Assembly: GCF_000195755.1 (NCBI RefSeq)
Contig: NC_002937.3
Location: forward strand, 2,940,001 to 2,972,000
Source: Nitratidesulfovibrio vulgaris str. Hildenborough
Lineage (GTDB): Bacteria > Desulfobacterota > Desulfovibrionia > Desulfovibrionales > Desulfovibrionaceae
Length of the DNA stretch: 32,000 nucleotides
Direction of reading: 5' to 3'
Both the position numbers and the translations under genes were made by a program. Under the pieces are notes generated by a model. It saw nothing but the letters and a program-made list of their open reading frames with translations. It made no database searches and was not told the DNA's origin. Position 1 is the first letter of the stretch. Every line of letters starts with the position of its first letter. Below are positions 1 through 32,000 of the stretch, piece by piece.

Positions 1-170
1 TCCAGGATGTCCTCTGCGGGATAGGGTCCATCCGCTGCCAACTCCCCCACTTGGAACAGGTGGGCATACGCAAGCGAGGCCGCGAAATCGCCCAGACCAA
101 GAGCAGGATGCGCGAGAAGGATGCTGGCCAAGGTCACGGCTTCTTGGGCTGAAGGAGTGTACGAGTGCAT
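1..170 (-). CDS. hypothetical protein, N-terminal part only (runs off left edge)
   Basis: ATG at 170-168 opens a minus-strand frame with no stop down to position 1 (MHSYTPSAQEAVTLASILLAHPALGLGDFAASLAYAHLF...). A G-rich stretch lies 6 nt upstream. It sits 70 nt downstream of the HTH gene on the same strand. No domain recognised. Confidence 0.25.
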   Translation of the reverse strand, partial: MHSYTPSAQEAVTLASILLAHPALGLGDFAASLAYAHLFQVGELAADGPYPAEDIL

Positions 171-239
171 CAAAGCCCCCTGAGGCTAGACGTTGTGCTG
201 CACATGGCGACGCTCGAGAACAACAGAACAGCGCCGCTG

Positions 240-512
240 CTATTCCGGCTGCGATTGCTGCACGCGGGGCTTGGGCCCTGTCTTGAGGTCGCAAGGCGTA
301 GGAAGAAGCTCGACAGGCACACCAAGGCCCAGCAACGCCGCATGACGCCGCGTTGGCATGGTCGACTGATGGCACAGCTTGGAAACGGCATTGGGGGTTA
401 CATCAAGCTCACGCGCCAGCGCAGTGAAGGTAATCCCCTTGCGCTGCATCCAGATTCGAAGACGCTCTTGTCGTGAAAGATGAGTTAGGTTAGTTGGAAT
501 AGACGATTGCAT
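240..512 (-). CDS. small Cro/XRE-like helix-turn-helix regulator (90 aa)
   Basis: Internal ATG at 512-510 is preceded by AGGAGG (complement of 521-526) with an 8-nt spacer. The product MQSSIPTNLTHLSRQERLRIWMQRKGITFTALARELDVTPNAVSKLC... carries a classic HTH. The longer track ORF 240..944 would run antisense through the CI-like gene. Confidence 0.7.
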   Translation of the reverse strand: MQSSIPTNLTHLSRQERLRIWMQRKGITFTALARELDVTPNAVSKLCHQSTMPTRRHAALLGLGVPVELLPTPCDLKTGPKPRVQQSQPE

Positions 513-595
513 GATTGCGGCCTCCTGATTCGTTGCTGACAGGCTATGTCGCCGTTTGTTTGCTACGTATCGTGCGTTAAGTTCGTCTATAAAGC

Positions 596-633
596 AAGAA
601 AGCGTCATTTGGCAACAAGGAAACGTCACTTGA
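596..633. promoter_or_regulatory. two 17-bp direct repeats, 21 bp apart (candidate operator pair)
   Basis: AAGAAAGCGTCATTTGG (596-612) and AAGGAAACGTCACTTGA (617-633) match at 13 of 17 positions. They lie two helical turns apart in the divergent HTH intergenic region. The second repeat covers the probable RBS and TTG start of the CI-like gene. Confidence 0.4.
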
Positions 634-1055
634 ATCAAACTTTCGACACCGTCGTTTTCACTGCGCGCCTGAAATCTCTTGAGAGTGCGCTCGGAAGCAC
701 ACGCAAAGTGATTGCCGAACGACTGGATATCCGCCCGCAAACATTGAAGAGTTATATTGACGGTGCGGCTCTTCCTAACGCCAAGGTTCTTGCTTCGATC
801 ATCAGTGAATTTTCCGTGAACCCCTACTGGCTCCTGCTCGGCTCTGGCGAAATGTTCGCTAACGAGACCGCTAGAGCTGTGAGCACCGAGCAAGACCCGG
901 TGTTGAGACGCCTCGAAGGTGTCGAAACCATGCTTGTTCGTCACGGCGCATCACCAGAGGAAATTCGCGACGCCCTACGCATGGCGCTCCGCACATTGAC
1001 TGCCGCCGGTGCCGATGATGAGGTGTCAGAAAAGCCCGAAGCCGCAGTCAGTTAA
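630..1055 (+). CDS. phage CI-repressor-like HTH protein
   Basis: ARLKSLESALGSTRKVIAERLDIRPQTLKSYIDG followed by NPYWLLLGSGEMF is the signature I associate with the phage CI repressor N-terminal HTH family. TTG at 630 has AAGGAA 7 nt upstream. The track start ATG 546 is the alternative, but it adds 28 aa that read like translated operator DNA. Confidence 0.7.
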   Translation: MNQTFDTVVFTARLKSLESALGSTRKVIAERLDIRPQTLKSYIDGAALPNAKVLASIISEFSVNPYWLLLGSGEMFANETARAVSTEQDPVLRRLEGVETMLVRHGASPEEIRDALRMALRTLTAAGADDEVSEKPEAAVS

Positions 1056-1092
1056 ACGTCGATTGCGAATCCTTCGGGGCGGTGGAAAGAAA

Positions 1093-1121
1093 GTGCCCCC
1101 TGTCCGGGGGCATTTGTTTTT
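1093..1121 (+). terminator. rho-independent terminator after the CI-like gene
   Basis: Stem TGCCCCC (1094-1100), loop tgtcc, stem GGGGGCA (1106-1112), followed by TTTGTTTTT. Confidence 0.7.
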
Positions 1122-1167
1122 GGTCAGGAAGAAGTGAACACTCGCCATTAGAACAGGGAGAAAGAAT

Positions 1168-2241
1168 ATGGACTTTCGCGAGCGCATCTACACCTTGGCG
1201 GCCCGGATCGCAGAACTGCGCGCCCACACCATCACGGAAGAGGCAACCAAGAACGCCCTTATTCTCCCCTTCCTGCAAGCCCTTGGCTATGACACCTTCG
1301 ACCCGCGCGTGGTCATCCCCGAGTTCACCGCAGATGTGGGAACGAAGAAGGGTGAGCGAGTGGACTACGCCGTCATCCGCGACGGTCAGCCGGTCATGCT
1401 GATAGAAGCCAAGTGCTGCGGTGCTCCGCTCGACGCTGGCAAAGCAAGCCAACTGCTCCGATACTTCCACACGACACATAGTGCTCGCATCGGCATCCTC
1501 ACCGACGGCGTCGTGTACCAGTTCTTCTCAGACCTCGACCAGCCCAACGTCATGGACCAGAAGCCGTTCATGACCTTCGACTTCGCCGCCATCGAGGACG
1601 CCCTCATCCCTGAGCTGAAGAAGCTAGCCAACGATCGCTTCGACATCGAGGCGACCCTCTCCGCCGCGCAAGATTTGAAGCACATCCGCCAGTTGAAGAA
1701 GAAGGTCGCGGACGAATTCGCGACCCCTTCCGACGACCTCGTCCGTTACTTCGCCAAGGATGTGCACCACGGACAGTTCAGGGCCAACGTCGTTGAAGAC
1801 TATCGTGAGAAGCTCAAGCTCGCCTTCCAGCACCACATCAACGACATCATCAATGAACGGCTCCAGACCGCAATGCAGGGCAACGCTTACCCCGAACCCT
1901 TCGAGAAGCCGGAAGAAGAACAGGCCAAGCCCGTGGAGAAGGTCGTAGAGACGACTCAGGAAGAATGGGAAGCCTTCTACGCCATCAAGTCCATCCTGCG
2001 TGATGTGATTGCGCCTGAACGCATCTTCATGCGTGACGCCCAGAGCTACTGCGCCATCCTTCTGGATGACAACAACCGTAAGCCCATCTGCAGACTGCAC
2101 TTCAACGGCAAACAAAAGTACATCGGTCTATTCGACGAGAATAAGAAAGAGACTCGTCACCCAGTGGATGGCGTTGATGGATTGTATGCCTTTACAGAGG
2201 GATTACGAGAAGGGGCTGGGCGACACGATGACACTATTTGA
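1168..2241 (+). CDS. HsdR-N-terminal-type PD-(D/E)xK nuclease domain protein with uncharacterised C-terminal half
   Basis: RBS GGGAGA lies upstream of the ATG. The N-terminus EEATKNALILPFLQALGYD...PEF...ERVDYAV...PVMLIEAK...IGILTDGVVYQFF matches the type I restriction enzyme R N-terminal (HSDR_N_2-like) E/D/ExK nuclease core. Residues from about 130 to 357 are unassigned. Confidence 0.75.
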   Translation: MDFRERIYTLAARIAELRAHTITEEATKNALILPFLQALGYDTFDPRVVIPEFTADVGTKKGERVDYAVIRDGQPVMLIEAKCCGAPLDAGKASQLLRYFHTTHSARIGILTDGVVYQFFSDLDQPNVMDQKPFMTFDFAAIEDALIPELKKLANDRFDIEATLSAAQDLKHIRQLKKKVADEFATPSDDLVRYFAKDVHHGQFRANVVEDYREKLKLAFQHHINDIINERLQTAMQGNAYPEPFEKPEEEQAKPVEKVVETTQEEWEAFYAIKSILRDVIAPERIFMRDAQSYCAILLDDNNRKPICRLHFNGKQKYIGLFDENKKETRHPVDGVDGLYAFTEGLREGAGRHDDTI

Positions 2242-2312
2242 CATCGGGCTACAAGAGAGGCTCATGTCGCCTATTCTCTAAACAACTAATTGTATCAAAA
2301 GAGGGAAATGGT

Positions 2313-3650
2313 GTGGTCAAAACTGTTAATTGGCGAGACTTACTTGAGCCTCAGACAAAAATACGAGACCCACTTTACGGCTATATTTGGGTTACCGACG
2401 ATGAACTTCAGATCATTGATACCCCCATTTTTCAGCGTCTTCGCCGAGTAAACCAACTTGCACTGACAAAATATGTATATCCAACGGCTGAGCATTCACG
2501 CTTTGTGCATTCCCTCGGAGCAATGCATTGTGCGACACAAATCTTTACAGGAATCTTAAATAATACACATTCGTATCATGGCATACGAGCTATAGATTCA
2601 GCTAATATGCTTAGACGATTACGGTATGCTGCACTTTTACATGACATTGGCCATATCGCATTTTCGCATGCAGCAGAGAAGCTTATTCTTAACCCTTTGC
2701 AACATGAACATCTAGGGCAATTCATCATTGCCAATTATTCTCCTATATCTTCTATTCTCGGAGAGCACATCAAACCTGTCATAAGCATTTTGGCTGACAG
2801 CGTTACCCAAGACAACAGGCTGCTCCATCAAATCATATCGGGCCATCTTGATGCAGACAGAGCAGACTATCTCATGCGCGATTCGCATGCCTGCGGAGTC
2901 AAATACGGAGAATATGATTTTGAGCGCTACATGCAGGCATTCGGGGCTATAAACGAATCCAATGAGCTAAAACTGTTTGTCCACGAGCGCGACATATTCG
3001 TTATCGAATCATTTCTCGTAGCTAGACATCACTATAACATGCAAGTTCCTTACCATAGGACACGAATGGGGTACGACATTATTCTTGGTCGATTCCTTAA
3101 AGAATTTCTACCCAAGTGCGATGATGCCAAATTAGGCCTAACGGTTGAGGAAGGAGCATACACAAAGGTTGACCTTCAAAAATTTGAATTTTTTGATGAC
3201 TACTCCGTTTTCAACCACATCAAGCACGAGGCTCGTACGGGCAATCTCTGGGCAAACATGCTACTCCGCCAAGGACACCTATGCCCTGTCTACGACACGA
3301 CAGACTCTGTTGATCGGGGAGGAAAAGTTTTCAAAAAAATTATTCGCCGGCTTAAAGCGAAAAACTTCGTCGAAGATGATGACTTTTTCCAATGCCGCAA
3401 AGAGATCACGGCATCGAAGCTAATATCTACGGATGAAAAGGAAAATTCACTCGCTGACACAAGCCGAGAGACCATTTATGTGCGCACCAAGAGTGGAAAG
3501 CTCGTTGACATTGTCAAGCACTCGAATATTGTGCGCGCCCTACGCCCGGTGACAATCTACAGGATTTATACTAGTCAGAAACGTAAGTCCGAAGCTGAAG
3601 CGGTAATAGCCGATGTCTGCCGCAAGACTCAGGTCGACAGGAGGGGATAA
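2313..3650 (+). CDS. SAMHD1/EF1143-type HD-domain phosphohydrolase (putative dNTP triphosphohydrolase)
   Basis: The H...HD...D signature is present: RFVHSLGAMH, AALLHDIGHIAFSH, GHLDADRADYLMRDSHACGVKYG. The N-terminus reads IRDPLYGYIWV...IFQRLRRVNQL. GTG 2313 has AGAGGGA 6 nt upstream. The track start at 2238 is a TTG overlapping the upstream stop (TTGA) and remains an alternative. Confidence 0.85.
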   Translation: MVKTVNWRDLLEPQTKIRDPLYGYIWVTDDELQIIDTPIFQRLRRVNQLALTKYVYPTAEHSRFVHSLGAMHCATQIFTGILNNTHSYHGIRAIDSANMLRRLRYAALLHDIGHIAFSHAAEKLILNPLQHEHLGQFIIANYSPISSILGEHIKPVISILADSVTQDNRLLHQIISGHLDADRADYLMRDSHACGVKYGEYDFERYMQAFGAINESNELKLFVHERDIFVIESFLVARHHYNMQVPYHRTRMGYDIILGRFLKEFLPKCDDAKLGLTVEEGAYTKVDLQKFEFFDDYSVFNHIKHEARTGNLWANMLLRQGHLCPVYDTTDSVDRGGKVFKKIIRRLKAKNFVEDDDFFQCRKEITASKLISTDEKENSLADTSRETIYVRTKSGKLVDIVKHSNIVRALRPVTIYRIYTSQKRKSEAEAVIADVCRKTQVDRRG

Positions 3651-4175
3651 ATGGCTGACCAAAATGAAGCAATCGTTTGCGAAATGCTACGAGCGATGCA
3701 AGCGAAAGGTGTAGAATTAACCAAGATAAACCTCCAGAAGACAGCTTTTTTCCTCAAATCTTGGGGCGTATCACACGGCTTGCGCTTTAAACCTTACACA
3801 TACGGCCCCTATTCGAAAGACTTAGCCAAGCTACTAGACGACTTGACATTCTGGGACAGCCTCAAACTTGACACTAAAACCACCTACAGCATCGTGGATC
3901 TACCTGAGCATCAACTCAGCGAGCAAGATGCAACACGAATCAGAAATTGTGTTGACGCTCTCTATGACAACATAGCAGGGTCACGAAATCCTGATTTCAA
4001 TGAAATGGAAGTACTAGGAACTGTCCTCTACTGCCGCAACGCTCTTCTCGTTGCAGGTGAGGAGCCGACCGAGCCTGAGGTTATTAATCAGTTCAAGGCG
4101 TGGAAGGGGCAGGCCTATACCGACGAGCGCATTGCTGACGCCCTCAGACGAATAGAAAACAACATTCCTCAGTAA
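3651..4175 (+). CDS. small DUF4065/Panacea (SocA/GepA)-like protein
   Basis: The ATG immediately follows the HD-gene stop TAA (3648-3650), and AGGAGGGG lies inside the last HD codons. INLQKTAFFLKSWGVSHGLRFKPYTYGPYSKDLAKLLDDL resembles the DUF4065 core (KLQKLLY...W.yGPv...Y). The gene itself is solid; the family assignment is tentative. Confidence 0.5.
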   Translation: MADQNEAIVCEMLRAMQAKGVELTKINLQKTAFFLKSWGVSHGLRFKPYTYGPYSKDLAKLLDDLTFWDSLKLDTKTTYSIVDLPEHQLSEQDATRIRNCVDALYDNIAGSRNPDFNEMEVLGTVLYCRNALLVAGEEPTEPEVINQFKAWKGQAYTDERIADALRRIENNIPQ

Positions 4176-4200
4176 AACGAAGACTTTTACTTAACATTAT

Positions 4201-4236
4201 GAAAACGGCATCCCATCACACCGGGGTGCCGTTTTC
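4201..4236. terminator. bidirectional hairpin terminator between convergent genes
   Basis: GAAAACGGCATCCC / 8-nt loop / GGGGTGCCGTTTTC forms a 14-bp stem with one G-U pair. U-rich runs flank it on both strands. It sits between the stop at 4175 (+) and the stop at 4284 (-). Confidence 0.7.
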
Positions 4237-4283
4237 ATTCTTGACGGTCAGACAAATAGAAAAGTCAAAAAGCCATCAGGAAA

Positions 4284-4985
4284 TCATGTCGCGTTCCCGC
4301 CCCCCCCTTTCCGACCCCGCACATGGTATGCATAGCCTTCGTCCCCTTGAAATTTTTCAAGAAACTCATATTTATATTTGCAACGTTCTAATGCTACGTA
4401 CCCCCCCACAATGATGGCGAAGCCAGGAATGAGAAAGATGAGTTTATCAAAAGGAAAAGCAATATTTTTACAGTCCTGAGGATCCGACAGAACACTAAAT
4501 GATATACATAAATATGAAACAAGCCAAACAGCAGCAACCACTAAGCTCACCACCTGATTGATTTTGGATACAGAGTAGGGGGCACATTCAAGATGTCCCT
4601 TCGCATCATCCTGCCTGATTACTACCTGATACAACTTGCCATGCACATCGCCTTCCACAAGATCTACATGGGCCTCCCAGTTTTCTTGCCAGAATTTGCT
4701 TCCCTGCGAGCTACGAAACCAAGCCCAAGAAAGAACAAACCCAAGCCCACACACCAACAGCTTGAACCAGTCTGGATGCGGATATTTAGGATTCATGCTA
4801 GCGATAAGAGCTGCCCCAATTGTTGCAGTGAATCCCCAGAAATATATAGCTCGCTTCCAGTATAACTCTATTTCGAACTCTCGAGTTGCCCACGATCTTT
4901 CAAGCAACTTCTTTTTTAGCTCACGGTCAGAATCATCGTTCTCTTCAAGGCAACAGTCCTTCTTTATCACATCTAAATACTTCAT
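4284..4985 (-). CDS. four-TM membrane protein, unknown family
   Basis: Four hydrophobic helices: AIYFWGFTATIGAALIASM, WFKLLVCGLGFVLSWAWF, VVSLVVAAVWLVSYLCISFSVL and LIFLIPGFAIIVGGYVAL. The N-terminus is acidic and charged. The ATG (4985-4983) shares one nucleotide with the EcoRII-like stop (TAATG). The gene is AT-rich. Confidence 0.8.
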   Translation of the reverse strand: MKYLDVIKKDCCLEENDDSDRELKKKLLERSWATREFEIELYWKRAIYFWGFTATIGAALIASMNPKYPHPDWFKLLVCGLGFVLSWAWFRSSQGSKFWQENWEAHVDLVEGDVHGKLYQVVIRQDDAKGHLECAPYSVSKINQVVSLVVAAVWLVSYLCISFSVLSDPQDCKNIAFPFDKLIFLIPGFAIIVGGYVALERCKYKYEFLEKFQGDEGYAYHVRGRKGGGGNAT

Positions 4986-6184
4986 TAGCTACTCCACAAA
5001 TTGGCTTGAGCCATTCCTACGAACTCTCCAAGAGAAATCAGCTCTTCACGCTGTGCATCCTGAAACGAAGACTGAATCCCTCGCGGGATAACAAGCTGTA
5101 CCGCGTGATCGACCATTTCAGTCGTCTGTTGCACACTTATTCCGGGTTCAAGTGTCAGAAGATGCTTGCGGCTTACGCGGGCGGCTTCAGCCAGCACCTG
5201 CCTCCAGCGATCCTTGCAGGTTGATTTGACAGCCAGCATGCGAAGCTGGTCCTGTGGAAAATTCGTCTGGTGATACTCGCTACACCCAGGAAAAATGAAG
5301 TCGGGCTTTGAATTGTTCTCGGTGCGGCACTCCCGCGTGTAGGGTACGCCCCAGTCCTTGAGCACCTGCTCGACATGATTCTCCAGCGCCTTACCCGCCC
5401 TGGCCTTTCGTCGATTGAGCACGCTCAGGGCATACCCCGTAAAAGCGTCCACATCCTCGCCAAACCCTTCTCTTAGCCGTTGGGCAACCAGATGCCGTTC
5501 AAACATCCGGAACAGTCTCTCCTCCTGTTCGAACCACGCCACGAGAGCACCATCCGGATCATCTAGCGAACTGACATGAGGGAGTGAGTCGCGGGCATAC
5601 GTTGAAAATACGGCTGTAGGGGGAAAAGCAGAACCAAAGGTAGACAGCAGGTGTTCCAGTTGACCATCATCACCGGCAGCCGCAATTTCCACTCCCAATT
5701 CTTCAAGGATGTAGCTTCCGGCAAAACCGATGTCCTGCTCAAGCAACTCAGGCGAAGCAACCGCGTAGCCGCCATCTGCAGCGGGAGAAAGACCAAACAG
5801 CCAAGATAGCTGGCTTTCACCCGTGGTCCCCGCTGCTCCGATGATCACCAGCATGGAGCCATCCTCGCGTAGTCCGAAGACAATCATGTCTCCCTCGCGG
5901 GCCTCGGTCATGACTTCACAGGGTGGGAAGTACAGGCGATATTCCGTCCGTGTAGCATGGCGTTCCCTTGCATCATACCACGTAAGGGAGCCATCACAGG
6001 CGAGAGGCGACTCGTCGTCACCCAGAAGGATGAAGCGGGCAGCCAGGGTTCTCCGGTCATCCCCCAGCATATTGCGAAGCGCAGCCACACCATTGAACTC
6101 ATGCTGGTTCGATCGGGCAGGTTCGGCTTCCACGGCCCGCAAACGCTTGGCGGCCACGCAAAGAAACAGATCTGACAAACGCAT
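4985..6184 (-). CDS. type IIE restriction endonuclease, EcoRII family
   Basis: The N-terminus has SNQHEFNG (EcoRII-N effector domain). The C-terminus reads RRKARAGKALENHVEQ...KPDFIFPG...LAVKSTCKDRWRQVLAEA...KHLLTLEPGISVQQTTEM (EcoRII-C catalytic domain). At 399 aa it is full length. Confidence 0.9.
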   Translation of the reverse strand: MRLSDLFLCVAAKRLRAVEAEPARSNQHEFNGVAALRNMLGDDRRTLAARFILLGDDESPLACDGSLTWYDARERHATRTEYRLYFPPCEVMTEAREGDMIVFGLREDGSMLVIIGAAGTTGESQLSWLFGLSPAADGGYAVASPELLEQDIGFAGSYILEELGVEIAAAGDDGQLEHLLSTFGSAFPPTAVFSTYARDSLPHVSSLDDPDGALVAWFEQEERLFRMFERHLVAQRLREGFGEDVDAFTGYALSVLNRRKARAGKALENHVEQVLKDWGVPYTRECRTENNSKPDFIFPGCSEYHQTNFPQDQLRMLAVKSTCKDRWRQVLAEAARVSRKHLLTLEPGISVQQTTEMVDHAVQLVIPRGIQSSFQDAQREELISLGEFVGMAQANLWSS

Positions 6185-6323
6185 ACCGTAACCATCAGTT
6201 GTTAAAGACTTATCTTACACTCGCTATTGGGTTACGATACAAACCTGAATCATGCAACTACAGAGATCGCCTCCCATCTGAGTGCTTTTCTTGTTGCGAG
6301 CTATGCCGTAAGAGCCTTCCCAT

Positions 6324-7400
6324 ATGACTTCCCAACTGTCTTTTTCCTTCATCGACCTGTTTGCTGGCATTGGCGGCATAAGGCTAGGCTTCGAAGCTGC
6401 AGGGGGCCGTTGTGTCATGTCGGCCGAATACGACAAGTATGCCCAGAAAACCTATCGGGCCTTCTTTGGTGAATCGCCCGATTTCTCAGAAATCATGTCT
6501 GTTTCGCCTCCTGGCGATATCACTAAGCTACCTCCGCACCTTGTACCAGATCACGACGTGCTTACCGGCGGCTTTCCCTGTCAGCCGTTCTCTCTGGCAG
6601 GCGTATCAAAGAAGCAGTCACTAGGCCGACCTCACGGCTTCGACGACCCCACGCAGGGAACCCTCTTCTTCAACGTGAAGGAGATCATCAAGAGCAAGCG
6701 GCCCAAGGCCTTCATGCTTGAGAACGTCAAGAATCTGTGTAGCCACGATTCCGGGCGAACGTTCCGTGTCATCCGGGAGTCTCTTGAGGGACTCGGCTAC
6801 AGGATGCACTACCGTGTCATTGATGCCCGTGACTGGATTCCCCAGCATCGGGAACGTATCTTCATGGTCGGCTTTCGCCTGCCGGAGGCTTGCCCTGCTG
6901 GCGCGCAGAAATGGGATGTGAAGGATTTCGACTTTGGGAAGGTCTCCAGGCGGGGGTCCCAGAAAGACCTTGAAAGCGTGATCGAGCCGGACGTGCCTGA
7001 AAAATACACACTGGGACCGGGAACGTGGAATACCCTGGTGAGGCACAAAGCTAATCACGCGGCCAAGGGCCAGGGCTTTGGCTACGGCATGATCACCCCC
7101 CCCTTCGCAGGACAGACGACTCGCACTCTCTCTGCCCGTTACCATAAGGACGGGGCAGAGATTCTTGTTGCCCAGCCGGACAGGCCGCGGCCTAGACGCC
7201 TGACCCCCCTGGAGTGTTGTAGACTGATGGGTTTTCCGAAGGAGTGCCAGCGCTGGTTTGACAGAAGGGATGAGGCGCATCCGCAGCCAGTCTCTGACTG
7301 TCAGGCCTACAGACAGTTCGGGAATTCGGTCGCCGTTCCAGTTGTGAAGGCCATTGCCCGGGCAATGGCAGAAGCCTTGAAGCGCAACGGTGCCATCTGA
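6324..7400 (+). CDS. dcm: DNA (cytosine-5)-methyltransferase, Dcm-like
   Basis: m5C methyltransferase motifs are present: FIDLFAGIGG (I), GGFPCQPFSLAG (IV), ENVKNL (VI), QHRERIFMVG (VIII), QFGNSV (X). It is divergent from the EcoRII-like gene and is followed by vsr. Confidence 0.95.
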   Translation: MTSQLSFSFIDLFAGIGGIRLGFEAAGGRCVMSAEYDKYAQKTYRAFFGESPDFSEIMSVSPPGDITKLPPHLVPDHDVLTGGFPCQPFSLAGVSKKQSLGRPHGFDDPTQGTLFFNVKEIIKSKRPKAFMLENVKNLCSHDSGRTFRVIRESLEGLGYRMHYRVIDARDWIPQHRERIFMVGFRLPEACPAGAQKWDVKDFDFGKVSRRGSQKDLESVIEPDVPEKYTLGPGTWNTLVRHKANHAAKGQGFGYGMITPPFAGQTTRTLSARYHKDGAEILVAQPDRPRPRRLTPLECCRLMGFPKECQRWFDRRDEAHPQPVSDCQAYRQFGNSVAVPVVKAIARAMAEALKRNGAI

Positions 7401-7408
7401 CAATCACC

Positions 7409-7819
7409 ATGGCGGACATCGTTGACAGCGCAACGCGCAGCCGGATGATGTCCGGCATAAAGGGGCGCAACACAAAACCGGAAAGACTTGTCCGGTCGTA
7501 TCTTCATGCAGCGGGGTTTCGCTTCAGACTCCATCGCAAGGATCTCCCCGGCTGCCCGGACATCGTACTCCCACGCTACAGGGCTATCATTTTTGTTCAC
7601 GGATGCTTCTGGCATCGCCATGAAGGCTGCAATCTTGCTTCCTTCCCGGCAACAAGAGTCGACTTCTGGGAAAGCAAATTTGCCGCCAATGTGGAGAGAG
7701 ACCGCAGAAATGAAACAGCTCTTGCCGAGGCTGGCTGGCGGGTCATCATTATCTGGGAATGCCAGATCAGGGCAGGAGAACTCTCCTGGCTGCCAGACGC
7801 AATCACGGGACAGGGATAA
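7409..7819 (+). CDS. vsr: very short patch repair endonuclease
   Basis: RSRMMSGIKGRNTKPERLVRSYLHAAGFRFRLH...LPGCPDIVLPRYRAIIFVHGCFWHRHEGC...FW..KF..N..RD...GWRVIIIWEC is the Vsr family signature. It starts 8 nt after dcm. Confidence 0.95.
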   Translation: MADIVDSATRSRMMSGIKGRNTKPERLVRSYLHAAGFRFRLHRKDLPGCPDIVLPRYRAIIFVHGCFWHRHEGCNLASFPATRVDFWESKFAANVERDRRNETALAEAGWRVIIIWECQIRAGELSWLPDAITGQG

Positions 7820-7835
7820 CCGGCAGGGAGGAGCC

Positions 7836-8699
7836 ATGCTTAAAATCGTGGGCTATCACAAGCGGACATGGCCTTTCGGCCCCGCAACCCTCCAGGAGGC
7901 AGCTGCCCACTTTGATGTCAAAGGTCTTTCGGTAGCAGGCTCTTACAGCCTTCATACAGAATATGCTGCAGGTTGTCGGCAATTCAGGAACACGGCCCTG
8001 AATGCCTTGGGTGCCATCACGGCAGCACACCAGCGAGGTATCCCGCAACTCTGGAAAAGCAAGGAGTGGGCAAACCAGTTCGCAGCCTTTGTGATTGAGT
8101 TGACCCAAGAAGCCATGCCTCCCGAAGTGATCGAGATCCACCCCCCCTTCAATGATTACTGCCCTTCATTCAGTGACCTTATCTTGCGTTACAAAGCGTT
8201 TGAGTCTGAAATTGCAAGAGTGTATCCCTCCAGCCTGATCGTAATCGAGAATCGTCATGGCACGCGCTACACCGGTGGCAAATTTCTTGTTAGCCGCCGT
8301 GAAGATTTGCTGGCGCTGACAGACCTGCTTGACGCAACAGACCTTTCGCTCAATCTTTGCCTTGATGTCCCGCAGCTCTTCTCCGCCCATTTCGGCCCTG
8401 CCCCACGGACCGAAGACGACATCGACAGGGTACTCACCCCTCTCATGGAGTGCCGCCACCGCATCACCTCGGTTCACATGTGGGGCAAGAAACGGAACAA
8501 GCGAGGGGGCATGCAGGCCCACTATGGCACGCTGGATACATGGCTCGGCCCAGAGCTGAAACGGCACTTGCTGCGACGCCTGCACGAACTTCTGGACGAT
8601 GACAGGACTCGCTATTTCGTGCCTGAGGTCAACGGCAGCCAGAGCGATATGGACGCCCTAGCAAAGGACATGATCGAAGCCGGCTTCACCTTCTGCTGA
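7836..8699 (+). CDS. xylose-isomerase-like / endonuclease IV-like TIM-barrel protein
   Basis: ATG 7836 is preceded by GGGAGGAG. The upstream part of track ORF 7488..8699 overlaps vsr and is rejected. Strand-end motifs EIHPPF, VIENRHG, LCLDVPQLF, SVHMWG, QAHYGTLD and FVPEVNG fall in the order of the metal-ligand motifs of the AP endonuclease 2 (Nfo/UvdE/xylose isomerase-like) fold. One His is replaced by Gln. Confidence 0.6.
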   Translation: MLKIVGYHKRTWPFGPATLQEAAAHFDVKGLSVAGSYSLHTEYAAGCRQFRNTALNALGAITAAHQRGIPQLWKSKEWANQFAAFVIELTQEAMPPEVIEIHPPFNDYCPSFSDLILRYKAFESEIARVYPSSLIVIENRHGTRYTGGKFLVSRREDLLALTDLLDATDLSLNLCLDVPQLFSAHFGPAPRTEDDIDRVLTPLMECRHRITSVHMWGKKRNKRGGMQAHYGTLDTWLGPELKRHLLRRLHELLDDDRTRYFVPEVNGSQSDMDALAKDMIEAGFTFC

Positions 8700-8706
8700 C
8701 CACACC

Positions 8707-9135
8707 ATGGACATGAAAGACCACTCGAAGGAATGCATCTTCTGCGCCCTGCAGCACTCCCCGCACATGGTGCGCGAGAACGCCACCTGCTACGCCATCC
8801 GCGACAAGTATGCAGTGACAGAGGGGCATCTACTCATCATCCCCAAGCGCCACACCGAAGACTACTTCAGCCTGACGCAGGCCGAAAAACGCGACGCCGA
8901 CGCCCTGTTGCGCGAACTGCGCGATGAACTGGCCAGTGCCGATGCCTCGATCAGCGGCTTCAATGTCGGTGTGAACTGTGGCGAGGATGCCGGACAGACG
9001 ATCTTTCACGCCCACATACATCTCATTCCCAGACGCAAAGGCGACACGCCCGACCCACGCGGTGGCGTGCGGGGCGTCATCCCCCACCGCATGGCCTACC
9101 CATCACCACCACTCACAAAAAACACTGTCATTTAA
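8707..9135 (+). CDS. HIT-family nucleotide hydrolase/transferase
   Basis: CIFC...GHLLIIPKRH...NCGEDAGQTIFHAHIHLIPRRKGD..DPRGGVRGVI contains the histidine triad HxHxHxx. It starts 7 nt after the TIM-barrel gene. Confidence 0.9.
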   Translation: MDMKDHSKECIFCALQHSPHMVRENATCYAIRDKYAVTEGHLLIIPKRHTEDYFSLTQAEKRDADALLRELRDELASADASISGFNVGVNCGEDAGQTIFHAHIHLIPRRKGDTPDPRGGVRGVIPHRMAYPSPPLTKNTVI

Positions 9136-9440
9136 GGGAAGTGACAAAGATATGCATAGGCTCCATATCTAAAGGGAGGAAAACATGGCAGCAGCTAGCA
9201 CCTGACGCCATGCCCACTAGACATGGAGGCAGCATGCATTTCACCAAAGGCGACATGGTGTTTTTGTGGCAAATTGTATCCGCTTTCGTCATGTGGCGCT
9301 TGTCGCGTTTTTAGCGCGCTCGCCAGCAGAGGCTCAACGGAAACCGACGGCTACTTCAGGCACGGTTCGGCGGATCCCCCCAACGACCAGCGCAGCCAGA
9401 AAAGACATAGAGTGCTACTATGCAGCAGTTGGTACTGCCC

Positions 9441-9770
9441 TTACCCCGCCGGCCGCACATACCGGCCCTGCCGCACCTCTATGTTGCCGTGGGCCAGCAA
9501 CGCACGCACGCTACGCGGCTGCTGGCCCTTGCGGACGTCCAGTTGCAGGATGAGCAGCCTGCGCCACATCTCGGCGATGTACTCGCACTTGCGGCGCTCT
9601 CCGGGTACGACACGCCGCCAGTAGCGCAGATAGATGTAGGGCGTTCCGTCGGGCTTGCGGTGCAGGCACGGCGTACAGCCAAGGCTGAAGAGCCTCTTGT
9701 GGGGGTCGAACGGTTCACGCATGAAGGCATCATAGCGCGGAACGTCGCCCCCCAGTAGAGGCCATAGCAA
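9441..9770 (-). CDS. hypothetical protein (Cys-x2-Cys ... PYIYLRYWRR motif)
   Basis: The frame has G/C-rich third codon positions and lies directly downstream of the fibre chaperone. The track start is a TTG with a weak RBS; ATG 9722 is the alternative. GCTPCLHRKPDGTPYIYLRYWRR is reminiscent of small CxxC..GPYWY-type proteins found on mobile elements. Confidence 0.45.
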   Translation of the reverse strand: MLWPLLGGDVPRYDAFMREPFDPHKRLFSLGCTPCLHRKPDGTPYIYLRYWRRVVPGERRKCEYIAEMWRRLLILQLDVRKGQQPRSVRALLAHGNIEVRQGRYVRPAG

Positions 9771-9781
9771 CGATGGTACGC

Positions 9782-10321
9782 CTACACCGGATAGCTCACC
9801 ACCACGGACATGACCGCTTCCACCGTCTGTGCAGCTTCGACCTGTGCTTCAAGTTCAGCCCGGCGCGCGGCCAGCTTCTGCCGGGCGTAGTCCAGCCCGG
9901 TGGGGTCGGTGGTAGCCAGCAGCGCCGCCTCAACGGCCACCACGGTGGGCGTGGGGTCGGAGATGGCGACCACTCCCGCGAGGGCGGCATCATGCCCGAC
10001 GGCGATCTCCGCCCGCTTGGCGGCCTTGGTGTCGGCCAGCGGCACTTCAGGGGCGGTATCGCTCCATCCGGCAGGCAGCGGCCCAAGGTCGCGCACCGTG
10101 TGGGGCTGTCCTTCGACGTAACCCGCCTTGCCCCGGTGATCTTCGATGTGTTCCCAAATGTCCCCCGCAAGGTTCAGCACACGGGCGAACCCTTCGCGCT
10201 GTGCCGGAGGTTGTAGCGTCGTGGCATCGGCAGGCAGGGCCACCCACTCGTTCGGGGGCGTCCAGTCGATGGTCTTCAGATATTCGCGGGTACGGGCATC
10301 ATAGGTGTGAATCGTAGGCAT
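9782..10321 (-). CDS. tail fibre assembly chaperone
   Basis: AGGAG RBS is present. It lies immediately downstream of the fibre gene. The W..IEDHRGK..Y motif and Ala-rich coiled C-terminus are typical of Tfa-like chaperones. Confidence 0.65.
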   Translation of the reverse strand: MPTIHTYDARTREYLKTIDWTPPNEWVALPADATTLQPPAQREGFARVLNLAGDIWEHIEDHRGKAGYVEGQPHTVRDLGPLPAGWSDTAPEVPLADTKAAKRAEIAVGHDAALAGVVAISDPTPTVVAVEAALLATTDPTGLDYARQKLAARRAELEAQVEAAQTVEAVMSVVVSYPV

Positions 10322-10330
10322 GGGGTGCTC

Positions 10331-11146
10331 CTAGACGAGGATGAGGTACATAACGGCAACGTTGCGGGGCCGCGTTTCAATACCGCCTGTAGGCATGGTC
10401 AGCTGGTTCTCACCCGTGATGCCGGAATACGCCCACGCTGTTGACCCTGCGGTTCCGACCCGCGACGCCCGCAGGTCGTGCTGATGCGACTCGATCATGT
10501 GCCCCTGTGCGCTTCCCAACACACGCCCGGTATCAACGCCGCGTCCATGGTCCCACCCGCGCGCAAACTCGGCTCGGCGGTCTTGCAGCCGGATATAGGC
10601 ACCTGCCGCGTCACGAACACCATCCGCCGTGCATCTGAACCATGCAGGAGTTGTGGCATTACTGCCTGCTCCTGCCCATTTTCGCAGCAGACGGGGAAAG
10701 GTTGCCAGCGACACGACGCTTCCGTTCAGTTCAAGCCCAAGAGGCTTGCCATCGGTCAACGTTGGGATGGCTGCGGCTTCCCACTCGATAATGGCTCCGC
10801 CCAACATGTCGCGCATGACTGCAACCAGCTGCTTCGGCGTCACATAGCGTTCGCCGTCCGTTCCGGCCTGCGCTTCGGCATCAGTGGCGCGTTCCACAAG
10901 CCCCGCCTGTTCCGTGGTGGCCAGCGGTGCGGCCCGGTCGGTGATCATCTTGGTGATGGCGGCCTTCAGCTGGTCGTGCTTCGCCTTGTCCAGCGTGAGG
11001 CCCGCGCCTTCGACGACGCCCGAAAGCTCTTCCTGCACCGCGTTGGCCCAGTCGTCGGTGACGATGGTTGGCGGAATGCCTGCCGTGGGGTCGCCATCGG
11101 TGAAACGGTTGTCTTGCGTGGCACCGGGGCCGTCGATTCTATGCAT
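10331..11146 (-). CDS. tail fibre protein with C-terminal collar domain
   Basis: The N-terminus MHRIDGPGATQDNRFTDGDPTAGIPPTIVTDDWANAVQEEL is the conserved phage fibre N-terminus. The C-terminus ...GGIETRPRNVAVMYLI is the tail-collar motif. Confidence 0.8.
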   Translation of the reverse strand: MHRIDGPGATQDNRFTDGDPTAGIPPTIVTDDWANAVQEELSGVVEGAGLTLDKAKHDQLKAAITKMITDRAAPLATTEQAGLVERATDAEAQAGTDGERYVTPKQLVAVMRDMLGGAIIEWEAAAIPTLTDGKPLGLELNGSVVSLATFPRLLRKWAGAGSNATTPAWFRCTADGVRDAAGAYIRLQDRRAEFARGWDHGRGVDTGRVLGSAQGHMIESHQHDLRASRVGTAGSTAWAYSGITGENQLTMPTGGIETRPRNVAVMYLILV

Positions 11147-11765
11147 GGGTCGCTCCTTGCTGGGCGCTGGCTGCGCCGTAGGTGAAGATCACATGGGTGT
11201 GCGCGGGCTTCAGCCGCCTGATGACGCACTCGAGCCGCTCATGCCCCCAGCGGCGCAGGGGTTCGCCTGCCGCACCGGCACCCACGGCGAAGCCCCGCAC
11301 CGGAACGGAGGGAGCACCGATGGTGAAGGTATGCACCCACGCCCCATTGGAGAGAGGCTGGCCAACGGCGGAATGCCCCACCCTGAAAGGCCGGTACTCC
11401 CGCACGGTGCAGACGCCCCCGGCCAGCAGTGTCGCCAGTTCCGCATAGTAGTCCGGGGTCTGCCCGCCACGGGCGGAGAGACGGAGCACCACGTTCTCGC
11501 GGCGTTCGGCGATGGTCTCGCCCGGTTGCGAGCATCCGTCAGGCAGGCCGCAGACACGTTCCCACTCCGGCAGCAGGACCAGTGCCTGCGCCGGGTCCAT
11601 CTCCGCAAGCAGGCGGTGGCCCGTGGCATCCACGCGGGCGGGTTCCATGGCCAGCGCCCGCGCAAGGGCCGTGAGCACGGCCTCGGGGTCACGCGGCCAT
11701 GCCGGGCCCTGGGGCAACAGCTGCAAGAGTTGCGCGGCGTAGTCGTCTTCTGTGTAGGGTCGCAT
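11139..11765 (-). CDS. baseplate/tail protein, Mu gp48-like (DUF2313)
   Basis: YAAQLLQLLPQGPAWPRD...LLPEWERVCGLPD...ERR..V..RL.ARGGQTP.YY is the gp48/YmfQ-type signature. It overlaps the fibre gene start by 8 nt. Confidence 0.8.
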   Translation of the reverse strand: MRPYTEDDYAAQLLQLLPQGPAWPRDPEAVLTALARALAMEPARVDATGHRLLAEMDPAQALVLLPEWERVCGLPDGCSQPGETIAERRENVVLRLSARGGQTPDYYAELATLLAGGVCTVREYRPFRVGHSAVGQPLSNGAWVHTFTIGAPSVPVRGFAVGAGAAGEPLRRWGHERLECVIRRLKPAHTHVIFTYGAASAQQGATHA

Positions 11766-11773
11766 GCAAGCTC

Positions 11774-12835
11774 CTAGGCCGTGGCGAAGGTGATGTCGCC
11801 CAGTACCGGCATCTGGTGGCTGGCGGGCACGACGTCCGCCGTGGGGGACTGGAGGACGTGGTCCTCCTCACCGGGAGAGACGGAGACGGCCTCGCGCAGG
11901 TGCGACACCCTGATGACCGCACCGGGCGAGGATTCGCGGGCGAACAGGTCGCGCAGTTCGGCCCGCACCGCCGCACGCACGGCCTCGCTATCGGGCACGA
12001 GACGCACGGTGATGGGCACGGTCAGCACCTGCGGTGCGAACACCGTCACCTCGCAGGTGACCGGGCGCACGCCTTCAAGGTGCGCCTGCACCTTGGCCAG
12101 CAACGTGCTATCCGGGATGGGGCCTGAAGCCAGGCCATCGGCGACCACTGCCACCCCCACCGTGCCCGCGCCCATTCGCCCCGGGTAGACCCACGCGCGG
12201 GTAATGCCGGGCACCTCGAGTGCCCACGCCACATAGTCGGCAGCGGCCCCGCCGTGGGGCGGTTCCTGAATGCGCCGCAGCAGTCTGGCGCGAAGGCTCG
12301 CATCGTCTTCGGCATCCAGCCCGCCGGAGATGCCGTGGCCCGTCACCTGCGCCACGGGCTGCAACCCGGCCACGGGCGAGGTCAGCATGAGCGACTGCCC
12401 GGCGGCGACGTTGCCCCCCTGCCCTGCCACAAGCGCGGCCACGCTGGCCGTGACCGTCGCGCCGGCGGCGTGGCTGTCGGCCTGCACCCGGTAGAGCGTT
12501 CCGTCATCACGGCGCAGTTCCTGCCCGGCAGGCAGCACGGCCCCGGGCTGACCTTGCAGGGTCACGGTTCCCGCTGCGGCCACGGCGGGCTTGCGGCCGA
12601 TGCCCCATATCCGCGCAAGGCGCGCCAGATATTCGGCCTCTGCCGTATCCGGAAAGGGCTGCTGCGCCAGCCAGTCGAGATAGCCATAGAGCATGTGCGC
12701 CTGCCCTGCTGTAACCCGGGCCAGCACCCCGGCCACGGAACGCCGGAGGGGTTGTTCGCCGTCGAGCAGCCGCGCCGAGAGGTCGGACTCGGCACGCTCA
12801 ACCAGCGCAGGCAGACTTGGACGATCAAAGGGCAT
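11774..12835 (-). CDS. baseplate J-like protein (Mu gp47-like)
   Basis: ATG 12835 is preceded by AGGAGG. The N-terminus reads MPFDRPSLPALVERAESDLSARL. Size and position between gp46- and gp48-like genes fit. The track start 12898 adds 21 aa with no RBS. Confidence 0.85.
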   Translation of the reverse strand: MPFDRPSLPALVERAESDLSARLLDGEQPLRRSVAGVLARVTAGQAHMLYGYLDWLAQQPFPDTAEAEYLARLARIWGIGRKPAVAAAGTVTLQGQPGAVLPAGQELRRDDGTLYRVQADSHAAGATVTASVAALVAGQGGNVAAGQSLMLTSPVAGLQPVAQVTGHGISGGLDAEDDASLRARLLRRIQEPPHGGAAADYVAWALEVPGITRAWVYPGRMGAGTVGVAVVADGLASGPIPDSTLLAKVQAHLEGVRPVTCEVTVFAPQVLTVPITVRLVPDSEAVRAAVRAELRDLFARESSPGAVIRVSHLREAVSVSPGEEDHVLQSPTADVVPASHQMPVLGDITFATA

Positions 12836-12843
12836 GGTGCCTC

Positions 12844-13320
12844 CTATGCAAGGTCGAACCGGTTCGTGTCCGGACGGTAGCCGAACGTCTGTTGCCACCC
12901 GCCAGCCCCGCGCGGCAGCCGCATCTGCACCGTGATGTGCAGATGCCCCGGCCCGGCCACGCTGGCGAACACCTCAAGGGACTCCACCCGCCCCTCGTCC
13001 ACGAGCCATTGCAGTGCCTCGAGCGCATAGTCACGCGCCCGGGCGACCACTTCGGGGAGTTGCTTCTCGCGGCGCAGCAGCCACAGGCGCGAGCCGATGC
13101 GGTCCTTGCCGCTGGGCAGGGTGGCGTCGGCCCACCAGCCCCGGCGGTCGGCCTCGCCTGCGGGCAGTTCGTCGCCCCCGTCTGCAAGGCGGTCGCTGAA
13201 GAGGCTGACCACCACGGCAGAGAGCAGACCGTCATCGATGGCAAGGTCCTTGGCCCCGGCTAGGTCGGTCAGGGCGAGGTCGGCACCAAGGCTGCCGAAC
13301 GCCAGCAACAGGTCTGCCAC
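12844..13320 (-). CDS. baseplate protein, Mu gp46-like
   Basis: GTG 13320 is preceded by GGAGG. DDGLLSAVVVSLFSDRLA...RRGWWAD...IGSRLWLLRREK...ALEALQWLVDEG is the GP46 family signature. Confidence 0.85.
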   Translation of the reverse strand: MADLLLAFGSLGADLALTDLAGAKDLAIDDGLLSAVVVSLFSDRLADGGDELPAGEADRRGWWADATLPSGKDRIGSRLWLLRREKQLPEVVARARDYALEALQWLVDEGRVESLEVFASVAGPGHLHITVQMRLPRGAGGWQQTFGYRPDTNRFDLA

Positions 13321-13321
13321 A

Positions 13322-13960
13322 TCAGCCTCCGATGGGCGGCAGGGTCGCCGCGCCGTTGGTCTCCGGGTGGGTATGCGCGCGGAGTGACACGGCCCCGGCC
13401 TTGGCGTCGGCATCGGTGGTGAGGTCGCCCGTGGTATGGAGCGCGCCCTCGAAGCGGGCCGAGGCCGCGCCACCGCCAGCCCCCCGCGCAGTGAAGGCCG
13501 GAGTGGAGAAGGTAACGCCCTCTGAAGCCGTGACGCCGAAACGCTTCGTGGTCATGGTCACATCCTCTTGCGCCTCCACCTCGAGGTGCAGCGTCGACAC
13601 CTTGATGCGCCGGTCGCGCATGAGGTGGATGACGTCGCCCTCGTCGGTGTAGAGGGCCACCTCGCCGGGCTTGAGGCTCACGAGACGGTAACGCCGGTCG
13701 TCCACGGCGATGGCCACACCGTGCCCGCGGTCGGCACCGAGAAAGATCACGGCGGCCTCGGCCCCCGGGTGGGGATGCGAGGTGAGTCCGTAGTTCTGGA
13801 AACGCTCCACCCCGTCGGCCAGTTCGCCGTCGAGAAGGCCCAGTTGCAGGGCCTGCATCCTGACCCCGTCGGACACGAGCCTGACCACGGCACGGGCGGC
13901 CATGCCGCAGAGCTTGCGCTTGAAGGGGTCGAGCATCCTGTTGAAGGTGTTGCGGTCCAT
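13322..13960 (-). CDS. baseplate assembly protein V / Mu gp45-like spike
   Basis: ATG 13960 is preceded by GGAGAATAGG. ...FQNYGLTSHPHPGAEAAVIFLGADRGHGVAIAVDDRRYR...GEVALY... is the gpV/gp45 fold signature. Confidence 0.8.
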   Translation of the reverse strand: MDRNTFNRMLDPFKRKLCGMAARAVVRLVSDGVRMQALQLGLLDGELADGVERFQNYGLTSHPHPGAEAAVIFLGADRGHGVAIAVDDRRYRLVSLKPGEVALYTDEGDVIHLMRDRRIKVSTLHLEVEAQEDVTMTTKRFGVTASEGVTFSTPAFTARGAGGGAASARFEGALHTTGDLTTDADAKAGAVSLRAHTHPETNGAATLPPIGG

Positions 13961-13961
13961 C

Positions 13962-15095
13962 CTATTCTCCGTTGAGGATGCGGGTCTTCTCCGCTTCAGA
14001 CAGTTCGCGCGCCCCTTGCAGCAGGTCGGCGGACTTGCCGTCCTTGTCCTTCTTGAGCTTCTTCTCGAACTCCTGCGCGAAGGCCAGCGGGCTGCGAAGG
14101 GTGAGCGCGGTGGTGGTGCCACCGGACGAGAGCCGGTGCACGACCTTGCCGATCATGAGGTCCTGCTCGATACGCAGCCACGGCAGAACCACGCGGCACA
14201 TGGCATTGAGCGGCCATAGCGAGCCGTCGCCCTGCCGCCACCCCTGCACCGTGACGTTGACGGATACGGAACGCCCGGCGCGCACGCTGGCCTCCCATTC
14301 CGCCCGGCGGCGGGCGGTGGCAGCATCCTTGGGCGTCTCCCCGGAGATGACGTGCGGGCGGTAGCGACCGATGACGGGATCACTGGCTGTCGCCACCACC
14401 GAGGCAGCCCCGGCAGCGTCCACCGTGTCGGAACCGCGCTGCTGGGCCAGCACGCGGTACTCGCTGAAGCGGTCGCGGGCGTCGAACTCGACCTCGGCCG
14501 AGAGCACGTTCTGCCCCTGCACCAGTGCCGTCGTAGCCCGTCCTTCTCCGATGGCCACGAGCACGATCTCGCCGCCAGCACCGGGCATGGCCATAAGCTC
14601 TCGCTGGCGCAGGCCCCGCTCAAGGCATTCCCACGCCGTCTCGCCCGGCTCTATCTTGTGTACGGCAAGGGGTGCGCCCTCTGCGCCCTCACATCGCACG
14701 CGCACCCCGAAGGGTGCGGCCAACGCTGTGGCCAGCCTCGAGCAGGTGATCTGCCGCCATTCGCCGGGGGTATGCAGGGCTGCACAGTCCACAAGGTCGG
14801 CGCTGGCGTCGCGTCCGGACACGCGAATGGCATGCTGCGTTGCGGCAAGGCTCGGCTTGACCGCATCGATGTGGCCCCTGATGAGTTCATCACTGCCCGC
14901 GCGGATGGAGCAACGCATGCCGGGTGCCAGCGGCAGGGCCGTCATGCCCTCGACCCAGCGGTCTGCAAGCGACAGGTCGAAGGAACCTGCCACGGCATCC
15001 ACAGCGCGGGTTATGGTCACCTCTTCCCAGCCGAGCCATTGCACGCCGTCGATGTCGAGGGCGATGCGCTCGGCCCTGTCGGTCTGGTCACGCAC
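13962..15095 (-). CDS. baseplate hub / late control D-like protein (Mu gp44-like)
   Basis: GTG 15095 lies 9 nt after AAGGAGG. At 377 aa it sits between the gp43- and gp45-like genes and has a gpD/Mu P-like N-terminus. Confidence 0.8.
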   Translation of the reverse strand: MRDQTDRAERIALDIDGVQWLGWEEVTITRAVDAVAGSFDLSLADRWVEGMTALPLAPGMRCSIRAGSDELIRGHIDAVKPSLAATQHAIRVSGRDASADLVDCAALHTPGEWRQITCSRLATALAAPFGVRVRCEGAEGAPLAVHKIEPGETAWECLERGLRQRELMAMPGAGGEIVLVAIGEGRATTALVQGQNVLSAEVEFDARDRFSEYRVLAQQRGSDTVDAAGAASVVATASDPVIGRYRPHVISGETPKDAATARRRAEWEASVRAGRSVSVNVTVQGWRQGDGSLWPLNAMCRVVLPWLRIEQDLMIGKVVHRLSSGGTTTALTLRSPLAFAQEFEKKLKKDKDGKSADLLQGARELSEAEKTRILNGE

Positions 15096-15225
15096 GACGG
15101 AGAACCTCCTTACCCGCTTCGATGTCGGGCATGATGCCGCGCGGCATAGCCTCGCGGCCCGCCATCTGCGCTATCTGCTCGCTACCGCTCGCGACTGCGT
15201 CGCCCAAGGAAATGACGTTACGCAC
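15088..15225 (-). CDS. possible 45-aa ORF between gp43- and gp44-like genes
   Basis: GTG 15225 lies 9 nt after GGAGG and overlaps the gp43-like stop. The ORF ends 8 nt inside the gp44-like gene, filling an otherwise unexplained 122-nt gap. Product: MRNVISLGDAVASGSEQIAQMAGREAMPRGIMPDIEAGKEVLRRA. Confidence 0.3.
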   Translation of the reverse strand: MRNVISLGDAVASGSEQIAQMAGREAMPRGIMPDIEAGKEVLRRA

Positions 15226-16417
15226 GGCGCAACACCTCCAGTTCTTCAGCGGGCAGGAAGCCGGGGTGCCGCACCGCGTTACGCCGCAGCAGGTCGTGCT
15301 CGGCATCGAGGGCGGCCACGTGCTCCACCCTGTGGGCCACCACCAGCGAGGGCAGCACCACAGGCGGCCTTACGGTGATGACCTCCGGCGCGGAACCGCC
15401 GCTTTCGGACAGGGCACGCACCGTGGCGGTACGCAGGTCGGTGAACGAGGTATGCACGGCATCATCGCGGCTATCGTCCAGTACCCCGTCGATGGCGTCG
15501 CACACGTCGGCCCGCAGTGTGGCAGCCTCGCGCCGCGACTCCGGGGCGGAGAGCGCAGCCGACCGTGCCGCCTCGGCCACGGCGGCCTGTCGCTGATAGG
15601 CGGCGATGGCCATGCGGTTCTCGGCCTGCACTGTACGCACGCGCCCGGCCCCGGCGGGCATGGTCACCTGTGGTGTCGCCCCCGCAACGGAGAGCATCTC
15701 GCGCGAGCGCTGCCCATGCCCTGAAGCGGGAATGCCTGCACTGTCGCCGAAGAGGGGCAACAGCAGGCTGGAAGGCGAAAGGGCCGCGAAGCCCGAGAGG
15801 GAAAGCCCGGAAAGGGCTGCTACATGTCCGGCCAGTCCCGAAGGGTCGCCGTAGACGGAACGGTACGAGGCGACATCATCCGCCACCGAACGCATGGCCA
15901 TGAGCGCGTCGGACAACACACCTGCGGGCATGCCGTCACGCAACAGGTCGCGGTCGAGACGCCTGCCTGCCACGGCCAGCGCATTGTCGGCCCGGTAGTC
16001 CGCCCGGCGGGATGAACTGACAGACCCGGCGGGGGTGGCAGCCTCGCCCGCCTCGGCGAAGGACAGGCTGAAGGCGGCCATGCCACCATCGGCCCGCGAC
16101 TCGCGCAGACGGCAGCCGGTGCATACGACGGCGACCTCACCCGTCCACGGCACGACCAGTCGGCCCGGCCCTGCCTTCTCGCAGGCATCGAGCAGGGCGT
16201 CGCGCCCGGGCATGTAGTCCGGGCCGAGCACATACGCCTCTACCGAGATGGTGCGCGCCTTGCGCCCGAGGTCTTCCACATAGGGGATGTCGCGCCCGGG
16301 GAACTCGTGCAGGGCGGTGCGCCTGCCGGTCTCCATGTCGCGGGCGTCGACGTAGAAGGGTACGCCCCGAAAGCTGGCCTCGCGCAGGTTCCTGCGCCAT
16401 GCGGGTGTGTTCTGCAT
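15218..16417 (-). CDS. DNA circulation protein (Mu gp43-like)
   Basis: WRRNLREASFRGVPFYVDARDMETGRRTALHEFPGRDIPYVEDLGRKAR...GPGRLVVPWTG is the DNA_circ_N signature. Confidence 0.85.
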   Translation of the reverse strand: MQNTPAWRRNLREASFRGVPFYVDARDMETGRRTALHEFPGRDIPYVEDLGRKARTISVEAYVLGPDYMPGRDALLDACEKAGPGRLVVPWTGEVAVVCTGCRLRESRADGGMAAFSLSFAEAGEAATPAGSVSSSRRADYRADNALAVAGRRLDRDLLRDGMPAGVLSDALMAMRSVADDVASYRSVYGDPSGLAGHVAALSGLSLSGFAALSPSSLLLPLFGDSAGIPASGHGQRSREMLSVAGATPQVTMPAGAGRVRTVQAENRMAIAAYQRQAAVAEAARSAALSAPESRREAATLRADVCDAIDGVLDDSRDDAVHTSFTDLRTATVRALSESGGSAPEVITVRPPVVLPSLVVAHRVEHVAALDAEHDLLRRNAVRHPGFLPAEELEVLRRA

Positions 16418-16425
16418 GGTCGCTC

Positions 16426-18000
16426 CTAGTTACGGGCAGACTCGCCAGTGTAGACGGTGTCGATATCCACAGGTGCCCCGCTCTGGCTCATGCGGGTGCC
16501 CGCCGGCGCGACCACCTCGAGCCTGACGTTCGACTCCGAGCGTTCGGTGTGGGTGCTGCGCATCTCCTGCCGGTGCTGCGCCACGGAGGCCGCGCCGAGC
16601 TTGGGCCGTGGCGTCGCCTCGTCCTCGCCACCACCGAAGAGGGACGAGAGGGGGCGAGGCTCCGGAGCGTCATCCTCCGGGGTTCCAGCCGGGTCGCCGC
16701 TCTCTGCGAAGACGCCCCGCTGCATCCACTCCGGGATGCTGTCGCGCACCCACGCCACGATCTTGTCCCACTTGAGCCACAGGGCCGTGATGCCAGCCAC
16801 CAGAAGCCCGATGCCACCAACCACCCAGCCGAAGGGCGTCGCCATCATCACCAGCCCGAGTTGCGCGAACACCCCCACAAGGCCCACCAGCGGGCCAAGC
16901 AGTCCGCTGAAGGCGGCGGCCAGCACCATGCCGAGGTTGTCCCAGCCGCCCACGAGGTCGGCCACCCACGCCAGCTTGTCGCCGAACCGCTGGATGCCCT
17001 CCCACACCTTGGGCAGCGCGTTCCATGCCGCATCGAAGAAACGGGTCAGCTTCTCGCCGATGTCCTTGGCCCATGCCTGCAAGCTGCCGTCGCCGGCCAT
17101 CTCGTCGATCTTGGCCAGCACGCCCTCGAGCTTGCCCTTCATCCAGTCGAACACGCCGTTGGACATGACCATGTTGGTGAACCTGCTCCACGAGTCTGAG
17201 AGGTTCGACACCATGCCGCCGAAGGTCTTCGATTGCGCCTCCATGCCGCCGCCGTACTTCTCGGCCCATATCTTGGTGAGCGTCGCCTGAATGGCGGCCC
17301 GGTCATTGGCCTTGGCCATGAGCGAAGCCTGTTTGCCCGAGGCGTCGGTGTAGCTGTAGACGATCTTCTCACCCGTCTTTCTGGCGACGATGCCGAACTC
17401 CTTGAGCCGTTCGTTCTCGCCCGTCACGGCGTCGGCGATGGCCTCCACCGCCTGTTCGAGCGGCTTGCCCATGGATGACGCCGTGTCCCCCAAGGTACGC
17501 AGCAGGCCCTTGGTGGGGTCGAGACCGTAGCTGCGGAGTTTGACGAACGAGTCCGTGACCTCGGCCAGTTCGTAGGGGGTCTTGGCGGCGAAGTCGGATA
17601 TCCAGCCCATCTCCTTCTTGGCCTTGCCCGTGTCGCCCTGATTGAGCGTGGTGAGGATGGTCTCGAACCGTTCGAACTGGCTGGCCGTGTCCACGAACTG
17701 CGTCTTGAAGGCGTAGCCAAGGCCGAGTGCAGCGGCACTGCCCGTCGCAGCCAGCGCCGCGAACGAACCGGCGAGTTGCTGCACCCGGCCATGCATCTCG
17801 TTACCGAACCTGCCGAACCGCTCCATGCCGGTCAGCCGGCTGAACCGTGAGCGTTCCGCCTCGAGGTTGCCGAACGCATGCGTGACCCCCGACACCTTCT
17901 GCTGCAGCCGTTCCATACGGTCGTTCAGACTGCGGAACGGGGCCGAGAATCTGTCGACGGCTCCGATGACGAAGGTAAGGGCTGTTTCGCGGGTGCTCAC
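16426..18000 (-). CDS. tail tape measure protein
   Basis: GTG start at 18000. The 524-aa product has the TP901-type core ...KKEMGWISDFAAKTPYELAEVTDSFVKLRSYGLDP... and C-terminal hydrophobic segments. It follows the chaperone frameshift pair. Confidence 0.9.
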   Translation of the reverse strand: MSTRETALTFVIGAVDRFSAPFRSLNDRMERLQQKVSGVTHAFGNLEAERSRFSRLTGMERFGRFGNEMHGRVQQLAGSFAALAATGSAAALGLGYAFKTQFVDTASQFERFETILTTLNQGDTGKAKKEMGWISDFAAKTPYELAEVTDSFVKLRSYGLDPTKGLLRTLGDTASSMGKPLEQAVEAIADAVTGENERLKEFGIVARKTGEKIVYSYTDASGKQASLMAKANDRAAIQATLTKIWAEKYGGGMEAQSKTFGGMVSNLSDSWSRFTNMVMSNGVFDWMKGKLEGVLAKIDEMAGDGSLQAWAKDIGEKLTRFFDAAWNALPKVWEGIQRFGDKLAWVADLVGGWDNLGMVLAAAFSGLLGPLVGLVGVFAQLGLVMMATPFGWVVGGIGLLVAGITALWLKWDKIVAWVRDSIPEWMQRGVFAESGDPAGTPEDDAPEPRPLSSLFGGGEDEATPRPKLGAASVAQHRQEMRSTHTERSESNVRLEVVAPAGTRMSQSGAPVDIDTVYTGESARN

Positions 18001-18376
18001 ATGCTTTCCTTGGGCAAGTCGTTGATCCGGTCGAGCCAGAAACGGAGGTCATCCACGTCCATGTCCAGCAGGTCGCCGGGCGGAAAGTGGAAGGTGTAGG
18101 CGATGAGCCCGACGGCTACTGTCCAGTCCTCGGGCCAGTTGGCAAAAAATCGGTGACGACACCGAGCACGGTGGCGAGGTCATCGCCGCTCAACTCTTCC
18201 ATGACGCTGGGCGGCTGGCCGCACATCCTGCCACCGATGGTGAGCAGGTGGTCGTAGCACAGCGCGAGGGGCAGCCCCTTCATGTGCCTGCCCTTGAGCG
18301 GGCCTTGGAACACCAGTTCGGTGATGGTCTCGCTGCCGTTCTGCAGAGGGGTCTTGAGGGTCATGCGACGTTCCAT
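17997..18376 (-). CDS. tail assembly chaperone, -1 frameshift fusion product (G-T / E-E' type)
   Basis: Slipping -1 at T_TTT_TTG reads on as ...DFFANWPEDWTVAVGLIAYTFHFPPGDLLDMDVDDLRFWLDRINDLPKESM. The frame stays open until TGA at 17999-17997, 4 nt inside the tape measure gene. Confidence 0.7.
18116..18376 (-). CDS. tail assembly chaperone (Mu gp41 / P2 gpE-like), zero-frame product
   Basis: ATG 18376 shares one nucleotide with the tube-gene stop (TGATG), with GAGGAGG upstream. Product: MERRMTLKTPLQNGSETITELVFQGPLKGRHMKGL...DDLATVLGVVTDF. Confidence 0.8.
   Translation of the reverse strand: MERRMTLKTPLQNGSETITELVFQGPLKGRHMKGLPLALCYDHLLTIGGRMCGQPPSVMEELSGDDLATVLGVVTDFLPTGPRTGQ
18143..18149 (-). 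other. slippery heptamer T_TTT_TTG for programmed -1 frameshift
   Basis: On the minus strand the zero-frame codons gaT TTT TTG fit the X_XXY_YYZ pattern, 9 codons before the zero-frame stop. Confidence 0.65.
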
Positions 18377-18741
18377 CAGCGCACCTCCTCGGCCTGCTTG
18401 CCTTCGAAGCGCACGGCTATCTCCGCCTCGCCGGTCTTCACCGTGCCCTCGCCCGCGTACCACGCATCGCGCAGCACGATGGTCTTGCCGTTGTGCAACT
18501 CGAGCGTGACGGTGACGCCGTCGAGCGACGTGAGCTTCTTGAGGTCGAGCGTGATGCTGTCGGTGATGGCCCCCTCGACGAAGGCCACCTGCACGGACGA
18601 CTTGTAGCCATGCACCGCATCGGCCCCGACGATGGCCTCTCGCTTGTCGGTGCCGAGGTTGTACGAGAACTCGCCTTTGGCCTCCTGAAGGACGCCGTCG
18701 ACCTTGAGGTAGATGCGTCCGGCGCGGGCATTGCCTGCCAT
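18376..18741 (-). CDS. tail tube protein (Mu gp40-like)
   Basis: AAGGAG RBS is present. GRIYLKVDGVLQEAKGEFSYNLG..REAIVGADAVHGYK...ELHNGKTIVLRDAW is the contractile-tail tube signature. Confidence 0.85.
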   Translation of the reverse strand: MAGNARAGRIYLKVDGVLQEAKGEFSYNLGTDKREAIVGADAVHGYKSSVQVAFVEGAITDSITLDLKKLTSLDGVTVTLELHNGKTIVLRDAWYAGEGTVKTGEAEIAVRFEGKQAEEVR

Positions 18742-18790
18742 GGTCTGCTCCTTGTAGGCGGGGCTTCAGGCCATGCCGAAGCCCCTTTGG

Positions 18791-20254
18791 TTACAAAATG
18801 AAGGAGAGCTTCACGCCACCAACGCAGAACTGGTTGACCAGATCGGGCGGCAGCATCCAGTCCAGCCGGTTGCGGTCACGCTGGTTGCGCTCGCAGATGA
18901 CCTGCTGGGCGAAGACGTCCACGTTCTCCACAAGGCCCATCTCCTCCCACATCCGGGCACGGGCGATGGCCTCGGCCTTGCCGACCTTGGGCGTGATCAC
19001 GGGCTGCCCTGCCCCGAAGCGGGCGTTGTCATCCGCCAGCTTGTGGCGCGGGTACTTGCGCAGGATGTAGTTGCGGAAGTCGTACCGCAGGTAGCCCAGC
19101 GTGAGCACGGTGTTGAGGTCGAGGTAGCTGGGGTCTTCCGCCCCGTTGGGGCTGGTCTTGTAGGTGGTGATGAGGCGCTGCACCCGCACCGCGCCCCCGG
19201 CATCCACGTAGAAGGTGGAGATGCCGTCGAACAGCAGCAGGTTGTTCTCGCGCTGCGTGAACCTGTCCTTCTGCGCCGGCGGGAGCACGCCCTTGAGTTC
19301 CAGCGTCTGGAAGGGGCGCGCGGGGTCGATGTTGCCGTAGTAGGCAGCCACGGCAGCGGTCGAGGCGGCCACCTCCCACGCGGGGGTGGGCACGCCGTGG
19401 CAGTGCATGACGGTGAGGTGCTGGCTGTTGCGCCCGTCACCGAGGGTGCCGAGTTCTGCATGGGTCCCGGTGGCGGCAGAGATGGCCACGCCCTCGATCA
19501 TGCGCAGCGCGCCCCAGCGGTCCATCAGTTCCCTTTCGATGGCGGTCAGGCTTGCGGCATCGGTCCACGGCCAGACCAGCACGTTCCAGTGGGCATCACC
19601 AAGGGCGGCGATGAGCGGCGCGACATCGGGGCTGGCCGTACCGCCTGCAAGGGCGGTGATGGCCACCATGAGTCCGGCGGGCGTGGATTCGCCATTGTAG
19701 TTCAGGCGCACGTCGATGCCGTTGCCTGCAAGCCCCTTGTGGCGAGAGGTCAGGGTCACATCACCCGCCGTGGCGCTGGCACTGCACGGGCAGTCGGGCA
19801 CGGTGTTGATGGCGGCGGCAAGGGCCGTGGCCACGGCAGCGGCCTGCTGGCCCGAGGTGACACCGCAGAGGATGCGACGCCCCCCGATGTACAGGGCCAG
19901 CGTTCCACCTTCAGTGGCGGCCCCGGTGAGGGCCACCTTGCCGGTGGCAACCTGCCCGGCGGGGGCATCCTCCACGGCGATGGCGTACATCTCGGTGGTG
20001 GGGTCGGCTGCCAGATAGGTGGCGCAGGACTGCGCCAGCATGGAACCGGCACCGAACAGTGCCACGGCCTGCTGTGCCGAGGTCACGCGCACCGGCACCA
20101 GCGGGGCCTGCGCGCCCGCAGCCAGCTTCTGCCCGCAGACCAGTGTGCGGTAGGGCATGAGCGCAGGCCCCGACACGGCATTGCTGTCGTCTATCTCCAC
20201 ATAGACGAACGGCACACGCATGGCGTTGGGTACTTCGTTGAATCCTATGGTCAT
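18791..20254 (-). CDS. tail sheath protein (Mu gp39-like)
   Basis: The 487-aa product starts MTIGFNEVPNAMRVPFVYVEIDDSNA. It lies upstream of the tube gene. Confidence 0.9.
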   Translation of the reverse strand: MTIGFNEVPNAMRVPFVYVEIDDSNAVSGPALMPYRTLVCGQKLAAGAQAPLVPVRVTSAQQAVALFGAGSMLAQSCATYLAADPTTEMYAIAVEDAPAGQVATGKVALTGAATEGGTLALYIGGRRILCGVTSGQQAAAVATALAAAINTVPDCPCSASATAGDVTLTSRHKGLAGNGIDVRLNYNGESTPAGLMVAITALAGGTASPDVAPLIAALGDAHWNVLVWPWTDAASLTAIERELMDRWGALRMIEGVAISAATGTHAELGTLGDGRNSQHLTVMHCHGVPTPAWEVAASTAAVAAYYGNIDPARPFQTLELKGVLPPAQKDRFTQRENNLLLFDGISTFYVDAGGAVRVQRLITTYKTSPNGAEDPSYLDLNTVLTLGYLRYDFRNYILRKYPRHKLADDNARFGAGQPVITPKVGKAEAIARARMWEEMGLVENVDVFAQQVICERNQRDRNRLDWMLPPDLVNQFCVGGVKLSFIL

Positions 20255-20257
20255 GGC

Positions 20258-20449
20258 CTAGTCTCCCTTTCTGGGCTTGGAAGGTCCGGCGGTGACGGGC
20301 ACCACGTCTCCCGCTTGCAGCCGGCGCAGCCAGTGCGAATCGGTCGGCACCTCTGCGCCTTCGGCAGGCAGGGGCTGCATGGTCGCGGGGTCGCGCACCA
20401 CAAGCCCGGTGCGCGGTCTGATGTGCAGGGTCTCAGGGATGTGGGGCAT
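20258..20449 (-). CDS. DUF2635 protein (Mu gp38-like)
   Basis: AGGAGG RBS is present. IRPRTGLVVRDPATMQPLPAEGAEVPTDSHWLRRLQAGDVV matches the DUF2635 pattern found just before Mu-type sheath genes. Confidence 0.75.
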   Translation of the reverse strand: MPHIPETLHIRPRTGLVVRDPATMQPLPAEGAEVPTDSHWLRRLQAGDVVPVTAGPSKPRKGD

Positions 20450-20990
20450 GGGGAGCCTCCTGTGGCAGGGTCAGGGTGTCTTGAGCGTCGATAGTGCCGT
20501 CCGGGGTGCCAGCAGGTGAAACGAGGTCCCAGCTGACGCCCCCGGTGGCGAAGACGTCCAGCGGCGCATCCGCGAGGGACCGCTCGTAGGTCACGGTGCA
20601 GTCGATACGGGCGCACCCCATGAGACGCTCCCCCGATGCGGCGAGGGATATCTCCACGGCGTCCAGTTCGCTGTCATCCACGAGGTCGCCGAAGGTCGGG
20701 TCGTCCAGGAGGGCAAGCTCGATCCTGTCGGCACGATCGTAGAGGATGGCGTCGAGTTCACGGGTGGCTTCCGCCACGACCTCGACGGCGAGGGTCAGCG
20801 AACGCTCGTAGCGCCGGGGCGAGGTGTCCTTGTGGTCGGCCTTCTCCTTGAGCGCATAGACGCCCACGGCGGGCAGGTCGGCAGACTGGATGTGGCGCAC
20901 GCGCGAAGCATGCACTGCCTTGACCGCATCCCCCAGCGCCGAACGCAGCAAGGCGGCGACATGGTCGACGATGGCCTTGCGCGTGGTCAT
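20433..20990 (-). CDS. tail terminator, lambda gpU-like / Mu gp37-like
   Basis: ATG 20990 is preceded by AAGGAG and overlaps the upstream stop (ATGA). ...SADLPAVGVYALKE...YERSLTLAVEV...ELD..L.DR...ARIDCTVTYE parallels lambda gpU (FPAVAVYLTG...ELHIEVF...DLTYVITYE). Confidence 0.65.
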   Translation of the reverse strand: MTTRKAIVDHVAALLRSALGDAVKAVHASRVRHIQSADLPAVGVYALKEKADHKDTSPRRYERSLTLAVEVVAEATRELDAILYDRADRIELALLDDPTFGDLVDDSELDAVEISLAASGERLMGCARIDCTVTYERSLADAPLDVFATGGVSWDLVSPAGTPDGTIDAQDTLTLPQEAPHAPHP

Positions 20991-21313
20991 GCAGACTCCT
21001 TGTGCAGGCGTATGCGCCACATGCCGGGGTGCAGGGGTTCGCAGTCCGCCACGGTGAACCACTGGTCGCAGAAGCAGACCCGGTCGTCCTCCGCACGGGG
21101 CTTGCCGGGCAGTCCATCGCGAAGCACCACGATGCTGGGCTTGCTGCTGCTCACCTGCAGGTAGTCGCCAGCCTCCACCAGTTCGGCCCCTTCGAACCAG
21201 ATGCCGTTGGTGGCCACCTGCTCGCCGCTGGCAAAGGCGATGGTCACAGGCTCCGTGAAGCCGGAAGCGAAGATGCGGCGTTGATCCAGACGGGCGCGGT
21301 CTGCGAGTCTCAT
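20987..21313 (-). CDS. head-tail attachment protein, lambda gpFII-like
   Basis: ATG 21313 overlaps the gpZ-like stop. ...TIAFASGEQVATNGIWFEGAELVEAGDYLQVSSSKPSIVVLRD...DQWFTVADCEPLHPGMWRIRL parallels lambda FII (ATITSGEQSGAVIRGVF...VEGSSPSLFVRTD...FWVDRVSPDDGGSCHLWL). Confidence 0.65.
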   Translation of the reverse strand: MRLADRARLDQRRIFASGFTEPVTIAFASGEQVATNGIWFEGAELVEAGDYLQVSSSKPSIVVLRDGLPGKPRAEDDRVCFCDQWFTVADCEPLHPGMWRIRLHKESA

Positions 21314-21903
21314 GCCTTCACCTTGTCCAGAATGCGGTTTGCCTCGACCAGAACACGCTTGGAGAAGATCTCCTCCGCACGCACCTGCTGACGGAACCGC
21401 GTCTCCGGCCTGCCGAGAACGGATAGGAAAGAAGGACCATAGAGGCGCACGATCGGGTAGCTCGCCTTCTGGGTGCGCCCGTAGACCTCTCCCTTGGCGA
21501 TGAATGCCCCCAGTAGCGGGCGATCCTTCTTGCCGCCTGTCGTCGAGATGAGCTTCCGGCCCGCACCTTGGCGGATCTTCACCGTGACGCCCTTCTTCGT
21601 CGGCTTCGCCCCCCAGCGGATGAGGGGGATGGACATGCGTCCCCGCGCATAGAGAACGGCGATCTTCGTACCGGGTCGAGCGTGCCTCACCCACATGGTG
21701 GCATCCACATCCTTCTTGGGAGCGGCATACTCCTCGCGGATGGCCTTGCTCGTCTCCGTCCGCATGGCGTAGATGGCCCGGTTCAGCGAGTGCACGACCA
21801 CCCGTTCTATGCCGTTCGGGAGCCGCTCCACCTTACGGTAGAGTTCTCCCAGCACATGCTTGGCGTGGAAAGTGTCCAGACGGGCAAGCCTCTTGTCAGC
21901 CAT
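21310..21903 (-). CDS. minor tail protein Z-like
   Basis: ...LNRAIYAMRTETSKAIREEY...KIAVLYARGRMSIPLIRWGAK...PLLGAFIAKGEVYGR...YPIVRLYGPS resembles lambda gpZ (INRVASSAISQSASQVARE...RGDLPVIKLG...IPGAFI...YPIDVVKIP). Confidence 0.7.
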   Translation of the reverse strand: MADKRLARLDTFHAKHVLGELYRKVERLPNGIERVVVHSLNRAIYAMRTETSKAIREEYAAPKKDVDATMWVRHARPGTKIAVLYARGRMSIPLIRWGAKPTKKGVTVKIRQGAGRKLISTTGGKKDRPLLGAFIAKGEVYGRTQKASYPIVRLYGPSFLSVLGRPETRFRQQVRAEEIFSKRVLVEANRILDKVKA

Positions 21904-21905
21904 GA

Positions 21906-22073
21906 TCAGCGCTCCGGCCTGTCGTAGCTGTCCGGGTCGGGCACGAGGTCGGCCAACTGGCGAATCTTCTCCACGGTGACCTCACCCTTGCAGCGTTCGA
22001 CGGCGTCCAGCACCGCAGGCACGCCATGCGTGAGGGCCAGCCGCAGCACGGTGACGAGCACTTCCTTAGACAT
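21906..22073 (-). CDS. possible 55-aa ORF
   Basis: Strong RBS GAAGGAGGAAGG precedes ATG 22073. It overlaps the lipoprotein stop by 8 nt and ends 2 nt before the gpZ-like ATG. Product: MSKEVLVTVLRLALTHGVPAVLDAVERCKGEVTVEKIRQLADLVPDPDSYDRPER. It is below the ORF-track length cutoff. Confidence 0.4.
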   Translation of the reverse strand: MSKEVLVTVLRLALTHGVPAVLDAVERCKGEVTVEKIRQLADLVPDPDSYDRPER

Positions 22074-22476
22074 GGCCTTCCTCCTTCACCGGGGCAGGCT
22101 GCCCCGTCTTCAGGTCGTGTATGCCGACGCCCATGCCGCGGGCGCAGTCGAGCAACTCGGACAGGCGGCCCGTCATGGCCACCAGCATCCGCGTGACCCT
22201 GTCGCGCTGCGTGTCGCCGGGGCTGGCCACATACTCCTCGAGGGCTATCCTCGCCGACTGGAAGGCCCCCCGGTAGATGCGGGCCACGGCCTTGGCCTTG
22301 GCATACTGCGCATCGTCGAGAGTGCCCCCGGCGTGGGCGTCTGCGAGGGCGGACATGGTGGCGTCGTAGGTCTCGCCCGCGATGACCAGCGTGTTGTAGG
22401 CGTTGTTCTCGAAGTCGCTGCACGCGGCGAGCAGCAGCACGGAGAGCACGAGGAACAGGGTGCGGAATCTTTTCAT
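22066..22476 (-). CDS. lipoprotein in lysis cassette (possible outer-membrane spanin component or moron)
   Basis: AGGAGG RBS is present. The signal peptide has a lipobox (MKRFRTLFLVLSVLLLAAC). It lies immediately downstream of the endolysin. There is no C-terminal TM segment. Confidence 0.75.
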   Translation of the reverse strand: MKRFRTLFLVLSVLLLAACSDFENNAYNTLVIAGETYDATMSALADAHAGGTLDDAQYAKAKAVARIYRGAFQSARIALEEYVASPGDTQRDRVTRMLVAMTGRLSELLDCARGMGVGIHDLKTGQPAPVKEEGHV

Positions 22477-22493
22477 GGGACCTCCTGCCTGTG

Positions 22494-23063
22494 TCAGCCC
22501 ACGAGGCCGGCAAGGTCGGTTGCGCGGCTCACCCAGCCGCGAAGGTACTTGGCGCGCCTAGGCGATGCCGCAAGGTCCACATAGAAACGGATGCGACCAA
22601 GACACATGGCGGTGGCAAGACGCGGCTCGCCATACGGAAGACGGCAGAGCGACATGACGGCAGAGAAGGTCTTGCCGCCGAAGATGCCGTCCACGGCCAC
22701 GGGCTGGCCCATGCCGCAAAGGGCCTCTTGCAGGATGCGGACGGCCCGGGTCAGGCCGCAGTTCACGCCCGCATCGAACTGGCAGATGGCAATGCCCTGC
22801 GGCAGCGACTGCAAGCCCGGCCGCAGCCAGAAGTGACGGTGATACAAGGCCGTGGCCTGTTCGGGGGTGAGGCCCCGGATGTCGTCCGCGTCCACATCGC
22901 CATCACCGTCGACATCACCCTCAAGCTGCCCGAGAGAGCGAAGCCAGCGCAGGCTTATGCCGTGGTTGGTCACGCCCCCCGGATCGTCGGCATCATCGGA
23001 GAGGCCGCCCTCGCGCGGGAGCGTGAACTCCATGGCACGCATGAATGCTACGTCGTAGGTCAT
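22494..23063 (-). CDS. endolysin, GH108 lysozyme-like domain + PG_binding_3 domain
   Basis: ATG 23063 shares one nucleotide with the holin stop. EFTLPREGGLSDDADDPGGVTNHGIS is the GH108 catalytic motif. ...FDAGVNCGLTRAVRILQEAL...VDGIFGGKTFSAV is the peptidoglycan-binding module. Confidence 0.9.
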   Translation of the reverse strand: MTYDVAFMRAMEFTLPREGGLSDDADDPGGVTNHGISLRWLRSLGQLEGDVDGDGDVDADDIRGLTPEQATALYHRHFWLRPGLQSLPQGIAICQFDAGVNCGLTRAVRILQEALCGMGQPVAVDGIFGGKTFSAVMSLCRLPYGEPRLATAMCLGRIRFYVDLAASPRRAKYLRGWVSRATDLAGLVG

Positions 23064-23551
23064 CACTTCGTTCCTGAAGCCGCCCGGCCTGCGGGCGGAC
23101 AGATGGTTTCGCGGTAGTCGCGCAGCCGGGTGGAGAGCCACTCCGGAATGGGCACACCGAAGAACTTGAGGTGGTCGAGGCAGCTCATGGCCTCGTTGAC
23201 GCAAAGGTAGAAGACGAAGAACGCCCCCATGGGCACATGGAACAGCGTCCACGCCTTGCCGAGCGCGCCGTCCACGGTGGCCACCACGAACACGGCGGCG
23301 AAGTAGAAGAGGAACTTCCACGCGCCGGCGCGCATCTTGGCCCCGCTGATACGCCTGATGCGACAGGCGCGGACAAAGCCCAGCACGTAGTCGAGCACCA
23401 GCAGAATGGCGAGGAAGGGCAACACGTTGGCCACCCCTCCCAGCATTCCGGCCACCCACGCGAACACGGCAGCAAGAGCGGACTTGAACACAGAGTTCTC
23501 CGTCAGTTCACGGCACTGGATGCCGCACCACAGGGCTAGCTGGTCGAACAT
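23063..23551 (-). CDS. holin (phage_holin_4 / phi LC3-like family)
   Basis: Three to four TM helices are present. LDYVLGFVRA...ISGAKMRAGAWKFLFY...NEAMSCLDHLKFFGVPIPEWL matches the family pattern (..D.itG...S......KK....E..SI.EN....G...P..l). Confidence 0.8.
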   Translation of the reverse strand: MFDQLALWCGIQCRELTENSVFKSALAAVFAWVAGMLGGVANVLPFLAILLVLDYVLGFVRACRIRRISGAKMRAGAWKFLFYFAAVFVVATVDGALGKAWTLFHVPMGAFFVFYLCVNEAMSCLDHLKFFGVPIPEWLSTRLRDYRETICPPAGRAASGTK

Positions 23552-23553
23552 CG

Positions 23554-23901
23554 TCAGGCCTCGGGGGTGTCTCCGGCGGCTTCATCGCCACCGCACCCCG
23601 CCCCGGAATCGGCACCCGCGTCAGCCCCTCCGGAATCGGTCCCCGATTCAGGCGAAGTGTCCTTACGGGCCTTGCCATCAAGCAGGCTGCCAAGCTGGGC
23701 CTGCGGCGAGGTTGCCGGGTCTTCGAGCGTATCCACCGGCTTCAGGATGCGGTCTGCCGGTTCGGCGGCACCCTGTTCCAGCAACTCGTCGGCAAGGTCG
23801 GGGGGCAGTGCCACGACATCGCCCGGGGCGTAGTCCTTGCGGCCTCCCTTGGAACCGTGGGTCACAGCGCACAGCAGACGCACTTTCACGCTCTTGGCCA
23901 T
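23554..23901 (-). CDS. hypothetical protein with Gly/Asp/Ala-rich disordered tail
   Basis: It is tightly packed between the capsid and holin genes. About 50 aa at the N-terminus look folded (VKVRLLCAVTHG..YAPGDVVALPPDLADELLEQGAA), followed by low complexity. Confidence 0.55.
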   Translation of the reverse strand: MAKSVKVRLLCAVTHGSKGGRKDYAPGDVVALPPDLADELLEQGAAEPADRILKPVDTLEDPATSPQAQLGSLLDGKARKDTSPESGTDSGGADAGADSGAGCGGDEAAGDTPEA

Positions 23902-23909
23902 GATCCCTC

Positions 23910-24914
23910 CTAGGCCACCACGGCGGTGACGATGGATGCAGGCTCATAGGTGACGGGCAGCGGGTCGGTCTCGCCCAGCAGCCACAGTACGGAGGGGTCG
24001 CGCTCGGTCCACATCTTGGAGAAGAACTCGGCCTGCACCCCGCCGGGGCCTGCATCGAGGTCCTCGATGAGGCCGAACTCGAGCACGGCACGGGCCTTGG
24101 AGGAGAAGAGCGCCACCTTGTTGGCGGGCCATATCTCGCGGGCGGTGTCGGTGGCGTCGAAGAAGCTGCCGCCGTAGGTGTAGACCTGAAGCCCGCCGTA
24201 GTAGCCCTTGAAGTCCGCCGCGAAGTCGGGGGCGAGAAGCCCGCCCTCGACACGGCGCAGGTCGAGCCGTTCCTTGACCTTGGCGTGCGAGAGGAAGGCG
24301 TTGCAGGCCGTGGTGCCGAGAATGAGCACGTCAGGCGCGTAGCCCGTGGCGTCCTTGGTCTTCTTCGTCCACGCCTCGAGGTCGGCGTTGGGGTCGCTGC
24401 CCGTATCCGACCATTTTGCGGTGCCGGTGAGCGTGACCTTGTGCTCGGCGGGCATACCGAAGTCGTAGGCCAGACCAAGTTCGGGGATGGTCAGGGCACC
24501 CTGCAGCACATCGGCGCAGGCCTTCTCCACGGTAAGGTCGAGGCGACGCCGCAGGTCTTGCAGTTCCACGGCAAGGTTCTTCTGCGCGGCCTGCTCCAGA
24601 CTCTGGCCTCCGGCCACATAGGGTGCCATGCCGGAAGGCCGGGCGAGGATCTTCTCGGGGTCGAGCTGCTTCTTGGGCCGCAGCTTGGGGAACTGCAGAA
24701 AGGAGGTCGAACGGCGCGTGTTCTCGAGGATGGTCCCGCCCTTCACGGCGGAGGTGTACGGCACGACCTTGTTCTTGAAGCGGTCCGCGTCGAACTGGAG
24801 GATCTTCGCGGGGTTGGAGATGCGCTCGCGGAAGAGGATCTTCTGCAGCAGCCCGGGCTGGCCGGGCATGACCTGTACGGCCTCGGTCAGGTAGCGAAAG
24901 TCGAAGTAGTCCAT
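23910..24914 (-). CDS. major capsid protein, lambda gpE family
   Basis: At 334 aa, with MDYFDFRYLTEAVQVMP...LQFD...VPYTS... and its position after a gpD-like gene, it is a typical Phage_cap_E protein. Confidence 0.9.
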   Translation of the reverse strand: MDYFDFRYLTEAVQVMPGQPGLLQKILFRERISNPAKILQFDADRFKNKVVPYTSAVKGGTILENTRRSTSFLQFPKLRPKKQLDPEKILARPSGMAPYVAGGQSLEQAAQKNLAVELQDLRRRLDLTVEKACADVLQGALTIPELGLAYDFGMPAEHKVTLTGTAKWSDTGSDPNADLEAWTKKTKDATGYAPDVLILGTTACNAFLSHAKVKERLDLRRVEGGLLAPDFAADFKGYYGGLQVYTYGGSFFDATDTAREIWPANKVALFSSKARAVLEFGLIEDLDAGPGGVQAEFFSKMWTERDPSVLWLLGETDPLPVTYEPASIVTAVVA

Positions 24915-24925
24915 GAAGGTTCTCC

Positions 24926-25309
24926 CTAGGCGGGCTGGTTGAGGGTCACGAAGATGCCCGCATCACGAAGCGCGGCGATGGCTGCGGCCTTCTGCGGTGC
25001 CGTGATGCCCTGCGGCCACACCAGCCCGCGGTCGAGCGCTTCGCAGTGGGTGTAGGCCACCGCCACGAGATCGCCCGAAGCGGGCACGCTGCAATCTTCA
25101 GCGAGAATGTGCGTGGGGGTCTGGCTGCCGTCGGACGCGCCGGGGGCGAGTTCCTTGAGCTTGCCCGACGCCGTGACGACGGCGAGCACGGTACCGGCCA
25201 TGAGGTCACGCGCCGCGCCCGATGATGCGATGGTGACGGATTCCATCAGCGGCGGATGCGCGCCAAGGAACGGGACGAACGTCTTCTCGTAGGTGGTCAC
25301 GCCATTCAT
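24926..25309 (-). CDS. head decoration protein, lambda gpD-like
   Basis: ...MAGTVLAVVTASGKLKEL...THILAEDCSV...VAVAYTHCEALDRGLVWPQGITAPQKAAAIAALRDAGIFV parallels gpD (...VGILAVAAD...FYKSGTFRYEDVLWPE...). Confidence 0.8.
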   Translation of the reverse strand: MNGVTTYEKTFVPFLGAHPPLMESVTIASSGAARDLMAGTVLAVVTASGKLKELAPGASDGSQTPTHILAEDCSVPASGDLVAVAYTHCEALDRGLVWPQGITAPQKAAAIAALRDAGIFVTLNQPA

Positions 25310-25318
25310 GGACGGCTC

Positions 25319-25762
25319 CTATCGGGTCAGCAGCCCGGCCATGCGCTGGCCGAACTGTGCAGGGGTTTCCGCACCGGGGTTGCCGGGAACGCCGGAAAGC
25401 GGCGCGGCGTGGGCACCGACGATGCCAGCGAGGATGCGCTCCTCATGGCTGGCGCTCGGTTCCTCATGCCGGGGCCGGGCTTCAGTCGTGGCCTGCGCTG
25501 CGGGCTTGGGCAGCAGCGACGCCACGGCTTCGATCTGCGACGCGGAAAGGTTCTGCTCGAGCAGTGCCTGCACGCGGCTTGCAGCCTCGTCGCCCGCCAC
25601 GGCCCTGACCGCAGCAAGGCACGCCTGCTGCTTGTCGCCGAGGCCCGTCGTGGCCTTCTCTTCGAACTGGGTACGAGCGGCAGCCACGGCCTTCTCTGCG
25701 GCCTCGCGCTCGATGGACGCCAGCAGTTCGGGGTGCTGGCTGGCAAGGTTCGCCCTGTCCAT
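25319..25762 (-). CDS. possible nested in-frame scaffold protein (lambda Nu3-like arrangement)
   Basis: In-frame ATG 25762 lies 6 nt after a perfect AAGGAG (complement of 25769-25774). The product would start MDRANLASQHPELLASIEREAAEKAV... Confidence 0.45.
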   Translation of the reverse strand: MDRANLASQHPELLASIEREAAEKAVAAARTQFEEKATTGLGDKQQACLAAVRAVAGDEAASRVQALLEQNLSASQIEAVASLLPKPAAQATTEARPRHEEPSASHEERILAGIVGAHAAPLSGVPGNPGAETPAQFGQRMAGLLTR

Positions 25763-26638
25763 GGTCATCTCCTTGGCAAGGGTTGCTATGGCCGCTTCGC
25801 GGTCGGCCACGATGGCGGTAACGAGGCCCTGTGGCGCTTCGGAGGCGACAAAAACCTTGCCGTCCGCCCACGTCGTCAGGTTCGCGGCGTCGAGTCCCAT
25901 GCTCGCGCTCACCCCGTCGGTGAAATGTCTGTAGAGAGCGGTCAGCCGTTCCTGCAGGTAGGCACGCTCGTTGTCGGCAAGGGGGGTGTCGGGGTTGCCC
26001 ACGGCCTTCCACTGGCCCGCCGTCAGATAGGCGTAGGAAAGGCCGGCCTTCTCGTTCCACTTGGACCAGTTCTCGTAGACCGAGATCACGCCGATGCTGC
26101 CCACGGTGGCCGTGGCAGGTGCCAGCACCCGCCCCGTTGCCGAGCCGATCATGTAGGCGGCGCTGGCCATGAGGCCGTTGGCATACGCAGCCATGGGCTT
26201 CGTGCCCTTGGCGCGTTCGGCACCGATGTAGTCGGCAAGCTCCTTCATGCCCGCCACGGTCCCGCCCGGGCTGGCCACATCCAGCAGGATGGCGCGCACG
26301 CCCCTGTCGGCAAGGGCCGAGGCAATGGCCGGGCGAATCTGGTCGAGCATGCCGGTGGTGTATCCGTAGCCCCAAGACCAGCTTCGGCGGGGCGTGAGCA
26401 TGCCCATGACCGGGATGACGGCGACGCCATCACACAGTTCATAAGGGCGCTCTTCGCCTCCGGACACGCCGAAGGTGGCCGCCCTCTCCTCGCCGTGCGG
26501 GGGGGATGCATCGGCAGGGAGAGGACGACCGGGGTCACCGGAGGCGTCGGCATGGCGAAAGGCCGAGAAGAAATGTCCAAGGGCTTCGGGCATGGCGGCC
26601 CACATGCGCTCGGCAAAAAGGTCATGCAGTTGCGGCAT
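25319..26638 (-). CDS. S49-family prohead protease with C-terminal scaffold region (lambda gpC-like)
   Basis: ATG 26638 is preceded by GAGGAGG. ILLDVASPGGTVAGM...AYANGLMASAAYMIGSA is the SppA/S49 motif. The C-terminal ~150 aa are Ala/Glu-rich and helical. Confidence 0.9.
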   Translation of the reverse strand: MPQLHDLFAERMWAAMPEALGHFFSAFRHADASGDPGRPLPADASPPHGEERAATFGVSGGEERPYELCDGVAVIPVMGMLTPRRSWSWGYGYTTGMLDQIRPAIASALADRGVRAILLDVASPGGTVAGMKELADYIGAERAKGTKPMAAYANGLMASAAYMIGSATGRVLAPATATVGSIGVISVYENWSKWNEKAGLSYAYLTAGQWKAVGNPDTPLADNERAYLQERLTALYRHFTDGVSASMGLDAANLTTWADGKVFVASEAPQGLVTAIVADREAAIATLAKEMTMDRANLASQHPELLASIEREAAEKAVAAARTQFEEKATTGLGDKQQACLAAVRAVAGDEAASRVQALLEQNLSASQIEAVASLLPKPAAQATTEARPRHEEPSASHEERILAGIVGAHAAPLSGVPGNPGAETPAQFGQRMAGLLTR

Positions 26639-28322
26639 CGTCGCCCTCCTCGGCATCGTCGTGGTTGGTGTCTCCGTCGCCTTCGTCGTCGGACGGGAAG
26701 GCATCGTCTTCCGCCGGTGCGCCCGCCACGGAACTGGCGGCGTCGAGACGTGCGGCAAGACGTGGCGCAAGGCGCTGCATGAGGCGGTCCTCGTAGCCAC
26801 GGGCCGCCCAGACGTCCTCCACGGCAAGCCCCCGTTCACCGAGAATCTCGCCGTAAGTGGAAAGGCCGCTTTCGATGAGCGAGATGTTGGCCTTGGCTTC
26901 CTTGACGGGGTCGATGTAGCCGCGCCCCGGCCCTATCCACATGGAGGCGGTCCAGAGGGGCAACGCCTCGTAGAAGCCGGGGGCGGACGTGGGCAGGGAG
27001 ATGAGGCCGCGCAGGTACGCCTCTTCGATGACCATGCGGTAGATGGGCTGGCAGTAAGAACGCGCCTGCCACTGACGCCACAGCATGTAGACGCGCCACG
27101 CCTCGAGCAGGGCCGCGCGGGCGCTGGAGTAGTTGGTCTTGGAGAAGTCTTTCAGCAGGGCCTCGTAGGGTATGCCCGCCGATGCGCCCATGGCCCGCAC
27201 CACGAAGTTGACGAAGCCCGTCCAGTTGGCACCGGGGCGGTCGCTGGAGAGCGGCTTCACGTCGTCGCCGGGGTTGCCATAGAGCACCTGCCCGGGGGCG
27301 TAACTCTGGTGGTAGACGCGCTCTTGCCCGCCCTGCCCTCCGGGTCCCTGCTGGAACTGCCCGAGGTAGTCCTCGACACCCTGCGTACCGTCGGCCACCT
27401 TGATGAACAGCGGAAAGCTCGCCGCCACAATCTGCCCGATAAGCTCGTATTCGAGGCTGTCGGCCAAGTGCCTGAACAGCTTGAGCGCCGGTGAGAGGAT
27501 AGGCTCGCCCCGGTACTGCTCCTCGCTGGTGCGGCGAAAGCAGTGGAACGCCCCCGGACGGTGGAACAGCCTGTGCGGAATACGCCTGAAGCTGTCGCTG
27601 CCAAGTGCCCCCCAGCCAAGCCGACCGCTCCAGAGGTCCGGCGCAGGTTCCGCTACCCACAGGGCGCAGGGCCTGCCAAGTCGGTCGAGTTCCACACCGT
27701 CACGCATATTGTGCATGGCGCGCTTGTCGGACGGGGTGCAGAGCCTCTCCGGATGCACGGGCTGCATGCGAAGACCGAGAAAGCCCCCCTCCTTCGTCGC
27801 ATCCACCATGACCGGAATGTGCAGCATCTCGCCGTGGACGAGCGTTGACCGCAGCCCCATGAACTGAAGGTCTGCGAAGTGCTGCCCTTCAAGACCGGCA
27901 GACTCGCACCACAGTCTGAAGATGGACTCCATCCTGTCGCCGATGTCGCGCGCCTGCTCTTCGTCAAGGCCCAGCAACGCCGCCGGAATGGTGGACTGCG
28001 GAAACAGACCGTTGGCCCCCACCGCATTGAGTGTGATGGTGTCCACCATGGAACGCCCGGCCCAGTCGTTGGCGACAAGGTCCTCACTCCGGGTGGATGC
28101 GGTGGTGCGCTCCTGCCCGCCCGCCACAAGGCTGGGTCGCCAAGGCCGATAGTTGGACAGCGTGCCCCTGAAGGCCCCGGCGTCGCGCGAGACAGGCTGC
28201 ACGACGCCGGGAACCAGCGGGGAGGAGGCACGACCGACAACCGAAGGACCGAATGAGGCACGAGTGCCCTGACAGGCAGAACGCCTGAACGGGCGGCGGG
28301 CATGTGGACGAAGGGCGGGCAT
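26622..28322 (-). CDS. portal protein, lambda gpB family
   Basis: The 566-aa product lies between gpW-like and protease genes. ...ANDWAGRSMVDTITLNAVG.NGL.PQS... and an acidic C-terminus are typical of Phage_portal_2. Confidence 0.9.
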   Translation of the reverse strand: MPALRPHARRPFRRSACQGTRASFGPSVVGRASSPLVPGVVQPVSRDAGAFRGTLSNYRPWRPSLVAGGQERTTASTRSEDLVANDWAGRSMVDTITLNAVGANGLFPQSTIPAALLGLDEEQARDIGDRMESIFRLWCESAGLEGQHFADLQFMGLRSTLVHGEMLHIPVMVDATKEGGFLGLRMQPVHPERLCTPSDKRAMHNMRDGVELDRLGRPCALWVAEPAPDLWSGRLGWGALGSDSFRRIPHRLFHRPGAFHCFRRTSEEQYRGEPILSPALKLFRHLADSLEYELIGQIVAASFPLFIKVADGTQGVEDYLGQFQQGPGGQGGQERVYHQSYAPGQVLYGNPGDDVKPLSSDRPGANWTGFVNFVVRAMGASAGIPYEALLKDFSKTNYSSARAALLEAWRVYMLWRQWQARSYCQPIYRMVIEEAYLRGLISLPTSAPGFYEALPLWTASMWIGPGRGYIDPVKEAKANISLIESGLSTYGEILGERGLAVEDVWAARGYEDRLMQRLAPRLAARLDAASSVAGAPAEDDAFPSDDEGDGDTNHDDAEEGDDAATA

Positions 28323-28325
28323 CCG

Positions 28326-28574
28326 CTACCCCCGTGCGATGACGGGCCGCACGGTGAGCGGCCCGGGGCGACGTGGACGCCCTGACTGCGCGGCAAGCAG
28401 CAACTGCCGTTCGCGCTGCAGGTACGCCAGTTGTTCGCGGATTTCAGGCAGCGAATGATGGCGGACGCTTTGCCCGCTAATCGTGTATTCGCGGCCCGAG
28501 GCGACAGCCAGCAAGGCTGCCTTCCAGTCCGCTATCAGCGCGTCGAGTTCTTCAAGGGTCCAGATGGTAGACAT
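28326..28574 (-). CDS. head-to-tail joining protein, lambda gpW-like
   Basis: LEELDALIADWKAALLAVASGREYTISGQSVRHHSLPEIREQLAYLQRE parallels gpW ([45 protein letters not shown]). The start is ATG 28574 or ATG 28601. Confidence 0.75.
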   Translation of the reverse strand: MSTIWTLEELDALIADWKAALLAVASGREYTISGQSVRHHSLPEIREQLAYLQRERQLLLAAQSGRPRRPGPLTVRPVIARG

Positions 28575-28608
28575 GCCGGCAACGTAGTACGCTGCCGGCA
28601 TGTTGTCG

Positions 28609-28638
28609 TGGAGCTAGTGGGGCTTATGGAGCTAGTGG
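28609..28638. repeat. direct repeat TGGAGCTAGTGG x2, 18-bp register
   Basis: Exact 12-mers at 28609-28620 and 28627-28638, just upstream (minus-strand sense) of gpW. Confidence 0.8.
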
Positions 28639-28715
28639 AGAAAGAGTTGAGAAAACGCTGTTTTTTTCTCATCACTCGTCGGCGGTTCTGGCCCATTTCT
28701 GCGGACGGAAAGGGT

Positions 28716-28804
28716 GTCCATGATTACCGACTCCCCCTTTGTTGCGAAAGGGCGTCGGCATTACCGACACCCCTTCGGTGCTAGATGGTGTCGGCATTAC
28801 CGAC
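28716..28804. repeat. three tandem ~36-bp units carrying the palindrome GTCGGCATTACCGAC
   Basis: Perfect 15-bp palindromic copies lie at 28754-28768 and 28790-28804. A degenerate copy (GTCCATGATTACCGAC) lies at 28716-28731. The units also share flanking CC(C)TTT / AAGGG motifs. Confidence 0.8.
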
Positions 28805-28827
28805 TCCATCGGCGTAATAGGCAGAGC

Positions 28828-29256
28828 CTATAGCACTCTCACATCTTCCACCGGCACGAGCCTCATGCCTCCCCCAACCCTGGCCACCCCCACAAACCAG
28901 TGACCGGAAGCATCACGGAGGGGGCCTTCGGTCAGCACAAAGGTGACATCACGCAATGCAAGCCCCGCAAAGCTACGCCCGTTAGGAACCGACACCCGCA
29001 TTCCCCGCGACAGAGGAGGCAGCGAGTCGGGAGTAAACTCTTGCCCGGTCAACGCCGTTGCCAACATTGTCGCGATTTCAGCTATGGAGTGATAGGCATG
29101 CACGCCGGAACGTCCGTCTGCCCATCGCCCATTGATACGAAGCCTGAAGCACCCCGAAGGTTCTCCCCACTCGGACGCATCATAGAGTTCGACCTTCTGC
29201 CGCCTTGCCCCGTTTTTTAGGCAAAAAGACGAGTATGGCTTACGCCTTTCAGACAT
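28828..29256 (-). CDS. hypothetical 142-aa protein (moron)
   Basis: The ATG overlaps the HTH_17 gene end by 8 nt. I recognise no domain. Product: MSERRKPYSSFCLKNGARRQKVELYDASEWGEPSGCFRLRINGRWADG... Confidence 0.6.
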   Translation of the reverse strand: MSERRKPYSSFCLKNGARRQKVELYDASEWGEPSGCFRLRINGRWADGRSGVHAYHSIAEIATMLATALTGQEFTPDSLPPLSRGMRVSVPNGRSFAGLALRDVTFVLTEGPLRDASGHWFVGVARVGGGMRLVPVEDVRVL

Positions 29257-29467
29257 GATTTTGCCTCAATTCCCGTTCATCTTGCCGCCGCGCCAAATAG
29301 TTCAGGCAATCTTGCTCCAGCACACGAACGCCCCGAACAACACCATGCCTGTAAGACGGTATTTCTCCCGAGTTCACGAGGTTGTAGAAGTGACTCTGGC
29401 TGCACCCAAGCAGCGTGCATGCCTGCCTCCAGTTGAGCTTGCGGCCCAAATCGTTCCCGCTATTCAT
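29249..29467 (-). CDS. excisionase/AlpA-type HTH_17 DNA-binding protein (72 aa)
   Basis: ATG 29467 overlaps the terminase stop (ATGA). LNWRQACTLLGCSQSHFYNLVNSGEIPSYRHGVVRGVRVLEQDCLNYL matches the HTH_17 pattern. The longer track ORF to 29623 lies inside the terminase gene. Confidence 0.75.
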   Translation of the reverse strand: MNSGNDLGRKLNWRQACTLLGCSQSHFYNLVNSGEIPSYRHGVVRGVRVLEQDCLNYLARRQDERELRQNHV

Positions 29468-31476
29468 CGCGCACCTCCCCACCAGCTTGGGCGGACTCCC
29501 CCTGTGGGCGAGACCGGCACTTGCGGTGTCTCCTTCTTCATCTTCGGTTCCTGCTGCGGCTGCTTCCAGTTGCGCACGCCAAGGGCGAAGGCCCCGGCAA
29601 GGGCAAGCACCTCGCAGTCCCAATAATGGTTATCCCGTCCTGAAGGGCAGACCCACGCCTGCTTCTGTTCATCGTAGTATTCTGCAACCATCTCCCGCGC
29701 GTATTCCAGCGGCGTGTCGTGGTGCAGGTGAAAGGCACCGGGGTCTTCCGGCGCAATGGACAGCTTCGCCGCAAGGTCGTTCTTGAAGAACGTCGTATCC
29801 ACCTTGAGCAGACGCAGACCGCCCGGAATGCGGCGCTGCGTGCCCGGATAGTACTCCAGGGGCGAATAGGTCAGGGGTGCAGCCTGATGCTGCTTGCCCT
29901 GCGTGGGAAAGATGCGGCCCTTGTTGGCGGCGCAGAAGGCGTAGACCTCTTTCGTCCGGTGGCCCATGGAGTCTTGCAGGGCAAGGCGAACCCGGTATTC
30001 GTTCCCGTGCCCGTCGCGGTAGGCACTGCCCCAGAGAATCTCGGCCAGTGCCGGAAAGGTCGGCGCGGTACCGCACTGGATGAGCCAGCTTTCATCCTCC
30101 TGCCCCCAGCCGAAGGCGCGGATGACATAGCGGAAGTAGCCCCGGTGCTCGTCACTGCCCTGCGTGTCGATACCTGCCACCAGTGCGGCGATGCGCGGCG
30201 TACCGTCTTCGGCAAGCGGCCCCGGCACCATGCCGCGCGGCCTGTCGTCGCACAGGGCAAGAATGCGGTCCTCGTCGCGGTCCATGCGATAGACCCGCCA
30301 CGGTTCCGCCTTGAAGTTGTTGCAGAAGTCCTTCAGGTCCTCCTGATTCTTCGAGGCGTTCCACCGCAGGAAGGACGCCGCCACCTTGGACAGCGACACG
30401 AAATACGAGAGCCATGCAGGCAGATGAAAACCGACGTTCGCGGGCCGGTGCGTGTCGAGGTGGGCCTTCAGTTCAAGCCCTGTCGAGCGTTCACGCCACA
30501 GGCCAAGGCGCACGGCCCGGTCGCGGTCGCCGTCGTGCCATACGCTACCGCAATGCTCGCATACATACTCGGCAAGCTGGCGCGAAAGCACGTCCTCCGG
30601 GTCGCGGACGTCCTCGGGCCAGCGGATTCTGTCAAAGGTCATCAGCTGTTCCATGGCGCAATGCGGGCAGCGCACATGAAAGTCGAACACGGCCTGCGCC
30701 TCGCGCGTCATGTATTGCCAGATGCCTGTCGATTCCACCGTGGGGGTGGATATCTTCCAGATACGCGCCTTATGCCGCCACGTGATGGTGCGCTTCTCGG
30801 CAAGGGCTTCGGCGGAGGCCTCGTTCCGGCTGCCCTGGTACTTGTCCAGTTCATCCAGCACGAGATAGCGGATGGGCTTGTTGCCAAGCCGTGCGGCAGA
30901 CCCCGACCATGCGAGGAAGATGGGCATATGCCGCAAGTTGATGCGCAGGCTTGAGCGGTCGTCGGCCGAGCCTGTCAGATAGGTGGCGAGGCGCGGACTG
31001 CCCTCTATCATGGGCTGGATGCGGTCCTTGGCGTTCTCGCGGGCGGTGAGTTCATCGGGGTAGACGTACATGACCGGCCCCGGGGAACGGTCGATGGCGT
31101 AACCGATGCAATTGTGGATGGCCTCGGTGATGCCCGACTGCGGGCACTTGCAGATGCCTATCTTCCGCACCGCCTCGTGAAAGCTGGCGTCCATGATGCC
31201 CGCGCTGTAGGGCGTGATGGAGTTGTGCCAACGCCCGGGAATGGTGGAGTACGCCACCACGCGGTGACGCTCGGCCCACTGGCTTACCGGCATGGGTGCG
31301 CGCCGGCGCATGACGGCACGCTCGGCCATGGAGAAGTTGAAGCGGTACACGCCGGGCCGCCCTGTCTGGCGTTCGTGCAGGCGTGAACCGATTTCGCGCG
31401 CAGTGCCCGCAGGCAGGCGAACCACAACGCGCAGGCAGTCGTCATTCTTCGGCTTCGGCAACAGGGTCGGAGTCAT
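29464..31476 (-). CDS. terminase large subunit, lambda GpA family
   Basis: ...PVSQWAERHRVV....PGRWHNSITPYSAGIMDA..., a Walker-type region, CPHC...CEHCG zinc-ribbon-like cysteines and a length of about 670 aa all fit. ATG 31476 lies 9 nt after GAGG. The track start 31485 is a TTG. Confidence 0.95.
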   Translation of the reverse strand: MTPTLLPKPKNDDCLRVVVRLPAGTAREIGSRLHERQTGRPGVYRFNFSMAERAVMRRRAPMPVSQWAERHRVVAYSTIPGRWHNSITPYSAGIMDASFHEAVRKIGICKCPQSGITEAIHNCIGYAIDRSPGPVMYVYPDELTARENAKDRIQPMIEGSPRLATYLTGSADDRSSLRINLRHMPIFLAWSGSAARLGNKPIRYLVLDELDKYQGSRNEASAEALAEKRTITWRHKARIWKISTPTVESTGIWQYMTREAQAVFDFHVRCPHCAMEQLMTFDRIRWPEDVRDPEDVLSRQLAEYVCEHCGSVWHDGDRDRAVRLGLWRERSTGLELKAHLDTHRPANVGFHLPAWLSYFVSLSKVAASFLRWNASKNQEDLKDFCNNFKAEPWRVYRMDRDEDRILALCDDRPRGMVPGPLAEDGTPRIAALVAGIDTQGSDEHRGYFRYVIRAFGWGQEDESWLIQCGTAPTFPALAEILWGSAYRDGHGNEYRVRLALQDSMGHRTKEVYAFCAANKGRIFPTQGKQHQAAPLTYSPLEYYPGTQRRIPGGLRLLKVDTTFFKNDLAAKLSIAPEDPGAFHLHHDTPLEYAREMVAEYYDEQKQAWVCPSGRDNHYWDCEVLALAGAFALGVRNWKQPQQEPKMKKETPQVPVSPTGGVRPSWWGGAR

Positions 31477-32000
31477 CAAACACAACCTCGTAGGTCATAG
31501 GACGCGCATACTCGTTGAGTGCCGCGTCCAGTTGGCGTTCAAAGAACGACAGAAGGTCGGGGGCTTTCTTCGGATTGCCCTCGGCGGTGTGGATGAGGTC
31601 GAGCAGGCTCGTCTCGAACATGGTTCGCAGACCCGTTGCCAGCACCCCGGCACGGGCCGCCAGTTCGACCTCCACGTCATCGCGCAGGATGTACTTGCCG
31701 GCGCGCACCTCGTTCTTGAACCGTTCGGCCTTGGCCTGTTCCTCAAGCTTCTCGGCCTCTGCCTTGGCCTTGCGCGAGGCGTATTCCTGCGCCTCTGCCG
31801 TTTCCTTCTCGGGCAGGGCGTGGGTGGGCAGGCTGGCCGCGTAACGGTCCACGTCACGCTTGCGGTACGTCCCATCCGGCTGTGCCTTCAGAAGCCCCCT
31901 TCCCTTGTCCTGATACAATTTGCTCTGGCTGATCTTTCGCCCCTGCTCCTGCAGATGTGCCAGCACATCCTTGAGCGAGCCGAAGCTCTGCTTTGTGTGC
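31442..32000 (-). CDS. probable terminase small subunit (N-terminus beyond window)
   Basis: It lies immediately upstream of, and overlaps, the large terminase. The frame stays open to position 32000, so the true start is probably outside the window (the track GTG at 31966 is the in-window alternative). The N-terminal part is HTH-like (SLKDVLAHLQEQGRKISQSKLYQDKGRG), followed by a Lys/Glu coiled region. Confidence 0.6.
   Translation of the reverse strand, partial: HTKQSFGSLKDVLAHLQEQGRKISQSKLYQDKGRGLLKAQPDGTYRKRDVDRYAASLPTHALPEKETAEAQEYASRKAKAEAEKLEEQAKAERFKNEVRAGKYILRDDVEVELAARAGVLATGLRTMFETSLLDLIHTAEGNPKKAPDLLSFFERQLDAALNEYARPMTYEVVFDDSDPVAEAEE

Follow-up and report, generated by a model that had tools for sequence, protein, structure and literature searches.

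A conserved SAMHD1-type HD phosphohydrolase and YwgA-family gene pair in prophage cargo of Nitratidesulfovibrio vulgaris Hildenborough: a candidate partner-restrained dNTPase module

Introduction

The SAMHD1-EF1143 (COG1078) family of HD phosphohydrolases includes two characterized dNTPases, EF1143 and SAMHD1. Nucleotide depletion is well established as a means of antiviral defence, and depletion of dNTPs by enzymes of the SAMHD1 type is a conserved form of it. How such enzymes are kept from harming their own cells is under active study. Bacterial dGTPases that act in defence as single genes are described as standalone proteins, with no obligate small partner (Tal et al., 2022). Clover is a two-gene anti-phage operon in which the dNTPase CloA is restrained in uninfected cells by CloB, a nucleotidyltransferase of the Pol-beta type that makes the inhibitory nucleotide p3diT; restraint in this system is thus achieved by a nucleotide signal (Yamaguchi et al., 2025).

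In DarTG, the C-terminal domain of DarG directly binds and inhibits DarT (Deep et al., 2023, as cited in PMC13621843), and DUF4065 proteins are homologous to this domain according to a 2026 paper. For the PanAT toxin–antitoxin (TA) systems, Dataset S1 of Kurata et al. (2022) includes a putative PanA-associated toxin cluster, pT33/T34, named “HD domain-containing protein / YdhJ”; its five genomes are all Firmicutes, the toxin gene comes first (T|A), and the two genes are separated by −17 to +23 nt. This entry is marked “notest”, and the cluster does not appear in the main text of that paper as searched. The first-pass annotation of the locus considered here, an HD enzyme gene followed by a DUF4065-like gene, reported no knowledge of a described defence system with this pairing. 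The pairing is on record, although only as this “notest” entry.

Architecture of the locus

The window is a 32,000-nucleotide stretch of the N. vulgaris Hildenborough (DvH) genome, in which DVU2838 and DVU2839 form a compact two-gene unit (Table 1). The longest open reading frame for DVU2838 starts at a TTG codon (2238), whereas gene callers and the DvH annotation place the start at GTG 2313, with GAGGGA (2301–2306) lying 6 nt upstream. The TAA stop codon (3648–3650) directly abuts the ATG of DVU2839, and the Shine-Dalgarno sequence of the second gene, AGGAGGGG, lies inside the first; the two reading frames, their abutment and the internal ribosome-binding site are as first annotated. In related loci, the two genes likewise overlap (ATGA or TAATG) or are separated by short gaps. 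The hairpin downstream of DVU2839 (−29.8 kcal/mol, z = −5.75; 0/200 shuffles fold equally well) coincides with a minus-strand terminator-like site (4223–4206) and is probably a bidirectional intrinsic terminator closing the operon. Some assemblies carry 47-aa and 258-aa fragments in place of the HD gene, but at the DNA level they match the window with 100% identity; pseudogenization was rejected, the split being a gene-caller artefact.

Table 1. Features of the DVU2838–DVU2839 locus (positions within the window).
Feature	Coordinates	Strand	Description
DVU2838	2313..3650	+	SAMHD1/EF1143-type HD (d)NTP triphosphohydrolase homologue, 445 aa
Shine-Dalgarno sequence for DVU2839	3639..3646	+	within the 3' end of the HD coding sequence
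DVU2839	3651..4175	+	YwgA-family protein, 174 aa; winged-helix plus helical-bundle fold, homologue of the DarG C-terminal (DarT-binding) domain, Panacea/DUF4065 superfamily
GC-rich hairpin	4199..4237	.	A and T runs on either side; between convergent DVU2839 and DVU2840
Low-GC block	2100..5050	.	HD gene, DVU2839 and convergent 8xMP membrane-protein gene (4284–4985)

The HD enzyme

By sequence and predicted fold, DVU2838 is a full-length SAMHD1/EF1143-type HD phosphohydrolase with all of its catalytic residues intact. Its sequence matches those of PDB entries 2hek (7e-36) and 2q14, of EF1143 (2e-27) and of SAMHD1 (about 1e-18). Its AF2 model (pLDDT 86) is matched by Foldseek with a probability of 1.0 to 2hek (TM 0.73/0.87), EF1143 and the fungal and human SAMHD1 proteins, over about 420–490 aligned columns; the match is full-length and includes the C-terminal lobe. 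The family assignment, the complete H / HD / D signature and the C-terminal domain proposed in the first-pass annotation are all borne out by these comparisons, and the alignment to 2hek, 2q14, EF1143 and SAMHD1 also recovers the other catalytic His, Glu and Asp residues. Residues H66, H110, D111, H114, H119, H131, E132, D180/D182, D185, R189 and D190 do not vary among 79 homologues (23 paired, 56 unpaired), and the position of Y186 is occupied by Y or F among the paired ones. We take the SAMHD1 counterparts of this catalytic set to be H167, H206, D207, H210, H215, H233/E234 and D311, plus R164, Y315 and D319. Most SAMHD1 substrate-pocket residues are conserved in DVU2838, and the equivalents of allosteric site 1, the guanine-specific triad (D36, Q41 and R44), are conserved throughout the paired clade.

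In its HD fold and C-terminal lobe, as in its catalytic and allosteric residues, DVU2838 agrees with SAMHD1, EF1143 and the single-gene defence dGTPases (Tal et al., 2022), but it is not recognized by the models built for the latter, which cover only its N-terminal 90–100 residues, with scores well short of their cut-offs. The PADLOC dGTPase model PDLC02374 aligns over model positions 43–129 of 395 only (E 1.6e-6), and the NCBIfam anti-phage dGTPase model NF041026 gives 16.6 bits against a cut-off of 400 bits. As anticipated, neither protein of the pair is covered full-length by any PADLOC model.

The YwgA-family partner

DVU2839 is named “YwgA family” by NCBI and belongs to a UniRef cluster named “Antitoxin SocA-like Panacea domain-containing”. 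The LQKTAFF...FKPYTYGPYSKDL motif from which a DUF4065/Panacea-like core had been read is present and corresponds to the conserved core of the family (K30, Y51-G52-P53, E120, T124 and K152). That reading holds in the broad sense, through homology to the C-terminal domain of DarG and precomputed PF13274 matches in 4 of the best 120 family members, but not for DVU2839 itself, for which a Pfam search returned no match of any kind, PF13274 included, even at E<=10. DVU2839 is a relative of the Panacea/DUF4065 proteins at the level of the superfamily, not a member at the level of the model.

The likeness to DarG is found in both sequence and fold. DVU2839 matches DarG (PDB 7yk3_B) at an E value of 1.5e-4, or 1e-10 when a profile is used, and the only significant fold match to its structure model (pLDDT 94.4) is 7yk3 (Foldseek probability 1.0, TM 0.62–0.68), so that the fold check returned the toxin-binding C-terminal domain of DarG. 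The PADLOC DarG model aligns over positions 163–327 of 329 (E 2e-15) and NCBIfam antitoxin_DarG over positions 168–337 of 338 (E 6e-12, far under its 250-bit cut-off). Sequence and model thus place DVU2839 with the C-terminal, DarT-binding helical domain of DarG. Unlike DarTG, the pair has neither a macrodomain nor a DarT: the 174 residues of DVU2839 correspond to the C-terminal half of the DarG models, and the upstream gene encodes an HD phosphohydrolase instead of an ADP-ribosyltransferase. The resemblance to Clover lies in the two-gene arrangement of a dNTPase and an operon partner, which provides a precedent, by analogy, for a partner-restrained dNTPase. DVU2839 differs from CloB in being a small protein with no recognizable enzyme domain, Pfam family or nucleotidyltransferase fold; no nucleotidyltransferase was found among its fold matches. 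Charge complementarity or DNA mimicry was also considered, given the pI values of DVU2839 (5.0) and DVU2838 (8.7), and was rejected because this contrast is not kept across the family.

Conservation of the pair

The first-pass annotation asked whether HD genes followed by a DUF4065-like gene recur, and they do. The partner lies immediately downstream, on the same strand, in 24/80 HD loci, and the 24 partner-bearing HD genes form one clade, together with two partner-less members (L019 and L029); at L029, the partner has been lost within the clade. The pair is found in Desulfobacterota, Chloroflexota, Firmicutes, Verrucomicrobiota, Ignavibacteriota-like bacteria and Methanomicrobia, and thus in both bacteria and archaea, but its distribution is patchy. 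From the partner side, the neighbour is almost always an HD gene: diverged partner proteins had an HD gene directly upstream in all three look-ups, and 19 stand-alone partner-like ORFs from a metagenome scan lie beside an HD gene. The two proteins co-diverge (Mantel r=0.95, a value reached in 0/2000 permutations), with no partner swapping. DVU2838 and DVU2839 are, therefore, a conserved, translationally coupled and co-inherited unit, and their adjacency is far beyond chance. The order of the genes and their tight spacing are those of pT33/T34, where a Panacea-type protein likewise comes after an HD protein of the COG1078 type (Kurata et al., 2022); the pair differs from PanAT systems in that DVU2839 misses PF13274 and in its co-divergence, PanA being known for promiscuous swapping of partners.

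Two other genes of the region, encoding 8xMP and an HSDR_N protein (1168–2241), were rejected as parts of the module, as they have no homologue in any other locus compared, including all those bearing the pair. A putative YwgA gene downstream of the HD gene of an outgroup locus (L078) was also rejected, its product being Nudix-like by eye (hhalign probability 0.2%).

A restrained dNTPase as the best explanation

The explanation that we favour, with moderate confidence, is that DVU2838–DVU2839 is an accessory or defence module in which a catalytically competent dNTPase is restrained by bound DVU2839 and blocks superinfection by phages. It starts from what is observed here: both proteins are identified, their genes are coupled and conserved as a pair, and the pair is foreign in composition and lies in a prophage. 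DVU2838 would hydrolyse (d)NTPs, presumably dNTPs. DVU2839 would most likely bind the HD enzyme directly and restrain or gate it, by analogy with the DarG domain; because DVU2839 has no recognizable enzyme domain, it would act through direct protein binding. The partner would keep the enzyme harmless to the lysogen, and the prophage copy would, most plausibly, deplete dNTPs and thereby block superinfecting phages. The enzyme-then-partner order, which is also the T|A order of the HD cluster of Kurata et al. (2022), lends this reading some support by analogy. A broader proposal, which we regard as tentative, is that HD-YwgA pairs constitute a widely distributed anti-phage class, in which a DarG-C-terminal/Panacea-fold protein serves as both “safety catch” and infection sensor, releasing the SAMHD1-type dNTPase on infection.

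Restraint through direct binding by a Panacea/DarG-type protein would, if true, be a second, protein-based solution to the problem that Clover solves with a nucleotide; among nucleotide-depletion effectors, the module would be the first in which a Panacea-type protein, and not a nucleotide, is the gate. It would also connect immunity of the DarTG, PanAT and SAMHD1-like kinds across bacteria and archaea, and would provide a function for the YwgA family and for a clade of uncharacterized COG1078 enzymes. An untested entry in a supplementary table (Kurata et al., 2022) would become a testable system, and one that is accessible, since DvH is genetically tractable and barcoded transposon mutants exist for both genes.

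Composition and genomic setting

The low-GC block has a GC content of about 40–50%, versus about 66% elsewhere in the window, and GC3 is 0.44 for the HD gene, 0.51 for its partner and 0.44 for 8xMP, as against 0.57–0.74 for neighbouring genes; the block is horizontally acquired cargo within a prophage. In DvH, the pair lies just downstream of the prophage repressor gene DVU2836, in the same orientation, in a cargo region where it adjoins an EcoRII-Dcm-Vsr restriction system. Compared with their flanks, paired HD genes are poorer in GC at 19/19 loci (by a median of 8 points) and poorer in GC3 at 18/19 (by 15 points), whereas unpaired homologues are not (GC +0.3 and GC3 +1.9 points relative to their flanks; paired versus unpaired, p about 1e-9). 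A deficit in paired but not in unpaired HD genes indicates an accessory, horizontally moving module.

The setting of the other copies counts against the preferred reading. Most are found in ordinary chromosomal settings with metabolic neighbours, several of which belong to nucleotide metabolism: the closest genomic relative adjoins NrdD/NrdG, another copy is near Maf and Tmk-TatD, and a cytidylate kinase is also among such neighbours. Enrichment beside known defence genes, which the first-pass annotation proposed to look for, is weak, as judged roughly from family counts for 127 flanking ORFs scanned with PADLOC and Pfam: in other genomes, the neighbour is of the restriction or helicase type at two pair loci, of the mobile-element or toxin type at a few, and metabolic at the rest. 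The genes concerned include HsdR, an SNF2/ResIII helicase and a mobile-element primase. These observations suit a housekeeping or auxiliary role, in which HD-YwgA would be a heteromeric hydrolase of dNTPs or non-canonical NTPs, with YwgA as a structural or regulatory subunit, serving homeostasis or pool sanitation rather than immunity; the prophage copy would then be a passenger or an auxiliary metabolic gene. The single HD clade and strict co-divergence are also consistent with such a role, as is the dispensability of both genes in DvH (see below). The family is named after Bacillus subtilis YwgA, the gene for which presumably adjoins the COG1078 gene ywfO, and the literature on ywfO/ywgA, like that on 8xMP, yielded no functional findings.

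The absence of the pair from phage and plasmid collections points in the same direction. A tblastn search with the partner found nothing in 50,697 phage records, and a scan of IMG/VR with the partner profile found three loci, all encoding domain-bearing proteins of about 360 aa, with no HD gene detected; plasmid matches to the partner were almost all DarG-type macro-domain proteins, and HD matches in phage records were partial (about 30% identical, coverage of at most 66% of the protein). A phage-borne family was rejected on these grounds. We nevertheless consider the housekeeping role rather unlikely, given the foreign composition of the paired HD genes, the prophage cargo location beside a restriction system, the patchy distribution with loss of the partner at L029, and the fact that the only characterized homologues of the partner are antitoxin domains.

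Transposon data and the toxin–antitoxin alternative

Both DVU2838 and DVU2839 are dispensable in DvH (Trotter et al., 2023, Supplementary Table 5). Central insertions were recovered at 28 and 88 positions of DVU2839 in the two backgrounds, in both of which the gene is called non-essential, and at 19 positions in a third library (Fels et al., 2013), whereas the nearby prophage repressor gene DVU2836 is scored essential (Trotter et al., 2023, Supplementary Table 5). The HD gene carries an excess of insertions, with GC-normalized reads of 1.9 and 1.8, as compared with about 0.1–0.5, and 1.3 in one case, for the low-GC genes next in the same table; this excess fits a cost of the enzyme. As DVU2839 tolerates insertions, the unrestrained HD enzyme is either not lethal in laboratory growth or encoded by a poorly expressed operon.

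These data argue against a lethal toxin checked solely by DVU2839 and bear on the possibility of a classical type II (PanAT-like) addiction module, with the HD protein as a growth-arresting toxin and YwgA as a labile antitoxin stabilizing the prophage. The pair has the compact, horizontally mobile organization of such modules, with genes that overlap or abut, a location on a mobile element and a probable terminator closing the operon; DVU2839 is homologous to an antitoxin domain of DarG, and HD/YdhJ was listed as a putative toxin cluster, although “notest” (Kurata et al., 2022). The putative antitoxin gene tolerates many insertions in three libraries, which also sets DVU2839 apart from DarTG, and the module is mostly chromosomal and co-diverging, unlike the promiscuous PanA. 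An addiction module thus seems improbable.

Other activities for the HD protein

We likewise give little credence to an HD enzyme that does not act on dNTPs but is a nuclease, an RNA 5'-triphosphatase or a hydrolase of signalling nucleotides, with a partner that targets it to nucleic acid or is a SocA-like proteolytic adaptor. The two best structural matches to DVU2838, 2hek and 2q14, are structural-genomics proteins with PDB entries that assign no activity, pyrophosphohydrolase or RNA 5'-end roles have been the subject of speculation for YwfO-like proteins (Danchin-group papers), and SocA, a Panacea protein, is a ClpXP adaptor (Kurata et al., 2022). The N-terminal half of DVU2839 is winged-helix-like, with weak matches to folds of the DtxR, PadR and MarR types, but these matches are not significant (E>0.5). 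All of the SAMHD1 catalytic residues, most of those of the substrate pocket and the guanine-specific allosteric triad are conserved in the HD protein, the characterized relatives of which are dNTPases.

Chance adjacency or an annotation artefact joining functionally unlinked ORFs, which the weak Pfam scores (HD 24.9 bits; none for the partner) might suggest, has a negligible likelihood, as it is already refuted by the recurrence of the same-strand abutting arrangement across six bacterial and archaeal groups, and both proteins have high-confidence structure models.

Relatives of the partner

The YwgA family comprises about 6,500 clusters at 50% identity. The next-closest relatives retrieved by the partner-family profile are DarG-sized proteins of about 350 aa, and one locus has, in series, genes for a DarT-like protein, a macrodomain protein and a separate YwgA-like protein.

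The gene pair and its prophage setting

Both open reading frames proposed in the first-pass annotation are present: the TAA stop codon (3648-3650) of DVU2838, a SAMHD1/EF1143-type HD phosphohydrolase homologue, abuts the ATG (3651) of the 174-aa gene DVU2839, a member of the YwgA family, the ribosome-binding site of which (AGGAGGGG, 3639-3646) does lie within the HD coding sequence. In its longest form, the HD open reading frame starts from TTG 2238; GTG 2313 (445 aa), with a GAGGGA motif ending six bases before it, is the start used by gene callers and in the annotation of Nitratidesulfovibrio vulgaris Hildenborough (DvH). Public assemblies carrying the same DNA as window 2100-4300 (L082 and L084) differ in their annotation of DVU2838, giving it as a single gene of 445 aa, as two pieces of 47 and 258 aa, or as the 258-aa piece alone; given their 100% nucleotide identity, these differences are artefacts of start-codon choice and gene calling, for which the atypical GC content is the probable cause. 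The hairpin between the pair and the convergent gene DVU2840 (-29.8 kcal/mol, z = -5.75) is probably a terminator for both. No terminator-like site was found in the 71 nt separating DVU2837 from the HD gene, so these two genes may be co-transcribed.

The pair is surrounded by a prophage: Phage_CP76 and integrase genes precede the window, which itself contains a helix-turn-helix (HTH) repressor (DVU2836) together with genes for a Mu/P2-like baseplate and tail. The cargo consists, in order, of an HSDR_N protein, HD, YwgA, 8xMP, an EcoRII-C endonuclease, a Dcm methylase, Vsr, a 287-aa protein of unknown function and a HIT protein. The pair lies downstream of DVU2836 on the same strand, as in lambda cI-rexAB; the analogy suggests that it is expressed in the lysogen. 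DVU2836 was scored essential in both DvH transposon libraries (Trotter et al., 2023), which fits a repressor of a still-inducible prophage. DVU2837 is non-essential by Tn-seq and could be a defence gene in its own right, separate from the pair; the other loci carrying the pair have no homologue of it.

A block of low GC content (40-50%, about 2100-5050) is common to the HD, partner and 8xMP genes, in surroundings of 55-70% GC. The 8xMP gene overlaps the end of the EcoRII gene by one base, 4985, and thus looks translationally coupled to it, despite having the low GC content of the HD-YwgA block (GC3 of 0.44 against 0.57). EcoRII-C, Dcm and Vsr form a restriction-modification-repair cluster within the prophage, and the HIT hydrolase DVU2845 is a further nucleotide-handling enzyme beside defence genes.

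Features of the window and of the prophage cargo region
Feature	Window position	Chromosome position	Strand	Description
Window		2,940,001-2,972,000		Nitratidesulfovibrio (Desulfovibrio) vulgaris Hildenborough
DVU2836	609-1055			HTH_19 repressor-like; just upstream of cargo region
DVU2837	1168-2241			357 aa; N-terminal HSDR_N (PD-(D/E)xK nuclease-like) domain, C-terminal half unassigned
DVU2838	2313-3650	2,942,313-2,943,650	+	HD protein
DVU2839	3651-4175	2,943,651-2,944,175	+	Partner, YwgA family
Hairpin	4199-4237			Probable terminator
8xMP gene	4284-4985		-	Membrane protein (PF24838)
EcoRII-C gene	4985-6184		-	Endonuclease, complete
Dcm gene	6324-7400			Methylase
Vsr gene	7409-7819
287-aa protein	within ORF 7488-8699			No family match; precedes HIT gene, the two spanning 7836-9135
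DVU2845	8707-9135	2,948,707-2,949,135		HIT-family hydrolase, 429 nt; end of cargo region

Identities of the two proteins

The HD domain of DVU2838 is weak by Pfam (24.9 bits), and the dGTPase models of PADLOC and NCBIfam match only its N-terminal 90-100 residues, far under their cut-offs. Searches against solved structures are decisive as to its family: its sequence matches 2hek (7e-36), 2q14 (2e-33), EF1143 (2o6i, 2e-27) and human SAMHD1 (about 1e-18), and its AF2 model (pLDDT 86) gives full-length matches, with a probability of 1.0, to 2hek, 2q14, EF1143 and SAMHD1 of both fungal and human origin. The H/HD/D signature described initially is indeed complete, all the metal-binding and catalytic residues being found. 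Across 23 homologues with a partner and 56 without one, R63, H66, H110/D111, H114, H119, H131/E132, D180/D182, D185 and R189/D190 never vary; at Y186, the paired set has either Y or F. D36, Q41 and R44, which we take to be the equivalents of the guanine-specific allosteric triad of SAMHD1, are retained in the paired clade, with D36 substituted in the unpaired Bacteroidota-type clade. E31, A74, R104, L188, C194, R251, R417 and Y419 of DVU2838 are specific to the clade. All the features that can be assessed in silico therefore agree in placing DVU2838 in the SAMHD1/EF1143 family, and its substrate, judging from this family, would be a dNTP.

DVU2839 has no Pfam match, even at E<=10, but DarG models align to it through their C-terminal half (PADLOC, E 2e-15; NCBIfam, E 6e-12), and it matches the DarG chain of 7yk3, the DarT-DarG complex of M. 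tuberculosis (E 1.5e-4 as a single sequence, 1e-10 with a 50-sequence profile). Its conserved family residues include K30, YGP51-53, E120, T124 and K152. Its AF2 model, built from a 50-sequence alignment, is of very high confidence (pLDDT 94.4, pTM 0.90) and has a winged-helix-like unit at the N-terminus with a helical bundle after it. Among PDB folds, only two chains of 7yk3, B and D, match significantly (probability 1.0, TM 0.62-0.68). This exact protein is called 'YwgA family protein' by NCBI and 'Antitoxin SocA-like Panacea domain-containing' by UniRef; its relatives are named 'uncharacterized protein YwgA' by JGI, and a few of them match PF13274. A 2026 paper (PMC13621843) describes DUF4065 proteins as homologues of the inhibitor domain at the C-terminus of DarG, and, with the sequence and fold matches to that domain, the initial 'Panacea-like' label holds at the superfamily level; 'DarG without its macrodomain' is the more precise description. 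Nearly all the matches in a tblastn search of 72,556 plasmids were to DarG-type macro-domain proteins, with query coverage of up to 93%. Clustered at 50% identity, the YwgA family comprises about 6,550 clusters at E<=1e-3 and 2,129 at E<=1e-10, and nearly all of the best 150 matches listed are stand-alone proteins of about 165-195 aa.

Conservation of the pairing

The pair recurs: in an HD-alignment scan of one genome per species, a YwgA-like ORF lies directly downstream, on the same strand, in 24 of the 80 HD loci, including all 12 with an HD identity of at least 40%. Further partner-bearing taxa include Dehalococcoidia, Lachnospiraceae, Verrucomicrobiota and two Methanomicrobia archaea. In a neighbour-joining HD tree on which 22 partner-bearing genes and that of the window were placed, a single clade holds all the partner-bearing genes, together with two loci without a partner (L029 and L019); the partner is absent throughout the Bacteroidota and Erysipelotrichales HD clades of this tree. 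At most HD-partner junctions, the two genes overlap (ATGA or TAATG) or are less than about 40 nt apart, and the HD and partner distance matrices are strongly correlated (r=0.95; Mantel, 0/2000 permutations), so that the two genes move and diverge together. On the partner side, an HD plus HD_assoc_2 gene is directly upstream in the three diverged partner proteins for which context was obtained (3/3), and the partner of N. oxamicus lies in the same locus as that found by the HD-side scan. Among stand-alone partner-like ORFs in the metagenome scan, 18 have an HD gene upstream and one (L172) an overlapping HD gene downstream; two near-identical ORFs (L106 and L137) are orphans, and a few other loci are uninformative. 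Conservation seen from both sides excludes chance adjacency.

Composition and genomic contexts

In 19/19 loci of the paired clade, the HD gene is poorer in GC than the flanking DNA (median -8.2 points), and in 18/19 its GC3 is below that of the genes around it (median -15 points), whereas unpaired homologues (n=53-54) differ by +0.3 (GC) and +1.9 (GC3) points (paired versus unpaired, Mann-Whitney p ~1e-9). Thus, the module behaves as accessory, horizontally acquired DNA nearly everywhere, in contrast to the housekeeping-looking unpaired homologues. The AT-richness of the paired genes could result from repeated transfer from low-GC donors or from selection for AT-richness.

Defence-gene neighbours are seen in some loci, with HsdR (L027) or a SNF2/ResIII helicase (L021) immediately upstream, but most flanking ORFs (n=127, 19 loci) are metabolic. 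L015 has a D5-type primase about 1.9 kb upstream of the pair, L093 has an integrase fragment just upstream, and L085 has Uma2, NYN and PIN genes at a distance of a few kb at most. Other copies adjoin isocitrate dehydrogenase, Maf and Tmk-TatD, or cytidylate kinase, or sit in a polysaccharide cluster. In N. oxamicus (62% HD identity, the closest among the reference genomes scanned), the pair is located between an oligopeptide ABC transporter and NrdD/NrdG. At this locus (L091:8067-10728), the anaerobic ribonucleotide reductase NrdD (ATP-cone) and a radical-SAM gene, probably encoding its activase, lie about 1.9 kb away, and an enzyme predicted to be of a dNTP-degrading type thus adjoins dNTP-synthesising enzymes.

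Proposed function

With identities, coupling, co-inheritance, foreign composition and context all directly observed, the best-supported reading, by analogy, is that DVU2839 binds to the HD enzyme, which it restrains or gates. The C-terminal domain of DarG inhibits DarT by binding to it (Deep et al., 2023, as cited in PMC13621843), and PanA proteins form complexes with their toxins (Kurata et al., 2022); DVU2839 may, like these homologues, bind and inhibit DVU2838 directly. On this reading, the module would serve as an accessory device for nucleotide depletion that the prophage employs here alongside its restriction system, and the HD enzyme would, more speculatively, be released when a phage infects. 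The chief competing explanation is an enzyme of the nucleotide pool that has no immune role, with the partner as its regulatory subunit. This explanation is favoured by the ordinary genomic contexts and by the failure to find the pair in the phage and plasmid collections searched, and opposed by the compositional foreignness of the paired genes and by the partner's antitoxin ancestry.

Laboratory growth lends no support to a classical, lethal toxin-antitoxin relationship, because the loss of DVU2839 is tolerated. In the wild-type and JW710 libraries (Trotter et al., 2023, Supplementary Table 5), this gene has 28 and 88 central insertion positions, respectively, with GC-normalised reads of 0.14 and 0.34 (19 positions in Fels et al., 2013), and is non-essential, as is DVU2838 (123 and 350 positions; 1.93 and 1.83; 39 in Fels et al., 2013). 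The low-GC genes listed beside the pair mostly have normalised reads of 0.1-0.5 (DVU2840 reaches 1.31 in one library), making the values for DVU2839 unremarkable. The unusual figure is that for DVU2838, about four-fold or more above most of these genes, an excess compatible with a fitness cost of the enzyme, although only suggestive.

Relation to known systems

The pair is not DarTG, which has a macrodomain and DarT, both lacking here, nor Clover, in which the partner is a nucleotidyltransferase, unlike DVU2839; the PADLOC scan did not recognise DVU2838 as a dGTPase. The pairing, for which no described defence system was initially known, is already catalogued, corresponding to putative toxin cluster pT33/T34 in Dataset S1 of Kurata et al. 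(2022), where five Firmicutes genomes are entered in the order T|A under CDD 'YdhJ' and 'HD domain-containing protein'. The entry is marked 'notest', and a search of the main text found no discussion of it. The literature search found no paper linking YwgA or YwfO to a function. The pair would join a Panacea/DarG-type neutraliser to a SAMHD1-type effector, and HD-YwgA is easy to test, since barcoded mutants of both genes exist in DvH.

About 50 metagenome matches of ~330-450 aa (mostly ~350) carry the partner domain C-terminally, have no adjoining HD gene and look like DarG in size and domain position. At L112:1023-2815, three ORFs follow one another, the first carrying a DarT-like FYFAPRSPMLY motif, the second macrodomain-like (both identified by eye from motifs) and the third a separate YwgA-like ORF, an arrangement resembling a split DarG. 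At L172:3962-5834, the order is reversed, the YwgA-like gene overlapping the HD gene downstream. These two loci bear on the evolutionary relation of DarG and HD-YwgA.

Follow-up and report, generated by a model that had tools for sequence, protein, structure and literature searches.

A TIM-barrel and histidine-triad gene pair behind a dcm-vsr cassette in a Nitratidesulfovibrio vulgaris prophage hotspot: part of a repair operon or a mobile module of its own?

In the stretch of DNA analysed here (the window: 32,000 nt of Nitratidesulfovibrio vulgaris str. Hildenborough, NC_002937.3, positions 2,940,001 to 2,972,000), four consecutive genes on the plus strand encode a C5 cytosine methyltransferase (dcm), a very-short-patch repair endonuclease (vsr), a TIM-barrel protein (TIM) and a histidine-triad protein (HIT). 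Do the last two genes belong functionally with the first two? A sequence-only reading of this locus had offered two answers: on one hand, an extended very-short-patch repair module, and on the other hand, an independent nuclease plus HIT pair hitch-hiking on the operon. We lean, with slightly more confidence than doubt, towards a form of the second, namely that TIM-HIT is an autonomous and mobile two-gene accessory module, probably engaged in defence or mobile-element conflict and not part of very-short-patch repair. The features concerned are as follows.

2231-9442, no strand: variable cargo of a prophage hotspot (GC reduced, 44-58%; flanks shared, cargo differs)
4985-6184, minus strand: EcoRII-C-type restriction endonuclease gene, divergent from dcm (PF09019 E 3e-78)
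6324-7400, plus strand: dcm, C5 cytosine methyltransferase (PF00145 E 5e-79; PADLOC MTase_II E 3e-129)
7409-7819, plus strand: vsr, very-short-patch repair endonuclease (PF03852 E 1e-29; TIGR00632 152 bits, E 6e-45)
7825-7833, plus strand: Shine-Dalgarno-like AGGGAGGAG, ahead of the TIM ATG and within the 16-nt vsr-TIM spacer (read from the sequence)
7836-8699, plus strand: TIM gene, 287 aa, xylose-isomerase-like TIM barrel (AF2 model, Foldseek, ligand register with Nfo)
8707-9135, plus strand: HIT gene, 142 aa, Hint/Fhit-type histidine-triad protein (PF01230 E 1.2e-17; phrog_19494 E 6e-32; PADLOC ThsC2 E 1.3e-9)

The gene order and the gaps of exactly 8, 16 and 7 nt, as described in the sequence-only reading, were borne out by the ORF list and the sequence. 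TIM starts at the ATG at 7836, downstream of the Shine-Dalgarno-like AGGGAGGAG; a listed 403-aa ORF from a TTG at 7488 is an in-frame upstream extension of the same gene that overlaps vsr. A sequence scan detected a promoter-like site inside vsr at 7422-7449 and none between that site and the TIM start, the 16-nt spacer included, which makes co-transcription of TIM with vsr likely here. It had also been claimed that there is no terminator until after HIT, and this held in part: the terminator scan, which performed at chance level (9 sites vs 8.7 expected), gave no convincing terminator within the four genes, but no canonical one follows HIT either, where a hairpin spans the stop codon and lacks a U tract. 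Judging from these signals, dcm, vsr, TIM and HIT probably form one transcript. The block is stable: 221 indexed blocks of the assembly collection contain an identical HIT protein, and among the places listed the gene order around it is the same. No RNA family or tRNA was found within the window.

Close spacing and a probable single transcript speak for one pathway, in which TIM would clean 3' ends or AP sites after the Vsr nick and HIT would remove the 5'-AMP of abortive ligation, giving the R-M cassette its own damage control. The Endo-IV-like fold of TIM speaks for this as well, as do C5 methyltransferases close to TIM in two more lineages (L098; L101-L102). In addition, the dcm-vsr-TIM-HIT block is present at 97.6% nucleotide identity in another locus, L081, despite a different restriction partner and different other cargo. 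Since no promoter was detected in the spacer, which ties expression to vsr, and all four genes are kept in L081 although the rest of the cargo has changed, there is room for a functional link specific to this lineage.

However, the cassette appears complete without the extra genes. The EcoRII-C-type restriction endonuclease gene completes an R-M plus Vsr cassette of which vsr is the last gene. As in the E. coli dcm-vsr operon and EcoRII-type cassettes, the window has the classical trio of restriction endonuclease, C5 methyltransferase and Vsr, with 8 nt separating dcm from vsr. Outside the lineage, the most similar Vsr found (66%) belongs to L120, the one related cassette examined there, which has the same three-gene layout (EcoRII-C, Dcm, Vsr) and stops at vsr without TIM-HIT. 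The insertion of two extra genes was observed in this lineage only.

The comparison of TIM loci weighs further against a repair operon. Close TIM relatives with readable flanks are found in L081 (99%), L086 (69%), L085 (54%), L082/L091 (54%) and L088, and HIT is directly downstream of TIM in all five close lineages (L081, L082, L085, L086, L088), starting 7 nt past the TIM stop or overlapping it. HIT linkage also occurs in two distant TIM clades, represented by L010 and by a Bacilli clade (L024, L026, L034, L037, L043, L046, L080). In species representatives, about 85% of TIM loci lack a nearby HIT gene, and TIM therefore does not depend on HIT as its partner. Among 103 loci, vsr adjoins TIM only in the window and in its 99% copy, L081, and the families differ greatly in size (>7,800 Vsr clusters vs about 460 TIM proteins). 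In L086, which occupies the same hotspot, TIM-HIT sits behind an unrelated DUF4268 gene. In L082 (Oleidesulfovibrio alaskensis), a 268-nt gap precedes TIM-HIT, which stands alone in a P2-like prophage, adjoining OLD-TOPRIM and UvrD (Gabija-like) genes, with a faint Abi_2 match nearby. Because the pair occurs without dcm, vsr or any repair context in L082, L086 and the Bacilli loci, the proposal of an extended very-short-patch repair module is not supported. Together with the Hint/Fhit-type rather than aprataxin-type nature of HIT and a degenerate third Endo IV metal site in TIM, both described below, this makes such a module improbable.

The surroundings of the block suggest how TIM-HIT may have arrived there. 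The cargo region is bounded by a conserved HSDR_N-like gene and by Mu-like tail-fibre and baseplate genes, with Mu Gp45/46/48 and Baseplate_J genes adjoining it. The flanks at 1449-2230 and 9443-9732 are 94-95% identical with L081, and the right flank is common to L086 as well, while the cargo differs. Under our preferred reading, TIM-HIT would have inserted immediately downstream of a complete EcoRII-C/Dcm/Vsr cassette, in the cargo hotspot of a Mu/P2-like prophage, where it is probably read through from vsr while its function would be separate from very-short-patch repair. The comparative data indicate that prophage hotspots stack independent modules tightly enough to resemble operons, in which case it would be wrong to take the four genes for a single repair pathway. 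The arrangement itself, as the sequence-only reading supposed, was not described in the databases or literature searched.

The nature of TIM is informative in addressing what such a module might do. On the evidence of its predicted model, TIM is a member of the xylose-isomerase-like TIM barrel superfamily (PF01261 clan) that is only distantly related to endonuclease IV (Endo IV). The protein had no match in Pfam (E <= 0.1), NCBIfam, PADLOC or PHROG, and searches of PDB sequences, by phmmer and by profile, gave no usable match and no Endo IV chain. PF01261 is weakly matched by 6 of 52 TIM relatives (best E 1e-5). The family is small and highly conserved, with 459 homologs (417 clusters at 50% identity), and a profile search of 1.84 billion representatives returned the TIM family alone (417 clusters), with no bridge to Endo IV, UvdE or isomerases. 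The AF2 model, an eight-stranded beta/alpha TIM barrel (pLDDT 96.6, pTM 0.93), has as its top Foldseek matches in the PDB the Endo IV structures 4hno, 2x7v, 6ki3 and 4k1g (E 5e-7 to 4e-6, TM about 0.5). There were 113 PDB matches at E <= 1e-3, and the 50 listed are nearly all Endo IV enzymes or sugar isomerases, the latter with scores merely about tenfold weaker than Endo IV. Viral AP endonuclease 2 models also matched in a BFVD search. The AP-endonuclease-2/xylose-isomerase-like fold that had been proposed from motifs is thus upheld by the model and by its best structural neighbours, the Endo IV enzymes.

The motifs themselves (EIHPP, IENRHG, LDVPQLF, SVHMWG, QAHYG, VPEVNG) are all present in the TIM translation, and they align with metal-ligand positions of E. 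coli Nfo, as strand ends carrying metal ligands should under the original proposal. They are not chance occurrences, since H102, E138, D177, H214, H229 and E264 are invariant in the 52-homolog alignment and Q180, the D..H to D..Q change that had been pointed out, is found in 50 of 52 and so holds across the family. The core Glu-Asp-His-Glu metal site (E138, D177, H214, E264), which lies where the strands end C-terminally and is universal in the superfamily, is kept in 52/52. In hhalign, TIM and Nfo aligned over 117 columns with four ligand positions in register, at E 0.048 and a probability of 1%; E138, D177 and H214 correspond to Nfo E145, D179 and H216 in this alignment, and E264 to E261 by spacing.

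With Endo IV (E. coli Nfo, T. maritima Endo IV, the ASFV AP endonuclease, Apn1), TIM therefore shares the barrel fold, at a TM of about 0.5 and 13-16% identity, and part of the metal site. The nine ligands of the trinuclear Endo IV site we take to be H69, H109, E145, D179, H182, H216, D229, H231 and E261. Six of the nine are retained in register by the TIM family, with Nfo H109, E145, D179, H216, H231 and E261 equivalent to TIM H102, E138, D177, H214, H229 and E264, and the spacing is identical over four intervals (36, 3, 34 and 15 residues). The other three are replaced, H69 by Q/K/R/M/L, H182 by Q (50/52) and D229 by V/I/Q, so the trinuclear site of Endo IV cannot be the same in TIM. Across bacteria and archaea, 36 residues are invariant in the TIM family; H40, E42, E100, N139, R140, D255, R259 and D271 are its own, and K218 is found in 51/52. 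Unlike Endo IV, TIM has an extra N-terminal beta insert that contains the invariant H40 and E42, and it is carried as mobile-element cargo, whereas Endo IV is encoded by a housekeeping gene. With regard to the earlier proposal of an independent nuclease plus HIT pair, independence is thus favoured, but "nuclease" is a prediction from six of nine Endo IV ligands and from Foldseek scores barely above those of sugar isomerases.

HIT is, by its sequence, a generic Hint/Fhit-type nucleotide hydrolase. It scores 64.7 bits against PF01230 (cutoff 21.5), and its triad is intact, with HAHIHLIP in the translation as had been read. The best of its 38 PDB matches has an E of 1.2e-15, and its nearest relatives of known structure are generic HIT proteins from prokaryotes, NitFhit and Ap4A phosphorylase. 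The analogy with aprataxin that was drawn from the sequence is not supported. What HIT has in common with aprataxin, the DNA 5'-AMP deadenylase branch, is histidine-triad chemistry on a nucleoside-monophosphate conjugate, but no protein named aprataxin is among the 38 PDB matches, and this 142-aa protein is without a zinc finger, DNA-binding extension or extra domain. The subfamily is very large (>6,398 proteins), relatives at ~60% identity sit in ordinary contexts, and HITs linked to TIM are no nearer to each other than to HITs from such contexts. One similarity to a defence gene is that to ThsC, a HIT accessory gene in the system that PADLOC calls "Thoeris type II" (PMC8565338): ThsC is likewise a small HIT protein associated with a defence system (ThsC2 match, E 1.3e-9), but generic HIT hydrolases resemble the window HIT just as closely. 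A Thoeris system was considered from this match and rejected, with no ThsA or ThsB model matched among the eight island proteins scanned. In PADLOC-DB v2, TIM matches no model and HIT matches ThsC2 only, and the combination of genes that a system requires is absent among the island proteins scanned.

Under the preferred reading of an autonomous module, TIM would be a putative metal-dependent phosphodiesterase that cuts a phosphodiester beside a sugar, either in DNA or in a nucleotide-linked adduct, and HIT may remove or recycle a nucleoside-monophosphate conjugate that this pathway generates or uncovers. The domains to which TIM and HIT are joined suggest chemistry on nucleic acids or nucleotides: the family includes TIM fusions with EEP, MazG-like (P0244) and DUF2797 domains and with a likely SAM methyltransferase (P0333, read by eye), and HIT homologs elsewhere are fused to HNH or GIY-YIG.

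Another way to read these partners is that TIM acts on a nucleotide-derived small molecule and not on DNA, making or destroying a modified nucleotide or a signal. TIM would then be a CbiR-like phosphodiesterase, or an isomerase, epimerase or dehydratase on ribose or a nucleotide-sugar, and HIT (elsewhere MazG-like, NUDIX or SAM methyltransferase proteins) would process the nucleotide part, in defence or counter-defence still, possibly. The partners are mostly nucleotide-pyrophosphate enzymes, for example in the Bacilli cluster, which consists of DUF2797, a 220-aa GalT/DUF4931-like HIT, TIM, HIT and a MazG-like gene. The MazG-like and methyltransferase fusions fit as well, as do NUDIX and class I methyltransferases among the TIM neighbours and the near equality of sugar isomerases with Endo IV in Foldseek. 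A precedent is CbiR, an oxygen-sensitive cobamide-remodelling phosphodiesterase of the AP endonuclease 2 superfamily (PMC7733943). This divergent PF01261-superfamily enzyme has conserved His/Asp/Glu metal ligands, hydrolyses a small-molecule nucleotide loop, and demonstrates that this fold is not limited to DNA in its hydrolysis of nucleotide-type phosphodiesters; it can be likened to TIM at the superfamily level, and the TIM family is almost confined to anaerobes. However, CbiR is found in cobamide biosynthesis loci, whereas no cob/cbi genes are among the top neighbour families of TIM. Nor is any kinase, glycosyltransferase or transporter recurrent beside TIM, while nucleases are recurrent partners (HNH_4 in 6 loci, the EEP fusion, and the HNH and GIY-YIG fusions on HIT). 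A further argument against small-molecule chemistry is that the extra histidines H102 and H229 are retained at Endo IV spacing; to our knowledge, sugar isomerases and epimerases have no counterparts of them. We regard action on a small molecule as unlikely, though a serious contender.

Where the pair and the wider TIM family are found makes defence or mobile-element conflict likelier than housekeeping repair. Besides HNH_4, operon neighbours of TIM include GajA, PtuA/B, AriA, AbiH, an SLFN-type helicase, a DpnII-MboI restriction endonuclease and C-protein HTHs. Family members are present on 16 IMG/VR viral contigs, in the late region of a Butyrivibrio prophage, and in an integrase-bearing island with DUF1156/DUF499. 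The plasmid search gave one match. A member on the Thermococcus plasmid pTBMP1 lies beside DUF2357 and toxin-antitoxin genes.

Carriage by prophages and viral contigs, and the repair-type fold or chemistry of both enzymes, would also be expected if the pair protected the prophage itself, reversing lesions that the host or a rival inflicts on phage DNA without attacking foreign DNA. Such lesions could be AP sites left by restriction enzymes of the base-excision type, or DNA ends that carry nucleotidyl or ADP-ribosyl groups. Restriction systems of the glycosylase type, which generate AP sites, have been described (PMC10273834). In addition, there is an ADP-ribosylglycohydrolase gene within the pTBMP1 island and a DarG-C-like gene in the window (PADLOC models). 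On the other side, neighbouring cargo in these hotspots is overwhelmingly of the defence type (R-M, Gabija-like, Abi, toxin-antitoxin), and the TIM family had no match in 50,697 GenBank phage genomes, a result that speaks against involvement in lytic infection. Self-protection or counter-defence thus seems to us a poor bet, on a level with extended repair.

A more specific version of the autonomous module can be put forward tentatively, as a possibility that we doubt more than we believe. TIM-HIT, and more widely the TIM family with interchangeable HIT, HNH, EEP, DUF2797 and MazG partners, may represent a new class of immune module borne by prophages and islands, in which a repair-type Endo-IV-like enzyme with a remodelled and possibly oxygen-sensitive metal centre now serves as effector or sensor. 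Its target would be either unusual nucleotides in invading DNA, where it makes an incision, or a nucleotide adduct that it cleaves, and HIT would handle the nucleotidyl product. Once the repair operon is set aside, there is an unannotated and very conserved enzyme family with a rebuilt Endo-IV-type active site, which recurs together with nucleotide hydrolases and nucleases and occupies the same kind of place as defence genes. If TIM is a defence effector, the AP-endonuclease-2 fold would join the repair folds co-opted for immunity, for which the inactive Endo III domain of END nucleases is a precedent (PMC12191111), and a function would also be supplied for HIT accessory genes such as ThsC. 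If TIM acts on a small nucleotide instead, it would add another new reaction to the superfamily, as CbiR did.

The literature searched for the TIM family, TIM-plus-HIT systems and DUF2797 contained no description of them. The Bacilli-cluster proteins matched no PADLOC model, HIT excepted, and neither the N-terminal 285-aa domain of P0299, P0336 and P0345 nor the C-terminal extensions of P0248, P0272 and P0311 belong to a recognisable family. The mad2, mad3 and mad8 models match TIM neighbours, and MADS was considered and set aside, with no mad model matched by any window or Bacilli-cluster protein; the sole match in a mad2 single-protein scan was a protein of roughly 200 aa that takes the place of the methyltransferase. 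DUF2797 is the commonest fusion partner of TIM, and its predicted model, of medium quality (pLDDT 68.6), has a beta-beta-alpha-beta-alpha core that is merely reminiscent of GIY-YIG.

The genes for the 287-aa xylose-isomerase-like TIM-barrel protein (TIM) and the histidine-triad protein (HIT) close a run of four genes on the + strand, and the order and intergenic gaps (8, 16 and 7 nt) reported in the sequence-only reading are confirmed. The features concerned are:

4985-6184, upstream of the + strand block and divergent from it, EcoRII-C restriction endonuclease (PF09019, E 3e-78)
6324-7400, + strand, dcm (PF00145, E 5e-79)
7409-7819, + strand, vsr (PF03852, E 1e-29; TIGR00632, E 6e-45)
7836-8699, + strand, TIM gene, 287 aa, ATG start at 7836
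8707-9135, + strand, HIT gene, 142 aa (PF01230, E 1e-17)

The assignments of Dcm, Vsr and HIT are unambiguous. With the EcoRII-C gene divergent upstream of dcm-vsr, 4985-7819 is a complete restriction-modification (R-M) plus Vsr cassette. The TIM start codon is preceded by AGGGAGGAG at 7825-7833; a longer TIM open reading frame starting at 7488 overlaps vsr and was set aside as an in-frame artefact. In simple scans, promoter and terminator sites occurred at chance level only: none gave a promoter ahead of TIM, where the vsr-TIM spacer is 16 nt, or a convincing terminator inside the block. The earlier claim of no terminator until after HIT therefore holds inside the block, but no canonical terminator was found downstream of HIT.

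We read TIM-HIT as a module of two genes, mobile and independent, that has come to lie behind the complete R-M-Vsr cassette of a prophage cargo hotspot, and its independence from very-short-patch repair is, in our judgment, likely. We compared 80 species-representative loci, 16 viral contigs, one plasmid, and the contexts of the closest homologs. All close TIM relatives (at least 54% identity; five distinct lineages) have HIT directly downstream, either 7 nt away or overlapping, and HIT linkage also appears in two further, distant clades of the TIM tree, one a Bacteroidales locus with the order TIM-HNH-HIT and the other a Bacilli/CAG six-gene cluster (DUF2797, a 220-aa HIT-like protein, a 261-aa protein, TIM, HIT, MazG-like). 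Among the collected loci, Vsr adjoins TIM in no more than two, the window and L081, its 99%-identical copy. Oleidesulfovibrio alaskensis carries TIM-HIT by itself within a P2-like prophage, set off by a preceding gap of 268 nt; OLD-TOPRIM plus UvrD (Gabija-like) genes lie on one side, with a faint Abi_2 match nearby, and terminase/capsid genes on the other. Outside the lineage, the nearest Vsr found (66%) belongs to a Pseudodesulfovibrio MAG and is the last gene of an EcoRII-C/Dcm/Vsr cassette; no TIM-HIT lies behind it, the next gene being convergent. Since the pair occurs elsewhere without vsr and a related cassette occurs without the pair, the two are separable both ways.

The sequence-only reading had offered, as one of two possibilities, TIM-HIT as a true extension of very-short-patch repair. 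The occurrence of the pair outside any dcm-vsr context, an outcome which that reading had itself named as refuting, speaks against this, so that we now hold it to be very unlikely. There is some evidence for a local link, because the spacer is 16 nt, no promoter was found, and L081 retained all four genes although its remaining cargo changed. The four-gene arrangement is real, but the single repair module gives way to an independent TIM-HIT module stacked behind the cassette. On viral contigs, distant TIM homologs have C5 cytosine methyltransferase genes at a distance of up to about 1 kb (L098 7148-9287, L101 8865-10334, L102 2922-4875), with no vsr. Weakly, this suggests that the TIM family tends to neighbor DNA-methylation genes; R-M-rich islands could account for it as well.

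The hotspot is marked by a GC content of 44-58% over ~2.2-9.4 kb, versus 63-72% in the adjoining tail, baseplate and tail-fibre genes, which are Mu-like (Gp44/45/46/48, Baseplate_J). Other genes of the cargo region encode an HD-domain protein, a DarG C-terminal-like protein and an 8xMP membrane protein. By blastn, the hotspot recurs on two metagenomic contigs, where the cargo differs. L081 has both flanks in common with the window (1449-2230 and 9443-9732; 94-95% identity) and the dcm-vsr-TIM-HIT block (6340-9083) at 97.6%; in place of the HD, DarG-like, 8xMP and EcoRII-C genes it carries an SNF2 helicase, an EcoRII-N-only protein and a HATPase_c_3 protein, with a SinI R-M system added downstream of HIT. 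L086, from a further close TIM lineage (69%), has the right flank and the TIM 3' half plus HIT in common at 90.7%, and upstream of its pair lies DUF4268 (E 4e-17) instead of vsr, with other cargo and HicAB downstream. Phage self-protection, a further reading of the role of the pair, seems very unlikely to us.

Between these conserved flanks, cargo is exchanged module-wise, including R-M types, HD/DarG-like, SNF2 plus EcoRII-N plus HATPase_c_3, SinI R-M and HicAB. The left-flank gene (1168-2241) has an HSDR_N nuclease-like domain (E 1.6e-11). Within 2238-4175 (+ strand), a 470-aa HD-domain protein (phrog_35128, E 4e-34; weak dGTPase-like matches) is followed by a 174-aa protein, stop and start abutting at 3650/3651; the similarity of the latter to the DarG antitoxin is confined to the C-terminal part (PADLOC DarG, E 2e-15, model 163-327 of 329), with no macrodomain present, and the two genes look like a separate cargo module. 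The gene for the 8xMP "octameric membrane protein" (4284-4985, - strand) starts where the EcoRII-C gene ends, with a 1-nt overlap, as if co-transcribed with it, and L085, a 54%-identical lineage, has another 8xMP gene (9175-9828) in the vicinity of its TIM-HIT pair and of an R-M system of a different kind. The DarG-like and 8xMP genes converge on a 16-nt inverted repeat (4199-4238; 94% complementary, 8-nt loop), probably a bidirectional terminator dividing two cargo modules. The partners of dcm-vsr in L081 (3548-6401) are a stand-alone EcoRII-N (effector DNA-binding) protein, HATPase_c_3, a 270-aa protein and the SNF2 helicase in place of EcoRII-C, and together they may form an alternative restriction module reading the same methylation mark.

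TIM had no match in Pfam, NCBIfam, PADLOC or PHROGs, nor, profile search included, among PDB sequences. Its 459 homologs are nearly all 285-300 aa, and the few with a source name are "hypothetical". An HMM scan of 1.84 billion representatives recovered 417 TIM-family clusters and nothing else, and the family is therefore small and isolated in sequence space. Conservation within it is striking: 36 positions are invariant across 52 bacterial and archaeal sequences (37-70% identity), six of which weakly match PF01261. The AlphaFold2 model (pLDDT 96.6, pTM 0.93) was placed by Foldseek in the xylose-isomerase-like TIM-barrel fold, with endonuclease IV (Endo IV) on top (T. maritima 4hno and 2x7v, ASFV 6ki3, E. 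coli 4k1g; E 5e-7 to 4e-6), although TM-scores are only ~0.5 and rhamnose/xylose isomerases score within about tenfold; a viral structure library agrees.

Aligned by hhalign with E. coli Endo IV (Nfo), TIM is overall not significant (E 0.048), but EIHPP pairs with NFHPG, VIENR with VIENT, LDVPQ with IDTCH and SVHMW with GMHLN. The spacings along H102-E138-...-D177-Q180-H214-H229 (36, 3, 34 and 15 residues) are identical to those of H109-E145, D179-H182, H182-H216 and H216-H231 in Nfo, whose nine metal ligands are H69, H109, E145, D179, H182, H216, D229, H231 and E261. From the motif alignment and identical spacings, six of the nine are conserved and invariant in the TIM family, the replaced ones being H69 (Q/K/R), H182 (Q in 50 of 52) and D229 (V/I/Q). 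Unlike Endo IV, TIM has invariant residues of its own, several of them (H40, E42) in an N-terminal beta insert that Endo IV lacks. TIM is a new family of the xylose-isomerase-like superfamily, on the Endo IV side; judged from sequence, it keeps the universal E-D-H-E site, with a second or third metal site predicted to differ from that of Endo IV. The sequence-only reading of the fold and motifs was essentially right, its six quoted motifs being present in the translation and its D..H to D..Q change borne out, but under a strict membership test TIM falls outside Endo IV.

HIT, with its reported HAHIHLIP triad intact, is a plain Hint/Fhit-type protein. Of its 38 matches in the PDB, the best are generic prokaryotic HIT proteins, NitFhit and Ap4A phosphorylase, and no match bears the name aprataxin. 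Its subfamily is very large (>6,398 proteins at E < 1e-10), ~60%-identical relatives occupy ordinary chromosomal contexts, and the TIM-linked HITs of related loci (59-64% identical) are no closer to it than >100 other HITs. Some close homologs are fused to HNH (P0125, P0212, P0238; PF01844/PF14279) or GIY-YIG (P0203; PF01541), and "HIT plus nuclease" therefore recurs without the TIM family.

About 85% of TIM loci lack HIT, and their neighborhoods are highly variable. Operon partners include HNH_4 (six loci, a class I methyltransferase next in four), AbiH, GajA-, PtuA/B- and AriA-like ATPases/nucleases, an SLFN-type helicase, DpnII-MboI endonuclease, R-M control-protein HTHs and NUDIX. Single examples lie at the end of a prophage late region and in an integrase-bearing island with DUF1156/DUF499, and on the Thermococcus plasmid pTBMP1 TIM adjoins DUF2357 and toxin-antitoxin genes. 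Fusion partners are DUF2797 (many), MazG-like, EEP (Exo III-type), a likely SAM methyltransferase and an unrecognised 285-aa domain. Such neighbors and fusions are what one expects of a modular "conflict" gene acting on nucleic acids or nucleotides; they are compatible with both DNA incision and small-molecule nucleotide chemistry and do not decide between them. CbiR, an oxygen-sensitive PF01261 member that acts by hydrolysis on the nucleotide loop of cobamides (PMC7733943), calls for caution in inferring "nuclease" from the TIM fold. We lean slightly toward a composite in which TIM would be a metal-dependent phosphodiesterase of Endo IV descent and HIT a partnering nucleotide-conjugate hydrolase, the pair serving defense or mobile-element conflict; small-molecule nucleotide chemistry is a more doubtful reading. 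No description of the family, the pair or the four-gene arrangement was found in the libraries or literature searched; the sequence-only reading, too, knew of none for the four-gene arrangement.

TIM hosts (record titles of L001-L080) are almost all strict anaerobes, among them gut and rumen Clostridia, methanogens, Thermococci, Asgard archaea, sulfate reducers, Deferribacteres and Thermotogae, which may reflect sampling bias or else hint at an oxygen-sensitive metal centre, as is reported for CbiR. The Bacilli/CAG cluster occurs in L024, L026 (5609-9628), L037, L046 and L080, its 220-aa HIT being GalT/DUF4931-like. In P0284 an EEP domain follows TIM at the C-terminus, bringing the two AP-endonuclease folds together in a single protein. 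The MazG-like domain of P0244 is N-terminal, as is the 285-aa domain common to P0299, P0336 and P0345, and inspection of P0333 by eye gave a C-terminal motif of class I SAM methyltransferases. TIM-DUF2797 fusions include L054, L055, L064, P0246, P0250, P0253 and P0262; the AF2 model of DUF2797, of medium confidence, shows a beta-beta-alpha-beta-alpha core carrying the motif Y..Y..KVGT..R..E, which may resemble GIY-YIG/T5orf172 nucleases.
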